A DNA stretch of 64,000 nt from a phage. The notes below the pieces were generated by a model. That model saw nothing but the letters and a program-made list of their open reading frames with translations, was not told the DNA's origin and did not search any database. The DNA lies in sequence record PV946933.1. One strand, given 5' to 3'. Positions 1 to 64,000 of the stretch are shown here, one piece after another (position 1 is the stretch's first letter; every line of letters begins with the position of its first letter). A program made the translations under genes and the position numbers.

Positions 1-717
1 GAGGAACAACTTCGCTATCGACAGATTCAAAAACACCTTCACCATCAGGCAAATCTCTTGTATTGGCGTGAAAATCTGTATAAGTAGTACGAATTAATCC
101 TTCTGCATCATCTACCGGAGGATACATCCATCCATTTACTTCAAATGTTAGTGACCATTCAATTCTACGACGAGATAAATTATCTCCATCTATAGATTCG
201 TCTATAGCAGCAGACATCAGTACAATTTTAATATCCCTTTTAAATGGAATATCATTTCCAAACTGTTCGTACATAGTTGTATTAAAATGAGGCTGAAAAT
301 ATGGAAGAATTTGTTCAACTATTTGAAACATATCATCCTCATAGCGAGTAAATATACTCAATTCATAAATCATTTTAATAGGAGATGGATTATACTGTGA
401 TACTACAGAAGTTGCGCCTTTTTGCAGTAAATTTTGATTCAAAATGTTTGTTTTAAATGGAGCATTATAGCTAAAATCAACTAAATGTAAATTTATACGA
501 GGTAGAATAGTTTCAACTTTAGCCACATCTTCCTGTGAATTTATCGATGTCCATTTATTTAATTTCATCATGAAGTGTTCCTTTGATGCATACGTAATAG
601 GAACACGTATAAACTTATCACCAGATTCTAACTGACGTTTGATTTGGATATTTGAAAACAAATCGCCCATCAAGGTAGCATATCGTCTAAAAGACGAATT
701 ATAAAAATAACCAAACA
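1..717 (-). CDS. 15: Tail sheath stabiliser/tail terminator gp15 (partial; C-terminus lies beyond window start)
   Basis: Minus-strand frame from ATG (plus 715-717) to window edge; N-terminus MFGYFYNSSFRRYATLMGDLF recognised as T4 gp15; synteny next to 14. Confidence 0.8.
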
Positions 718-759
718 TGATTTCTCCTAATCTGGGCTTTAATTAGTTTATAATATTTA

Positions 760-2461
<1,702 letters not shown>

Positions 2462-2474
2462 TTAAAAATCCTTT

Positions 2475-2490
2475 GGGGCCTTGCGGCCCC
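2475..2490 (-). terminator. GC-rich hairpin GGGGCC-TTGC-GGCCCC between wac and 13 (RNA stem-loop, partial terminator or stabiliser)
   Basis: Perfect 6-bp GC stem with 4-nt loop in the 32-nt wac-13 intergenic spacer; no clean U-run. Confidence 0.3.
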
Positions 2491-2493
2491 ATG

Positions 2494-3951
2494 TTATGCT
2501 GGTGATAAAAAGGTAGAAAGTAGTACCCATTCGCCGTCTTTACGAACGTAAGCTTGGCCATCTTTTGGAGCTTCAGGGATATAACCTGCTTCCTGTAAAG
2601 TCTGAACATCCCCCTGTAATGAAGATACATTACTTTTAATACTACGCATTTCTTGATTAATAGAAGAAATGTTAGTTTCATTAGCTTTTATTGAATTAGT
2701 TAATCCGCGCTCTTCTACCGTTGAACCATTTGGATTTGTGCCGCTTACTAGTTTATTTAGTGCAACAACTTGGCCTTTAATTCCAGTAGTGTTATTACCA
2801 ATTTCAACTTGTAAGTTTTGAACATCATTGTTCAGTCTATTAACTGAAGTTTCAACAGTTGAAACCCTATTTAAAAGAGACCCAGGAGGAGAAGGCTGAC
2901 CTCCACTAGAATCAGTTCCAACGATTTGGTTTAGCCATGAAACGTTTGCTCGTAGTCCAGATGAAGTGTTTTCACCAACAATTCCATTTAAAAACTCAAT
3001 TGATGTGGTATTATCTTTAATTCTACCTTTAATACTAGAAGGAATATCATCTGAGCCAATTGACGTTTCAATGACAGTCAATCGTTGTTTAATACCTCCG
3101 CTTTTATTTAGTTCATCATTTAAAGCTGAAACTTCTCGTGTATTAGTGTTAACATCTGTGATTATTGAAGTATTTCCTGGATATCCAATAGAAGTTTTGA
3201 TAGATTTAATTTCGGAACTAAGATTAATCTGCGATTGATCTAAATTATGAACACGTGAATATATGCTTTCACTGAATGAAGATGGTCTTTGTCCAAGTTC
3301 TTGTCTAAGATTTCCGACTTCAATTGTCAGTGAACCTACATCAGATTCAATAAATTTTTCTTCCAAATCACTTAGACGTATTCCTTGGGAAGTTATAGCA
3401 TCTGTATTATTAATGATGCGGTGCTTCATACCCGTGCTGCTATTTCCTACAACAGGAAGACCATTAATGTCTTGCCCAGCATATTGTCCTAATTCTCTTT
3501 TAATCCATAACAAATCATTTCTAATCGTTCTATAAACTGAATTTGCTTGCGAATTAAATGGACCAATATCAGAAAGAATATTATCAACCGTAGTATTTGT
3601 GCCATTTAATATATCAGTGTGTTCATTCGTGAGTGTCTTTAAATTTGATATATCATTTTTATTAATGCTGATCTGTGATAGCGCTTCTATATCTCCTGAT
3701 ACATCTAAAATGCCTTGAATGGTTTTAATATCTTCCTGAGATGTTTCAATGGCAGTTTTAAGAATTCCTACATTTTCGTCGAGAACCTCGACATTTTTAA
3801 ACACGGAAACAGTTGGTCTATTCATTGACCCATCGTTTCCATACTTAGTACTAGCTCCTAATATTTCTTCACCATTTTTAATCCATGAAATACGTTCCTG
3901 ACCTTCGCCAGGAACGCTATCAACAAAAGGTAACTCTTTTAATTCAATCAT
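2494..3951 (-). CDS. wac: Fibritin (whisker antigen control), trimeric coiled coil with C-terminal foldon
   Basis: ORF track 485 aa; C-terminus [27 protein letters not shown] is the T4 fibritin foldon; heptad-rich body. Confidence 0.9.
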
Positions 3952-3960
3952 TTGTAATCC

Positions 3961-5511
3961 TTAGTAATGAACTTTAATAATATAGTTTAATGATATATTC
4001 CATGGTCTAGTTTCATAACCAATTAATCCTTCACGATTAAGTGTACCATGAGCATCTCTCGGTCCACCTAATTCAAATCCATCATTAGTGAAGTATGAAG
4101 CATTATCCCAGTCGGAATATTTTCTAGTTCCAAGATATCCTTGATAAACTGACGCGCCAAATGGGCCTTCACTTCTGTTATATTCACCCCAACCACCAGC
4201 ATGTTTATGGTATGACATTTGTTGTGCCTGAACACCACCAACATGCATTCCGTCACATCCTACACCAAGTCTATCCTTCCCATAGCCATCTTGTCCTCGT
4301 TGATTTAAAATATGACCGCCCGTGCCAGCTCCTCTGACGAAAAGACCTCGCATATCAGGAATGCCAGGGTTATTCCAATCACCACCAAATCTTGTTCCAA
4401 CTGTGTTTCTATAATCAGGATATTGATCTCCTGACACGGTTCCGCCGTGGCACATAATCCAACCCGGAGGTGCTGAATCACCCGCAAACATCATAATAGT
4501 TCCAACTGGAACTCTTTCGGACGCATATCTTTCAGTGGCAACAGGTTGATCGCCATTTTTCCACATACCGCCGCGTGACCAAATTCCGTTTGCTGTAAGA
4601 TGGTCTAAATTTAAAGAACCATTAATAGTTTGTCCACCACGAGTATTAATTACATCTGCGTTCCATGCTAATGCTCCAGAGCTATCACCCTCGGGGGCAA
4701 TACCGGCTTGCGTCGTTAATTTTACCACCCCACGCATAGAACCAGTAGCTCCTCGACCATTTAGTGTTTCACCTGTTACTGCAACATCTCCTAAATTACT
4801 GTTAATTTCCGATTGTGTTCCTAAACGTATAACACCCTTATATTCTTGTGTTGCAACAGAATTCATAAAGGTATACGGAGAAATTGCATATCCTTCGCGG
4901 AGAGTTCCTTGACGAGTTTGCGCAACAGTAGATAATTGAACTACACCTCTCACAGATTCTGATGCAGTATCTTCGGAAGGAGCTATTTGTGAAATTAATT
5001 TTATTGCAAGTTTTTGCGTTTTTAATGGAGTCATTGCCGTAGTATCATCAACTCCAGCTAAAGCTGCAGGTGTTGATGATATTTTAATAACCCCGTTTGA
5101 TGACTCAGACGAATATCTATTTTGGAACACATCGTCAGTATGGTATTTCAGTTTTTGCGGCGTTATTGATGAATTATTATCTGAGCCTTCTAATGTTTCT
5201 TCATTTGTTGAATAGCGCGTTAAACCATACTTAGTTTCAGTAGCATTTGGATACAATAATCTTGTTGCTAATGTAGCTGGTGTAACGATTTTAGAATTAT
5301 TAGTTCCATCTAAAACCTCTTGCTCTGACGCAATCATTGCTATTCCTTTAACTTCCATAGTTGCATCAGGAATACCATTTACGCCGATATTACTTATTTT
5401 TGATAATGCAGACTGCACTGTCGTGACAGTGTCAGGAAAATTCGATCCTACTGGATCGAATTTAACATATTTTGATTCATTTGATACGTGCTGATATGTA
5501 TTGTTACTCAT
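3961..5511 (-). CDS. 12: Short tail fibre protein gp12
   Basis: ORF track 516 aa; position between wac and 11; size close to T4 gp12. Confidence 0.85.
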
Positions 5512-6167
5512 GCTATTCTCTCAAAATAATAAAATACCGTAGGTTGTGTGTGACTATCTAGCGTGACAGTTTGCGCACCTAATAATTGCCAAGTTCCGTA
5601 TCCAGGTTTAGAAGGAGAAATTATTTCTTGTTTGAAAGTAATTCCTTTATCAGAGTATTGTTCTAAGATATGTTCTTGGTTATCTAAATACTTAACTTGT
5701 ATTTTATTTCCTATGGTAGGATGGTCTTCAAATGAATCAATTGCAATAAATTTTGCAACCATTTCCTGCAGAGCTGTTCTAACGGCACTGGTAAATTCTA
5801 TTGAAGTCATTCCATTAGTAGCTTTAACAGGAATGCCAAACATGTTAACAATAACTGGGTCACCTGGTTTGGCTGAAGTATCATTGACAGTTCCTTCAAA
5901 TGACCAATAGTCTGTTTGCTGCACGCCAGTAGGAGATACGCCACTTATATTAACTAATACAGCTCCAACCTGTTGCTCTGCCATATTTCTAACATCATTA
6001 ATAGCAGATTCTACATTTGGGTCATAAAACCCTTTTGCTATTTGTGAAATTGTTACAGCACCTACTGGCTGATTATTCATAACCGAAATATCATTTTTCT
6101 TAGTTCTAAAACCAAGAAAATCTGCTAAGCGGGAAATAACTCCCGCTTTATTATTAAGTAAACTCAT
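5508..6167 (-). CDS. 11: Baseplate wedge protein gp11 (short tail fibre attachment)
   Basis: ORF track frame; start refined to [20 protein letters not shown] (219 aa) with TAATG overlap to gene 10 stop. Confidence 0.85.
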
Positions 6168-7972
6168 TATGCAATCCTTATCCAACGGTATACAGTAATA
6201 GACGGTTGAATATTACTAATATTAGCAGGAGGAGTATGTGAAGAGTTTGTTGTTGCGTAGTCTTCACGATATTTTGTATATATAGGACCAGTTTCATCTG
6301 GGTCATATTGGCAACCTCCAATAATAACTGATCCGTTTTCGTCTTCAATTAAAACTCTTTCGTCGGTTTTAGTTGCAGGAAGATTTGCGTTTTCAAGTGT
6401 CACCGTTGTTGTTCCAACTGTTCCACCGGCAGTATGTGAAGGATTTCCGCTAGAATCTAAATCATTATTGTTTAAAGCAAAGTTTGGATCCGTAACATCA
6501 TCATTCCATCCTACTAAAACTTGTCCTTTACCAAATAATTTCCATGAACCAAATCCCATATAAGTCACCGGATTATTTGGATTTATAGCATTTTCATAAA
6601 TTGAACCAACAGGATAAATGCTATCGAAAATAGATGATATTGAATTATACGTTCTAGTATAAGAATCAACTTTTTCAACATTTGGCCAACCGATTTTATC
6701 AAAATCGGTTAAGGCTACATCACCAGTAACTTCGGTAGATGATCCTTTGCTAACATAACGGTCATCCGTTAATTCAATAATGTCATCTTTTTCTAAAAGA
6801 GTTCCTAAATCATTATTGAACCATGTTATAACGATAATGTCGCCGGATTCAAATTTTCTATCAAATAAAAGACTGATAGGTTTTCCGTCTTCATATTCTA
6901 TAGAATAATCCGTGTTTGATTCTTTCCATTCGCCACCAAGAGATATACATCCTTCTTGCGTATCTGAATTAGCGCCTTCACACAAAAACAGAGGATATCC
7001 AGCTGTTCCAGCCTGCTGCTGTAAAATTCCATTAAAACGAACCTCAAGAGAGTTAGGATTAATAGGTTCACCAGGAATTAATCCAAATGCAGAAAATGGA
7101 ATTGATTTCATCGCCGATAAATCAGTAACATAAATGCTTCCTTCTAAAGAAGTCTTTGATGTTAGTTTTGAATCTAGTACTTTTATTTGGCGTCTTGTAT
7201 ATGAACTTCTCCATTGTGATACACCATCCATAAATGTTTCAATTTGAACGGTGTCACCAATATTACATGGCTGTCTTAGCCTAATATTAAATCCATCAAG
7301 AGGAACTAATTCGCCTTCATTTTCGCCCGGAGAGCCAAAGTCACTGTTTTCGCTAAATACATCACCGTAATACAATTCGTTACCACGATGTTTTACTCTG
7401 ATGTTATTGACATTATAACTAGTTCCATTGAAAACATCTAAAAAGTCAGTTTGTCCTTGAACTTCAACTAAAAATTCTTTGCGAGCTACATTACTAATAT
7501 CTGAACTAACAATTTTGTCAATTTGTTTGTTTTTGACATATTCCCAACGTCCTGGAGCGCAATAAACGAGCTCTAAATCACTAAATTGAATATTAATTTC
7601 AACTGACGATGACGACCCTTTAATTGTATCTCCGGAAGCAGCTACTAAAGTAACTGGATTGATGTTCCATGTAGCGAATACGTCTCTAGCTCTAATTACC
7701 TTGTTGTAATCATTAACAGTTCCTTTAGGAAGTTGTAGAGTTACTCTTCCAGACGAAGTATTAATGGCATATGATTTTCCCCATTCTGCCGTTAGTGTTT
7801 GTCCAGATGAAGCATCATAAGTTTTCCAGGCACCGGCTGAATATGGAACATCTCCATCACCAAGTTCATAATAAAGTTCATCAAAGTTTTCATTTATTTT
7901 TATACCACCTTTACGCAGGTAGTCACCGGTACCATCATCAACAACATTACCGATATTAATATTTTGTTTCAT
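6167..7972 (-). CDS. 10: Baseplate wedge protein gp10
   Basis: ORF track 601 aa; synteny 9-10-11; size matches T4 gp10. Confidence 0.85.
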
Positions 7973-8838
7973 TATTGAGCCACCCCGATTTTCTGCGTAG
8001 CGATAACTTTAACTGCTGCTCTCATACCGACAGTTGAAGAACTTATAGTCGCCGTTACATAATTTTCTTTAATACTAAATGCAATATTAGCGATTTCGTC
8101 TTCTTCGGTTTCATTCCCAACCCGCATGACAGCATATTCAGAAGAAATGACCGTTGAATTAACAGTATCTACAAGAATATTTATTTCTGCCGTTTTAATT
8201 TTTCTTCCATCTACCGATTGACAAGTAACTAGCAATTTAGCCATATTGTATTCAGTACGATGAAATAATGGAATGTCAACTGATCCAGATGTAGAAATAT
8301 TCCATGTACCTTCGGCAGGTGATTCCTTTTGGCCAAACATACTTTCAATAGAATAATTCCAAACTGACGTAGAATTATCAGATGAAATACAGCGCAAAGT
8401 TACTTTACTATATGGGCTAGTTACTACCAAATTACCCGAAACACCTTTAATTGAATCAATGGCTTGAATTGTTAAAGGATTAGTAACTGATATCGATCCA
8501 TTAGAATTAATGAATTCAACACAGTCGCCGAGTTCTCCTCTTTCAATGATAACTTTAACACCAACAGCAGAGGTATCAATATCATGTCTAGTGCCAACTT
8601 TTACTGGAGTTGCGTACTCTGTGATAGAATGCTTTTGATAATATCCAGTAGCATGGATAATTTGGCCGTCAGCACCAGTACCATTTGCTACTGCCATTTT
8701 ACGTTGATCGCCAAACGCGTTATAAATTGCATTAAAATCACTATTAATTTTATTACCACCGTCGAATAAGATATCACCAGTAGAAGCGTTACCAATTTCG
8801 CCGGTATCAATCAATTTCTTTGGTTCTTGAATGAACAT
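7972..8838 (-). CDS. 9: Baseplate wedge protein gp9 (long tail fibre socket)
   Basis: ORF track 288 aa, same length as T4 gp9; synteny. Confidence 0.85.
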   Translation of the reverse strand: MFIQEPKKLIDTGEIGNASTGDILFDGGNKINSDFNAIYNAFGDQRKMAVANGTGADGQIIHATGYYQKHSITEYATPVKVGTRHDIDTSAVGVKVIIERGELGDCVEFINSNGSISVTNPLTIQAIDSIKGVSGNLVVTSPYSKVTLRCISSDNSTSVWNYSIESMFGQKESPAEGTWNISTSGSVDIPLFHRTEYNMAKLLVTCQSVDGRKIKTAEINILVDTVNSTVISSEYAVMRVGNETEEDEIANIAFSIKENYVTATISSSTVGMRAAVKVIATQKIGVAQ

Positions 8839-8862
8839 AGCGGTTTCCTTATGAGTTTATAG

Positions 8863-8870
8863 TATTTATA
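8863..8870 (-). promoter_or_regulatory. T4-type late promoter (TATAAATA on minus strand) upstream of gene 9
   Basis: Plus-strand TATTTATA = minus TATAAATA about 25 nt upstream of gene 9 start codon. Confidence 0.5.
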
Positions 8871-8878
8871 AAGAAAAA

Positions 8879-8896
8879 GGGAGCCCATGGGCTCCC
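8879..8896 (-). terminator. Perfect 18-nt palindrome GGGAGCCCATGGGCTCCC (hairpin) downstream of gene 8
   Basis: Palindrome seen in 8-9 intergenic spacer, immediately upstream (in transcription direction) of the gene 9 late promoter. Confidence 0.4.
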
Positions 8897-8901
8897 TTAA
8901 T

Positions 8902-9906
8902 TTAAAATGTAAACAGAATATTGATTTCTTCTGTTTGATCCATTGCCATAATAATAGGTGGCCTATTTTCCATATAAATCATTTCGCCCGAATGCCTCAT
9001 TAAATCTTCCGGATCATAGTAATCCTTTTCAGCTTTAACGTTTGGGTCATTTGGATGAACTTTAGCTTCAAGAGGATTCGTGATTATCGATATTTGTCTA
9101 AATCCTTTATTTCCTGGCAATGCAGCTTCAGGAAAATACACTGAATCTAAGTATGCTTTAAAACGAATAGTATTTGCCTTAACCCGGTAAATTAATCCAA
9201 AATCATCTTGCTGCCAGGTGAGGTTATCTTCATACCCCCATCTAGTTGGGTCTTCTTTTAATTCCTCAGGCCAAGGAACTACGATATATTCATTTGTGCA
9301 TCTGTTTATAGATACATCAGGCGGAATCTCAAAAAGATATTCCCATACATACCCGTCTCCAGGTTCGATTGTTCCTTCCGCGTCTCCTCGACCTTCAGGA
9401 GGAGTCATTGACCTAACAGAAGGAGTCCATTTTCCACCTAGCTTAAGGCATTCATCCTTATTAGTTAAAGACTCAATTGAGCACATTCCAGTATCAGGAA
9501 CATCTAAACAACGATATACTAACCAGCCTGCGCCTGATTCGGTAGCGTTGTAAGGAGCTGAGTTACACACTACAATATCGTTAATTCTAAATGTGTATGG
9601 ATCCGGATATCTAGTATCTCCCCAATCTCGACGAGGAATAACTGCATCAAGCATAGATGGAAGAACCTTCACGGTTCCCATCATATGAGTCCACATGTCA
9701 GTTACACCTAACACAGAATCGGTGGGATAAGGTGGGGCAAATCCCACCTCATTTTCGTTTGATGACCACGGTTCTGATCTTCCAAATGTAATAAAGATAG
9801 TGTTTTTATCCGGACCACTTCCAATTGAATTATAAAAATTCAACATTTTTTCTGTTCTAAATTTTGAAGTAACTATCGCACGATAGATAACACTTGAATC
9901 ATTCAT
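8902..9906 (-). CDS. 8: Baseplate wedge protein gp8
   Basis: ORF track 334 aa, same length as T4 gp8; synteny. Confidence 0.85.
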   Translation of the reverse strand: MNDSSVIYRAIVTSKFRTEKMLNFYNSIGSGPDKNTIFITFGRSEPWSSNENEVGFAPPYPTDSVLGVTDMWTHMMGTVKVLPSMLDAVIPRRDWGDTRYPDPYTFRINDIVVCNSAPYNATESGAGWLVYRCLDVPDTGMCSIESLTNKDECLKLGGKWTPSVRSMTPPEGRGDAEGTIEPGDGYVWEYLFEIPPDVSINRCTNEYIVVPWPEELKEDPTRWGYEDNLTWQQDDFGLIYRVKANTIRFKAYLDSVYFPEAALPGNKGFRQISIITNPLEAKVHPNDPNVKAEKDYYDPEDLMRHSGEMIYMENRPPIIMAMDQTEEINILFTF

Positions 9907-12900
9907 CTATTTTAACCTGTGTTGGATTTTCAGGGTCTCTTGGATTTCCTATATTATCTTTTAGACGTTTATTAACTAAATCCCTAAATTGCGCAAATGT
10001 TGTTCCAGATGCATCAAATAGAGGACTCATTAACTTGCGTCGTTCAGAAGGCAATCGACCTTGAAATATTGAATTATTATTTTCAGCATTATAGTCATCA
10101 GGAAGAGGATATTCTACACCAGCCATTGGGCCAGGTTCATAAATTGCTTCGCCTGTTACTGAGTCATGCTCAATTTCGCCGGTTGGAGTTAATTTAGCTA
10201 CTCTATCAGCATATTCAGTAGGCAATCCAGAATCCCATTTATAGTTTTTGTATTTATTAATTATAGTCTCTGTATGTTTAAGAGTTAAACCGACATTAAT
10301 AAACATTGTTAAAAGAGTAATTGCTATAAATCCAAATCCTACTGGATGAACAAAACGAATAACGTCAGATTTCCAGCGGGAAGAAGGTAAATTGGATTTA
10401 ATTTTCATTACATAATATGATCTACTTCTATTAATATAGTCTATATTATTTTGAAGCAAATCCTTTCCTTTAACCCCGCGAATAATTTCGCCTTCGAAAC
10501 TAGGGAGTCTTTCTGCTTTAACTTCTTGACCGGCAATTAATCTTCCCAAAAGATTATGAATAGTTACGGTCCATTGCAATTTACCATTAGAATAGCTTCT
10601 TTCTATATAAGTAACATTACATCTTCCTGTAGCTGTATAAATCGTTTGTCCTACTAAATCTTCAGTCAAAGAATCAGATTGAACGATTATATCATATTCA
10701 GTACCAGCCCCAGACTCAATTTCAATTTCAACCTCTTCATTATAAAGAACTTTAAAAAGAAATTTGTATGATGCTTCAATTCCTTTAGTAGAATAAAAAT
10801 CATAGCTACGTGATTCGAAAAATCTTGCAACAGCATCGCGTTTGTCAGCATTTAAATAAATGTTTCTTTTATATATCTCTGACCACAAATATTCCCATGC
10901 ATGCTCTTCTCGTGGATATTTGTTACGAATTAAATTTCGTAAATTGTTATACTGAGTTCCATATCCATCAGAAAGATACTGAATATATGCTTCGCAAAAT
11001 GCCTCAAAATTCGAATCCTGTAGCAAATAAGAATCAGGCATCATTGTGCCAATCAATGGTCTTAAATCAGGGTCAGCTAATCCATGCTCTTCTTCAGGCG
11101 ACCAAGGAGTTTCATGCTCTTGGTTTTGTAAAAATGCTTTTAAAAATATTTCAGTTGGCTTCCAAATTATTTCAACCGTGTCTCTAACACGATAGTTAAA
11201 ATCATAGTAAGAAATTATTTCACCAGAAGACTTATAAAAAAGCATCCCAGATGCGTATTTTTTAAATCCCGTGAATTTAACATTTGGCATTACTATAGTA
11301 CAATCGCCATCATCCCAGTATTCATGAACTAATCTATCTGGTGATGTTTCAGGAATATTTTCTATAACTTTAGTGTATTTTAAATCAGCATAAACTACTA
11401 CAGCTCTGTCAGAGTTGTTTATCCAACAACGTGTGTTAGATTTTTTAGACCAGTTAAAGAATGGTTCTGCATAGTATTTCATCGGCTGAGGAGTAAAAGT
11501 TTCCCAATCAGACTTTTCATCTGCTATAAATGCCATCATATGATAATGCTTATCAGCTAACCATTCACGAGGAAATTCATATTTAACAGCACCGATTAAC
11601 TGATATTTTACTGCAGTTTCAGGGTCATTAACAACATTATCACTTAAAAATTTAAAATTGCTCGATGATAGAGAAACTAATTTACCATCAGTTGACATAT
11701 TCGCATACCCTGGTTGAATACGTCTTCTTTCTTCTTCAGTGTTGCCAAAAACTCTTTTCCATGTTTTCGTGGCATGATTTAAAACATATATTCCTTTATC
11801 GGCAGAATCAATTATTTTTGATGTTCTAGGATTAGCATTTAATGTTTCAACTTCTCCGATAATAAGAGCAAAAACTTTATCACCAATAGAATCCATTTTA
11901 TAACATACTGCTTTAGGATTTCCGGTTATAGTCATCGTATCAGGTTCAAATAGCCGTTCCGAATATGTTGGAGATAATGGGTCAGAATCTATAGGTGCAT
12001 TACTCGTTTTTATGTATCTAACTTTGTCTCTGGCGACAACGTAAATGTAATCATCAGTGCAAGTAATAGCTTCTGCAATGCGATATACATTAGCTGGCAA
12101 AGTCGCGTAAGTGGCAAAAATTTCTACATCAAATCCTAGATGTAATTGGTCGCCAAGTTTAGCAAATGTTATATCCTGCGAACTAAATCTGACATCATCA
12201 GCTGACCATCTAACATCAGTAGATTTGCGGCCATAGAAAATCTTGTCGTATCCTAGAACGTATGTTGTGTTTGCAGATTGGTAATATACAGTCTTAGATA
12301 AAGGATATCCTACACGGTCATTGAAGAGCTTTACAGCTTTCCAGGTTTGTCCTTTATCATTAGATACTTTAACTACAGGTTGATAACGCTCAAAAAGATA
12401 TAGAATCCCTTCTGATTCCATCAAATAAACTCGGTTAATATCCTTACATACTTGCTGAATAGAACCTTGTATTTCATGATACTCATTTTCACCAATAATA
12501 AAATTACTTATTGATGAAACATCAACATATGATGGGCTGAATTGAAACGATTCATTCATCAATGCAGCCATTATAGTGTCATTGTTAAAATTGACATAGT
12601 CAGAATTATTAAGAGTAAATTTTTCCTGAATGAATTTATTAGCTAATTGCATTTCAATCATGTTTTGAAATGTATAAGCGTTTGTAGCAAAAGTTTCAAA
12701 CTCTTCAGTATAAATCCAATCAGACTGCTCAAAATCCTGCGCAGCTGTAGCTACTCTAATAATGTACGATGTCAATGGATTAGCATTATCAAAAAAGAAG
12801 CTGTTATTTGCAGTATATCCTAAGTTAATCCATCTGTATTGATTACTCGGGAGATTTTCCCCCGAGTTTGTTTTTGTCTCAGCGATTTCTACAAAATAGT

Positions 12901-12997
12901 AGAAATTAGCACCAACGTCATCCCAGCGTACTTGCACCTGATTTGCGGATAACTTGGAAATTCTGAGACTAGTGACTGAAGGTGCTTTTACTGTCAT
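9899..12997 (-). CDS. 7: Baseplate wedge protein gp7
   Basis: ORF track 1032 aa, same length as T4 gp7; synteny. Confidence 0.9.
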   Translation of the reverse strand: MTVKAPSVTSLRISKLSANQVQVRWDDVGANFYYFVEIAETKTNSGENLPSNQYRWINLGYTANNSFFFDNANPLTSYIIRVATAAQDFEQSDWIYTEEFETFATNAYTFQNMIEMQLANKFIQEKFTLNNSDYVNFNNDTIMAALMNESFQFSPSYVDVSSISNFIIGENEYHEIQGSIQQVCKDINRVYLMESEGILYLFERYQPVVKVSNDKGQTWKAVKLFNDRVGYPLSKTVYYQSANTTYVLGYDKIFYGRKSTDVRWSADDVRFSSQDITFAKLGDQLHLGFDVEIFATYATLPANVYRIAEAITCTDDYIYVVARDKVRYIKTSNAPIDSDPLSPTYSERLFEPDTMTITGNPKAVCYKMDSIGDKVFALIIGEVETLNANPRTSKIIDSADKGIYVLNHATKTWKRVFGNTEEERRRIQPGYANMSTDGKLVSLSSSNFKFLSDNVVNDPETAVKYQLIGAVKYEFPREWLADKHYHMMAFIADEKSDWETFTPQPMKYYAEPFFNWSKKSNTRCWINNSDRAVVVYADLKYTKVIENIPETSPDRLVHEYWDDGDCTIVMPNVKFTGFKKYASGMLFYKSSGEIISYYDFNYRVRDTVEIIWKPTEIFLKAFLQNQEHETPWSPEEEHGLADPDLRPLIGTMMPDSYLLQDSNFEAFCEAYIQYLSDGYGTQYNNLRNLIRNKYPREEHAWEYLWSEIYKRNIYLNADKRDAVARFFESRSYDFYSTKGIEASYKFLFKVLYNEEVEIEIESGAGTEYDIIVQSDSLTEDLVGQTIYTATGRCNVTYIERSYSNGKLQWTVTIHNLLGRLIAGQEVKAERLPSFEGEIIRGVKGKDLLQNNIDYINRSRSYYVMKIKSNLPSSRWKSDVIRFVHPVGFGFIAITLLTMFINVGLTLKHTETIINKYKNYKWDSGLPTEYADRVAKLTPTGEIEHDSVTGEAIYEPGPMAGVEYPLPDDYNAENNNSIFQGRLPSERRKLMSPLFDASGTTFAQFRDLVNKRLKDNIGNPRDPENPTQVKIDE

Positions 12998-14976
12998 TGT
13001 GATATAGGCTCCAAATCGATAGTTAAGTATTGTGGACGTAAATCATTTTCAAATACAATCAGTGAACCATCGCGTGTGAAAATAACATCGTCTATTGGAT
13101 CAGAATATAGCTCAATAGTCTGAACCTCAAATTTATCGGATGTTAAATTAATTTTAGCGATATTCCAATAAATCATGTCAGCTGGATAATTTATTTCACC
13201 GATAACGTAGTATTTGTCGCGTCCATCGGAACTTGCTAATTTATTAAAATCATTGCCTGTATATGGCTGAATGTTTTCATTTTCTGTAACATCACCCGAA
13301 GCAAATGGACCAATAATAACTTTACCAATTCCTTTAGAATCTCGGTCTGTTGATACTATACGAACGTCATATAATACATCTTCTTCTAAGCCAGTATCAG
13401 GATTTACAACCTTTCGTCCGGAATTAAATGAAAACGTATTAGATTCCATAGAACGATCTTTTATTTGATTATTGTATTTAATACCTGCTTCAGGCGTTTT
13501 ATAGAAGTTTTGTACTTCACGAACCATTTGAATTGTCGCGGATGAGCCAATGATAGAATGATCTGCATCATCTACGTATGTCAACATCTTAGATTTAGCA
13601 AAAGATGAGTTAAAAATTTCTACATCTTCGGTATAATAACGATCAATTTTATCAATTATTTGACCTTCTAGCCACTGTTCTGATTCTTGCAGCTTATTTA
13701 AAGCATATGTGACTTTTAAATTAGTCTTAACAAAAAGATAATTAGGAGAAATAATTGATGGTGTAATAGGAGCTAAATTATAATCTTTGAGATAATTTTT
13801 AATATCTTCACGTTGTACAGTAGTTAAATATAGTCCTGATTTAGGTTTAGCAGCAATAAATGCATAACCAGGTTTAGTAGAATCAGTGAAAGTCTGAACC
13901 GCTTGAATAATAGAACCGAATCTTTCTGAAACGAATGTATCATAGTCGGTTGCAGTTACGCAGCGTTGCTGGGTTTCGCGTTTAATAGTGCCCAATTCGC
14001 GAATACGCTCAATATCTTCTGGATCGCCGCCGCCATCTGCCCCAACAAAATCTGGGTCATCGTTTGGGTTTTCGTTAATATTGATGACAGTTATATTTGT
14101 TAATGTATCTGCGTATGAAAATCCGACTGCGCCATTCGCATCTGCACCGTTAGTACTGATGTACTCAATAACAATCGTAGAGTTCTGAGTAGGTTTAAGA
14201 CCTCCAATATAATTAGCGGTCAATGCTCCTTCTGCCGCGTTAACAGAAATCTCACCTTCACCAAAATAAAATTCAGTATTTCCATCAATAGTTTCACGCA
14301 TGTAGTAAATTGTTGATGTAGAACCAGCATGAACCATTGACTTTCTTGTCCAGTTAATCCATTCTGCTCCATCAACGTATAGTTTAACTTGGTTTCTATC
14401 TATATTTTTGTCATAAATGATAATAGGTGTTAATTTATCATAAATGATTTCAGTTCTTACTATACGCCCCTGGGCTAATTTTAAACGCGGAAAATATTGG
14501 TTATTTTTATCGCGAATAGCAATAACATCTTCGGTAGATACAAAGTTGTAAGGATTAACGGAAGTATCTTTTGCATATGCTAAAAAGCGAGTACCACGAG
14601 GAATAGTAATGTAATTTCTATTCAATGCGTCTGTGCAAGTTAGCATAATTTCAGTTTGAGCAGCTGATTTTGAAGTAGGTAAATATCCATTATCTTGTGC
14701 CGCTTGAACTACTGAACTACGTAAGTTAGCAGTACGCATAAAGCTTTCATATACGGCAGCATTACCAAACTGCTGAATGTATAATGTATTATAAGCTAAA
14801 AGGTCACACAGAACGTTTAATCTTGAGCCTTCAAAATCATAATCCAAAAATTCATTTTGACCATTAAGCCATTCAATGAGGTTTTGTTTTATTTCAGCAA
14901 ATGTACCCCCGACGAATATCTCGGGAATAGCATTTGCTGTTCTTGTTAATTGATAATTTACAGGGGTATTTGCCAT
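12994..14976 (-). CDS. 6: Baseplate wedge protein gp6
   Basis: ORF track 660 aa, same length as T4 gp6; synteny. Confidence 0.9.
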   Translation of the reverse strand: MANTPVNYQLTRTANAIPEIFVGGTFAEIKQNLIEWLNGQNEFLDYDFEGSRLNVLCDLLAYNTLYIQQFGNAAVYESFMRTANLRSSVVQAAQDNGYLPTSKSAAQTEIMLTCTDALNRNYITIPRGTRFLAYAKDTSVNPYNFVSTEDVIAIRDKNNQYFPRLKLAQGRIVRTEIIYDKLTPIIIYDKNIDRNQVKLYVDGAEWINWTRKSMVHAGSTSTIYYMRETIDGNTEFYFGEGEISVNAAEGALTANYIGGLKPTQNSTIVIEYISTNGADANGAVGFSYADTLTNITVININENPNDDPDFVGADGGGDPEDIERIRELGTIKRETQQRCVTATDYDTFVSERFGSIIQAVQTFTDSTKPGYAFIAAKPKSGLYLTTVQREDIKNYLKDYNLAPITPSIISPNYLFVKTNLKVTYALNKLQESEQWLEGQIIDKIDRYYTEDVEIFNSSFAKSKMLTYVDDADHSIIGSSATIQMVREVQNFYKTPEAGIKYNNQIKDRSMESNTFSFNSGRKVVNPDTGLEEDVLYDVRIVSTDRDSKGIGKVIIGPFASGDVTENENIQPYTGNDFNKLASSDGRDKYYVIGEINYPADMIYWNIAKINLTSDKFEVQTIELYSDPIDDVIFTRDGSLIVFENDLRPQYLTIDLEPISQ

Positions 14977-14984
14977 TTTGAATC

Positions 14985-15278
14985 CTATTTAATGAATACT
15001 TTAGATGATGCCTGAGCCACAGTATCACCGCATGATATTGGATCAGCCATTTGAACAGCTTTCTTTCCAGTGACATATACTTTAGAAGTTCTAGGTTGTG
15101 TCACTCCGCCATGTGTTTCATATGGTTTTTTAATTTCTGTATGTTCTGTAATTGGATCACCTGCCACGAGAACAGCAATTCCTCCAGTGAATACTTTACT
15201 TTGTGTAGCATTCACAACTGTTGGAGGCCATGCTTCATGGCCAGCAGTAACACACTTATCATAACTTAATCCTGACAT
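14985..15278 (-). CDS. 5.4: PAAR-repeat spike tip protein gp5.4
   Basis: ORF track 97 aa; small protein between 5 and 6 matching T4 gp5.4 in size and position. Confidence 0.75.
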
Positions 15279-15836
15279 TTATTGCCTCTCATACACGTAG
15301 CTTCTTAATTTATTAGCCCAACGACTCCAATTTCCAACTATAGTTTTTGTATAATTTTTAACAAGGGTTTTTCTTATTGGAGCAGGAGGATCCGTTGGTT
15401 CAGTAGTATCAGAAGATGACCTAGAATTACTGCCAGAACCTCCAGATTCACTTTGTTCTTGATAGTCATATATTAATGTTACTTCATAAGTGAATGTCTT
15501 CTGGAGGTTTTGAGGAGCTTTCCATAGATATAACTGAGTATTAGAATCAGTTGGAAGGTCTTCCCATGAAGCAGCAGTTTTAAATTCATTATCTAAACGA
15601 TATTTCAATGCGTCATTTCCAAATCCAAATACAGATTCATACGTTCCATATAAACGATTTTCTTCTACTAAAACCCCAGGAGTTTCTTCGTAACTAGTTA
15701 TATTTATAGATACTAACGTTTCACCTGTTTCTAATTGAGCGGTAAAGGTGACGTCGATAGAAGAACCTTCCATGGATTCTCCTAAATCAGCGCTCATTGG
15801 AAGTATATTAGCCAATGTCAATCCTCGATCCATCAA
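15279..15836 (-). CDS. Hypothetical baseplate-region protein (gene 5.1-like); start uncertain, overlaps gene 5 end
   Basis: ORF track 185 aa between 5 and 5.4; acidic Ser/Gly-rich segment. Confidence 0.55.
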
Positions 15837-17535
15837 TTGTGTATTGACCAGATGAAATAGAACTCATAGATGCCATTTTTTCTGTCCAATCACCACCAAC
15901 GTCCCAATCAACTGTCCCAGCAACTTTCCAAGAAAGATTTCCATTTACTGTATTAGTCTGATTTCCTTCAACTAAAGTGGTAGCATCCCCTTTAACTGTA
16001 ATGTCAGCATTACCTTCAACTACAATAGTAACATTGCCTTTAACTAGGATAGTTCCATTACCTTCAACTGTCTTAGTTTCATCGCCACGCACAAATATTG
16101 TGTTGCTTCCATCTATTTGGTGAAGACGATTATCCATGTTGTAATAAATTTCTGATCCACCGACGTTAGTCTTTTTATCGCCAGCTACCAAAAAATTACC
16201 GTCAGCATTTGTTATATCATACAAATTATCAACAGTTTTTCTCGTTCTTCTTCCTGATGGTGATACTTCCTCATACGTTCCAGTCGGATGAACTAATCTG
16301 TATCGTTCTTGCCCAGGGGTATCATCAAATTCCTGAATATGACCGCTTTCAGTTTCCATTGTGTGAACATACGGATATTCACCTTTATATGAAGAAACAG
16401 GTTCTTTGAATAAAATTCTCGAATCATTCGGAATAGGAGGGTCAGCCGGGTCAGAAGACTTTGCTACAGTAGCAGCCATTGCTGACAAAGACCTAGCTGG
16501 TGTTTTAACTTCAATACCGTATGATTCCAAATTACCTGTAAGAATAATCATGGTAACACGGGATGCACGGCCTTTTGTTTGTTGATACCATAATGAATCA
16601 CGACCGGCTTTGTATGCTTTTTCCCAATCTCCGGCTAACATAGCAGTTAACATTGTGTTAAATTTAGCTACACCGCCAACACCCATCTGAAATGCCATAT
16701 TTTCTAATGCCATTTGACGAGAACGATTAACTGCTTTCCAAACTGGGCCAACTTTAGAATGTGATTTAATGTCACGTTGCATATCAGCTAAATCACGTTC
16801 AAATAAAGTTACCGCTTCTTCCATTGTAATAGAACCTGGATTTCCGGTAATTTCACGACCAACTTGTTTTGATAAAACTTTATTAATTTGGGCCATATCA
16901 CGAACTGGTTGCTTCATGATAAGATGACCAATACCAATTGTCGGATATCCTTCTGTATCCCAATAAACTTTTAGTCTTAATCCTTCATCACGGCGAAGCA
17001 TTTCAGCCATTGACATATTTGGATTATCATCAGTTGGAATCTCTGATAGCGGTCTATCATCAGGATTTATCGCAGTGTCTAGATTGCTATCTTGGATAAT
17101 GTTAGAAGACGAATCATATCCTACTTCTCCGCCTTGGTTTAATACGTTAGTATCATTTCCTAGACGTCTAGGATACTGCCCAGTTGGGTCAGAAAATCCT
17201 TCAAGTCTATTAGGTTTTTCGCGAACTATCCCACCATACGTGCCAAGGACAATTCCGTTAGTTTTCCATTTGTCTAAAAAATGACCATAAACTCTAGTTC
17301 CTTCTACTGGTCCTGTAACAGAACCTCCAATTCCAGACATTGCTGCAGAAGTTATCGGTTGAATAACTGACATCCATGGCAATTTATCGGTTGGAATACC
17401 CATTACATCGCCTTGCGCTCTTTGGGGTGGATGCAGACCAACCACACGAACACGAACGCGACCTAATTTTAATGGGTCCATTCTATCTTCAACAACACCA
17501 ACAAACCAGTTGAGGTTATTACTTATCATTTCCAT
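15808..17535 (-). CDS. 5: Baseplate hub and tail lysozyme gp5 (cell-puncturing device)
   Basis: ORF track 575 aa, same length as T4 gp5; internal lysozyme domain LRRDEGLRLKVYWDTEGYPTIGIGHL paralogous to gene e; C-terminal VxGxxxxxV beta-helix repeats. Confidence 0.9.
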   Translation of the reverse strand: MEMISNNLNWFVGVVEDRMDPLKLGRVRVRVVGLHPPQRAQGDVMGIPTDKLPWMSVIQPITSAAMSGIGGSVTGPVEGTRVYGHFLDKWKTNGIVLGTYGGIVREKPNRLEGFSDPTGQYPRRLGNDTNVLNQGGEVGYDSSSNIIQDSNLDTAINPDDRPLSEIPTDDNPNMSMAEMLRRDEGLRLKVYWDTEGYPTIGIGHLIMKQPVRDMAQINKVLSKQVGREITGNPGSITMEEAVTLFERDLADMQRDIKSHSKVGPVWKAVNRSRQMALENMAFQMGVGGVAKFNTMLTAMLAGDWEKAYKAGRDSLWYQQTKGRASRVTMIILTGNLESYGIEVKTPARSLSAMAATVAKSSDPADPPIPNDSRILFKEPVSSYKGEYPYVHTMETESGHIQEFDDTPGQERYRLVHPTGTYEEVSPSGRRTRKTVDNLYDITNADGNFLVAGDKKTNVGGSEIYYNMDNRLHQIDGSNTIFVRGDETKTVEGNGTILVKGNVTIVVEGNADITVKGDATTLVEGNQTNTVNGNLSWKVAGTVDWDVGGDWTEKMASMSSISSGQYTIDGSRIDIG

Positions 17536-18109
17536 AAGATTTCTCCATTATACGTATAAGGTCGTTCATAAATGAATTGATGTCTGATTTTGCTATTATT
17601 TTTATTTGACGAAGTTTTTCATTTTCAAGAACAGCAGCTTCATACGTATCAACAGCAGCAAGTGCTCCTTCATATTGAGGATATTTTCTAGCTTTATCGC
17701 CTTTGTCATACCAAACATATGGATTATCATCGTATGATATTAAATTATAAAATTTTTCACCATTCTCATTCACATGATATACTATTTGGTCTCCACCTAC
17801 ATTTTTGTATTTTTGTATAGATGCTTGATAAGCAGCTTCTTGCGAAGTAATCCATCCATAATACGGATCATAATTATCATTACACATCAATAAAACCCAA
17901 TACAACTGCGGATTTCCATATATAGCATTTGCTAATTCTTCCGGGCGTGGTGAACCTTTAATATAATAAGTACGTAAGCGGTATCCCGCAAGAGCGCGTT
18001 TGAAATAGTCTTTATAGTTTCTAAAAATATCTGTCATAGGAATAGTCGGCGCGTTTTTATTCACCGTTTTGGCCGCATATTCAATCGGATCAAAAAATGT
18101 AAAGAGCAT
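17519..18109 (-). CDS. 53: Baseplate wedge protein gp53
   Basis: ORF track 196 aa, same length as T4 gp53; synteny. Confidence 0.85.
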   Translation of the reverse strand: MLFTFFDPIEYAAKTVNKNAPTIPMTDIFRNYKDYFKRALAGYRLRTYYIKGSPRPEELANAIYGNPQLYWVLLMCNDNYDPYYGWITSQEAAYQASIQKYKNVGGDQIVYHVNENGEKFYNLISYDDNPYVWYDKGDKARKYPQYEGALAAVDTYEAAVLENEKLRQIKIIAKSDINSFMNDLIRIMEKSYGNDK

Positions 18110-18122
18110 GGGCCCTCCTGTT

Positions 18123-18130
18123 TATAAATA
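18123..18130 (+). promoter_or_regulatory. T4-type late promoter TATAAATA for gene 4
   Basis: TATAAATA about 27 nt upstream of gene 4 ATG in the 47-nt divergent 53/4 intergenic region. Confidence 0.55.
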
Positions 18131-18137
18131 TATTATC

Positions 18138-18145
18138 TATTTATA
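18138..18145 (-). promoter_or_regulatory. T4-type late promoter (minus-strand TATAAATA) for gene 53
   Basis: Plus TATTTATA about 29 nt upstream of minus-strand gene 53 start. Confidence 0.5.
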
Positions 18146-18156
18146 AGGAGAATCCA

Positions 18157-18609
18157 ATGGCATATTCTGGAAAATGGGTTCCTAAAAATATATCAAAATA
18201 TAGAGGTGACCCTAAAAAAATTACGTATAGATCAAATTGGGAAAAATTCTTTTTTGAATGGTTAGATAAAAATCCAGAAATTATTGCATGGGGTAGTGAA
18301 ACAGCAGTAATTCCTTATTTTTGTAATGCAGAAGGGAAAAAACGTAGATACTTCATGGATATTTGGATGAAAGATTCTTCTGGACAAGAATTTTTTATTG
18401 AAATAAAACCTAAAAAAGAAACACAACCGCCGGTTAAACCAGCACATCTAACAACCGCAGCGAAGAAAAGATTTATGAATGAAATTTATACATATTCTGT
18501 TAACACTGATAAATGGAAAGCAGCACAATCTTTAGCTGAAAAGCGTGGAATAAAATTTAGAATTCTAACAGAAGATGGATTACGAGCTCTTGGCTTTAAG
18601 GGGGCATAA
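18157..18609 (+). CDS. 4: Head completion protein gp4
   Basis: ORF track 150 aa, same length as T4 gp4; synteny 53/4/2. Confidence 0.85.
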
Positions 18610-19433
18610 TGGCTATTTTTCAAATAATTAATGAAAGCACTCCCCAAGTTCCAAAGGTTAAGCAATCATTAAACGAAAAGAAATGGATTCAGATAGGTCT
18701 TGAATACAAAAAGGCCAAAGCAAAAGGAATGACAGGAAAGCAATTTGCTGAAGAAAGAGGAATCAAATACTCTACGTTTACTTCGGCAATGTCAAAATAT
18801 GCTTCAGGAATTAAAACAGCTGAAAAGATTCAAAAGCTTGAATCAAAACCAATGAATAAACTCAATAAGCAAGAAAGACAACTGCTTATGATAAATTCAT
18901 TCAGGCAAACATTGCGTGATAAAATTCGCAATGAAGGTGCAGCAATTAATAATAAAACCAGAAAGTGGTTTGCTGAAACTATTAAGCAGGTAAAAGGACA
19001 TAAAGTTGTTCGCCCGCAGCCGGGACGAATATATGCTTTTGCTTACGATGCTAAACACAAGGAAACTCTTCCTTATTGGGATAAATTTCCTTTGATAATT
19101 TACCTCGGTTTAGGTAAACACAATTTAATGTACGGATTGAACTTGCACTATATTCCACCTAAAGCTCGTCAGCAATTTCTAGAAGAGCTTTTAAAGCAAT
19201 ATTCAAATACACCTACTATTACTAATAAAACGAAATTAAAAATTGATTGGAGTCAAGTGAAAGGATTTAGAGGTGCAGACCAAATGATTAAGGCATATAT
19301 ACCTGGTAATATCATGGGTAGCCTTGTTGAAATCGCCCCGAAAGACTGGGCGAACGTTGTGTTAATGCCACTTCAGCAGTTCGTTTCAAAAGGAAAACGT
19401 TTCTCTGCAAACAAAGTCTGGTCAAATATCTAA
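18609..19433 (+). CDS. 2: DNA end protector protein gp2
   Basis: ORF track 274 aa, same length as T4 gp2; synteny. Confidence 0.85.
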
Positions 19434-19539
19434 TTCTATTATCTTCCATTCTTTTCTATTGTTTGTTCTAATTGGAATTGAATGGAAGGGACTTAGACCC
19501 ATTATACCACCAACATTTATAAAGCATTATGAGGAATAT

Positions 19540-20070
19540 ATGTCACAAGCTCTGCAACAAATTTTTAACCAAGCAAATACAACTAACTTTGTAGTATCAA
19601 TACCACATAGTAATACTACATCTGCTTTTACTTTAAATGCTCAGTCAGTTCCTATTCCGGGAATTAGGATACCTGTTACTGATACCGTGACTGGGCCGTT
19701 TGGACTAGGCCGAGCACAGCGTCCAGGAGTTACATTTGAGTACGACCCACTCATTGTGAGATTTATAGTTGATGAAGAGCTTAAGTCGTGGATAGGAATG
19801 TATGAATGGATGCTAGGAACTAGTAACTATCTTACAGGCGAAAATACTGCCCAAAAAACAGGTCCTGAATACATTACGCTTTACATTTTAGATAATAGTA
19901 AAACTGAAATCGTGATGTCAATAAATTTTTATAAGCCCTGGGTTTCTGACCTGTCTGAAGTAGAATTTAGCTACACAGAAGATTCAGACCCAGCCTTAGT
20001 ATGCACAGCAACGATTCCTTATACGTATTTTCAAGTAGAAAAAGATGGAAAAATTATAGCAGAAGTTTAA
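19540..20070 (+). CDS. 3: Tail completion/sheath stabiliser protein gp3
   Basis: ORF track frame 19459..20070; start moved to internal ATG (MSQALQQIFN) giving 176 aa as in T4 gp3. Confidence 0.8.
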   Translation: MSQALQQIFNQANTTNFVVSIPHSNTTSAFTLNAQSVPIPGIRIPVTDTVTGPFGLGRAQRPGVTFEYDPLIVRFIVDEELKSWIGMYEWMLGTSNYLTGENTAQKTGPEYITLYILDNSKTEIVMSINFYKPWVSDLSEVEFSYTEDSDPALVCTATIPYTYFQVEKDGKIIAEV

Positions 20071-20094
20071 TGCTTCAGTTTCATGTGTTATAAT
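20069..20094 (+). promoter_or_regulatory. Candidate MotA-dependent middle promoter for gene 1 (MotA box aaTGCTTcA plus TATAAT)
   Basis: TGCTT box followed 11 nt later by TATAAT in the 3/1 intergenic region. Confidence 0.3.
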
Positions 20095-20119
20095 CTTAAC
20101 TAAATTTGAGGAGAAACAT

Positions 20120-20832
20120 ATGAAACTAATCTTTTTAAGTGGTGTAAAGCGTAGTGGAAAAGATACTACTGCAGATTTTATTATGAATAATTATTCTGCA
20201 GTTAAATATCAACTTGCTGGTCCTATTAAGGATGCATTGGCTTATGCATGGGGTGTATTTGCAGCAAACACTGACTATCCTTGTTTAACTCGTAAAGAGT
20301 TTGAAGGAATTGACTATGATCGTGAAACTAATTTAAATCTGACTAAATTAGAAGTAATTACGATTATGGAACAAGCATTTTGCTATCTTAATAGTAAAAG
20401 CCCAATTAAAGGTGTGTTTGTTTTTGATGACGCAGTTAATTTCGTAGCATTTAACAAGATTGCTGACGTTATAAATAATATTGAAGATCAATGGTCAGTC
20501 CGTCGTCTGATGCAAGCCCTAGGTACGGATTTGATTGTTAATAACTTCGACCGCATGTATTGGGTAAAATTATTTGCTTTAGATTATCTTGATAAATTTA
20601 ACTCAGGTTATGATTATTATATCGTTCCTGATACTCGTCAAGATCATGAAATGGATGCGGCTAGGGCGATGGGTGCTACAGTAATTCATGTAGTTCGTCC
20701 TGGTCAAAAATCCAATGATACTCATATTACAGAAGCTGGATTGCCAATTCGTGATGGCGATTTAGTAATTACAAACGATGGTTCTCTTGAAGAACTTTTT
20801 TCTAAAATTAAAAATACACTAAAGGTACTATA

Positions 20833-20833
<1 letters not shown>
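20120..20833 (+). CDS. 1: Deoxynucleoside monophosphate kinase gp1
   Basis: ORF track 237 aa; P-loop-like GVKRSGKDT near N-terminus; position between 3 and 57A. Confidence 0.85.
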
Positions 20834-21530
<697 letters not shown>

Positions 21531-21542
21531 TTTCACAAAGTT

Positions 21543-21572
21543 GTTTACACGTTGATGAGGTAGTGATACTAT
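21543..21572 (+). promoter_or_regulatory. T4-type early promoter (GTTTAC, 18 nt, TACTAT) with 9-bp inverted repeat bracketing the -10
   Basis: GTTTAC...TGATACTAT; GATGAGGTA/TACCTCATC inverted repeat flanks the -10. Confidence 0.5.
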
Positions 21573-21602
21573 TACCTCATCAAAATTAATTAGGAAAATA
21601 AA

Positions 21603-21875
21603 ATGAAAACTTTCAAAGAGTTTATCGTTGAATCTGCTCTTAATGAAGAAGTAAAAATTAGCAAATCTGTTAAGACTATGATTGATAATATAAATCATCT
21701 TTATAACATTGATTTGACGAATCATGTAACGTTAGGAAATAAACGAAACTTTTTTGTATTTGATATTTCAGAACTTGATCAGAATCAAATTAATAATATT
21801 GAACGCTTTGCTAATGAAAAAGGTCTGCGTCACGAGACGGCTGGTTATAAAAAATATGCAATTTATTTAAAATAA
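21603..21875 (+). CDS. Internal protein (IPI-locus) with capsid-targeting leader
   Basis: ORF track 90 aa; N-terminus MKTFKEFIVE matches the T4 internal-protein capsid-targeting sequence; position of ipI next to 57B. Confidence 0.7.
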   Translation: MKTFKEFIVESALNEEVKISKSVKTMIDNINHLYNIDLTNHVTLGNKRNFFVFDISELDQNQINNIERFANEKGLRHETAGYKKYAIYLK

Positions 21876-21878
21876 ATT

Positions 21879-21908
21879 GTTTACACGGTGGTTTAGTTGT
21901 GATACTAT
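21879..21908 (+). promoter_or_regulatory. T4-type early promoter
   Basis: GTTTAC, 18 nt, TACTAT upstream of next IP gene. Confidence 0.5.
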
Positions 21909-21942
21909 TACCCTATCAAAACAAAACTAAATGGAAATCAAA

Positions 21943-22251
21943 ATGAAAACATATCAAGAATTTATCAATGAAGCGGCTGCACCAAAGACATTCGTTATTA
22001 ATACTCAGGCGAGTCTTGATGATGAGTACGCGGAGGCAATTCTGAGGTCACTTGCTAAGAACGGCGTTGAAGTAATCGCCTCGGACTTTAAGAAAGGGGC
22101 TTCCGAGATGTTTATTTCTATAACTAAAGGATCTAAAGCTAAAATCAAATCATCATTCGGTGTTGCTCGTACCGATCAAATCGACAATCATGACTTTAAA
22201 CAAACTGGTGTTAAACGGCAGAACACAATTGCATCACGCGGAATAAAATAG
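21943..22251 (+). CDS. Internal protein (IPII-like) with capsid-targeting leader
   Basis: ORF track frame, start at second ATG giving MKTYQEFINE leader; paralogous to ORF 30753..31055. Confidence 0.7.
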   Translation: MKTYQEFINEAAAPKTFVINTQASLDDEYAEAILRSLAKNGVEVIASDFKKGASEMFISITKGSKAKIKSSFGVARTDQIDNHDFKQTGVKRQNTIASRGIK

Positions 22252-22263
22252 TTTATAAAAACA

Positions 22264-22293
22264 GTTTACTTTTAGATGGGGTAGTGATACTAT
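22264..22293 (+). promoter_or_regulatory. T4-type early promoter with inverted repeat bracketing -10
   Basis: GTTTAC, 18 nt, TACTAT; GATGGGGTA/TACCCTATC imperfect inverted repeat. Confidence 0.5.
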
Positions 22294-22321
22294 TACCCTA
22301 TCAACTACTGAGGAGAATAAA

Positions 22322-22507
22322 ATGAAACGTTGTGAATTAATTCGAAATGTTGCTATTGCAATTTCTGCTTCCGCTTTTAGTTTTTCAATGTTTGTTGGAT
22401 TTATATGCGGATTATTAACTACAGCAGAAAATGTTTTTTCACTTGTAGTAGCATTTTTAATTGGTTTAATCGCTATTGTTATGGATAAAATTTCTAAAGG
22501 TGAATAG
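22322..22507 (+). CDS. Small hydrophobic membrane protein
   Basis: ORF track 61 aa; two predicted TM helices; GAGGAG RBS upstream. Confidence 0.5.
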   Translation: MKRCELIRNVAIAISASAFSFSMFVGFICGLLTTAENVFSLVVAFLIGLIAIVMDKISKGE

Positions 22508-22508
22508 A

Positions 22509-22886
22509 ATGTATAAAGTGTACGCGGATTATCAGGCTAATCCATCTAAAAAGCCAAGCTGTCAAATAGGATGGGCTCATGATACTTTGCTTGAAGCAGT
22601 AGATGCTGCTCAAAAATTGGGATATAAATATGTAGAGATTGTTCAACTACCATCAGGAAAAGTTATTACTCTTGAAGAGTTCAATAATATTAAACCAAAC
22701 TTTTTACTTTTTGCAGGTGATAATTATTATCCTCGTGGTGGATATGATGATTTGATTGCGTATGCTGAAACAGAAGATGAATTACGCCAAATTATTGAAG
22801 ACAATAAATCAAAACGATTTGGCGATAGTTTTGACTGGTGGCAAATCGTAAATGCCCATACACATACTATTGTTGATAAAGGTTAA
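22509..22886 (+). CDS. Hypothetical protein
   Basis: ORF track frame 22476..22886; start moved to ATG after AAAGGTGA RBS (MYKVYADYQ). Confidence 0.55.
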   Translation: MYKVYADYQANPSKKPSCQIGWAHDTLLEAVDAAQKLGYKYVEIVQLPSGKVITLEEFNNIKPNFLLFAGDNYYPRGGYDDLIAYAETEDELRQIIEDNKSKRFGDSFDWWQIVNAHTHTIVDKG

Positions 22887-22888
22887 TA

Positions 22889-23176
22889 ATGATTCTTTAT
22901 GCGAAAGTATCATCCATTGAAAATGGATATAAATATGATCAAGAAGCAGCTAAAGCCTTGATTGATGATTATGGCATTTTAACATGTTTTGAAGTTGAAA
23001 AGGTTTACATTGACCGTTCATCTTCTCAAGTTAAATTAGTGAAGGAAGACCGTAAATTTAATACAGTAAATTTTGATTTCTTTATTGAAACAGAAAAAGG
23101 TCCTCTTGAATATGATATTTTCAAGAATCCTTTGGGTCTTGAATGCATCGTAAATATGTATTATCATAAATGGTAA
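22889..23176 (+). CDS. Hypothetical protein
   Basis: ORF track 95 aa; tightly packed after previous gene. Confidence 0.5.
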   Translation: MILYAKVSSIENGYKYDQEAAKALIDDYGILTCFEVEKVYIDRSSSQVKLVKEDRKFNTVNFDFFIETEKGPLEYDIFKNPLGLECIVNMYYHKW

Positions 23177-23273
23177 ATATGCTTTAAGAATTATTTGTTA
23201 TTATTAACTCATATCGCACTGATTAATACCCTCTATCATCAAGGGTTCTTGTTTGAGAGCCTTTGTTAATAAT

Positions 23274-23346
23274 TGGGAATTAGCCAAGTTGGTAAGGCAT
23301 AGCATTTTGACTGCTAGATGCAAAGGTTCGAGTCCTTTATTCCCAG
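23274..23346 (+). tRNA. tRNA-Gln (anticodon UUG)
   Basis: Cloverleaf readable: acceptor tgggaat/attccca, anticodon stem tagca/tgcta, loop ttTTGac, T-arm GGTTCGAGTCC; CCA not encoded. Confidence 0.8.
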
Positions 23347-23347
23347 C

Positions 23348-23434
23348 GCGAGAATGGTCAAATTGGTAAAGGCACAGCACTTAAAATGCTGCGGAATGAT
23401 TTCCTTGTGGGTTCGAGTCCCACTTCTCGCACCA
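23348..23434 (+). tRNA. tRNA-Leu (anticodon UAA)
   Basis: Acceptor gcgagaa/ttctcgc, loop ctTAAaa, long variable arm, T-arm GGTTCGAGTCC, CCA encoded. Confidence 0.8.
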
Positions 23435-23439
23435 AATTT

Positions 23440-23513
<74 letters not shown>

Positions 23514-23523
23514 ATTTAATTTA

Positions 23524-23597
23524 CTCCGTGTAGCTCAGTTTGGTAGAGCGCCTGATTTGGGATCAGGAGGTCCAAGGTTCAAATCCTTGTATGGAGA
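23524..23597 (+). tRNA. tRNA-Pro (anticodon UGG)
   Basis: Acceptor ctccgtg/tatggag (two GU pairs), anticodon stem cctga/tcagg, loop ttTGGga, T-arm GGTTCAAATCC; CCA not encoded. Confidence 0.75.
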
Positions 23598-23599
23598 CT

Positions 23600-23689
23600 G
23601 GAGGCGTGGCAGAGTGGTTTAATGCACCGGTCTTGAAAACCGGCAGTCGCTCCGGCGACTCATAGGTTCAAATCCTATCGCCTCCGCCA
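23600..23689 (+). tRNA. tRNA-Ser (anticodon UGA)
   Basis: Acceptor ggaggcg/cgcctcc, anticodon stem ccggt/accgg, loop ctTGAaa, long variable arm, CCA encoded. Confidence 0.8.
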
Positions 23690-23694
23690 GTTTT

Positions 23695-23770
23695 GCTGAT
23701 TTAGCTCAGTAGGTAGAGCAACTCACTTGTAATGAGAAGGTCGGCGGTTCGATTCCGTCAATCAGCACCA
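23695..23770 (+). tRNA. tRNA-Thr (anticodon UGU)
   Basis: Acceptor gctgatt/aatcagc, loop ctTGTaa, T-arm GGTTCGATTCC, CCA encoded. Confidence 0.8.
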
Positions 23771-23771
23771 A

Positions 23772-23846
23772 GGCCCTGTAGCTGGAAGGTTCAAGCAAGC
23801 GACTCATAATCGCCAGATGGTGGTTCAATTCCACCCAGGGCCACCA
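23772..23846 (+). tRNA. tRNA with CAU anticodon (most likely tRNA-Ile read as AUA after C34 modification, as in T4; tRNA-Met not excluded)
   Basis: Acceptor ggccctg/cagggcc, loop ctCATaa, T-arm GGTTCAATTCC, CCA encoded. Confidence 0.7.
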
Positions 23847-23859
23847 AATTAAGAATTAA

Positions 23860-23946
23860 GGGGAGTTATCCCGTAGAGGTAGCGGTGTGGACTGTAAATC
23901 CATTGTCATTGCGACTCGGGTGGTTCGACTCCATCACTCCCCACCA
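23860..23946 (+). tRNA. tRNA-Tyr (anticodon GUA), class II with long variable arm
   Basis: Acceptor ggggagt/actcccc, anticodon stem gtgga/tccat, loop ctGTAaa, variable stem-loop, T-loop ttcgact, CCA encoded. Confidence 0.7.
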
Positions 23947-23950
23947 ATTT

Positions 23951-24025
23951 GGATGTGTAGCTCAATGGCAGAGCGATCGCCTGTTAAGCGATTGGTTATA
24001 GGTTCGAATCCTATCACGTCCGCCA
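23951..24025 (+). tRNA. tRNA-Asn (anticodon GUU)
   Basis: Acceptor ggatgtg/cacgtcc, D-stem gctc/gagc, anticodon stem atcgc/gcgat, loop ctGTTaa, T-arm GGTTCGAATCC, CCA encoded. Confidence 0.75.
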
Positions 24026-24029
24026 AATC

Positions 24030-24105
24030 CGAGGCATAGCTCAGAAGGAAGAGCAAGGACCTTCTAAGTCCTGGGTCGTAGGTTCGATCCCTACTGCCTC
24101 GACCA
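24030..24105 (+). tRNA. tRNA-Arg (anticodon UCU)
   Basis: Acceptor cgaggca/tgcctcg, anticodon stem aggac/gtcct, loop ctTCTaa, T-arm GGTTCGATCC, CCA encoded. Confidence 0.8.
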
Positions 24106-24121
24106 ATTAAGTGAGGAAAAT

Positions 24122-24472
24122 ATGAAAGGTAATGTTTATTTAGTAGTTCATGATTTAACATTCTATTTTAATCACAATGACACTGTTATTTCTGAACGTG
24201 TAATTAATTTACTTTATCAGCATGCAGATTATGTTTATGTCGAAAACGAATACGGTCATTGGCAATTTCTCAAAAATCGTTCATTTGGTTTAGATGGTTA
24301 CGAATACTTTGAACGTAAAGACCTTTTAGATAAAATTCCATTATCTACACAATATCAAAATCACAAGTCTTTATATAAATGCCGTCCAATTCGAAATGCT
24401 GAATCTGCGTATGAAGTAATTGATTTATGGCGTAAACGTCGTGGACAGGTTGATGCTTTAAAAGAATACTAA
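24122..24472 (+). CDS. Hypothetical protein
   Basis: ORF track 116 aa; GAGGAAAA RBS directly after tRNA-Arg. Confidence 0.5.
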   Translation: MKGNVYLVVHDLTFYFNHNDTVISERVINLLYQHADYVYVENEYGHWQFLKNRSFGLDGYEYFERKDLLDKIPLSTQYQNHKSLYKCRPIRNAESAYEVIDLWRKRRGQVDALKEY

Positions 24473-24570
24473 GAAACCGGGTCGCTATCGGTAAGTCGTC
24501 GGACTGATGTTCCCTGGAGTATAGTTTCTCCCACAGTTTTACTGTGTTCTGATTCTTTACTATCACAGCA

Positions 24571-24727
24571 GAAACGGCGCATCAAATTATCGATTCGAGG
24601 AAATATCTTTGCCGTAAGCCGAGTAGCGTTTTTGACGGAACGTTCGGATATGGTCGAGATATGGCCTTTTAAAAATATTAAGTAGCGTCAACTGCTTAAT
24701 AACCGGGTTCGAATCCCGGCGTTTCGT
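24571..24727 (+). ncRNA. Candidate stable structured RNA with tRNA-like 3' domain (possible analogue of T4 stable RNAs C/D); boundaries approximate
   Basis: About 380 nt without a credible ORF; T-arm-like CCGGGTTCGAATCCCGG followed by CGTTTCG able to pair with GAAACG about 150 nt upstream; several local hairpins; strong terminator follows. Confidence 0.25.
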
Positions 24728-24779
24728 ACAAACACTTGCCTTAGCAGGTGGAACCCCGACAAGGTTGCCGCAAGGCTTA

Positions 24780-24806
24780 GCCCCGACCGAAAGGTTGGGG
24801 CTTTTT
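24780..24806 (+). terminator. Rho-independent terminator (GCCCCGACC-GAAA-GGTTGGGGC + T5)
   Basis: GC-rich stem, GAAA loop and U-run; near-identical copy at 25338-25364. Confidence 0.6.
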
Positions 24807-24808
24807 AG

Positions 24809-24816
24809 TATAAATA
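24809..24816 (+). promoter_or_regulatory. Candidate late promoter TATAAATA upstream of internal-protein gene
   Basis: Exact TATAAATA about 40 nt upstream of ATG 24856. Confidence 0.4.
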
Positions 24817-24855
24817 TAGTAGTGTATTAAATCACGAATTAAAACAGGAAATAAG

Positions 24856-25329
24856 ATGAAATCATATGCTCAATTTTTAAATGAAGTGGTGTTAAATGAA
24901 GCATCCGCTTCAGATGTTCGCGCTGTAGCAACTGCTGCTATTAAAGCTGGTAAATATTCTTATAAAGATGCTTCTGACGAATCCCGGTACAAGTTCTACG
25001 ACGATATGAGAGCTGAAGGCTTTGTGGGTAACTATGTTACCACCGCCTGGAAAAGTCTGGTTGCTACTGGTGCGGCTTTCGAAAAACCTTCCGGTAAACC
25101 TGCTCCTAAAGCAGATCCTAAAGCTGCACAAGAAAAAAATATTGTTAAAGGAATTATCGCTAAATATGAAGCTATCCTTAAAGAGCTTTTAGTAATTAAA
25201 ACCGAAGGCCAAAAATTAGCCCGTGCCTATAGTTTCAAAGATAATCCACATGCTCATGACCTAGAGTATGTTGAAGATCTCCAAAAAATCATCAAAGACC
25301 GCATTTGGTCTGCTAAACAAATCAAATAA
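24856..25329 (+). CDS. Internal-protein-like protein with capsid-targeting leader
   Basis: ORF track 157 aa; N-terminus MKSYAQFLNE fits CTS pattern; flanked by repeated terminator hairpins. Confidence 0.65.
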   Translation: MKSYAQFLNEVVLNEASASDVRAVATAAIKAGKYSYKDASDESRYKFYDDMRAEGFVGNYVTTAWKSLVATGAAFEKPSGKPAPKADPKAAQEKNIVKGIIAKYEAILKELLVIKTEGQKLARAYSFKDNPHAHDLEYVEDLQKIIKDRIWSAKQIK

Positions 25330-25337
25330 CATTCTTA

Positions 25338-25364
25338 GCCTCGACCGAAAGGTTGGGGCTTTTT
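25338..25364 (+). terminator. Rho-independent terminator (GCCTCGACC-GAAA-GGTTGGGGC + T5)
   Basis: Near-identical repeat of the hairpin at 24780-24806. Confidence 0.6.
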
Positions 25365-25454
25365 AGTTTGAATCGCATAGAGAATGCTGTTACGGATAAT
25401 AACAAAGTAATAAATAATTAATAACTGACCGATAAATTATTTCAAGGATTTTAA

Positions 25455-26018
25455 ATGAAAACCTATGCCGAATTTTTAACCGAAGCAGCAAAATTACCAT
25501 CTGAAGCAGAACTTACTAAAGTATTCTTCCAATTGGACCCAAAAGACCGTGGCGATTTTCTTAAGTGGAAAGCTAAAGCTATTGAAATGTATAACATCGA
25601 TAATAGTTCTTTTACGATGAGTCAAGAAAATAAATTCAATAAAGCATTTTTCAAAATTTCTAAGAAATTAGCATCTGGCGCTCAGGTTCCTAAATCTGCA
25701 TTAGCTACTCCTGAACGTGCACCTGTTAAAATTTCTAAGAATATGTTCGACACTAAAAAATACGTTAATGCTTTGAATAAAGCTCTTGATGCATTGGATG
25801 ATGCAAAGAAGGCAGCCCGTGATCTTCAAGACGTGTACACCGATTTTGATCGTAAAACTAAAGGTTCTATTTCAAATAGCGAACGCAATAGTGTAAGTGT
25901 TTATTCTGATAGCCTTGATGTTCTTGGCGATGCGTATACTGAAATTAAAAATCGTATTAACACCGCATCTAAGCTAAAAGCTGCCGTAGAAGCTATAATA
26001 ACTAAACTAGGTAAATAA
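25455..26018 (+). CDS. Internal-protein-like protein with capsid-targeting leader
   Basis: ORF track 187 aa; N-terminus MKTYAEFLTE fits CTS pattern. Confidence 0.65.
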   Translation: MKTYAEFLTEAAKLPSEAELTKVFFQLDPKDRGDFLKWKAKAIEMYNIDNSSFTMSQENKFNKAFFKISKKLASGAQVPKSALATPERAPVKISKNMFDTKKYVNALNKALDALDDAKKAARDLQDVYTDFDRKTKGSISNSERNSVSVYSDSLDVLGDAYTEIKNRINTASKLKAAVEAIITKLGK

Positions 26019-26026
26019 TTTTAAAT

Positions 26027-26051
26027 CCCTATCTAAATGATAGGGCTTTTT
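26027..26051 (+). terminator. Rho-independent terminator (CCCTATC-TAAAT-GATAGGG + T5)
   Basis: 7-bp stem, 5-nt loop, followed by CTTTTT. Confidence 0.55.
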
Positions 26052-26185
26052 GATATCTAGGCCTTTCTGGACCTCTCTAAGAATCATTTAGTTTCTACCC
26101 TTTATAATATATTATCCTATCCTTTAATTGCCCCTCCCTGTCCTAGAATTCCCTAAAACTTTTTAAAAAATTTTTTCACAAAACT

Positions 26186-26215
26186 GTTTACATCCCCGTT
26201 CTTCCATGGTACTAT
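26186..26215 (+). promoter_or_regulatory. T4-type early promoter with conserved leader (shared with promoters at 40538 and 41977)
   Basis: TTTTCACAAAA-GTTTAC...TGGTACTATACAACTATCAACT conserved in three copies. Confidence 0.5.
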
Positions 26216-26259
26216 ACAACTATCAACTACTGATACAGAAAAACAACTTGGAGAATGAA

Positions 26260-26523
26260 ATGGATAATTACGGCGAACTGTTCAACTTCTTTATGAAATG
26301 CGTTTCAGAAGATTTCGGTCGTACAGTGAATGATATTAAAGTCATCGGTCCTGACCATCCGATGTTTGAAACTTACGCAGTAATGGGTAATGAAGACGGT
26401 CAGTGGTATACTGTAAAAGTTGTGATTAATATGTTCACTGCTGAAGGTTATGTTAAACTGTCTTCTAAAGTTTATCATGATAATGATGAAATCGCAGAAG
26501 AATATTTCAATAATATGAAATAA
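26260..26523 (+). CDS. Hypothetical protein
   Basis: ORF track frame 26206..26523; start moved downstream of the promoter -10 to ATG after GGAGAA RBS (MDNYGELF). Confidence 0.55.
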   Translation: MDNYGELFNFFMKCVSEDFGRTVNDIKVIGPDHPMFETYAVMGNEDGQWYTVKVVINMFTAEGYVKLSSKVYHDNDEIAEEYFNNMK

Positions 26524-26591
26524 TTGTGTACAAACACCAAGGACGGTGTTATTATAGACTTATCAAAACAAACACAGAAACGGAGAAATAA

Positions 26592-26768
26592 ATGACTACT
26601 TTAATTATTTGGTTCGACGAAAATGAAGAAACATACTGCGTGAACATTGATGAAAGTCCAATGCCTGACTTTGAATCTTCAGATAAGAAGTCGGTTATAT
26701 CTTGGGCTGAAGGTTATAAAGCAGCAAAAGGCGATGTTAAAATAGTTTATAAACTCTTTGAAATATAA
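26592..26768 (+). CDS. Small hypothetical protein (58 aa, below ORF-track cutoff)
   Basis: Hand-translated: MTTLIIWFDENEETYCVNIDESPMPDFESSDKK...; ACGGAGAAATAA RBS; coordinates +/-1. Confidence 0.35.
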   Translation: MTTLIIWFDENEETYCVNIDESPMPDFESSDKKSVISWAEGYKAAKGDVKIVYKLFEI

Positions 26769-26811
26769 TATTCTCACGGATTTTAAATCTTAATCAACCT
26801 AAGGAAATACT

Positions 26812-27405
26812 ATGAACACACTGAAGAAAATTGTTGAGTTTATTCGCACTAAACTTGGTTCTGCTATGGCTAAGAATCTATCTGTTGAAGAACAGTATAC
26901 TGCTGCAGCAGCAAAACTGCTTGATAAAATTAAAGACCTAAAAACTGCTTCTGTTAAATCTATTAATGAAGAAAAACGTATTCGTGAACTTGTTATCGAA
27001 AAGAATCGACAAGCCGAATCAAAAGAGCGTGAAATTCGTAAACTTCTTTCCGAAGGTCAAGATGTAACATTGCACGCTAAACTCGGTTTACTATATCGTC
27101 GAACAGCTGAGCAGTTGACTACTAAAGCTGATGGTTATGCTGAAATGCGAATTGAAATCGCCAAGAAAGTAGTTGAGTTAGATGATGCTCGCCAAGAACT
27201 TGCAGTTAAATTGGAATATATTCGTGAAACTCGTGCGGCAAATGCCCTTGGAATTAGTACTGCCGATGATGTAGTTGAAATTGCAGCATTGACTAAGGTT
27301 GATATTGAAGATACCCTTGCTCGAGTTGAAACCTTTAACGGTAATATTTCTGGGGTTGAAACCACTTCTGCCGATGTTCAGGAATACATTAATTCTCTGA
27401 AATAA
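26812..27405 (+). CDS. Hypothetical alpha-helical coiled-coil protein
   Basis: ORF track 197 aa; heptad-rich, charged. Confidence 0.55.
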
Positions 27406-27410
27406 TGATA

Positions 27411-27426
27411 AGGGGCTTCGGCCCCT
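27411..27426 (+). other. C(UUCG)G tetraloop hairpin AGGGGC-TTCG-GCCCCT
   Basis: Perfect GC stem with UUCG tetraloop just after stop codon; no U-run. Confidence 0.5.
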
Positions 27427-27445
27427 ATTACTGGAGTAAATAGGA

Positions 27446-28054
27446 ATGAGAATGCAAAATGATTTCAATTCAATGTTTGAAGAGTTCCAAAGACAGGTTG
27501 ATGTTCCAGACCAATTACTAAATGCTCTTAAACGTATGGCAGAAGGACGTAATTATTATTGGGGTTCTTCATATGAAACTGATGAAAGTCTTTCTGGAAG
27601 ATTTTCCAGAGGTAAAAAGTCTTTAATACGTCCTGGAATACTTATTAACAGTATTGAATCAATTCATTCATTGACGTGTGATTTTGATGTTGAATTTACT
27701 GATTTCATTTCTCCTGAATGGACAGTTTGTTATTTAAACGACGATTTTGATTATCTCGGTGTTTATAGTTTAAGTGACGCATGGTTTAAACGTAACTTAC
27801 AAAAGTCAAATTTATTCTATATTGATACTACAGTAAAATTTCAGGGAAAGAAATATTTCTTTACTCTTATAGTTGATTCTGAAACGAAGCATGAAAATAA
27901 ACGTATTCTTAGTAAAAGAAATATCTTGAATATTGTTGATGATCTTTTTGATAAATTAGTGGAAAATCCTAATTTTGAAAGTGATTTATTACTAGAAAAA
28001 TTTGTTAAGGAATGTAGAGAATATGTCAAAGCCATCACTATACCTTCCAAATAA
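27446..28054 (+). CDS. Hypothetical protein
   Basis: ORF track 202 aa. Confidence 0.55.
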   Translation: MRMQNDFNSMFEEFQRQVDVPDQLLNALKRMAEGRNYYWGSSYETDESLSGRFSRGKKSLIRPGILINSIESIHSLTCDFDVEFTDFISPEWTVCYLNDDFDYLGVYSLSDAWFKRNLQKSNLFYIDTTVKFQGKKYFFTLIVDSETKHENKRILSKRNILNIVDDLFDKLVENPNFESDLLLEKFVKECREYVKAITIPSK

Positions 28055-28415
28055 ACCTTTGAAGTATGAATTAAAGCGCCAGCTAATTCCTACTGATGTA
28101 TTAATAGGTCCTGTTATACTCATATCATTTGTAATTCTATTGATTATTGGAGGTGTTTTAGATGTTATGACTGATATTGATTCTGGCGAAATACTTGTGT
28201 TAATGCTAATTCTTCCATTAATAGTTCCACTTTTATTAGTACCTGTAAATTGGGTAGGATACTGGTATCAAGGAAGGCATTATCGTAAACGCGTACGCGA
28301 TTGGAAAGCACAGTGTAAAAAGATTAAAAAGGAACATCAGCTTAAACTTGCTGCGTATGAATTTAATGAAATTATGAAATTTGTTAAGGAATCACGATGC
28401 AAAAGCCAAAATTAA
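28023..28415 (+). CDS. Hypothetical membrane protein (start uncertain)
   Basis: ORF track frame 28002..28415; internal ATG chosen; hydrophobic TM segments (LIGPVILISFVILLIIGGVL). Confidence 0.4.
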   Translation: MSKPSLYLPNKPLKYELKRQLIPTDVLIGPVILISFVILLIIGGVLDVMTDIDSGEILVLMLILPLIVPLLLVPVNWVGYWYQGRHYRKRVRDWKAQCKKIKKEHQLKLAAYEFNEIMKFVKESRCKSQN

Positions 28416-28755
28416 ATAAAGTCAAATATTCGTTTTCTGAGTCATTTTTAATTTTTGCTGTGGCGTTGGCTGCAGCTCTTGCGGGTAGTCTTTTTGGATT
28501 GTTAATTGACTGTCTTATTTTAAACATCGACGGCACAGTAAATATAACAGAAGTTTGGAGTGAGCTTTGTTATACTAAAATTATTTCATTATTTTCATTC
28601 TTTGGTATCATTTTATATTTTCATTATGATAACTTTAAAATAAATTGGCAAAGAAAAAAGGATTACAAAATACAATTAAAAGAATATAATAGCTACATTT
28701 CTTATATTGAAAATGAAGCAATGAAAGAGTTTGTGAGTGATTGCAGGAAATTAAA

Positions 28756-28759
<4 letters not shown>
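28397..28759 (+). CDS. Hypothetical membrane protein
   Basis: ORF track 120 aa; predicted TM helices. Confidence 0.45.
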
Positions 28760-29728
<969 letters not shown>

Positions 29729-29732
29729 AGTT

Positions 29733-29762
29733 GTTTACTTTCTCCTAGAACTGTGATAGTAT
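29733..29762 (+). promoter_or_regulatory. T4-type early promoter
   Basis: GTTTAC, 18 nt, TAGTAT upstream of ATG 29800. Confidence 0.45.
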
Positions 29763-29799
29763 ATTCATAGTTACTAATTAAAATATTTAAAGGAACCAT

Positions 29800-30117
29800 A
29801 TGAAAACGTTTAAAGAATTTATTGCAGAATCTGCCCAAGGACAACGTGTAGAAGGCGGTTATATCTGGATTGAACAAGTTGAGCCGCCAAGTCGCACTTC
29901 TACAGGTAAATGGAAAATCACTGTTGATGGTCCTGGTGGTAAACGTAGGACTCTTAAAGAAATTAACGGGTACTATGAAGAAGCTCTTTCTGACGCGGGT
30001 ACTTATATGATGCAAATCATGATTAAAAACCCAGAAAATCGTTTTGCGGCTAGAGTTTTCCGCCGTATTGGAAATAAGCTTTATGATGCATATTCTAAAA
30101 ACTTCCCTAAAGAATAA
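29800..30117 (+). CDS. Internal-protein-like protein with capsid-targeting leader
   Basis: ORF track 105 aa; N-terminus MKTFKEFIAE. Confidence 0.65.
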   Translation: MKTFKEFIAESAQGQRVEGGYIWIEQVEPPSRTSTGKWKITVDGPGGKRRTLKEINGYYEEALSDAGTYMMQIMIKNPENRFAARVFRRIGNKLYDAYSKNFPKE

Positions 30118-30132
30118 AAATAAAGGAAATAC

Positions 30133-30711
30133 ATGAAAACCTATAAAGAATTTATCGCTGAAGCTTCTGTAGTAAAGGCCAAAGGCATTAATAAAGATGA
30201 GTGGACTTATCGTGGCGGAAACGGCTTTGACCCTAAAACTGCTCCACTTGAACGATATCTAGCCACAAAAGCTTCTGATTTTAAAGCCTTCGCCTGGGAA
30301 GGACTTCGCTGGCGTAACGATCTAAATATTGAAGTTGACGGACTTAAATTTGCTCATATTGAAGATGTTGTTGCTAGTAACTTAGACGCAGCTTTTGTTA
30401 AAGCCGACAGTGATCTTCGTCGCTGGAATTTAAAACTGTTCTCTAAACAAAAAGGCCCGAAGTTTGTGCCTAAAGCCGGTAAATGGGTCATTGATAATAA
30501 ATTAGCTAAGGCTGTCAACTACGCTGGTCTTGAATTCGCCAAGCACAAATCATCATGGAAAGGTCTTGATGCAATGGCTTTCCGTAAAGAATTTGCCGAT
30601 GTTATGGCTAAAGGCGGCTTTAAGGCAGAAATAGATACCTCTAAAGGTACGTTTAAGGACGCTAATGTTCAGTACGCTTATGCCGTTGCTAATGCAGCCC
30701 GTGGTAATTAA
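30133..30711 (+). CDS. Internal protein III-like protein with capsid-targeting leader
   Basis: ORF track 192 aa; N-terminus MKTYKEFIAE; size and position (next to e) as T4 ipIII. Confidence 0.65.
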   Translation: MKTYKEFIAEASVVKAKGINKDEWTYRGGNGFDPKTAPLERYLATKASDFKAFAWEGLRWRNDLNIEVDGLKFAHIEDVVASNLDAAFVKADSDLRRWNLKLFSKQKGPKFVPKAGKWVIDNKLAKAVNYAGLEFAKHKSSWKGLDAMAFRKEFADVMAKGGFKAEIDTSKGTFKDANVQYAYAVANAARGN

Positions 30712-30713
30712 TA

Positions 30714-30731
30714 AGGCCTATACTTAGGCCT
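30714..30731 (+). terminator. Hairpin AGGCCTA-TACT-TAGGCCT after IPIII-like gene
   Basis: 7-bp perfect stem directly after stop codon, followed by ATTT. Confidence 0.4.
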
Positions 30732-30752
30732 ATTTACATTTAAAGGAAACAT

Positions 30753-31055
30753 ATGAAAACATTTAAAGAATTTATCACTGAAGCAAAAGCCCCGAAGGTT
30801 TTTCAAATTTGTTCACAAGGAAATTTAGACAAAGAATACGTTGACGCCATCGTAGCAAGCATTGTCAACCAAGGCGTGCAAGTAGATGCAGTTGAATTTA
30901 CCAAAGGCCCTACCTTTAATATCGTTGTATCTAAGGGTTCTTTGGCTAAAATTAAAAAGGCCTGGGGTGTTATGAGAGCTTACCAAGTAGATGATTCTGC
31001 TCCCGGGCCGAAAGTACGAATGAATACCCTTAAGGGAGGCCGTGAATACGTTTAG
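30753..31055 (+). CDS. Internal protein II-like protein with capsid-targeting leader
   Basis: ORF track 100 aa; N-terminus MKTFKEFITE; paralogue of 21943..22251. Confidence 0.65.
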   Translation: MKTFKEFITEAKAPKVFQICSQGNLDKEYVDAIVASIVNQGVQVDAVEFTKGPTFNIVVSKGSLAKIKKAWGVMRAYQVDDSAPGPKVRMNTLKGGREYV

Positions 31056-31133
31056 GCCTATTGTCTATACTTATTAGAATATTATACGGACTACCATGTG
31101 CCACGGAATGGCCCAACCTAAAAGAGAAACTAA

Positions 31134-31673
31134 ATGAGAACATTTTTAACTGGTCCTTATCTATCCCTGATGAATGCTTTTACACACCATTCTGATGCTA
31201 GAGTAGAAGAAATTTGTAAAAACGATTATATCCCACCATTTGAAGACTTACTCAAACAGTATTGCACACTTCGACTAGATGGTGGACGTCAATCCGGTAA
31301 ATCAACTGCAATAACTAATTTTGCCGCTAATTGGTTATATGATGGTGGAACAGTTATTGTTCTTTCTAATACTTCAGCTTACGCTAAAATTTCTGCGGGC
31401 CACATTAAAAAAGAGTTTTCTCGTTATTCTAGCGATGATATTCGATTCCGCTTATTTACCGATTCTGTCCGTAGTTTTATCGGTAATAAAGGAAGCAAGT
31501 TCAGAGGTTTATCGCTTTCGCGGATTTTGTATATAATCGATGAGCCTGTTAAATCTCCTGATATGGATAAAATTTACGATATTCATATTGAAACTGTGCA
31601 CCACTGTTGCAATAGTAAATGCTGCATTGGTGGTATTACTCGTCCACAGTTTTTCATAATCGGAATGCAATGA
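31134..31673 (+). CDS. Hypothetical P-loop NTPase
   Basis: ORF track 179 aa; Walker A GGRQSGKST and Walker B-like ILYIIDEP. Confidence 0.5.
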   Translation: MRTFLTGPYLSLMNAFTHHSDARVEEICKNDYIPPFEDLLKQYCTLRLDGGRQSGKSTAITNFAANWLYDGGTVIVLSNTSAYAKISAGHIKKEFSRYSSDDIRFRLFTDSVRSFIGNKGSKFRGLSLSRILYIIDEPVKSPDMDKIYDIHIETVHHCCNSKCCIGGITRPQFFIIGMQ

Positions 31674-31999
31674 TGACAGACACGCAACTTTTCGAATATC
31701 TTTATTTTTCGCCAAAAACTATTAAAAATAAATTGGTGAATCATTTTGAAATTTTGGCAAATAACAACGTCTTGAGCGAATTTTATCCTAAGCAATACAA
31801 ATTACAAAAAGGCGTATTCAAAGGATGCAGAGTTTTGTGCACTGCTCCTAATGCAAGATTAATGAATAAAATTCCATATTTTACCATGGAATTTATTGAT
31901 GGACCTTTTAAAGGACTAATCACCCAAAGTTTAATGGCATATGATTCTGAGCCATTTTTAATTAAAGAGCAATCTTGGATAAATTTATTTTCTAATTGA
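31670..31999 (+). CDS. Hypothetical protein
   Basis: ORF track frame 31619..31999; start at ATG overlapping upstream stop (ATGATG). Confidence 0.45.
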
Positions 32000-32007
32000 G
32001 AGGTTAT

Positions 32008-32370
32008 ATGAAAGCATATCAAATTCTTGAAGGCACGCATAAAGGTACTATTTATTTTGAAGATGGTATTCAAGCACGAATTATTGTCTCTAAAACTTTT
32101 AAAGAGGACTCTTTTGTAGACCCAGAAATTTTCTATGGTTTGCATGCCCGTGAAATTGAAATTGAAACACAGCCTACAGTTAAAATTGAGGGTGGTCAAC
32201 ACCTGAACGTAAACGTTCTGCGTCGTGAAACTCTGGAAGATGCAGTTAAGCATCCGGAAAAATATCCGCAGCTGACCATCCGTGTATCCGGTTATGCAGT
32301 TCGCTTTAACTCTCTGACTCCGGAACAGCAGCGCGACGTTATCGCTCGTACCTTTACTGAGAGTTTGTAA
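32008..32370 (+). CDS. Autonomous glycyl-radical cofactor protein (GrcA/YfiD-like)
   Basis: C-terminal [60 protein letters not shown] matches the E. coli GrcA glycyl-radical domain; start at MKAYQ after GAGAGG RBS. Confidence 0.8.
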
Positions 32371-32591
32371 TGGCAAAGATAATTATTGAAGGTTCTGAAG
32401 ATGTGCTAAATGCTTTCGCCGAGTGGTTTAGTAATTCAGGCGAACAGCAATTTAATGAAGCGTGGAACATGGGTGATATTAATGGAATTTATCCTACGAC
32501 AGAAATTTCTGTTCAAGGATATGGCATTCATGAACCTATTCGTTTAGTTGAATATGATTTGGGAACAGGTGAGGAAGTAAAATATGATTGA
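32370..32591 (+). CDS. Hypothetical protein
   Basis: ORF track 73 aa; acidic. Confidence 0.45.
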   Translation: MAKIIIEGSEDVLNAFAEWFSNSGEQQFNEAWNMGDINGIYPTTEISVQGYGIHEPIRLVEYDLGTGEEVKYD

Positions 32592-32850
32592 AGACATTAA
32601 AGGCTATAAGCCACATACTGACGATAAAATCAGTAAAGTGAATGCTATCAAAGATGCTGAAGTTCGTTTAGGACTTATCTTTGATGCTTTATATGATGAA
32701 TTCTGGGAAGCGCTAGATAATTGTGAAGACTGTGAATTCGCGAAGAATTATGCTGAAAGTCTCGATCAGTTAACTATTGCTAAAACGAAACTCAAAGAAG
32801 CCAGTATGTGGGCTTGTCGTGCTGTGTTCCAACCAGAGGAAAAATATTAA
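32584..32850 (+). CDS. Hypothetical protein
   Basis: ORF track 88 aa. Confidence 0.45.
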
Positions 32851-33128
32851 TGGCTCAATTAAGCGCAGGGTTTGGTTATGAGTATTATACTGCCCCTCGT
32901 CGTGTATCTGTTGCTCCTAAGAAAATTCAAAGTCTTGATGACTTCCAGGAAGTAGTTCGTAACGCTTTCCAGGACTATGCACGTTATCTTAAAGAAGATT
33001 CACAGGACTGTCTCGAAGAAGATGAAATTGCTTACTATGAGCAGCGTCTTGAACAGCTTAAAAACCTACATGAGGTTCGTGCAGAAGTTACAAAGTCTAT
33101 GAATAAATTGATTAGATTTAAAGAATAA
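32850..33128 (+). CDS. Hypothetical protein
   Basis: ORF track frame 32808..33128; start moved to ATG after GAGGAAAA RBS (MAQLSAGF). Confidence 0.45.
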
Positions 33129-33130
33129 CT

Positions 33131-33160
33131 GTTTACTTTTCCTCTTGACTGTGGTATAAT
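33131..33160 (+). promoter_or_regulatory. T4-type early promoter (GTTTAC, 18 nt, TATAAT)
   Basis: Consensus -35/-10; CCTCTTGACT/AGTTAAGAGG inverted repeat brackets the -10. Confidence 0.5.
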
Positions 33161-33187
33161 TTTTCTATCAGTTAAGAGGAGAATAAC

Positions 33188-33649
33188 ATGACTATCAACA
33201 CAGAAGTTTTTATCCGTCGAAATAAACTCCGTCGTCACTTTGAGTCGGAGTTTCGTCAAATTAACAATGAGATTCGTGAGGCATCAAAAGCAGCAGGAGT
33301 CTCATCGTTTCATCTAAAATATTCTCAACATCTTCTTGATCGTGCAATTCAACGGGAGATTGATGAGACATATGTTTTTGAATTATTCCATAAAATAAAA
33401 GACCATGTTTTAGAAGTTAATGAATTCCTGAGTATGCCTCCACGCCCTGACATTGACGAGGATTTTATTGATGGGGTTGAATATCGTCCTGGGCGTTTAG
33501 AAATCACTGATGGAAATCTTTGGCTTGGATTTACAGTTTGTAAACCTAATGCGAAGTTCAAAGACCCGTCACTTCAGTGCAGGATGGCAATTATCAACAG
33601 TCGTCGTTTACCAGGAAAGGCTTCTAAAGCAGTAATTAAAACTCAATGA
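33188..33649 (+). CDS. regB: Probable RegB-like site-specific endoribonuclease
   Basis: ORF track 153 aa (same length as T4 RegB); position upstream of tk; assignment from memory and synteny. Confidence 0.55.
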   Translation: MTINTEVFIRRNKLRRHFESEFRQINNEIREASKAAGVSSFHLKYSQHLLDRAIQREIDETYVFELFHKIKDHVLEVNEFLSMPPRPDIDEDFIDGVEYRPGRLEITDGNLWLGFTVCKPNAKFKDPSLQCRMAIINSRRLPGKASKAVIKTQ

Positions 33650-33656
33650 GGTAAGC

Positions 33657-34202
33657 ATGAGAAAAGCACTACTCGCTGGTCTATTGGCCATTTCTATGAT
33701 GGCACATAGCTCCGAGCATACTTTCAGTAATGTCCAACTCGATAACATGCGTTACGCGTATCAATTCGGGGAACAATTTTCTAAGGATGGAAAATATAAA
33801 ACACATAAAAATATCCACAAGAGCGGATTAGGTCATATAATGGCTGCTATTTTATGGCAAGAAAGCTCTGCCGGAGTTAATTTAAAATCTAAACCAAAGC
33901 ATCATGCCTATGGAATGTTCCAAAATTATTTGCCGACCATGCGAGCAAGAGTTAAGGAACTTGGTTATAATATGACCGATGCCGAAATAAAAAGAATGTT
34001 GAATAAACGGTCCAATTCAGCTTCCTGGGCGTACATTGAACTTTCTTATTGGTTAAATATACATAAGGGCGATATAAGAAAGGCAATATCCTCTTATAAT
34101 TCGGGATGGAATGTTAAAGCAGGTTCTAAATATGCTTCTGAAGTCCTAGAAAAGGCTAACTACCTTAAAAATAATAAACTACTGGAAATAGTAAATGACT
34201 AA
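33657..34202 (+). CDS. Secreted lytic transglycosylase (SLT domain)
   Basis: Signal peptide MRKALLAGLLAISMMAHS; SLT motifs ILWQESSAG, AYGMFQ, SYNSGWN. Confidence 0.65.
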   Translation: MRKALLAGLLAISMMAHSSEHTFSNVQLDNMRYAYQFGEQFSKDGKYKTHKNIHKSGLGHIMAAILWQESSAGVNLKSKPKHHAYGMFQNYLPTMRARVKELGYNMTDAEIKRMLNKRSNSASWAYIELSYWLNIHKGDIRKAISSYNSGWNVKAGSKYASEVLEKANYLKNNKLLEIVND

Positions 34203-34536
34203 AATTTTGGTTTTATGTGTAGGATTAATTTCATTTTCTGCGTTAGCAGATATATCATATTCTGAAGTTAGAGAGTATGTAAACCGTACTGCCGCGGATT
34301 ATTGCGGGAAAAATAAAGCATGCCAAGCTGAATTTGCGCAGAAATTAATATATGCATATAAAGACGGAGAAAGAGATAAATCAAGCAGATACAAAAATGA
34401 TACTTTATTAAAACGATATGCTAAAAAGTGGAATACCTTAGAATGTTCAGTTGCGGAGGAGAAAGATAAAGCCGCTTGTCATTCAATGGTTGACCGTTTG
34501 GTAGATTCTTATAATCGAGGATTGAGTACTAGATGA
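34195..34536 (+). CDS. Small secreted/periplasmic protein
   Basis: ORF track 113 aa; signal peptide MTKILVLCVGLISFSALA; four Cys. Confidence 0.5.
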   Translation: MTKILVLCVGLISFSALADISYSEVREYVNRTAADYCGKNKACQAEFAQKLIYAYKDGERDKSSRYKNDTLLKRYAKKWNTLECSVAEEKDKAACHSMVDRLVDSYNRGLSTR

Positions 34537-35012
34537 TTGTAAAATATATCAAGGGCGATATTGTCGCCCTATTTCTTCAAGGTAATATTATTGCGCACGG
34601 GTGCAATTGCTTCCACACAATGGGCTCTGGCGTAGCAGGTCAATTAGCAAAAGCCTATCCCAAAATTTTAGAAATAGATAAAACCACTACCGAGTACGGT
34701 TCTCGTGATAAATTAGGCGATATGTCTATTGTTTTTAAACACAGTCCTATAGGATTTGGTATATGCTATAACCTTTATACGCAATACGAACCGGGTCCTA
34801 ATCTTGATTATGGTGCTTTAGTAAACTGCATGATAGAATTAAATCTACAGGCAGAGACCCTTTTGTTTAAACCAGTAATTTATATTCCACGCATAGGTTG
34901 CGGTATTGCTGGCGGCGATTGGGATAAGGTTTCTAAATTAATCGACATGTTTACTCCTGATATTGATTTAATAGTGGTGGATTATGAAAGTACATTACCC
35001 GCATCCGTTTGA
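34533..35012 (+). CDS. Macro-domain (ADP-ribose binding/processing) protein
   Basis: Motifs GDIV...IIAHGCN...MGSGVAGQLAKAYP and IPRIGCGIAGGDW parallel macro-domain GDIT...VNAAN...GGGGVDGAI and AFPAISTGVYGYP. Confidence 0.5.
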   Translation: MIVKYIKGDIVALFLQGNIIAHGCNCFHTMGSGVAGQLAKAYPKILEIDKTTTEYGSRDKLGDMSIVFKHSPIGFGICYNLYTQYEPGPNLDYGALVNCMIELNLQAETLLFKPVIYIPRIGCGIAGGDWDKVSKLIDMFTPDIDLIVVDYESTLPASV

Positions 35013-35196
35013 TCCTAAAAACAAAGCAGAAATTATTCGTCAATGGGAACGCATTTGCCGTACTAAATGCCCAATTAATAGTTCTCATGATGTAGATAAA
35101 GACTATATTGGAACATTCGTTGAATATACCTTTATTGATAGGAAAGGTCGTAAACAACATGTAGAAGAATATTGCTTAAAGGTTACATGGTTATGA
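34984..35196 (+). CDS. Hypothetical protein
   Basis: ORF track 70 aa. Confidence 0.4.
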   Translation: MKVHYPHPFDPKNKAEIIRQWERICRTKCPINSSHDVDKDYIGTFVEYTFIDRKGRKQHVEEYCLKVTWL

Positions 35197-35378
35197 GTCT
35201 GAGTAAAGAACAAAAAGATAAATTGTTTGAGCTTATCCATGAACTTCTAGATGAGCATACAGAAGCAAACACCTTTTATGATGAATACGGCCCGCTATCT
35301 CCCGAACAGCAAGAAGAATTTGCTGATCGGTTTGATAAGAAAGAAAATGAATTAATAGCTTATGTGAATACGCTTTAA
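35172..35378 (+). CDS. Hypothetical acidic protein
   Basis: ORF track 68 aa. Confidence 0.45.
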   Translation: MLKGYMVMSLSKEQKDKLFELIHELLDEHTEANTFYDEYGPLSPEQQEEFADRFDKKENELIAYVNTL

Positions 35379-35387
35379 GAAGGTGAT

Positions 35388-35969
35388 ATGGCGAGTTTAA
35401 TTTTTACTTATGCAGCAATGAATGCTGGAAAATCTGCTTCTCTTTTGACTGCTGCACATAATTATAAAGAACGCGGAATGAGTGTATTAGTTCTTAAGCC
35501 TGCTATTGATACTCGCGATTCTGTCTGTGAAGTCGTTTCTCGCATTGGAATTAAACAGGAAGCGAATATTATCACGGATGATATGGATATTTTTGAGTTC
35601 TATAAATGGGCTGAAGCACAAAAAGATATTCATTGCGTATTTGTAGATGAAGCCCAGTTTTTAAAAACTGAACAGGTACATCAATTAAGCCGAATTGTCG
35701 ATACATATAATGTTCCTGTTATGGCTTATGGTCTAAGGACTGATTTCGCCGGAAAATTATTTGAAGGTTCTAAAGAACTTTTGGCGATTGCGGATAAACT
35801 TATTGAACTAAAGGCAGTTTGTCATTGCGGTAAAAAAGCGATTATGACAGCTCGATTAATGGAAGATGGAACACCAGTTAAAGAAGGTAATCAAATCTGT
35901 ATTGGTGATGAAATTTATGTTTCTTTGTGTAGAAAACATTGGAACGAATTAACTAAAAAGCTCGGTTAG
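35388..35969 (+). CDS. tk: Thymidine kinase
   Basis: ORF track 193 aa; P-loop AMNAGKSASLL; recognised as T4 Tk. Confidence 0.95.
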   Translation: MASLIFTYAAMNAGKSASLLTAAHNYKERGMSVLVLKPAIDTRDSVCEVVSRIGIKQEANIITDDMDIFEFYKWAEAQKDIHCVFVDEAQFLKTEQVHQLSRIVDTYNVPVMAYGLRTDFAGKLFEGSKELLAIADKLIELKAVCHCGKKAIMTARLMEDGTPVKEGNQICIGDEIYVSLCRKHWNELTKKLG

Positions 35970-35978
35970 TGCAAAAGT

Positions 35979-35986
35979 TATAAATA
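35979..35986 (+). promoter_or_regulatory. Candidate late promoter TATAAATA upstream of the rI region
   Basis: Exact TATAAATA about 25 nt upstream of ATG 36012. Confidence 0.35.
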
Positions 35987-36011
35987 GGTTTATCTAACTA
36001 AAGGGGTATAT

Positions 36012-36224
36012 ATGCTACAATTAACTGAAAAGCAACTTCGCAATCTTACTGTTCTTCAATTAGATGAAATTCGTAGGGAAGTTGGAAATATCATTTCAGC
36101 TTTGCGTCGAGAAGTATCACTCAACCAATCTCCGGCAGACTATACTAGATTGCGAAATTTTGAAAAATACCTTGATAAAGTTAAGGCCGTGCATCGGCAT
36201 AAAGTAAATACAGGACAAAAATGA
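36012..36224 (+). CDS. Hypothetical protein (rI.-1 position)
   Basis: ORF track 70 aa. Confidence 0.5.
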
Positions 36225-36236
36225 TAGGAGGCCTTT

Positions 36237-36530
36237 ATGGCCTTAAAAGCAGCGGCACTATTCGCCATGCTAGGATTAGCGTTTGTTTTATCTCCGCCGA
36301 TTGAAGCGAATGTCGATCCTCATTTTGATAAATTTATGGAATCTGGTATTAGGCACGTTTATACACTTTTTGAAAATAAAAGCGTAGAATCGTCTGAACA
36401 ATTCTATAGTTTTATGAGAACGACCTATAAAAATGACCCGTGCTCTTCTGATTTTGAATGTATAGAGCGAGGCGCGGAGATGGCACAATCATACGCTAGA
36501 ATTATGAACATTAAATTGGAGACTGAATGA
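36237..36530 (+). CDS. rI: Lysis inhibition regulator RI (periplasmic antiholin)
   Basis: ORF track 97 aa; signal-anchor MALKAAALFAMLGLAFVLS; recognised as T4 RI. Confidence 0.85.
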   Translation: MALKAAALFAMLGLAFVLSPPIEANVDPHFDKFMESGIRHVYTLFENKSVESSEQFYSFMRTTYKNDPCSSDFECIERGAEMAQSYARIMNIKLETE

Positions 36531-36913
36531 AATTCAGCGACTTTTCACAAAGTGGAAAACCTTCAAAGGCAGATGAATACTTAGGTTTATTAATGGCTGC
36601 ACAAGCTTATTTTCATTCTGCACATTTTGAAACTAAAAGTTATGCTAGACACAAAGCATACGATTTTATTTTTTCCGAGTTGCCAGATTTGATTGATAAA
36701 TTTGGTGAGCAATATTTGGGGTATTCTGGTAGAAAATACACACCTTCAATTCCAGATGCTAGTAAACTTCCTACCGACACAATTAAAATGATTGATCGTA
36801 TACTAGACCAATCTAACAGCATTTACAAAGAAATGCCTCCAGCCATTCAAAGCACGATAGATGATATTACTGGAATGTTTTATCAAAGTAAGTATCTTCT
36901 TTCCCTCGAATAA
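36527..36913 (+). CDS. Hypothetical protein (rI.1 position)
   Basis: ORF track 128 aa. Confidence 0.55.
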
Positions 36914-36918
36914 CATTA

Positions 36919-36940
36919 GTCTCCTTCGGGAGACTTTTTT
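36919..36940 (+). terminator. Rho-independent terminator with C(UUCG)G tetraloop (GTCTCC-TTCG-GGAGAC + T6)
   Basis: Perfect hairpin followed by TTTTTT. Confidence 0.65.
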
Positions 36941-36950
36941 CATTTTACCG

Positions 36951-36980
36951 GTTTACTTTCCATTTGAGCTGTGATACTAT
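36951..36980 (+). promoter_or_regulatory. T4-type early promoter
   Basis: GTTTAC, 18 nt, TACTAT. Confidence 0.5.
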
Positions 36981-37008
36981 ACAACCATCGGATAAAGAGG
37001 AGAACATC

Positions 37009-37197
37009 ATGAAAATTGAAGCACTTAATCAAGAAGGAAATATCTACGTCATCATTAATGGTGATTTTTTCGTCGACATGGATGAAGTTACCAGTGAAGA
37101 ACTTGAAGAACTTCTTAAGAAACGTTATGATATGTGTGATGAAGCTGCAACTCACATGGCGTGTGCAATATTCTCTCTTTCATATGTGGTAGAATAA
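37009..37197 (+). CDS. Hypothetical acidic protein
   Basis: ORF track frame 36964..37197; start downstream of promoter at ATG after AGAGGAGAA RBS. Confidence 0.45.
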
Positions 37198-37400
37198 TGA
37201 TTAGTATCGAACAAGCAGATAAAATTAAAGAATTGGTAGCTTTAATTCGCAAAGCAGACGAGGAACTTAGTGACTTTGCTTGGTTTTCGGCAGGCATTGC
37301 AAATAAAGGCGCTGAAGAACTTGAAGCTAAAGTTGATAATGCTGTAGAAGCTTTAGATATGTTTCTTGATGAAATTATCGATCATAATACGAGAGTTTAA
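37197..37400 (+). CDS. Hypothetical protein
   Basis: ORF track frame 37161..37400; ATG overlapping upstream stop (TAATGA). Confidence 0.45.
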   Translation: MISIEQADKIKELVALIRKADEELSDFAWFSAGIANKGAEELEAKVDNAVEALDMFLDEIIDHNTRV

Positions 37401-37402
37401 GT

Positions 37403-37597
37403 ATGCTGACATGCGAACAGTTTGAAAAAATCATTAAATTAGTACGTGATGTTGAAATAGATTCATATCAATTAGCAGTTGAGCATTGTGAAGGATATTC
37501 ATACGAAGGTATAGCAGCAGCTAAAAGGGATTTGGATAAATCTAAAGCTAAGTTAGTTCAATATCTTGAAATGATTAGGTGGAATAATGAAAACTGA
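37403..37597 (+). CDS. Hypothetical protein
   Basis: ORF track 64 aa. Confidence 0.45.
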   Translation: MLTCEQFEKIIKLVRDVEIDSYQLAVEHCEGYSYEGIAAAKRDLDKSKAKLVQYLEMIRWNNEN

Positions 37598-37760
37598 AAA
37601 GCAGATGTTTTTAATGAAGCTAATTGAAGAATATGCTAATGCAGTTTCTGACTATGAGTGTTCTTCTCGGGAAAGAGGTACAGCTTTCGCAAAGGAAGAA
37701 ATGAAAATCATGGTTGATGCTCACACAAAGCTTCAGAATTTTATTGAAAACGTCATTTAA
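37587..37760 (+). CDS. Small hypothetical protein (57 aa, below ORF-track cutoff)
   Basis: Hand-translated MKTEKQMFLMKLIEEYANAVSDYE...; start overlaps upstream stop; coordinates +/-1. Confidence 0.35.
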   Translation: MKTEKQMFLMKLIEEYANAVSDYECSSRERGTAFAKEEMKIMVDAHTKLQNFIENVI

Positions 37761-37762
37761 TG

Positions 37763-37792
37763 GTTTACAAGTTGGCAAGGTTATGGTATAGT
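37763..37792 (+). promoter_or_regulatory. T4-type early promoter with 9-bp inverted repeat bracketing -10
   Basis: GTTTAC, 18 nt, TATAGT; GTTGGCAAG/CTTGCCAAC flanks the -10. Confidence 0.45.
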
Positions 37793-37927
37793 AATCTTGC
37801 CAACTGCCAAGGAGAAGAGAATGAAAGTTTTGTTTGTTGTGTATGTGATGATTCAATATAATTACCCAATGTTTACTTATAATCTGGTGAACAACATTAT
37901 TGATATTATTCAAAGGAGTATGTAATT

Positions 37928-38485
37928 GTGAGTGAGTCGAAGAGAATCAATATGAAACGATTAGTATTAGAAGTTAGTTCACTTTTTGGTGAATTGGCTA
38001 TAGAAAAAGTAAATAATATGTATCGTTTGACGCAAGAAGACGATATGCTATATTTTACGCCTAGTGAAATCATTCATTTAACCCAAATTGAAAATCCTTA
38101 TACTGATAAAATTGTAAGCATTAATGATGAGCATAAAATTCATTTTTATTCTTCATGCCCAGGATTTAATATTAAAAGTGAGTCAATGTGTTTATCAGTT
38201 ATTCATTGGGATAGTTTTATAGCTAAGATTAAATATTTTTATTATTCTAATGAAAGAAAACATAGTTTAAAATGGCTTAAAAATTGCAATGCTATTATTA
38301 CTAACGATTGCAATCAGAATGATGAAACTCTTTTAAATGTATCAAAATGTTATGAAGAAGGAGATGTCTTAACTATTCGTCAAATTGACGATTTTCGATC
38401 ACATATTGTCACATTTACCAAAGACGAAGCTATTGCGCTAAAGACTTATCTTGATTCTGTCATTCCAACTATGATTTCAAAGTGA
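37928..38485 (+). CDS. Hypothetical protein (GTG start per ORF track; paralogue of next gene)
   Basis: ORF track 185 aa; AGGAG RBS 9 nt upstream of GTG; C-terminus EAIALKTYLDSVIPTMISK resembles C-terminus of 38492..39010. Confidence 0.45.
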   Translation: MSESKRINMKRLVLEVSSLFGELAIEKVNNMYRLTQEDDMLYFTPSEIIHLTQIENPYTDKIVSINDEHKIHFYSSCPGFNIKSESMCLSVIHWDSFIAKIKYFYYSNERKHSLKWLKNCNAIITNDCNQNDETLLNVSKCYEEGDVLTIRQIDDFRSHIVTFTKDEAIALKTYLDSVIPTMISK

Positions 38486-38491
38486 GGAAAT

Positions 38492-39010
38492 ATGTTTATT
38501 TCAAGTGAAAGTGGTTTAATTCGTGTTGAATTTAAAAATGACATCTTCCTTATTCAAGGAGATGATATTATTAAAATGAGTTATGACGAAATCAAGAAAA
38601 TTTGCCGTGCTCTTGAAAGTCATGGAAAAGTAAATGCTGTTATTGACATCGGTGATTTATGGGTGACACTTTATGAAGTATCCGAAGGATTTAACATTGA
38701 AGATGAAAATAACATCTTAGCTATTGATAAAAGAAGTGATTTGTTTGATGTATTAAAAGTTTATGAACAGTCAAACGGTGGAAGAAAAGCCGTATTGATT
38801 TATCAAAAACCACATTCATGTGGAACTGCTTCAATTATTTCAAATATTGAAGATGAAACTGATACTTATATGTGTGTTTTGAAAGCGGGCGGTGACCGTC
38901 ATCCGGATTTTATTTCTATTCGTCAAAACAATGGAGAAATTTCATTATCAAAATCAGAAGCTGAAGCTATGATTAAGTATTTAACAACTGTTACACCTTC
39001 AATGAAATGA
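38492..39010 (+). CDS. Hypothetical protein (paralogue of previous gene)
   Basis: ORF track 172 aa; C-terminus EAEAMIKYLTTVTPSMK. Confidence 0.5.
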   Translation: MFISSESGLIRVEFKNDIFLIQGDDIIKMSYDEIKKICRALESHGKVNAVIDIGDLWVTLYEVSEGFNIEDENNILAIDKRSDLFDVLKVYEQSNGGRKAVLIYQKPHSCGTASIISNIEDETDTYMCVLKAGGDRHPDFISIRQNNGEISLSKSEAEAMIKYLTTVTPSMK

Positions 39011-39477
39011 TAATTATGATTATTAATGAAAACTCTTGGCACTATAAATTATTCAAAATGTTTAATGATGAATGGAAACGACCTAAGACACTGTGTGCAT
39101 ACTTTTGGTCTATTGTCATTCCTACATTCTTCGTTTCTTTTTTCGGATGTACTATACTCGCAGGTCTAACTATCATCTGCGCAGAAATCATGCAGAAATG
39201 GCTTATTTTTGGTAGTTTATGGACTCTTATTCCATCAGCATTTATACTTGCCATTTTGCTTGTTTTACTTATTATCGGTTCATTTGTTATTCCTGCACAT
39301 TTGCGTGAAAAATATAAAGATTATAAATGGAAAAAGGATTATGCTTTACATGTAGAAAATATTGATAGGGCGTATAAAGGTTTACCTCCTATTCAACCCA
39401 AGAAATCTATTATCGTCGAATTTTTAAAAACGCGTAAAGCTAAAGTATGTCCTGTTATTGAATATAAGGCTAAATGA
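39007..39477 (+). CDS. Hypothetical membrane protein
   Basis: ORF track 156 aa; multiple TM helices. Confidence 0.5.
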   Translation: MIIMIINENSWHYKLFKMFNDEWKRPKTLCAYFWSIVIPTFFVSFFGCTILAGLTIICAEIMQKWLIFGSLWTLIPSAFILAILLVLLIIGSFVIPAHLREKYKDYKWKKDYALHVENIDRAYKGLPPIQPKKSIIVEFLKTRKAKVCPVIEYKAK

Positions 39478-40487
39478 TGAAAACAGTAATGAAAAGCTAT
39501 TTCGGTAGTCATCTTTATGGAACTTCTACTCCAGAATCTGATGTAGATTTTAAAGAAATCTTTGTTCCTCCTGCTCGTGATATTCTTATCGGAAATGTTA
39601 AAGAGCATATGAGCAAAAACACTAACAACACATCATCTAAAAACACTAAAGATGATATTGACCATGAACTATACAGTCTTAAGTATTTCTTTAAATTAGC
39701 AGCAGATGGTGAAACCGTAGCATTGGATATGCTCCACACTCCACCTGAACTGGTAGTTAAATCTGATTTGCCTGATGTATGGAAGTTTATTCAAGACAAT
39801 CGTTCTCGTTTTTATACGACTAGCATGAAATCCTATTTAGGATATGTCCGCAAGCAAGCTTCTAAATATGGTGTTAAGGGTTCTCGTTTGGCCGCATTAC
39901 GTGATGTATTGAAAGTAGTTAATCAAATCCCCGATCAGTGGGTTGATTACCGAGAAGATGGAACACAAGGACAACGTCGTACTAAAGTTGAAGATATTAA
40001 GCATCGTCTTCCAGAGAACGAATTCTGCGAATGGGTATTCCATAATCATGAGAAAACAGGCCCGCAGACGTTCTATACTGTGTTGGGTCGTAAATATCAG
40101 ACTACACTTTCTCTTATTGAGCTTAAGCAGTCTTTGAATAAACTTGATGCTGAATATGGTGAACGTGCTCGTAAAGCTGAAGCGAATGAGGGTATTGACT
40201 GGAAAGCACTGAGTCATGCTTGCCGCGGTGGACTCCAATTGTTGGAAATTTACAAAACTGGTGACTTAGTCTATCCACTCCAAGACGCTCCATTTATTCT
40301 CGACGTGAAGCTGGGTAAACATCCATTTAAAACGGTTCAAGAGTTTTTGGAAGATGTGGTCGATCAAGTAGAAGCAGCATCAATTGAAGCTTCTAAGAAC
40401 GGTATGCAGCAAAAAGTAGACATGGGTTTCTGGGATGACTTCCTTGAGAGGGTGTATCTCGAAAACCACCGAAGTTATTATAAATGA
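39474..40487 (+). CDS. Predicted nucleotidyltransferase-fold protein
   Basis: N-terminal SYFGSHLYGTSTPESDVDFK fits the pol-beta-type NTase G[GS]...D.D motif; 337 aa. Confidence 0.5.
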   Translation: MMKTVMKSYFGSHLYGTSTPESDVDFKEIFVPPARDILIGNVKEHMSKNTNNTSSKNTKDDIDHELYSLKYFFKLAADGETVALDMLHTPPELVVKSDLPDVWKFIQDNRSRFYTTSMKSYLGYVRKQASKYGVKGSRLAALRDVLKVVNQIPDQWVDYREDGTQGQRRTKVEDIKHRLPENEFCEWVFHNHEKTGPQTFYTVLGRKYQTTLSLIELKQSLNKLDAEYGERARKAEANEGIDWKALSHACRGGLQLLEIYKTGDLVYPLQDAPFILDVKLGKHPFKTVQEFLEDVVDQVEAASIEASKNGMQQKVDMGFWDDFLERVYLENHRSYYK

Positions 40488-40489
40488 TA

Positions 40490-40513
40490 GGGAGCCTTCG
40501 GGCTCCCTTTTTT
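40490..40513 (+). terminator. Rho-independent terminator with C(UUCG)G tetraloop (GGGAGCC-TTCG-GGCTCCC + T6)
   Basis: Perfect 7-bp GC stem, UUCG loop, U-run. Confidence 0.7.
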
Positions 40514-40537
40514 ATTTCAAAAATTTTTCACAAAACG

Positions 40538-40567
40538 GTTTACAAGCATAAAGCTTTATGGTACTAT
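40538..40567 (+). promoter_or_regulatory. T4-type early promoter with conserved leader
   Basis: GTTTAC, 18 nt, TACTATACAACTATCAACTGATACAGA, shared with 26186 and 41977 modules. Confidence 0.5.
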
Positions 40568-40601
40568 ACAACTATCAACTGATACAGATTTGGAGAATAA
40601 A

Positions 40602-41570
40602 ATGAAAACTGTAACTATCAATAAGGGTATCTACTTCGGTAAAGAAATCTCTGGAACTTTTGAGCTCTTAGGCGAATGGTTCCCAGATAATGCTCCAGTA
40701 GATGCACAAGGAGATGGTAAAGTTTTTGTTGAAATTGACGGTAAACGTCGCGGTGTTTGGGTTTACAAATCAGATATTTCATATGATGGTGTAAAAGTTG
40801 AAGAAGTTAAAGAATCATATGAAGATATGAAAACCCGCATTAATAAAAGATTTAATGTTATGGGAATGATGACGAATGGTATTATTAATGGAAATATTCG
40901 TTCATTAATTATCTCTGGCGCAGCAGGTATTGGTAAAACGTATTCTTTAGATAAAGCTTTAAATAAAGCAAATGATAATGGATACATTGAATATAAAAGC
41001 ATTAATGGTAAAATCTCTGGTATTGGTCTTTATGAACAGCTTTGGAATAATCGTGAAGAGAATTCTGTGCTTTTGATTGATGATGTGGATGTTTTCTCTG
41101 ATATGGACATTCTTAATCTTCTGAAAGCTGCTCTGGACACTGGAGAGACCCGTAAAGTTTGCTGGAGCACTGCATCTTCTTACTTAGAAGAAAAAGGCAT
41201 TGACCGTGAGTTTGAATTTAAAGGAACGATTGTTTTTATCACAAACGTTGACATTGACCGCGAATTAGACCGTGGTACTAAACTTGCTCCACATTTACAA
41301 GCATTAGTGTCCCGCTCAGTTTATTTAGATTTGGGTGTTCACACTAATGAAGAAATTATGGTCAGGGTTGAAGATGTTATTCTTTCAACCGACATGATGC
41401 AAAAGCGCGGTCTTTCTGATGAAGAAACTTATAAAGCATTATCATGGATGAAAGTCAATGTTAATCGTTTACGCAATGTTTCACTGCGTACTGCTCTTTA
41501 TCTTGCTGACTTTATTATGACCGACAAAAACGGTTGGGAAGAAATTGCTGAGGTTACTCTTCTGAAATAA
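40602..41570 (+). CDS. AAA-type P-loop ATPase
   Basis: Walker A GAAGIGKT, Walker B VLLIDDVD; ORF track frame with start at MKTVTINKG after GGAGAA RBS. Confidence 0.6.
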   Translation: MKTVTINKGIYFGKEISGTFELLGEWFPDNAPVDAQGDGKVFVEIDGKRRGVWVYKSDISYDGVKVEEVKESYEDMKTRINKRFNVMGMMTNGIINGNIRSLIISGAAGIGKTYSLDKALNKANDNGYIEYKSINGKISGIGLYEQLWNNREENSVLLIDDVDVFSDMDILNLLKAALDTGETRKVCWSTASSYLEEKGIDREFEFKGTIVFITNVDIDRELDRGTKLAPHLQALVSRSVYLDLGVHTNEEIMVRVEDVILSTDMMQKRGLSDEETYKALSWMKVNVNRLRNVSLRTALYLADFIMTDKNGWEEIAEVTLLK

Positions 41571-41671
41571 TTCATAAGAGGACTTCTATGACAAAAAGGC
41601 AGTTCAGAAATAGATTATATGGACTGCCATCAAAAAGATGACTAGAATTAAACTGGTAAATGGAGGTAGTG

Positions 41672-41974
41672 ATGTTATACTCAAAGGCTCGTGAAATTTA
41701 CGAAACTAAGATTAAAGAAGCTGTATTTCAATTCGCAACGACAATGCGATGGACAAATGACTGGGAGTATTCAAAAAATCATAAGAAGCCCATGGTGACA
41801 AGAAAGGCTCATATGTTAGTGTTAATAGACCGTGAGCAGATTAAAGCCCGAGAAGCCCTCCAGAATCATAAAAAGGCTGCCTTTGAATGGTTTATGGATA
41901 ACACTGCTCCTGAGACTAAGAAAGCGGTAAGCGCATGGTTCAGTGGAAAAAATTGTGAAAGAAGTTTCTTTTAG
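41672..41974 (+). CDS. Hypothetical protein
   Basis: ORF track frame 41660..41974; start at ATG after GGAGG RBS. Confidence 0.45.
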   Translation: MLYSKAREIYETKIKEAVFQFATTMRWTNDWEYSKNHKKPMVTRKAHMLVLIDREQIKAREALQNHKKAAFEWFMDNTAPETKKAVSAWFSGKNCERSFF

Positions 41975-41976
41975 TG

Positions 41977-42006
41977 GTTTACAAGACTGTTCCTCTGTGG
42001 TACTAT
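41977..42006 (+). promoter_or_regulatory. T4-type early promoter with conserved leader
   Basis: GTTTAC, 18 nt, TACTATACAACTATCAACTACGGAGG. Confidence 0.5.
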
Positions 42007-42034
42007 ACAACTATCAACTACGGAGGAACACAAA

Positions 42035-42562
42035 ATGAACGCTAAAGATATTTTCAACTTGGTAAATTACAACGATGGTAAATTTAAATCTGAAGCACAA
42101 AGTAAGTTCTTTAATGACATCTCAATCGGAGGTGAAATCACAGTTGATGGAGGACAAATTTACAAATCCCGCTGGAATTGGATCGTTATTATTGATGAGA
42201 TCGGTATTGTAGAAATTTACAAGAATACGAATAAAAATCGTACATTACACTGGTCTCGTGATACTAACGAACAGTACAAAAAGGATAAAGCATCTAAATT
42301 ATCTCGTGTAACTCAAGAAGATATTGAGTTCATCAAGAAAGATATTTTAATGTATGATAATTTAATTGCTGAAGAGCAAGCTGTTATTGATAAATTTGAT
42401 GAGATTAAAGCTTCTCGTGAAATTCCTGATTTTATGAAAGAATCAGTAAATGAACGATACACTCTCATTTCAGAGCGTATTGAAACTTACAAAAAGCAAA
42501 GAGCTGAACGCCAAAATACTCTTCGGAAGTTTGAAGAACGGTTAAAGACGGTACTCGCATAA
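42035..42562 (+). CDS. Hypothetical protein with C-terminal coiled coil
   Basis: ORF track 175 aa. Confidence 0.5.
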   Translation: MNAKDIFNLVNYNDGKFKSEAQSKFFNDISIGGEITVDGGQIYKSRWNWIVIIDEIGIVEIYKNTNKNRTLHWSRDTNEQYKKDKASKLSRVTQEDIEFIKKDILMYDNLIAEEQAVIDKFDEIKASREIPDFMKESVNERYTLISERIETYKKQRAERQNTLRKFEERLKTVLA

Positions 42563-42617
42563 CCGCTTTATACCAAGGATGGTATAATAGTTCTAAGCCC
42601 TTTTAATTGAGATTATT

Positions 42618-43019
42618 ATGAAACGGTTGATAATTAAAAGATTGAATTTATTGATATGTTGTTTATGTGTAGTAGTTGCATACGGTTATTACGCAATTAA
42701 TGATTATATGCATTATAAAGATTATGATGTTACTGTAGTTAATACTATTACAGGAACACAAGGAAAGGGGTCTAGTTTATCGTTTATTGCTGTATATGAA
42801 CTCAAAGACGGTTATAGATTTAGTGAATATATTTCCCCAGAGATGTATTCTTCAATAGAAAAAGGTGATAATATTACTGTAAGTTTACGTCCTTTCGACG
42901 TAAAACAGACATGGTTTGATAATATTGTTTGGTTCTTTGGAATGGCATTAGTTCAATCTATATGTGGTACTTATATAGTCTGTTCAATCTTATTCCACGT
43001 AATTAGTAAAATTGAGTGA
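42618..43019 (+). CDS. Hypothetical membrane protein
   Basis: ORF track 133 aa; N- and C-terminal TM helices. Confidence 0.5.
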   Translation: MKRLIIKRLNLLICCLCVVVAYGYYAINDYMHYKDYDVTVVNTITGTQGKGSSLSFIAVYELKDGYRFSEYISPEMYSSIEKGDNITVSLRPFDVKQTWFDNIVWFFGMALVQSICGTYIVCSILFHVISKIE

Positions 43020-43082
43020 GGAAAATATGTCAGTAGTAATTAATAATGTCAATGCAGTAATTAAATCTTTAGTTAATAAAAA

Positions 43083-43916
43083 ATGATGAATGAATGGACT
43101 GTATTTCGTCGTGGAGAGCCAGATAAATTTTTTCATAGATTTAACCCAACTTTGGATTTGAATGTTATTGACAGAGATGTTCATGCCGAAATTTTAGATA
43201 AGTTTAAAGTTGATATTGGCTTTGGATTAGAAAAACATTTACAGCGAACAAGCGGATCTGGAATGAGTTTATCTAATCGCATTATGAAAGCCCTTAATAA
43301 AATTGGAGCGTTGTCTCGCATTAATGCGAGTGAAATCCTTCGTAATTATAATAAAGGATATGACCTTTATGGTCGACTAATGCCGAAGTTATCATTTGAC
43401 CAAATGATTGCAGATTTGTGGGAAAATCAGCGACGATTATTAGCATTAGGCGCTCGATTAGCTAAAGGTCTAGATAAACAAATGATTTTTAAGACCAATA
43501 ATACAGAAGACCTTAAATGCTTTAAATTTAGTATTCGTGGAGATGATTATTACATCAGAGCTCACTCTACAGATTATGTTAATATGGGGCATCATCTCTG
43601 TTTAGCTTTTGAAGTTTTAAAAGAAGCTGGAACGTTAGAATATTCATCTGGTGCTAAATGCCCGATTGGTTCAAATTGTATTTTGATTTATCGCCCGGAT
43701 GAATCCAGTTCAACTAAATTGCCTACGAAACCTGTACCAGTTCGTAGTAATGAAAAACATTCTGAACAAATTGATTATTTTAATAAGCAAATTGAAGAGC
43801 TGAATATTTCTATTCAACAGTATGACGATGAAATTTTCAGACTATCTGGATTGAGTAGTAAAGCTAAATCTGAGCGTGAAAAGTTAATTAAAATTGTTGA
43901 TTTACTTAAATCTTAA
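43083..43916 (+). CDS. Hypothetical protein with C-terminal coiled-coil tail (paralogue family member)
   Basis: ORF track 277 aa; C-terminal amphipathic helix. Confidence 0.5.
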   Translation: MMNEWTVFRRGEPDKFFHRFNPTLDLNVIDRDVHAEILDKFKVDIGFGLEKHLQRTSGSGMSLSNRIMKALNKIGALSRINASEILRNYNKGYDLYGRLMPKLSFDQMIADLWENQRRLLALGARLAKGLDKQMIFKTNNTEDLKCFKFSIRGDDYYIRAHSTDYVNMGHHLCLAFEVLKEAGTLEYSSGAKCPIGSNCILIYRPDESSSTKLPTKPVPVRSNEKHSEQIDYFNKQIEELNISIQQYDDEIFRLSGLSSKAKSEREKLIKIVDLLKS

Positions 43917-43924
43917 GGAACACC

Positions 43925-44953
43925 ATGAAAACTCGTTCTCAAATTGAAGATATGGTTCGTACTGCCAGTGATACTCGTAATGTTATGACATTTTTGTGTG
44001 AAAATAATTTAGACCCTGATAAAGTTAATCGTGCTATTCATCACTTTAAATATCTGAACAGCAGCGAATGGGTGCGTAATTTTAGCGAAGCGGGGTATAT
44101 TACACAAATGACGGCTCGTGAGCAGCTCACCGATTTCTGTAAAACTATTGATTATAAAAATCCTCTATTTGTTCAAGGCGTTGGTCAAAGTAAGGTCGAT
44201 TTATCATCTGGATTTTTCAATCCAAATCATTATCGTATTGAATGGAGATTTATTGCTCTGTTCCGTAGACAATTAAAGCAAATTTTATCAACTGCGAGTC
44301 GATTAAAAGGTTCTGATATTAACTTAAAGAATCTGAAATTTGATGGTTATACTCTTCAGATGGAAGTAAGACCATTAAAAGAAAATAATAGAACTGCACG
44401 AATTAGCTTTAAACCTAATACAAAAAATTCTCTTTCAATTTGCGAATGCCTTAAATCGCAGTTGACAGAAGCATTTAAGTATATGGATGTTGTTGCCGCT
44501 GTTCAGTCTAAGATTTTACCTCGTTTTGAGCGATTTAAATTAGACACAACAACATATGAACTTGATATGATCGTTTCATTTAAATACGATTTTTTGAGAA
44601 AGGACGAAGTCCCGCAAGAGAAAAAGCAGGAAGTGCAAGATAACTTAAATTTAAATTTATCCAATTACTCATCAAACGATCCTAAATTTTGGATGTATAG
44701 CTCAGGTAATGAAGATGCATGGAAATTCAATAAAGTGAATTTTCTTCCTGTTGAAAATCCGAGTCTTAAACCTGTTGAAAAATGGCATGCAGATGCGATT
44801 GAGAAGTCTCTTAAAGCAGTAGATGATGAACTCGTTAAAGCAACTAATGAAATGTTAGAAGTTGAAAAGGCGCTAGAAAAAGCTCAAGAAAAAGTCAAAA
44901 ATCTCACGAAGCAACGTTCTAAACTGAACAATGCACTAAATGCACTGAACTAG
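43925..44953 (+). CDS. Hypothetical protein with C-terminal coiled-coil tail (paralogue family member)
   Basis: ORF track 342 aa; C-terminus EVEKALEKAQEKVKNLTKQRSKLNNALNALN. Confidence 0.55.
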   Translation: MKTRSQIEDMVRTASDTRNVMTFLCENNLDPDKVNRAIHHFKYLNSSEWVRNFSEAGYITQMTAREQLTDFCKTIDYKNPLFVQGVGQSKVDLSSGFFNPNHYRIEWRFIALFRRQLKQILSTASRLKGSDINLKNLKFDGYTLQMEVRPLKENNRTARISFKPNTKNSLSICECLKSQLTEAFKYMDVVAAVQSKILPRFERFKLDTTTYELDMIVSFKYDFLRKDEVPQEKKQEVQDNLNLNLSNYSSNDPKFWMYSSGNEDAWKFNKVNFLPVENPSLKPVEKWHADAIEKSLKAVDDELVKATNEMLEVEKALEKAQEKVKNLTKQRSKLNNALNALN

Positions 44954-44982
44954 TTTACTTTGCCACAAGGATGTGGTATAAT
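44953..44982 (+). promoter_or_regulatory. T4-type early promoter (GTTTAC, 18 nt, TATAAT)
   Basis: Consensus -35/-10 upstream of ATG 45011. Confidence 0.5.
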
Positions 44983-45010
44983 GTTCTTACTTTCTACTGA
45001 GGAGATTAAT

Positions 45011-46012
45011 ATGACTCGTAACGAATATATCAAATCATTCAATAGCGTTATTGATGATAAAGCTATACCGATGTTTGGTCAAAATAGCGTTATTTCTATT
45101 ATCAATCAATGGCTCAATAGTGTTGACGCAAGTATTGTTTCTTCTGTTAAATTTATTCATGAAATTCGTAAAATTTCTAGCCGTGTAGATAAAGATGTTA
45201 TCAAGAAAACCTTTAAAGAGTCTCGTCTTCTTTCATATTTGGTTAATCGGGATATTCTTGGTAATTTTGGGAAAGAAATTAAACGAACCAAAGATGTAGT
45301 AGGATATAATTGGTTCGGTGATGTTAATTCTTATCATCTTAATAATAAAGAAGACCCTGAGAATATTTTTACTCGTCGTTGGATTAGTAATTTCAGGCTT
45401 TTCAAAGGACAGATTCTAAAATCAGCTTCTAAATTATGTTATGGCGATTATCGTCAAATTCATCCTTTGGCTTCTGATATGATCATCATAAAAGAATATG
45501 AACTTGATAAAAATAAAGTAGCTATTTTTGTGAATTATGGATTTTTTACACCAGAAACTAACCAAAAGAACATTAATAAATTTTTCTCAATTGCTAGCAC
45601 TATAACTCGTCAATTAGAAACCGCATTACTTTGTATGGAAACAGTAGAAAATATTCATACGTATCCTTTTAAGAATATATGCGGTTGGGAAGGATATAAA
45701 ATTGTAGTTAGTCTTCGTGAAGTGAAATGTGCTTATTCATTAACTGATAAAGAAATTTATCAACAAAAATGTGAGGAAATTGTGAATACTCCTAAAGAAG
45801 AAACTACACTTGAGGAACTAATGGATAATCTTGACGATTCGCCTGAACCAGTAGAAATTCGTCCAGAAGTTATTGCACTAGAAAAAGCTTATAAAGAAGC
45901 TCTAGAAATTTCTAATAAAGCGCAGAAAGAATATGAGCAGGCTAAAAGGATTTGGGAAGAATCTGTTAATCGTCTGGATCGTCTTGAACAAGCTTTACAG
46001 TTAATTAAGTAA
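45011..46012 (+). CDS. Hypothetical protein with C-terminal coiled-coil tail (paralogue family member)
   Basis: ORF track frame 44960..46012; start downstream of promoter at MTRNEYIKSF after GAGGAG RBS. Confidence 0.55.
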   Translation: MTRNEYIKSFNSVIDDKAIPMFGQNSVISIINQWLNSVDASIVSSVKFIHEIRKISSRVDKDVIKKTFKESRLLSYLVNRDILGNFGKEIKRTKDVVGYNWFGDVNSYHLNNKEDPENIFTRRWISNFRLFKGQILKSASKLCYGDYRQIHPLASDMIIIKEYELDKNKVAIFVNYGFFTPETNQKNINKFFSIASTITRQLETALLCMETVENIHTYPFKNICGWEGYKIVVSLREVKCAYSLTDKEIYQQKCEEIVNTPKEETTLEELMDNLDDSPEPVEIRPEVIALEKAYKEALEISNKAQKEYEQAKRIWEESVNRLDRLEQALQLIK

Positions 46013-46064
46013 TTTAAAGCCAAGGATGGCTCGGAGTATAAATCATTAACCAAGTGAGAAGAAC

Positions 46065-46994
46065 ATGAAAACTCGTAAACATTATATTGATTATTTTGAC
46101 AGTCTTATTACTAAACATCGTAATTATCAGATCGGACACAGAGCAGTAATCAATAATATTCTTCGTGATTTCCTTCAATATGTTGGCCAGGAAAATCATA
46201 TCTGTAAAGATACTCAAAACGCCTATTCTCATTCATTAGGCAATTTGCTTCAATGGTTTAAACGTTCTCGTCTGTTATCTTCTACTGTAGCTCGTGATAA
46301 CATTGAAAACTTTATGAAGCCGAGCTTCATTAAATCTACGACATCTATAACCGATTTGGTTGAATTTACTATTGTTAACGATGTTAAAAAGACCCATTTG
46401 GCTGATTGGTTATCTACCATTCCTGAAACTAAATTTGCTGATAAATTCGCCTGTCAATTCAATGACCAAGTGAATATGCTTTTTAAGCATGCTCGCAAAC
46501 TGTTTACCGCGGGTGATGACCGTACAAATACAGTTCATGTTAAGGACTGGGTTATTGCTGATGAAGTAACACACAAGCCAGGTGGTTCATCAGTATTAAT
46601 TAATATCCAGGTTCCTTATTATTACTCACGTAATCTCGGCACCATGACAGCTAGAGAAATTAATAAGCACAACAAAACTATTCGTTCGTTGTCTTATAAA
46701 CTCCGCATGATGCTAAAAATTATGGATGTAGTGGAAATGTATGATGAAACCGAAGATAATGGTTCAATGCTGTACAGTTCACGCATTCTAATTAAACTGA
46801 AGAACCCTAATACGTATAAGCCAGTTGTAAAAGAACCTAAAGTAGAAAAGGTTGATAACTTGAGCGAAGAACGTGAATATCTCAATGCTCGTTTGATTGA
46901 AGTTGAAGCCCAGATTGCCGAACACACTAAATTGTTAAAAGCTCTTAATGCAAAAGCAAATGGTTTACGTAATGCTATTGAGGTATTGAAATGA
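46065..46994 (+). CDS. Hypothetical protein with C-terminal coiled-coil tail (paralogue family member)
   Basis: ORF track 309 aa; C-terminus [31 protein letters not shown]. Confidence 0.55.
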   Translation: MKTRKHYIDYFDSLITKHRNYQIGHRAVINNILRDFLQYVGQENHICKDTQNAYSHSLGNLLQWFKRSRLLSSTVARDNIENFMKPSFIKSTTSITDLVEFTIVNDVKKTHLADWLSTIPETKFADKFACQFNDQVNMLFKHARKLFTAGDDRTNTVHVKDWVIADEVTHKPGGSSVLINIQVPYYYSRNLGTMTAREINKHNKTIRSLSYKLRMMLKIMDVVEMYDETEDNGSMLYSSRILIKLKNPNTYKPVVKEPKVEKVDNLSEEREYLNARLIEVEAQIAEHTKLLKALNAKANGLRNAIEVLK

Positions 46995-47308
46995 AAAAGC
47001 GCTTATTAGAAGATATTGCAGCTTCAAGTAATTCCAGTCTAATTAAAATTATTATGGCTGGTGAAGAAGACGATCTAGAAATGCGTGGAAAGATTCATGG
47101 TTGTGACGATCTAGACTTTAAACCTCCTGCTTGGGATGCCATTATGGCTATGGTTGAACGTCGCGAAAGGGCTTCTAAAAACGTTCCTAATTGTCCTGAA
47201 TGCGGTACTGAACAGGTTCAATTAGTCCATTGGCAGACTAGTAATCTTCGTTATAAATGCCGTCATTGCAAACACCGATTTAACCGAGAAGAAAATGACA
47301 AAGCGTAA
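46991..47308 (+). CDS. Hypothetical zinc-ribbon protein
   Basis: ORF track 105 aa; CPECG...CRHC four-Cys motif. Confidence 0.5.
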
Positions 47309-47537
47309 AGAATATATGGAGACTGCTGAAAAGGCAGTCCGTGAATTAGCAATAGCGTATTATAATGAACACGGTAAATTTCCTGATAGATATAGCGTGC
47401 TTAAATCTGCTTTAACTCGTTCATATAAAAATATGCTATCAGAAGTAAGTGATATTATATACAAACATAAAGAACAAACGGGCCAAAGTCTTGATTACGA
47501 CGAGACTTTTAAACAAGTACTAGGAATTAAGGAATAA
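47295..47537 (+). CDS. Hypothetical protein
   Basis: ORF track 80 aa. Confidence 0.5.
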
Positions 47538-47538
47538 C

Positions 47539-47802
47539 ATGTTTAAAGTATATGGTTATGATAGCAACATCCACAAATGCGTGTATTGCGATAATGCAAA
47601 ACGTCTCTTGACTGTGAAGAAACAGCCGTTTGAATTTATCAACATTATGCCAGAAAAAGGTGTTTTTGATGATGAGAAAATCGCTGAGCTTCTGACTAAA
47701 CTGGGTCGTGATACTCAAATTGGTTTGACGATGCCTCAGGTATTTGCTCCTGATGGAAGTCATATTGGTGGATTTGACCAATTGCGGGAATACTTTAAAT
47801 GA
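47539..47802 (+). CDS. nrdC: Thioredoxin (glutaredoxin-like) NrdC
   Basis: ORF track 87 aa; CVYC active site; recognised as T4 NrdC. Confidence 0.9.
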   Translation: MFKVYGYDSNIHKCVYCDNAKRLLTVKKQPFEFINIMPEKGVFDDEKIAELLTKLGRDTQIGLTMPQVFAPDGSHIGGFDQLREYFK

Positions 47803-48014
47803 TGCTTGAAGGAACTGATTATATCCATGACTACCGCGGAAGCGCGGTATATGTAGGTGATGAGGTTGCAGTTTATTACGGGTATGGAACTTTGATGACA
47901 GCAAATGTTATTCAAATTAAAAATGGCCGCGCTAAACTCGAAGTTTATTATTCTAACGGTGAAAAGTCTATTTCTAAATGGAAATATGGCGATTGTATGG
48001 TCAAACTGGGGTAA
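47799..48014 (+). CDS. Hypothetical protein
   Basis: ORF track 71 aa; ATGA overlap with nrdC stop. Confidence 0.45.
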   Translation: MMLEGTDYIHDYRGSAVYVGDEVAVYYGYGTLMTANVIQIKNGRAKLEVYYSNGEKSISKWKYGDCMVKLG

Positions 48015-48016
48015 AT

Positions 48017-48325
48017 ATGATTTACGATGTTGATGCAGTTCTGAGTGAAATCATTGAAGACCATGATGCATTTTCAGAAAACTATGATTTCGATTTTTCC
48101 GATTATCTTAAACCTATCGAAATAGAAGACTGGGTGCAAGACGGCAAATGTCAATATCGGCAGTGTGTTTATTTTAGCCCAAAACATAATGTACATGTTT
48201 CCGTAAATGAATGCCGTTCAGGTTCTTACCATTCTGACTGGTATTATGCAGTTCCGACTGTTGAACTAGTCGAGCCCCGTGAACGTGTAGTAACTCAGAC
48301 AATACGAGAATGGATTACGCTATAA
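48017..48325 (+). CDS. Hypothetical protein
   Basis: ORF track frame 47978..48325; start at ATG after GGGG RBS (MIYDVDAVL). Confidence 0.45.
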   Translation: MIYDVDAVLSEIIEDHDAFSENYDFDFSDYLKPIEIEDWVQDGKCQYRQCVYFSPKHNVHVSVNECRSGSYHSDWYYAVPTVELVEPRERVVTQTIREWITL

Positions 48326-48448
48326 AACCTTGGTGGGCGGCTAGATGGGAAACAGTAGAGCCAGAGCCGGAAGAACCGGTTTACACTGATGAAGAAACAG
48401 TATATAATGAACCTACAATAAATGACTTAATTGATATGGAGATGGGAC

Positions 48449-48895
48449 ATGATTACAGTAGATAAGTGGTTTAGAATTAATCGTGCTGATAAAGGGCTGT
48501 GTAATTATTGGTCGGAACTTAGTGCAGGTACTGTCTTTAAAGTTCGTGAACTTGCAAAAGAATGCGAAGATGACATAGAACCTGATACTGGAATTATTGA
48601 AATTGAACTTTCTGACGGAAAGGTTATTAATATCTACGATAAGCCAATTACGTATTGGTGCTTGTGGAATACTGAATCAGTAGAAAATGGCGAAATTGAA
48701 GAAGTTGTAGAACGAGTTGATCAAGCTATTCATAAACCTAAAGCCGCTTTTCAAGGTGAACGCATTTCATATGCATTAGCTAAATTAGCTGCACAAGAAA
48801 ATAACGATGGTTATGAAGGAAATTTGATGCAAGCTGCGGCAGAATATATTGAATGGCTTGAAACTCAAATTTCTTTTTCTGACCGAGCGTTTTAA
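48449..48895 (+). CDS. Hypothetical protein
   Basis: ORF track frame 48431..48895 (TTG); first ATG chosen (MITVDKWFRIN). Confidence 0.45.
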   Translation: MITVDKWFRINRADKGLCNYWSELSAGTVFKVRELAKECEDDIEPDTGIIEIELSDGKVINIYDKPITYWCLWNTESVENGEIEEVVERVDQAIHKPKAAFQGERISYALAKLAAQENNDGYEGNLMQAAAEYIEWLETQISFSDRAF

Positions 48896-49071
48896 TGAAA
48901 ACTGAATTGGTTTATACTGAAAAGTTAAATGGTGGTAAGGTTTGGAAACTTTTTATTAAAGGAAGTCCTACCGACTCTAATATGACCACTTGTGTAGGAA
49001 CTTGTTCTCGTCCTACTAAAAAGATGATTCGGCAATATAAGCGATTGCATCGAATGTTTTACAATACTTGA
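48895..49071 (+). CDS. Small hypothetical protein (58 aa, below ORF-track cutoff)
   Basis: Hand-translated MKTELVYTEKLNGGKVWKLFIKGSPTDSNMTTCVGTCSRPTKK...; TAATG overlap; coordinates +/-1. Confidence 0.35.
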   Translation: MKTELVYTEKLNGGKVWKLFIKGSPTDSNMTTCVGTCSRPTKKMIRQYKRLHRMFYNT

Positions 49072-49082
49072 AAATAATAAAT

Positions 49083-49112
49083 ACCCTTATCTATTTAAGG
49101 TAAGGGTTTATT
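49083..49112 (+). promoter_or_regulatory. RBS-sequestering hairpin upstream of gene 49 (ACCCTTA pairs with TAAGGGT containing the Shine-Dalgarno), with late-promoter-like AATAAATA
   Basis: 7-bp inverted repeat ends 6 nt before the ATG; ATAAATACC motif resembles the gene e late-promoter region. Confidence 0.45.
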
Positions 49113-49586
49113 ATGTTATTGACTGGCAAATTATACAAAGAAGAAAAACAAAAATTTTATAATGCACAAAACGGTAAATGCTTAATTTGCCAACGAGAAC
49201 TAAATCCTGATGTTCAAGCTAATCACCTTGACCATGACCATGAATTAAATGGACCGAAAGCTGGAAAGGTACGTGGGTTGCTTTGTAATCTCTGCAATGC
49301 TGCAGAAGGTCAAATGAAACATAAATTTAATCGTTCTGGTTTAAAGGGACAAGGTGTTGATTATCTTGAATGGTTAGAAAATTTACTTACTTATTTAAAA
49401 TCCGATTACACCCAAAATAATATTCACCCTAACTTTGTTGGAGATAAATCAAAGGAATTTTCTCGTTTGGGAAAAGAGGAAATGATGGCTGAGATGCTTC
49501 AAAGAGGATTTGAATATAATGAATCTGACACCAAAACACAATTAATAGCTTCATTTAAGAAGCAGCTTAGAAAGAGTTTAAAATGA
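49113..49586 (+). CDS. 49: Recombination endonuclease VII (Holliday junction resolvase)
   Basis: ORF track 157 aa; MLLTGKLYKEEKQKFY...CLICQRELNPDVQANHLDHDHELNGPKAGKVRGLLCNLCNAAEG zinc-binding H-N-H-like core; recognised as T4 gp49. Confidence 0.9.
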   Translation: MLLTGKLYKEEKQKFYNAQNGKCLICQRELNPDVQANHLDHDHELNGPKAGKVRGLLCNLCNAAEGQMKHKFNRSGLKGQGVDYLEWLENLLTYLKSDYTQNNIHPNFVGDKSKEFSRLGKEEMMAEMLQRGFEYNESDTKTQLIASFKKQLRKSLK

Positions 49587-51400
49587 CAATTGAAAAAGAA
49601 ATTGAAGGATTGATTCATAAAACTAATAAAGACCTTTTAAACGAGAATGCTAATAAAGATTCTCGTGTTTTTCCAACTCAACGGGACCTTATGGCTGGTA
49701 TTGTGTCTAAACACATTGCCAAAAATATGGTCCCGTCTTTTATTATGAAAGCGCATGAAAGCGGAATTATCCATTTCCACGATATTGATTATTCCCCTGC
49801 TCTTCCATTTACTAATTGTTGTTTAGTAGATTTAAAAGGAATGCTTGAGAACGGATTTAAGCTCGGTAATGCACAGATTGAAACTCCTAAATCAATCGGC
49901 GTTGCTACTGCAATTATGGCACAAATTACTGCGCAGGTTGCTTCTCATCAATATGGTGGAACGACTTTTGCGAATGTAGATAAAGTACTTTCTCCTTATG
50001 TTAAACGCACCTATGCAAAACATATTGAGGATGCAGAAAAATGGCAAATCGCTGATGCGTTGAATTATGCCCAATCTAAAACAGAAAAAGACGTATACGA
50101 TGCATTCCAAGCTTATGAATATGAAGTAAATACTCTCTTTAGTTCAAACGGACAAACGCCTTTTGTAACAATTACATTTGGTACGGGAACTGACTGGACT
50201 GAACGGATGATTCAGAAAGCAATTCTGAAAAATCGTATTAAAGGTCTCGGTCGTGATGGGATAACTCCTATTTTCCCTAAACTTGTTATGTTCGTTGAAG
50301 AAGGTGTTAATCTTTATAAAGACGATCCGAACTATGATATTAAGCAGCTTGCTCTAGAGTGTGCAAGCAAAAGAATGTATCCTGACATCATTTCGGCTAA
50401 GAACAATAAAGCTATCACAGGTTCATCTATTCCTGTTTCTCCAATGGGTTGCCGTAGTTTCTTGAGCGTATGGAAAGATTCGACTGGTAATGAAATTCTT
50501 GATGGACGTAATAATCTTGGCGTTGTAACACTGAATCTTCCTCGCATTGCGTTAGATTCTTATATTGGAACACAATTCAATGAACAGAAATTTGCCGAAT
50601 TGTTCAATGAACGAATGGATTTATGTTTTGAAGCATTGATGTGTAGAATAAGTTCCTTAAAAGGAGTTAAAGCGACTGTTGCTCCTATTCTTTATCAAGA
50701 AGGTGCATTCGGGGTTCGTCTTAAACCTGATGACGATATAATTGAGTTATTTAAAAACGGTAGAAGTTCAGTGTCCCTAGGATACATTGGTATTCACGAA
50801 TTGAATATTCTTGTCGGTCGTGATATTGGACAAGAAATTTTAACTAAAATGAATGCTCGTCTTAAGCAGTGGACTGAAAGAACCGGATTTGCTTTTAGTT
50901 TGTATTCTACTCCTGCTGAAAACCTGTGCTATCGCTTCTGTAAACTTGATACCGAAAAATATGGAAGTGTAAAGGATGTTACTGATAAAGGCTGGTACAC
51001 TAACAGTTTCCACGTTTCAGTAGAAGAAAATATTACTCCGTTTGAAAAGATTTCTCGCGAAGCCCCGTATCATTTCATTGCAACAGGTGGTCACATTTCT
51101 TATGTTGAACTTCCTGATATGAAAAATAACCTAAAAGGTCTTGAGGCTGTATGGGATTATGCTGCACAACATTTAGATTATTTTGGTGTTAATATGCCAG
51201 TAGATAAATGTTTTACATGCGGAAGTACCCATGAAATGACTCCTACTGAAAACGGATTTGTTTGTTCTATTTGTGGAGAAACTGATCCTAAAAAGATGAA
51301 CACCATAAGAAGAACTTGCGGTTATTTGGGAAATCCGAACGAGCGCGGATTTAATCTTGGCAAAAATAAAGAAATCATGCATAGGGTTAAACACCAATGA
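49583..51400 (+). CDS. nrdD: Anaerobic ribonucleoside-triphosphate reductase NrdD (intron-less)
   Basis: ORF track 605 aa single frame; C-terminal glycyl-radical motif RRTCGYLG and Zn ribbon CFTCG...CSICG. Confidence 0.95.
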   Translation: MTIEKEIEGLIHKTNKDLLNENANKDSRVFPTQRDLMAGIVSKHIAKNMVPSFIMKAHESGIIHFHDIDYSPALPFTNCCLVDLKGMLENGFKLGNAQIETPKSIGVATAIMAQITAQVASHQYGGTTFANVDKVLSPYVKRTYAKHIEDAEKWQIADALNYAQSKTEKDVYDAFQAYEYEVNTLFSSNGQTPFVTITFGTGTDWTERMIQKAILKNRIKGLGRDGITPIFPKLVMFVEEGVNLYKDDPNYDIKQLALECASKRMYPDIISAKNNKAITGSSIPVSPMGCRSFLSVWKDSTGNEILDGRNNLGVVTLNLPRIALDSYIGTQFNEQKFAELFNERMDLCFEALMCRISSLKGVKATVAPILYQEGAFGVRLKPDDDIIELFKNGRSSVSLGYIGIHELNILVGRDIGQEILTKMNARLKQWTERTGFAFSLYSTPAENLCYRFCKLDTEKYGSVKDVTDKGWYTNSFHVSVEENITPFEKISREAPYHFIATGGHISYVELPDMKNNLKGLEAVWDYAAQHLDYFGVNMPVDKCFTCGSTHEMTPTENGFVCSICGETDPKKMNTIRRTCGYLGNPNERGFNLGKNKEIMHRVKHQ

Positions 51401-51867
51401 ATTACGATAGATTTTATCCCTGCGATTTTGTAAATGGCCCTGGATGCAGGGTCGTTCTTTTCGTTACGGGGTGTTTGCATAAATGTGAAGGGTGTTATAA
51501 TAAATCAACATGGAATGCTAGAAATGGCGTTCCATTCACTGGTGAAACACTAGAACAATTAATTGAATGTTTGAATAATGATTATATAGAAGGATTAACT
51601 ATAACTGGAGGAGACCCTCTTTATCCTGATAACCGAGATGCTGTTCATTGCATTGTTCAAACGGTAAAAAATCTTTATCCAAATAAAAGCATTTGGTTGT
51701 GGACAGGGTACAAGTTTGAAGATATTAAACAACTAGAAATGCTTAAATATGTTGATGTTATTATTGATGGGAAGTATGAGAAAAATCTTCCGACCAAAAA
51801 GCTGTGGCGAGGTTCAGATAATCAGCGACTTTGGTCAAATACCGATGGGGTGTGGAAACATGATTAA
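51397..51867 (+). CDS. nrdG: Anaerobic ribonucleotide reductase activating enzyme NrdG (radical SAM)
   Basis: ORF track 156 aa; CxxxCxxC (CLHKCEGC); ATGA overlap with nrdD stop. Confidence 0.9.
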   Translation: MNYDRFYPCDFVNGPGCRVVLFVTGCLHKCEGCYNKSTWNARNGVPFTGETLEQLIECLNNDYIEGLTITGGDPLYPDNRDAVHCIVQTVKNLYPNKSIWLWTGYKFEDIKQLEMLKYVDVIIDGKYEKNLPTKKLWRGSDNQRLWSNTDGVWKHD

Positions 51868-51981
51868 ACTGAATTATATTATTGATACTATAAATGATAT
51901 GATTTTTCATTTTGGTCCAGAATTTTATTCGCAGTATAGTTTAGTACTTATCAATGCTTGGTTAATCAATTAAGGGTAAAT

Positions 51982-52197
51982 ATGTATAAATTTCGTAAAG
52001 GTTTAGCTGATTTTCTTACAACTGTAACGTTCTTTTTGTTTATGGCAGTTGGAGCTATTTTCCTTATTCCTTTTATTGCTATATTTTTCGTGATTAGCTT
52101 AATTTCTCCAGAAAAAGGCTTATCTTCTAGTGAGTTCAATGAGCGTCTGGATAAAATTACTAACAAACTGAATGCTGTTCTTGATAAAAAGGCTTAA
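51982..52197 (+). CDS. Small membrane protein
   Basis: ORF track frame 51958..52197; start at ATG after AAGGG RBS; TM helix TVTFFLFMAVGAIFLIPFIAIFFVISLI. Confidence 0.45.
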   Translation: MYKFRKGLADFLTTVTFFLFMAVGAIFLIPFIAIFFVISLISPEKGLSSSEFNERLDKITNKLNAVLDKKA

Positions 52198-52199
52198 TT

Positions 52200-52511
52200 G
52201 TGATTAGTTTTGAGCGGTATGTGGTAGAGAGTTGGAAGGGTTTTGATATGTTCGGTAATGACTATTATTTCTATGAATGTAGTCTAAATCCTAGTTTTTG
52301 GGCTGGACGAGAACGAGAACTTGAAGAAATTAATAACCGTGCTGAATTGTTAGGTGAATTACCTACGGTTTATTTTACCTTTGATGCATCTGGATTTGTT
52401 ATCCAGGTTTATTTTCCTGAAGAAAATTCTGGCGATGATTCTGTTAACCCGCCATACTGGGCTTATCAAGGAATTATTTCTCGTGGAACAAAACTCGAAC
52501 TTAAAGAATAA
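52200..52511 (+). CDS. Hypothetical protein (start uncertain: GTG at 52200 or internal ATG at 52248)
   Basis: ORF track 103 aa; overlaps start region of nrdH. Confidence 0.45.
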   Translation: MISFERYVVESWKGFDMFGNDYYFYECSLNPSFWAGRERELEEINNRAELLGELPTVYFTFDASGFVIQVYFPEENSGDDSVNPPYWAYQGIISRGTKLELKE

Positions 52512-52806
52512 GATTGAAGTCTATGGAATTCCAGATGAAGTAGGTCGTTGTCCTGGATGTCAATCAGTTACAAAACTTCTAAAGGAGCTCAATGCTCCTT
52601 TTACTTTCTATAAAGTTCTTACAAATAATGGTAAGATTGAGTATGATCGCCCACTGATTGTATCTCTTGCTAAACGTGCTGGATTCACATCTCTTAACAT
52701 TCGTTATCCAGTCATTTTCATCAATGATTCTAGACAAAAGAACATTAAACACTTCAAAGAAACTCTCATTTCACTTGGATATGATAGAGATATCATAGAA
52801 GACTAA
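52483..52806 (+). CDS. nrdH: Glutaredoxin-like protein NrdH; no in-frame ATG, start provisionally GTG at 52483 (alternative ATT at 52513)
   Basis: ORF track frame 52354..52806; redoxin core KIEVYGIPDEVGRCPGCQSV with CPGC active site; no ATG precedes the redoxin domain without a long overlapping extension. Confidence 0.6.
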   Translation: MEQNSNLKNKIEVYGIPDEVGRCPGCQSVTKLLKELNAPFTFYKVLTNNGKIEYDRPLIVSLAKRAGFTSLNIRYPVIFINDSRQKNIKHFKETLISLGYDRDIIED

Positions 52807-52810
52807 GACG

Positions 52811-52830
52811 GGCCCTCTGGGCCTTTCTTT
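52811..52830 (+). terminator. Terminator-like hairpin GGCCC-TCT-GGGCC followed by T-rich run
   Basis: GC stem directly after nrdH stop followed by TTTCTTTCTC. Confidence 0.4.
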
Positions 52831-52904
52831 CTCATATTCTGTATATTACCATTCTAAGCTATCGTTCCCTTCTTATCATTCCCTAAAATAATTTTCACAA
52901 AGTT

Positions 52905-52934
52905 GTTTACAAGAAGTTTAAACTGTGGTATTAT
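52905..52934 (+). promoter_or_regulatory. T4-type early promoter
   Basis: TTTTCACAAAGTT-GTTTAC, 18 nt, TATTAT; upstream pyrimidine-rich block resembles the one before promoter 26186. Confidence 0.45.
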
Positions 52935-52964
52935 TAACATATAAATTGCCTTTGAGGATTTAAT

Positions 52965-53147
52965 ATGGTTGTGGTTGATAAAGAAATTAAAAAGGGACAA
53001 TATTATTTTATTAATGGTAATGTTGTTCGTGTTACTTATGTAAACGGTTTTGAAGTTTATTATCTTATACTCAAGTTACATAAACAGATGATTTGTGACC
53101 GTGCTGTATTTAGTTCAGTTGCTAAGGAAATTAAACTCCATGGGTAA
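52965..53147 (+). CDS. Hypothetical protein
   Basis: ORF track 60 aa; GAGGA RBS. Confidence 0.45.
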   Translation: MVVVDKEIKKGQYYFINGNVVRVTYVNGFEVYYLILKLHKQMICDRAVFSSVAKEIKLHG

Positions 53148-53433
53148 AACGTATCGTCGTAAAGATTTAAAAGTGCGTGATTATGACTATTTCGGAAAGC
53201 GTAAAGCTCCTGATGGTGTAAGTCATAAAGATATGGTTGAAAACATTTTTCGCTCAGATAAATGGCGTAGAATGAAAGGCATTGATTCAGAAGTTAAAGA
53301 TGAGTTAAATCGTCAATTACGTGGTGAAGTAAGAAAGTTGAAAAAATCAGTTTACATTGACGATGATTTTGATTACAATACTTCTCAACGAGTTGCTAAG
53401 CGTAAATCAAACGAGTGCTATCGTTACAGCTGA
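53140..53433 (+). CDS. Hypothetical highly basic protein
   Basis: ORF track frame 53095..53433; start at ATG after AAGGAAA RBS (MGKTYRRKDLKVRDY...). Confidence 0.45.
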   Translation: MGKTYRRKDLKVRDYDYFGKRKAPDGVSHKDMVENIFRSDKWRRMKGIDSEVKDELNRQLRGEVRKLKKSVYIDDDFDYNTSQRVAKRKSNECYRYS

Positions 53434-53440
53434 GGAAAAT

Positions 53441-53572
53441 ATGAATATCAAACGCATGCTTTTTAAACAAGGATTATACACTTTAAATGTTGCTCCAAAA
53501 GGCGATACGACCAAGTGGTTAGTAAATGACTGGATTAAATTCATTGATGAAAACGGTAACTGGAAAATTTAA
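53441..53572 (+). CDS. Small hypothetical protein (43 aa)
   Basis: ORF track frame 53357..53572; ATG after GAGGAAAA RBS. Confidence 0.3.
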   Translation: MNIKRMLFKQGLYTLNVAPKGDTTKWLVNDWIKFIDENGNWKI

Positions 53573-53773
53573 ATGAATCCTGAATCTAAATTATCGCAAC
53601 GAATTGCCGAAGCTCGTCGTCAGTTCTTTGAAAATATGATAGCCCAAGGTATTGATGACGAAGTTTTTCTGAACTGGTTTTGGAATCACAAATATTCAAG
53701 CTGTTCAGGGGCAATATTAATATCAGCCGCAATGATGTATGAAGGCTGGAAAGGTGCCAAACAGTTTAGCTAA
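53573..53773 (+). CDS. Hypothetical protein
   Basis: ORF track 66 aa. Confidence 0.45.
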   Translation: MNPESKLSQRIAEARRQFFENMIAQGIDDEVFLNWFWNHKYSSCSGAILISAAMMYEGWKGAKQFS

Positions 53774-53790
53774 GGGCTTCGGCCCTTTTT
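53773..53790 (+). terminator. Rho-independent terminator with C(UUCG)G tetraloop (AGGGC-TTCG-GCCCT + T5)
   Basis: Hairpin plus U-run directly after stop codon. Confidence 0.6.
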
Positions 53791-53825
53791 GGATAATAAA
53801 ATTTTAACGCAATTGAGGATAATGT

Positions 53826-54152
53826 ATGACTATTCAAATTAAAAACGCCATCAATTCTTATGCATATGATAAAGTAGTTTCTCTGCTAGAAAAAGGCGAT
53901 ATTGTAACTCCTCAAATTTTGGATAAATGGGAAAAAGAGCTTCATCAGACGATGAAACAGAATGATCAGAAGATTGGACGAAATACTGTCCGTGAATTGA
54001 TGGTTCAATATATCTTGTCAGAATTTGATGTTAAAGCTTTTGGTGTAGAATCTAAAGCTTATCAAAAGCATGAAATTTCTGATAAAACTATTCGTCGTAT
54101 GAAAAATCAACGCAAGAAAAAATTTGCTGACCTGAAAATTACTAAGGTATAA
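53826..54152 (+). CDS. Hypothetical protein
   Basis: ORF track 108 aa; GAGGATAA RBS. Confidence 0.5.
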   Translation: MTIQIKNAINSYAYDKVVSLLEKGDIVTPQILDKWEKELHQTMKQNDQKIGRNTVRELMVQYILSEFDVKAFGVESKAYQKHEISDKTIRRMKNQRKKKFADLKITKV

Positions 54153-54154
54153 TT

Positions 54155-54370
54155 ATGAACGAAGCTCTTATTAACGATTTACGTCTTGCCGGATATGAAG
54201 TAAATACAAACGGCATTGGTTTAACTCAAATTGAAGGAAACGGATTCATCCTTGAGTATGAATTTAGCCAATGGTGGTTATATGCCAATTACGGTAAACT
54301 GATTGAATATGTTGACCAATTTGATTCACTAGATGCAGCTCTTGAAGCGGCTAAGTTGATGAATGTATGA
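54155..54370 (+). CDS. Hypothetical protein
   Basis: ORF track 71 aa. Confidence 0.45.
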   Translation: MNEALINDLRLAGYEVNTNGIGLTQIEGNGFILEYEFSQWWLYANYGKLIEYVDQFDSLDAALEAAKLMNV

Positions 54371-54636
54371 AATTTATTAATATTTCTATTACTATTGAAA
54401 ATTATGGAATTTTCTATGTTGACCAATATATGAAAATTTCATTTTTCCCAAATAAGACTGGTGTTGGATATTGGGAAAGCCATGTTTCTGAATTAAATGA
54501 AAGCGAATATGTTAGCACACATGAAAAGTTTTTAGACTTTTTATATCATGCTGATTTAACTAGTCATTACATAGATATTCATGAATTTAAAAAGATGATG
54601 GAGAAAGTGTTCCAAGCATACTGTTTACTTAGATAA
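54367..54636 (+). CDS. Hypothetical protein
   Basis: ORF track 89 aa. Confidence 0.45.
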   Translation: MKFINISITIENYGIFYVDQYMKISFFPNKTGVGYWESHVSELNESEYVSTHEKFLDFLYHADLTSHYIDIHEFKKMMEKVFQAYCLLR

Positions 54637-54714
54637 CTGATATCCTCTATGCTTTAAGATAGATCTTCAAATATTATGATATAATAGATCTATGAATTGA
54701 GCTAAGAGGTGAAA

Positions 54715-55272
54715 ATGTCAGAAACTAAGCCTAAATATAATTACGTAAACAATAAAGAGCTTTTACAAGCTATTATTGATTGGAAAACAGAATTAGCAAA
54801 TAATAAAGACCCAAATAAAGTAGTTCGTCAGAATGATACTATCGGATTAGCCATTATGCTTATTGCAGAAGGCTTATCTAAACGTTTCAACTTTTCAGGA
54901 TACACCCAGTCTTGGAAACAAGAAATGATTGCAGATGGTATAGAAGCTTCTATTAAGGGGCTTCATAATTTTGACGAAACGAAATATAAAAACCCACATG
55001 CATATATAACTCAAGCTTGTTTTAATGCATTCGTCCAACGTATTAAAAAAGAGCGTAAGGAAGTTGCAAAGAAATATAGTTACTTCGTTCACAATGTCTA
55101 TGACAGTCGTGACGACGATATGGTTGCGTTAGTAGATGAAACTTTTATTCAAGACATCTACGATAAAATGACGCATTACGAAGAATCAACCTATAGAACA
55201 CCGGGGGCTGAAAAGAAAAGTGTTGTAGACGATTCTCCTAGTTTGGATTTTTTATATGAGGCTAACGATTAA
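54715..55272 (+). CDS. 55: Late-transcription sigma factor gp55
   Basis: ORF track frame 54709..55272; start at [17 protein letters not shown] (185 aa) after GAGGTG RBS; recognised as T4 gp55. Confidence 0.9.
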
Positions 55273-55474
55273 CCTCTCCGGATTCTTGGAAGAAATACCT
55301 GAAGTTGAAGCTATTCCCTATTTACTTAAAATGTATCTCAGGGAAGTTTTAGCTCTTGACATTGATATTGATCCAGAAAATCCGTATGATACCGCTTTTA
55401 AATCTAATGGTGTAGAATTAAACTATCGGTATCATTTAACAGATGATGATTTTTATTTTATATTAGAGAAATAA
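55256..55474 (+). CDS. Hypothetical protein (55.x position)
   Basis: ORF track 72 aa. Confidence 0.4.
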
Positions 55475-55475
55475 T

Positions 55476-55793
55476 ATGACTGATAAACCCGAAATTAATG
55501 ATGAAGTGGAAAAGCTTATTTCTTCTATTGAAGAAAAGAACCGTCTTGAAGCAGAAAGAAAAGCAAATAAGTTATTGTCTAAAAATAAACGCGAACTGAA
55601 CCGTCTTTATAAGCACGCTCAGATTGCAGCTGAAAACAATAATTTTGCTCAATACGAATATGCTATCAAGAAAAGTCGGGATATTCTAAAACAGCCATAT
55701 AACGATGAACTCATTAGTATTCTTTGGAAGACTACTAGATCGCAGATTGAGGATATGATTGATGCTTACACACGTAAAATTCAAGCGTCTTAA
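55476..55793 (+). CDS. Hypothetical protein (55.x position)
   Basis: ORF track 105 aa. Confidence 0.5.
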   Translation: MTDKPEINDEVEKLISSIEEKNRLEAERKANKLLSKNKRELNRLYKHAQIAAENNNFAQYEYAIKKSRDILKQPYNDELISILWKTTRSQIEDMIDAYTRKIQAS

Positions 55794-55965
55794 AATTAAT
55801 GCAGGATTTACTGAATCTTTGAACGGTCATCTTTGTGTGAAAATTTCTGAAAAAGAATACCATGATAGTTCAATTAAAGAAGTTAATCCTCCTATTGTAA
55901 GAGCAGACCCTAATATGAAAGTGTGGGTTGATTCTTATCAAGTCAAAAAATGGTGGCAATTGTGA
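55759..55965 (+). CDS. Hypothetical protein
   Basis: ORF track 68 aa. Confidence 0.4.
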   Translation: MMLTHVKFKRLKINAGFTESLNGHLCVKISEKEYHDSSIKEVNPPIVRADPNMKVWVDSYQVKKWWQL

Positions 55966-55968
55966 AAG

Positions 55969-56142
55969 ATGAACACCCAGACTTCCGAAATAGATTATAA
56001 TAAAATTCGTTCCTCTAAAGTAGAAATGATGAGACGCTTTAAAGAGGCTCACGATAAAGCTAAAGCAGAAGGAACTATAACATATAAGCGCATAAAATTT
56101 AGAAGCTCTAACGAGCCTTTGTATGGCGTATTATGCGGATAG
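55969..56142 (+). CDS. Small hypothetical protein (57 aa, below ORF-track cutoff)
   Basis: Hand-translated MNTQTSEIDYNKIRSSKVEMMRRFKEAHDKAKAEGTITYKRIKF...; ends in the UUCG hairpin; coordinates +/-1. Confidence 0.3.
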   Translation: MNTQTSEIDYNKIRSSKVEMMRRFKEAHDKAKAEGTITYKRIKFRSSNEPLYGVLCG

Positions 56143-56156
56143 GAGCTTCGGCTCCT
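56141..56156 (+). other. C(UUCG)G tetraloop hairpin AGGAGC-TTCG-GCTCCT
   Basis: Perfect stem with UUCG loop between small ORF and a-gt. Confidence 0.5.
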
Positions 56157-56208
56157 ATATTGCTTTATAAATTTTTGGTAAAATAAACCAAAACAATGAG
56201 GATATTAA

Positions 56209-57411
56209 ATGAAAGTATGTATTTTTATGGCTCGAGGTCTTGAAGGTTGCGGTGTAACTAAATTTTCTCTTGAGCAGCGTGATTGGTTTATTAAAAATGG
56301 TCATGAAGTAACTTTGGTTTATGCTAAAGATAAATCATTTACTCGTAATTGCGCGCATGATTATAAATCATTTTCAATTCCGGTTTTATTGGCAAAAGAA
56401 TACGATAAAACGCTTAAGCTGGTAAATGATTGTGATATTCTAGTTATCAATTCAGTTCCTGCTACTTCAGTCGAAGAAGACACAATTAATAACTATAAAA
56501 AAATTATTGATAACATTAAACCTTCGGTTCGTGTTGTAGTTTATCAGCATGACCATTCTTCTCTTTCTTTGCGTCGAAATTTGGGATTAGAAGAAACTGT
56601 TCGTCGAGCTGATGTTATTTTTAGCCATTCTGATAATGGTGACTTTAATAAAGTTTTGATGAAAGAATGGTATCCGGAAACTGTTTCTCTGTTTGATGAT
56701 ATTGAAGAAGCACCGACCGTATATAACTTTCAGCCTCCTATGGATATTGCGAAGGTTCGATCAACCTACTGGAAAGATGTTTCTGAAATTAACATGAATA
56801 TCAACCGTTGGATTGGTCGTACTACTACATGGAAAGGCTTTTATCAGATGTTTGATTTTCATGAAAAACATCTTAAACCTGCAGGACTAAGTACTATTAT
56901 GGAAGGTCTGGAACGTTCTCCAGCGTTCATTCCTATTAAAGAAAAAGGAATTCCATACGAGTATTATCGTCTTCATCAAGTAGACCAAATTAAAATTGCT
57001 CCTAATTTGCCGACGCAAATTCTTGACCGTTATGTAAATAGCGAAATGCTTGAACGCATGAGTAAATCCGGATTTGGTTATCAGCTGAGTAAGTTGGACA
57101 AAAAATATCTACAGCGTTCTTTAGAATACACTCATCTCGAGCTTGGTGCATGTGGAACAATTCCAGTATTTTGGAAATCTACTGGCGAAAATTTAAAATT
57201 CCGTGTTGATAATACTCCATTAATTTCACACGATAGCGGTATCGTTTGGTTTGATGAAAATGACATGGAATCAACATTTGAACGTATTAAAGAACTGTCA
57301 TCTGACCGAGCTCTTTATGATCGCGAACGCGAAAAAGCTTATGAATTTTTGTATCAGCATCAAGATTCAAGCTTCTGCTTTAAAGAACAGTTTGACATTA
57401 TTACAAAATAA
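56209..57411 (+). CDS. a-gt: DNA alpha-glucosyltransferase (hydroxymethylcytosine glucosylation)
   Basis: ORF track 400 aa; MKVCIFMARGLEGCGVTKFSLEQRDWFIKNGHEVT... recognised as T4 alpha-glucosyltransferase. Confidence 0.9.
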   Translation: MKVCIFMARGLEGCGVTKFSLEQRDWFIKNGHEVTLVYAKDKSFTRNCAHDYKSFSIPVLLAKEYDKTLKLVNDCDILVINSVPATSVEEDTINNYKKIIDNIKPSVRVVVYQHDHSSLSLRRNLGLEETVRRADVIFSHSDNGDFNKVLMKEWYPETVSLFDDIEEAPTVYNFQPPMDIAKVRSTYWKDVSEINMNINRWIGRTTTWKGFYQMFDFHEKHLKPAGLSTIMEGLERSPAFIPIKEKGIPYEYYRLHQVDQIKIAPNLPTQILDRYVNSEMLERMSKSGFGYQLSKLDKKYLQRSLEYTHLELGACGTIPVFWKSTGENLKFRVDNTPLISHDSGIVWFDENDMESTFERIKELSSDRALYDREREKAYEFLYQHQDSSFCFKEQFDIITK

Positions 57412-57426
57412 AGGGCTTCGGCCCTT
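57411..57426 (+). other. C(UUCG)G tetraloop hairpin AAGGGC-TTCG-GCCCTT after a-gt
   Basis: Perfect stem with UUCG loop overlapping the a-gt stop codon. Confidence 0.5.
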
Positions 57427-57450
57427 TAGCTTTATACGGAGTTTGATATA

Positions 57451-57591
57451 ATGATATTTCTTGGATATGTGATACTTTTTCTAGCGTTTTATCTATTCAC
57501 TAGAGCATGTTGGATTGGGTTCTTTAGCACTCCAGATGGATTTATTTCAATAATTTTATTTTGCATTTCAATGACGGTTCTTGATATATGA
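57451..57591 (+). CDS. Small hydrophobic protein (46 aa, below ORF-track cutoff)
   Basis: Hand-translated MIFLGYVILFLAFYLFTRACWIGFFSTPDGFISIILFCISMTVLDI; ATGA overlap with gene 47 start; coordinates +/-1. Confidence 0.3.
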   Translation: MIFLGYVILFLAFYLFTRACWIGFFSTPDGFISIILFCISMTVLDI

Positions 57592-58607
57592 AAATTTTAA
57601 ATTTAGGTGATTGGCATTTAGGCGTTAAAGCTGATGATGAGTGGGTTCAATCAATCCAGTTGGATGGAATTAAACAGGCGATAGAATATTCTAAGAAAAA
57701 TGGAATTACTACATGGATTCAATACGGCGATATTTTTGATGTGCGAAAAGCAATCACGCATAAAACTATGGAGTTCGCCCGTGAAATAGTTCAAATGCTT
57801 GATGATGCTGGTATTACCCTGCATACTGTTGTAGGAAACCATGATATGCACTTTAAAAATACTTTAACTCCAAATGCTTCTACTGAGCTTTTGGCTAAAT
57901 ATCCTAATGTTAAAGTATATGATAAGCCTACTACAGTAGATTTTGACGGGTGCTTAATTGATTTAATTCCTTGGATGTGTGAAGAAAATACCGGTGAAAT
58001 TCTTGAACATATTAAAACTTCATCTGCTTCTTTTTGTGTTGGTCACTGGGAACTGAATGGATTTTATTTTTATAAAGGAATGAAATCTCACGGCCTTGAA
58101 CCTGATTTCCTTAAGACTTATAAAGAAGTGTGGTCTGGTCACTTCCATACTATCTCTGAGGCTGCTAACGTCAGATATATTGGGACACCATGGACACTAA
58201 CTGCAGGTGACGAGAATGACCCTCGTGGGTTTTGGATGTTTGATACAGAAACAGAACGAATGGAATTTATTCCAAACAACACTACCTGGCATCGTCGAAT
58301 TCAATATCCATTTAAGGGAAAAATTGACTATAAAGATTTTACAAATCTGTCAGTACGTGTTATAGTAACTGAGGTAGACAAAAATCTAACGAAGTTCGAA
58401 TCTGAACTAGAAAAAGTTGTGCATTCATTACGAGTTGTGTCAAAGATTGATAACTCTGTCGAGTCAGATGATAGTGAAGAAGTTGAAGTTCAATCTCTTC
58501 AGACATTGATGGAAGAATACATTAATGCAATTCCAGACATCACTGATTCTGATCGCGAAGCACTTATTCAATATGCAAATCAGCTATATGTAGAGGCAAC
58601 ACAATGA
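57588..58607 (+). CDS. 47: Recombination nuclease subunit gp47 (Mre11-like phosphoesterase)
   Basis: ORF track 339 aa; calcineurin-like motifs GDWH, GDIFD, GNHD; synteny with 46. Confidence 0.9.
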   Translation: MKILNLGDWHLGVKADDEWVQSIQLDGIKQAIEYSKKNGITTWIQYGDIFDVRKAITHKTMEFAREIVQMLDDAGITLHTVVGNHDMHFKNTLTPNASTELLAKYPNVKVYDKPTTVDFDGCLIDLIPWMCEENTGEILEHIKTSSASFCVGHWELNGFYFYKGMKSHGLEPDFLKTYKEVWSGHFHTISEAANVRYIGTPWTLTAGDENDPRGFWMFDTETERMEFIPNNTTWHRRIQYPFKGKIDYKDFTNLSVRVIVTEVDKNLTKFESELEKVVHSLRVVSKIDNSVESDDSEEVEVQSLQTLMEEYINAIPDITDSDREALIQYANQLYVEATQ

Positions 58608-58867
58608 CTTTTGATGAATTTAAAAATGATATGATGAGTCAGCATTTTGAATGCGAAGTAAAAGATGATATTGGTCATAAAGAAATTATTGAATACTGGT
58701 TTGAACCACTAGAGGTTGAAGATAATTGTATTAAAAAGGTCACGGTCTGCACTGACTGGGCTGTATCTTTTAACTTCAACATTTTAGATAATGACACACC
58801 TAAATCATTACAAGATATGGCTGTATCTTGTATTAAGGATGCATACTGTGAAGTTTTCGACATTTGA
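58604..58867 (+). CDS. Hypothetical protein (46.2 position)
   Basis: ORF track 87 aa; ATGA overlap with gene 47 stop. Confidence 0.45.
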   Translation: MTFDEFKNDMMSQHFECEVKDDIGHKEIIEYWFEPLEVEDNCIKKVTVCTDWAVSFNFNILDNDTPKSLQDMAVSCIKDAYCEVFDI

Positions 58868-59054
58868 CATTAACGATGAATTCATAGCAAATATTGAATA
58901 CACCGAAGAAGATTCTAGATATGTTGGAATAATTTATATCACATCAAAAGCAGCACAAGGTGTTGTTTGCATGGCTGAATTTGATGAATACTTTTTAGAT
59001 TATGATGATATGATAGAATGGTCTAAAAGATACGTTAAAAGGAATCTTTTGTGA
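58839..59054 (+). CDS. Hypothetical protein (46.1 position; start uncertain)
   Basis: ORF track frame 58791..59054; internal ATG chosen. Confidence 0.3.
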   Translation: MHTVKFSTFDINDEFIANIEYTEEDSRYVGIIYITSKAAQGVVCMAEFDEYFLDYDDMIEWSKRYVKRNLL

Positions 59055-60733
59055 AGAATTTTAAACTAAACCGAGTTAGGTATCAAAATATAATGTCAGT
59101 AGGCGGAAATCCTATTGACATTCAACTAGATAAGGTTCAAAAAACTCTTATTACTGGACGAAATGGCGGTGGTAAGTCTACTATGTTAGAAGCCATCACA
59201 TTTGGGCTTTTTGGCAAGCCATTTCGTGATGTAAAGAAAGGTCAATTAATAAACAGCACAAATAAGAAAGAACTTTTAGTTGAACTGTGGATGGAATATG
59301 ATGAGAAAAAGTACTATATCAAAAGAGGACAAAAACCAAACGTTTTCGAAATCACCGTTAACGGTACACGTCTTAATGAATCTGCCAGCAGTAAAGATTT
59401 CCAAGCAGAATTTGAACAGCTTATCGGAATGTCATATGCCAGTTTCAAGCAGATTGTTGTCCTTGGTACAGCAGGGTATACCCCTTTCATGGGTTTGTCG
59501 ACCCCTGCGCGAAGAAAGCTTGTGGAAGACCTGCTTGAGGTAGGAACATTAGCTGAAATGGATAAGCTTAATAAAGCACTAATACGTGAATTAAATTCAC
59601 AAAACCAAGTGCTTGATGTTAAAAAAGATAGTATTATCCAACAAATTAAAATATATAATGATAACGTTGAACGCCAGAAAAAATTAACTGGTGATAACCT
59701 TACTCGTCTGCAGAATATGTATGATGATTTGGCGAAAGAAGCTAGAACGTTAAAATCGGAAATAGAAGAAGCTAATGAAAGATTAGTTAATATTGTTTTG
59801 GATGAAGACCCGACTGATGCATTTAATAAAATCGGTCAAGAAGCATTTTTAATTAAATCAAAAATTGACTCGTATAATAAAGTCATTAATATGTATCACG
59901 AAGGTGGATTATGTCCAACCTGTTTGTCACAATTAAGTTCCGGTGATAAAGTTGTTTCTAAAATTAAAGATAAAGTTTCTGAATGTACGCATTCATTTGA
60001 ACAGCTTTCAACGCATCGTGATAATTTAAAAGTTCTTGTTGATGAATACCGAGATAATATTAAAACCCAGCAGACGTTGGCGAATGATATTCGCAATAAA
60101 AAGCAATCCTTAATCACGACGGTAGATAAAGCTAAAAAAGTTAAAGCAGCTATAGAAAAAGCATCATCCGAGTTTATTGACCATGCTGATGAAATAGCAC
60201 TGCTTCAAGAAGAACTTGATAAAATTGTTAAGACAAAAACTAATTTAGTAATGGAAAAATACCATAGAGGAATTTTGACTGACATGCTCAAAGATTCTGG
60301 TATTAAAGGTGCTATTATTAAAAAGTACATTCCATTATTTAATAAGCAGATTAACCATTATCTTAAAATAATGGAAGCGGATTATGTGTTTACATTAGAT
60401 GAAGAATTTAATGAGACAATTAAATCCCGTGGTCGTGAAGATTTTAGTTATGCTTCATTTAGTGAAGGTGAAAAAGCACGAATCGATATTGCTCTTTTAT
60501 TTACTTGGCGTGATATTGCTTCTATCGTATCTGGTGTTAGTATTAGTACATTAATTCTTGATGAAGTGTTTGATGGGTCATTTGATGCCGAAGGTATTAA
60601 AGGTGTAGCGAATATTATAAATTCAATGAAAAATACTAATGTTTTTATAATTTCGCATAAAGACCATGACCCGCAAGAATATGGTCAGCATCTTCAAATG
60701 AAGAAAGTTGGTCGATTTACTGTAATGGTTTAA
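59051..60733 (+). CDS. 46: Recombination ATPase subunit gp46 (Rad50/SbcC-like)
   Basis: ORF track 560 aa; Walker A GRNGGGKST, central coiled coil with CPTC zinc hook, C-terminal ILDEVFDGSFD; GTG start with AAGGA RBS. Confidence 0.9.
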   Translation: MKNFKLNRVRYQNIMSVGGNPIDIQLDKVQKTLITGRNGGGKSTMLEAITFGLFGKPFRDVKKGQLINSTNKKELLVELWMEYDEKKYYIKRGQKPNVFEITVNGTRLNESASSKDFQAEFEQLIGMSYASFKQIVVLGTAGYTPFMGLSTPARRKLVEDLLEVGTLAEMDKLNKALIRELNSQNQVLDVKKDSIIQQIKIYNDNVERQKKLTGDNLTRLQNMYDDLAKEARTLKSEIEEANERLVNIVLDEDPTDAFNKIGQEAFLIKSKIDSYNKVINMYHEGGLCPTCLSQLSSGDKVVSKIKDKVSECTHSFEQLSTHRDNLKVLVDEYRDNIKTQQTLANDIRNKKQSLITTVDKAKKVKAAIEKASSEFIDHADEIALLQEELDKIVKTKTNLVMEKYHRGILTDMLKDSGIKGAIIKKYIPLFNKQINHYLKIMEADYVFTLDEEFNETIKSRGREDFSYASFSEGEKARIDIALLFTWRDIASIVSGVSISTLILDEVFDGSFDAEGIKGVANIINSMKNTNVFIISHKDHDPQEYGQHLQMKKVGRFTVMV

Positions 60734-60788
60734 TTTATAAGAGATTATGCTTTAATTTATTAGAGTATAATCTCTATGGAGGAAAAAC

Positions 60789-60977
60789 ATGGAATATTCA
60801 ACTGGACAGCATCTATTAACTATTCCTGAAATAAAACGATATATTCTGAGAAATAATTTTTCTAATGAAGAGCATATAGTTACTGAATCTATGCTTAAGA
60901 ATGCATTTAAAGCAGAATATACGAAAATAATGTCCAACAGAAATGAAGCTTGGACTGTTATTGATTATTATGACTAA
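60789..60977 (+). CDS. Hypothetical protein (45.2 position)
   Basis: ORF track 62 aa; GGAGGAAAA RBS. Confidence 0.55.
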   Translation: MEYSTGQHLLTIPEIKRYILRNNFSNEEHIVTESMLKNAFKAEYTKIMSNRNEAWTVIDYYD

Positions 60978-60986
60978 AGGTGTATT

Positions 60987-61376
60987 ATGACTAAAATTAC
61001 TGTGAATTATACTGTTGATGTAAAAGATATTCAGCCAAAACACGTGCGTTCTGAATCAAATCCACAAAACCAAAATAAAATTCGTCGAGCATGGGTTTTG
61101 TCTCTTTCTGATAATGCGATGGAAGTTATTCAGAGCAAAATTAAATCTGCACCTGCTCGTCATGCGTATTATGAAGCTATCGATCGTGAAGTGAGTGATA
61201 AATGGATTGAACTGATGCGCAAACATACGGCAGAATCTCTAAATGCTGGTGCTAAATTTATTATGACTTCATGCGGTGAACGCCTTGAAGATAATTATTG
61301 CGGTAATGCAGATGAACGTCTAATTGTTGCTGCTCAAATTGTTGCGGAAACAATTGCTGCTGATTTTAATCGTTAA
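60987..61376 (+). CDS. rpbA: RNA polymerase binding protein RpbA (by size and position)
   Basis: ORF track 129 aa immediately upstream of gene 45. Confidence 0.6.
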
Positions 61377-61431
61377 TTGCTTTATTAAATTAGTTATAAA
61401 ATTAAATCTCATTTGAATTGAAGGAAATTAC

Positions 61432-62118
61432 ATGAAACTGTCTAAAGATACTACTGCTCTGCTCAAAAATTTCGCTACTATTAACTCCGGTATTATGCTT
61501 AAATCCGGTCAATTTATTATGACTCGCGCGGTTAATGGTACAACTTATGCAGAAGCAAATATTTCTGACACTATTGATTTTGATGTAGCAATTTACGATT
61601 TGAACGGTTTTCTCGGTATTCTGTCTCTAGTTAATGATGATGCAGAAATTTCCCAGTCAGAAGATGGTAATATTAAAATTGCTGATGCCCGTTCAACAAT
61701 TTTTTGGCCAGCAGCCGATCCGAGTACAGTAGTTGCTCCTAATAAACCAATTCCATTCCCGGTAGCATCTGTTGTTACTGAAATTAAAGCTGAAGACCTT
61801 CAACAGCTGTTGCGTGTATCTCGTGGTCTGCAGATTGATACAATCGCTATCACAGTAAAAGAAGGTAAAATCGTAATTAACGGTTTTAATAAAGTAGAAG
61901 ATTCTGCTTTGACCCGTGTTAAATATTCTTTGACTCTTGGTGATTATGATGGTGAAAATACATTTAATTTCATTATCAATATGGCAAATATGAAAATGCA
62001 ACCAGGAAATTATAAACTTCTGCTCTGGGCAAAAGGTAAACAAGGCGCTGCTAAATTTGAAGGTGAACACGCGAATTATGTAGTAGCTCTTGAAGCTGAT
62101 TCTACCCACGACTTTTAA
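61432..62118 (+). CDS. 45: DNA polymerase sliding clamp gp45
   Basis: ORF track 228 aa; MKLSKDTTALLKNFATINSGIMLKSGQFIMTRAVNGTTYAEA... recognised as T4 gp45. Confidence 0.95.
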   Translation: MKLSKDTTALLKNFATINSGIMLKSGQFIMTRAVNGTTYAEANISDTIDFDVAIYDLNGFLGILSLVNDDAEISQSEDGNIKIADARSTIFWPAADPSTVVAPNKPIPFPVASVVTEIKAEDLQQLLRVSRGLQIDTIAITVKEGKIVINGFNKVEDSALTRVKYSLTLGDYDGENTFNFIINMANMKMQPGNYKLLLWAKGKQGAAKFEGEHANYVVALEADSTHDF

Positions 62119-62121
62119 TAG

Positions 62122-62135
62122 AGGGCTTCGGCCCT
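62122..62135 (+). other. C(UUCG)G tetraloop hairpin AGGGC-TTCG-GCCCT after gene 45
   Basis: Perfect stem with UUCG loop in the 45/44 intergenic region. Confidence 0.5.
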
Positions 62136-62169
62136 TTATAATTTACACTAAAACTTGAATGAGGAAATT

Positions 62170-63129
62170 ATGATTACTGTAAATGAAAAAGAACACATTC
62201 TTGAACAGAAATATCGTCCATCTACTATCGATGAATGTATTCTTCCCGCCTTTGATAAAGAAACCTTTAAATCTATTACAAGTAAAGGTAAGATTCCACA
62301 TATTATTCTTCATTCTCCTTCTCCAGGAACAGGTAAAACAACCGTAGCAAAAGCATTGTGTCATGACGTAAATGCTGATATGATGTTTGTGAATGGGTCA
62401 GATTGTAAAATTGATTTCGTTCGCGGTCCTTTGACCAATTTTGCTAGTGCAGCTTCATTTGATGGTCGTCAAAAAGTAATCGTCATTGATGAATTTGACC
62501 GTTCAGGATTAGCAGAGTCTCAGCGACATCTTCGTTCCTTTATGGAAGCTTATAGTTCAAACTGCAGTATTATTATTACTGCTAACAATATTGATGGTAT
62601 TATTAAACCGCTTCAGTCACGCTGCCGAGTTATTACATTCGGTCAACCGACCGATGAAGATAAAATTGAAATGATGAAGCAGATGATTCGTCGATTGACT
62701 GAAATCTGTAAGCATGAAGGAATTGCTATAGCTGATATGAAAGTTGTAGCAGCTTTGGTTAAAAAGAATTTTCCTGATTTTCGTAAAACTATTGGCGAGC
62801 TTGATAGTTATTCATCTAAAGGTGTTTTGGATGCTGGTATTTTATCACTGGTTACTAACGATCGTGGTGCTATTGATGATGTTCTTGAATCTCTCAAAAA
62901 TAAAGATGTTAAACAGCTCAGAGCTTTAGCGCCAAAATATGCAGCTGATTATTCGTGGTTCGTAGGTAAACTTGCCGAAGAAATTTATTCACGTGTAACT
63001 CCGCAAAGTATTATTCGTATGTATGAAATTGTTGGTGAAAATAACCAGTATCATGGAATTGCGGCTAATACTGAATTACATTTAGCATATCTTTTCATTC
63101 AATTAGCGTGTGAAATGCAGTGGAAGTGA
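62170..63129 (+). CDS. 44: Clamp loader large subunit gp44 (AAA+ ATPase)
   Basis: ORF track frame 62155..63129; start at [17 protein letters not shown] (319 aa); Walker [11 protein letters not shown]; recognised as T4 gp44. Confidence 0.95.
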
Positions 63130-63130
63130 T

Positions 63131-63694
63131 ATGAGCTTATTTGAAGATGATATTCAATTAAACGAGCATCAAGTTGCTTGGTATTCAAAAGATTGGACAG
63201 CTGTCCAATCTGCTGCTGATTCTTTTAAAGAAAAAGCTGAAAATGAATTTTTTGAAATAATTGGAGCTATTAATAATAAAACTAAATGCTCTATTGCTCA
63301 AAAAGATTATTCAAAATACATGGTTGAGAATGCATTATCACAATTTCCGGAGTGCATGCCAGCTGTATATGCTATGAATTTAATTGGATCAGGTTTAAGC
63401 GATGAAGCCCATTTTAATTATCTGATGGCTGCTGTTCCTCGGGGTAAAAGATATGGTAAATGGGCAAAACTGGTTGAAGATTCTACTGAAGTATTGATTA
63501 TTAAGTTACTTGCTAAGCGGTATCAAGTTAATACAAATGATGCAATTAACTATAAATCAATTCTTACTAAAAATGGAAAACTTCCTTTAGTATTAAAAGA
63601 ACTAAAAGGTTTAGTCACGGATGATTTTTTGAAAGAAGTGACTAAGAATGTAAAAGAACAGAAACAACTTAAAAAACTAGCATTGGAATGGTAA
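63131..63694 (+). CDS. 62: Clamp loader small subunit gp62
   Basis: ORF track frame 63110..63694; start at [22 protein letters not shown] (187 aa); recognised as T4 gp62. Confidence 0.9.
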
Positions 63695-63695
63695 A

Positions 63696-64000
63696 ATGAT
63701 TGAAATTACTCTTAAAAAACCTGAAGATTTTCTGAAAGTTAAAGAAACTTTGACTCGTATGGGAATTGCTAATAATAAAGATAAAGTTCTGTATCAGTCC
63801 TGTCATATTCTTCAGAAAAAAGGACTATACTATATCGTTCATTTTAAAGAAATGCTTCGTATGGATGGTCGTCAAGTTGAAATGACAGAAGAAGATGAAG
63901 TTCGTCGTGATTCGATTGCATGGCTGTTAGAAGATTGGGGACTGATTGAAATCGCTCCAGGTCAAAGAACTTTTATGAAAGATTTAACTAATAACTTCCG
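63696..64000 (+). CDS. regA: Translational repressor RegA (partial; 3' end beyond window)
   Basis: Hand-translated MIEITLKKPEDFLKVKETLTRMGIANNKDKVLYQSCHILQKKGLYYIVHFKEML... runs off window end; recognised as T4 RegA. Confidence 0.85.
   Translation, partial: MIEITLKKPEDFLKVKETLTRMGIANNKDKVLYQSCHILQKKGLYYIVHFKEMLRMDGRQVEMTEEDEVRRDSIAWLLEDWGLIEIAPGQRTFMKDLTNNF

Follow-up and report, generated by a model that had tools for sequence, protein, structure and literature searches.

The closest described counterpart of the gene analysed here is nrdH of bacteriophage T4, which encodes the 'NrdH glutaredoxin' and was formerly known as an 11.8-kDa ORF between nrdG and gene 55. In the T4 reference record the protein (NP_049686, 102 aa) is annotated from the GTG in taAGGAATagttGTGaaacaaaataagattgaag, giving (M)KQNKIEVYG, and the comment in that record, 'related to T4 thioredoxin but has glutaredoxin activity', is the only basis for the predicted glutaredoxin activity. 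T4 nrdH follows nrdD, nrdG and 55.8, encodes a CPGC active site, starts with GTG behind an AAGGAAT Shine–Dalgarno (SD) sequence at a spacing of 6 nt and has a terminator-like hairpin downstream; in T4 and T2 it lies 2 nt past the 55.8 stop codon, without overlap. The RefSeq record of phage RB68 contains a 312 nt hypothetical gene which overlaps a 324 nt GTG-started nrdH (YP_009167445.1) by 29 nt, and the same 324 nt coding sequence is annotated in the GenBank records of GEP001, Ge15, SF2-1 and CT01. The GTG start of nrdH is already known, as it is annotated in both the T4 and the RB68 reference records. A search of the literature for an experimental N-terminus or for mass-spectrometric, initiation-profiling or ribosome-profiling data on T4 NrdH, with the main T4 genome review outside its coverage, found none.

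The closest solved structure by sequence is that of the T4 glutaredoxin NrdC (PDB entries 1AAZ and 1ABA; E = 5e-4), whose CxxC redoxin fold starts at residue 3, two positions past the initiator methionine. NrdC is only a distant paralogue: it is started from ATG, has a CVYC site, serves as reductant of the aerobic ribonucleotide reductase and has no N-terminal extension.

The family of bacterial NrdH-redoxins, the reductants of class Ib ribonucleotide reductase, is defined by the motif C[VM]QC. Tightly coupled gene pairs, joined by ATGA or TAATG, share with the present locus two co-oriented genes and a downstream start inside the upstream gene; they differ from it in that the overlap of ORF103 and nrdH is 29 nt long and varies between lineages, and in that nrdH has its own SD sequence. 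An earlier note on this DNA had drawn attention to the lack of a suitable ATG in front of nrdH and had proposed termination–reinitiation coupling or a non-canonical start.

Materials and methods

The window is a stretch of 64,000 nt (PV946933.1), numbered from its first letter; the region belongs to Tequatrovirus (T4-like phage). SD strength was expressed as the predicted duplex energy with the 3' end of 16S rRNA. Junctions were collected from GenBank, IMG/VR and metagenomes, anchored on the motif IE[IV]YGIP, and are cited where necessary by their L numbers. Ten representative junctions from six genera (Tequatro-, Mosig-, Gapriver-, Dhaka-, Kanagawa- and Mosugukvirus) were aligned with MAFFT (alignment A3). 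Degenerate-pattern scans of IMG/VR for start-codon variants returned no contigs beyond those already collected.

Gene order around nrdH

The region is matched by 636 phage records, with a best identity of 99.6% (Escherichia phage GEP001 and Salmonella phage F13076); at least 80% of it is covered in 420 phage records and at least 95% identity is reached in 370 of the 636. The genes nrdD, nrdG, 55.8, ORF103 and nrdH (Table 1) form a co-oriented block that ends with nrdH and is then followed by the terminator-like hairpin. The last ten codons of ORF103 overlap nrdH, and the upstream stop codon lies within the 5' region of nrdH, as had been reported. This is the architecture of RB68, and neither RB68 nor the other ORF103-bearing Tequatrovirus genomes differ from the window in substance.

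Table 1. Features of the nrdD–nrdH region. Positions refer to the window.
Feature	Position	Strand	Basis or remarks
nrdD	49583-51400	+	Single uninterrupted 605-aa ORF
nrdG	51397-51867	+	
55.8 homologue (predicted membrane protein)	51982..52197	+	phrog_1930 (2.7e-36), T4 alignment; adjoins ORF103 on its upstream side
ORF103 (conserved hypothetical protein, 103 aa)	52200..52511	+	phrog_2749 (1e-48); GTG start, stop TAA 52509-52511
ATG, rejected as start	52384..52386	+	In frame with nrdH; only in-frame upstream ATG, 43 codons before ATT 52513
Shine–Dalgarno sequence AAGGA	52468..52472	+	10-nt spacer to GTG 52483; anti-SD duplex -5.4 kcal/mol
GTG, putative initiation codon of nrdH	52483..52485	+	Aligns with annotated T4 nrdH GTG
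Overlap of ORF103 (frame 0) and nrdH (frame +1), 29 nt	52483..52511	+	Direct sequence reading
nrdH (T4-type glutaredoxin-like, 107 aa, 324 nt)	52483..52806	+	GTG start, stop TAA 52804-52806
ATT, rejected as start	52513..52515	+	Conserved Ile of beta-strand 1
CPGC active-site motif of NrdH	52549..52560	+	Translation; residues 23-26
Terminator-like hairpin GGGCCCTCTGGGCC with T-rich tail	52810..52834	+	Consensus scan; directly 3' of nrdH stop; in T4 too

Several further observations were made in this region. The nrdD stop codon overlaps the nrdG start codon as ATGA (51397-51400). Two mobile elements of T4, the I-TevII group I intron within nrdD and the homing endonuclease gene mobC between nrdD and nrdG, are absent from the nrdD/nrdG region of the window (49583-51867). 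A short ORF is present in the gap between nrdG and 55.8 (about 51860-51973), where relatives annotate a 37-aa protein, labelled 'anaerobic nucleotide reductase subunit' in GEP001 (GEP001_0041) and hypothetical in RB68; T4 annotates none. About 100 nt past the nrdH hairpin a sigma-70-like promoter match (52906-52934; TTTACA, 17-nt spacer, TATTAT, extended TG) would be consistent with a new early transcription unit for 55.6-like genes, the total of promoter-like matches in the scanned region being no higher than in shuffled sequence.

The NrdH protein

Judged by sequence and gene order, the protein of the window is the orthologue of T4 NrdH: the two are 98% identical in the protein alignment and share the CPGC site and the nrdD–nrdG–55.8 synteny, and the window protein matches the phrog_22 thioredoxin domain (5e-16) and, only narrowly, PF00462 Glutaredoxin (23.8 bits versus a cutoff of 22.9). 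The redoxin domain that had been recognised from the sequence is present; it begins at 52510/52513 (KIEVYGIPDEVGRCPGC...) and follows a short and poorly conserved leader of nine residues, MEQNSNLKN. Residues C23, P24, G25 and C26 are invariant in the protein alignment A1.

The CPGC motif differs from the C[VM]QC of bacterial NrdH-redoxins. In an NCBIfam scan of NrdH the bacterial NrdH-redoxin model (GlrX_NrdH) gave no match, and the sole match was a sub-threshold one to GlrX_YruB (16.1 bits versus a cutoff of 88.55). As no NrdH-redoxin model matches, the name 'nrdH' is taken to be historical and not to denote family membership.

Initiation signals

The reading frame of nrdH is open from 52354 to its stop codon, and rereading of the sequence confirmed that ATG 52384 is the only upstream ATG in frame. 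Taking all of the evidence given below together, nrdH very probably starts at GTG 52483 by ordinary SD-directed initiation. Ribosomes would be positioned by AAGGA and would initiate at this GTG to yield the 107-aa protein MEQNSNLKNKIEVYGIPDEVGRCPGC..., with ribosome-binding site and start codon sitting in the last ORF103 codons, at ...Y-Q-G-I-I-S-R-G...; it is this placement that would make the two genes overlap by 29 nt in different frames.

The predicted SD duplex of GTG 52483 is stronger than those of the neighbouring genes 55.8 (-5.0 kcal/mol), nrdG (-3.7 kcal/mol), ORF103 (-3.2 kcal/mol) and nrdD (-2.4 kcal/mol), and it ranks in the top 6.5% when all ATG/GTG/TTG triplets of the window (6182) are compared. 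The gene thus has an in-frame GTG with a complement to the anti-SD sequence inside the range of 5-13 nt upstream, as an SD-led GTG gene does, and in the curated annotation of Ge15 the AGGA at the equivalent site is marked as a ribosome-binding site. A point against this start is its spacer of 10 nt, near the upper limit of what is usual. RNA folding of the junction predicted no stable structure hiding the nrdH start (minimum free energy -18.6 versus a shuffle mean of -18.9 kcal/mol, z = 0.10) and indicated no regulatory or spacing-shortening hairpin.

The junction of the window reads caAGGAATtatttctcGTGgaacaaaa[+15 nt]taagattgaag and is homologous to the T4 sequence; two indels set them apart, one of 4 nt in the spacer and one of 15 nt behind the start codon. 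The N-terminus of the T4 protein is five residues shorter (MKQNK versus MEQNSNLKNK in the window). Because the two junctions align, GTG 52483 corresponds to the start site annotated in T4. The absence of an ATG is accordingly ordinary, as the gene has a GTG with its own ribosome-binding site at the same site as annotated in T4 and RB68. GTG is a standard start codon in bacteria and in T4, so that the term 'non-canonical start' overstates the case. The earlier note had also held that neither GTG 52483 nor ATT 52513 has a good SD sequence, which is correct for ATT (-0.9 kcal/mol) but not for GTG.

The other candidates in the frame were rejected. ATT 52513 is without an SD sequence, and its counterpart is ATC in L023, L038, L040 and L041 and ATA in lineages with an ATG just upstream. 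GTG 52354 (+0.4 kcal/mol) and ATG 52384 (-2.4 kcal/mol) would give a protein of 140-150 aa with a hydrophobic N-terminal extension encoded out of frame inside ORF103. This longer product is very improbable. Although its frame is open in the window and one Mosigvirus GenBank record annotates a 140-aa 'NrdH', its SD sequences are weak or absent, and the extension is interrupted in relatives by in-frame stops upstream of the nrdH start, which are found at -30 in Gaprivervirus, at -27 in T4 and at -54 in L025 and the Dhakavirus-type L026 and L040, and also in T2; it is therefore not conserved. In addition, the homologous NrdC domain starts so soon after its methionine that the fold of NrdH needs no long extension. 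The doubt that had been expressed about ATG 52384 was justified, and so was the mention of GTG 52483 among the possible starts.

Conservation of the junction

An in-frame NTG within ten codons upstream often arises by chance, and the weight given to GTG 52483 therefore rests on its conservation across genera and not on its mere presence. The comparison of the junction in related phages, which had been suggested as a check, was carried out and found AAGG and the start codon fixed across six Tevenvirinae genera. All six of these genera carry ORF103, and in the alignment their start codons share one column, which falls within the 3' end of ORF103; nine of the ten junctions have GTG there and one has ATG. 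In the ORF103-bearing lineages AAGGAat, AAGGAGt or AAGGTGGt stands upstream of the start, always equally far from it in the alignment, and neither AAGG nor the TG-G of the start varies in A3.

The start and its SD sequence are kept in orthologues even though the overlapping ORF103 residue changes. Over the start, ORF103 reads CGT, TGT, TAT or AGT (R/C/Y/S), which gives GTG, GTG, ATG and GTG, respectively, in the nrdH frame. The ORF103 stretch W-x-Y-Q-G-I-I-S-R-G has nine degenerate third positions, of which seven vary and two, the A in AAGG and the T in GTG, are constant. Part of the conservation of AAGG and TGG may reflect ORF103 itself, because these bases also encode its conserved Gln/Glu-Gly and Gly. 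From the position of this signal and its conservation we infer that GTG 52483 is used in vivo.

Two lineages leave little choice of start. In Gaprivervirus (VR26, L019 and L021) a stop in the nrdH frame precedes the GTG by two codons, and in T4 stops precede it by three to four codons; as the upstream frame is closed, the GTG is the only ATG/GTG/TTG start before the domain in both.

The conservation also bears on whether a sequencing error in the window removed an ATG. Nothing beyond the absence of the ATG speaks for such an error, and an identical 69-nt junction was found in at least nine independently fetched loci; the junction recurs in hundreds of genomes and T4 itself has GTG. With so many independent genomes sharing the same junction, an error can be regarded as excluded.

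The ATG variant lends weak support to the start, since the nrdH in question has an in-frame deletion in the CxxC region. In Escherichia phage vB_EcoM_005 (NC_055783, L038 1186-1404) nrdH begins with ATG at the conserved start position, and a deletion of about 33 codons (…GIPETVM/DDKPLIVSL…) removes the CxxC active site; to judge from its sequence, this gene probably encodes a redox-dead protein.

ORF103 and translational coupling

Homologues of ORF103 were found in 527 phage records from several Tevenvirinae genera, with amino-acid identities across genera of 38-46%; ORF103 has no Pfam or NCBIfam match. Its start in the window is GTG 52200-52202 with the SD sequence AAAAGG, and the Dhakavirus-like homologue in L038 starts with ATG (MKRFEEYV...).

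In a termination–reinitiation scheme, ribosomes finishing ORF103 at its TAA would restart at ATT 52513 or, 26 nt back, at GTG 52483, with little independent initiation at nrdH. We consider this unlikely. The two genes are co-oriented and overlapping, so that ribosomes translating ORF103 must cross the nrdH start. Coupling is also common at the nrdH locus: in the lineages without ORF103 (Jiaodavirus, STML-198-like, Aeromonas phages and others) nrdH starts from an ATG that precedes IEIYG by one to four codons, and this start mostly overlaps the stop of the gene before it, as ATGA or in a similar way (L009, L030, L033, L039 and L045). Against reinitiation in the window stand the strong SD sequence of GTG 52483 itself, the replacement of ATT 52513 in relatives and the lack of a structure sequestering the site. 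Counted from the first base of the GTG, the ORF103 stop lies 17 nt downstream in Gapriver- and Dhakavirus, 23 nt in Kanagawavirus, 26 nt in the window and 32 nt in Mosigvirus; in the last, CAA replaces the TAA and ORF103 continues to the TGA inside ATTGAA, with SD sequence and GTG unchanged. A stop and restart that adjoin or overlap by 1-4 nt, a fixed distance between them and a downstream gene without an SD sequence, by which coupled pairs are recognised, are all absent here. Given the shifting position of the stop and the absence of a predicted stable RNA structure, there is no support for tight termination–reinitiation.

The SD sequence and GTG are also kept in two deletion types that remove most or all of ORF103, that of T4 and T2 and that of Shigella phage CT01. 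In the T4/T2 type ORF103 is gone entirely and the AAGGAAT...GTG module is still there, a further point against the coupling that the earlier note had suggested. The end of T4 55.8 together with the nrdH leader (cttagtAAGGAATagttGTG, L004 3614-3620) looks like a deletion derivative retaining the 3' end of ORF103. In CT01 (OK018184, L048 312-575) the deletion lies between the short repeats GAATGCTGTT and GATTCTGTT (TCTGTT/GCTGTT) and joins 55.8 in frame with the final 24 codons of ORF103, with loss of ORF103 and retention of the nrdH SD sequence and GTG.

With SD-directed initiation at GTG 52483 as the preferred reading, translation of ORF103 may also contribute, through loose, generic coupling by ribosomes that cross the site, although such coupling is not required. 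As the ribosome-binding site of nrdH lies inside ORF103, translation of the latter could tune the output of NrdH.

A +1 ribosomal frameshift in the overlap would produce an ORF103–NrdH fusion. Such a product would mirror the situation in Pectobacterium phage PM2 (NC_028940.1 41901-42500; L028/L047), in which the ORF103 homologue and nrdH lie in one stop-free frame annotated as a 199-aa 'glutaredoxin'. However, PM2 is a single genome, and its junction is one base off in an A7 run (a 1-nt gap in the MAFFT alignment). If one A is added, the TAA stands at -4 as usual and a GTG at -21 comes into frame; in the sequence as deposited this GTG is off by 1 nt. Because one extra A restores the usual junction, the single PM2 frame is most simply put down to a homopolymer error or a recent indel. 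The overlap contains no conserved prfB-like or other shifty motif, and in Gaprivervirus a stop shuts the target frame two codons ahead of the GTG, and a shift could use only eight codons. A programmed frameshift at this locus is accordingly highly improbable.

Should the PM2 fusion be real, it would be a Rosetta-stone hint that ORF103 (phrog_2749) works with the redoxin beside the anaerobic ribonucleotide reductase genes. That ORF103 and NrdH are functional partners with linked synthesis is a tentative proposal to which we give a low probability.

Annotation of nrdH in public records

Public start calls for nrdH in T4-like genomes are inconsistent, with versions of 107, 140 and 88 aa. The value of the present analysis lies mainly in annotation quality, i.e. 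in a consistent call of the nrdH start at the conserved GTG, and no new translational mechanism is needed. In phage JS10 (EU863409, L007 734-1000) nrdH is called from an internal ATG, giving 88 aa with loss of beta-strand 1, and in Mosigvirus vB_EcoM-172859UKE1 (MZ234025, L005 575-997) it is called from an upstream ATG, giving 140 aa; both calls skip the conserved GTG.
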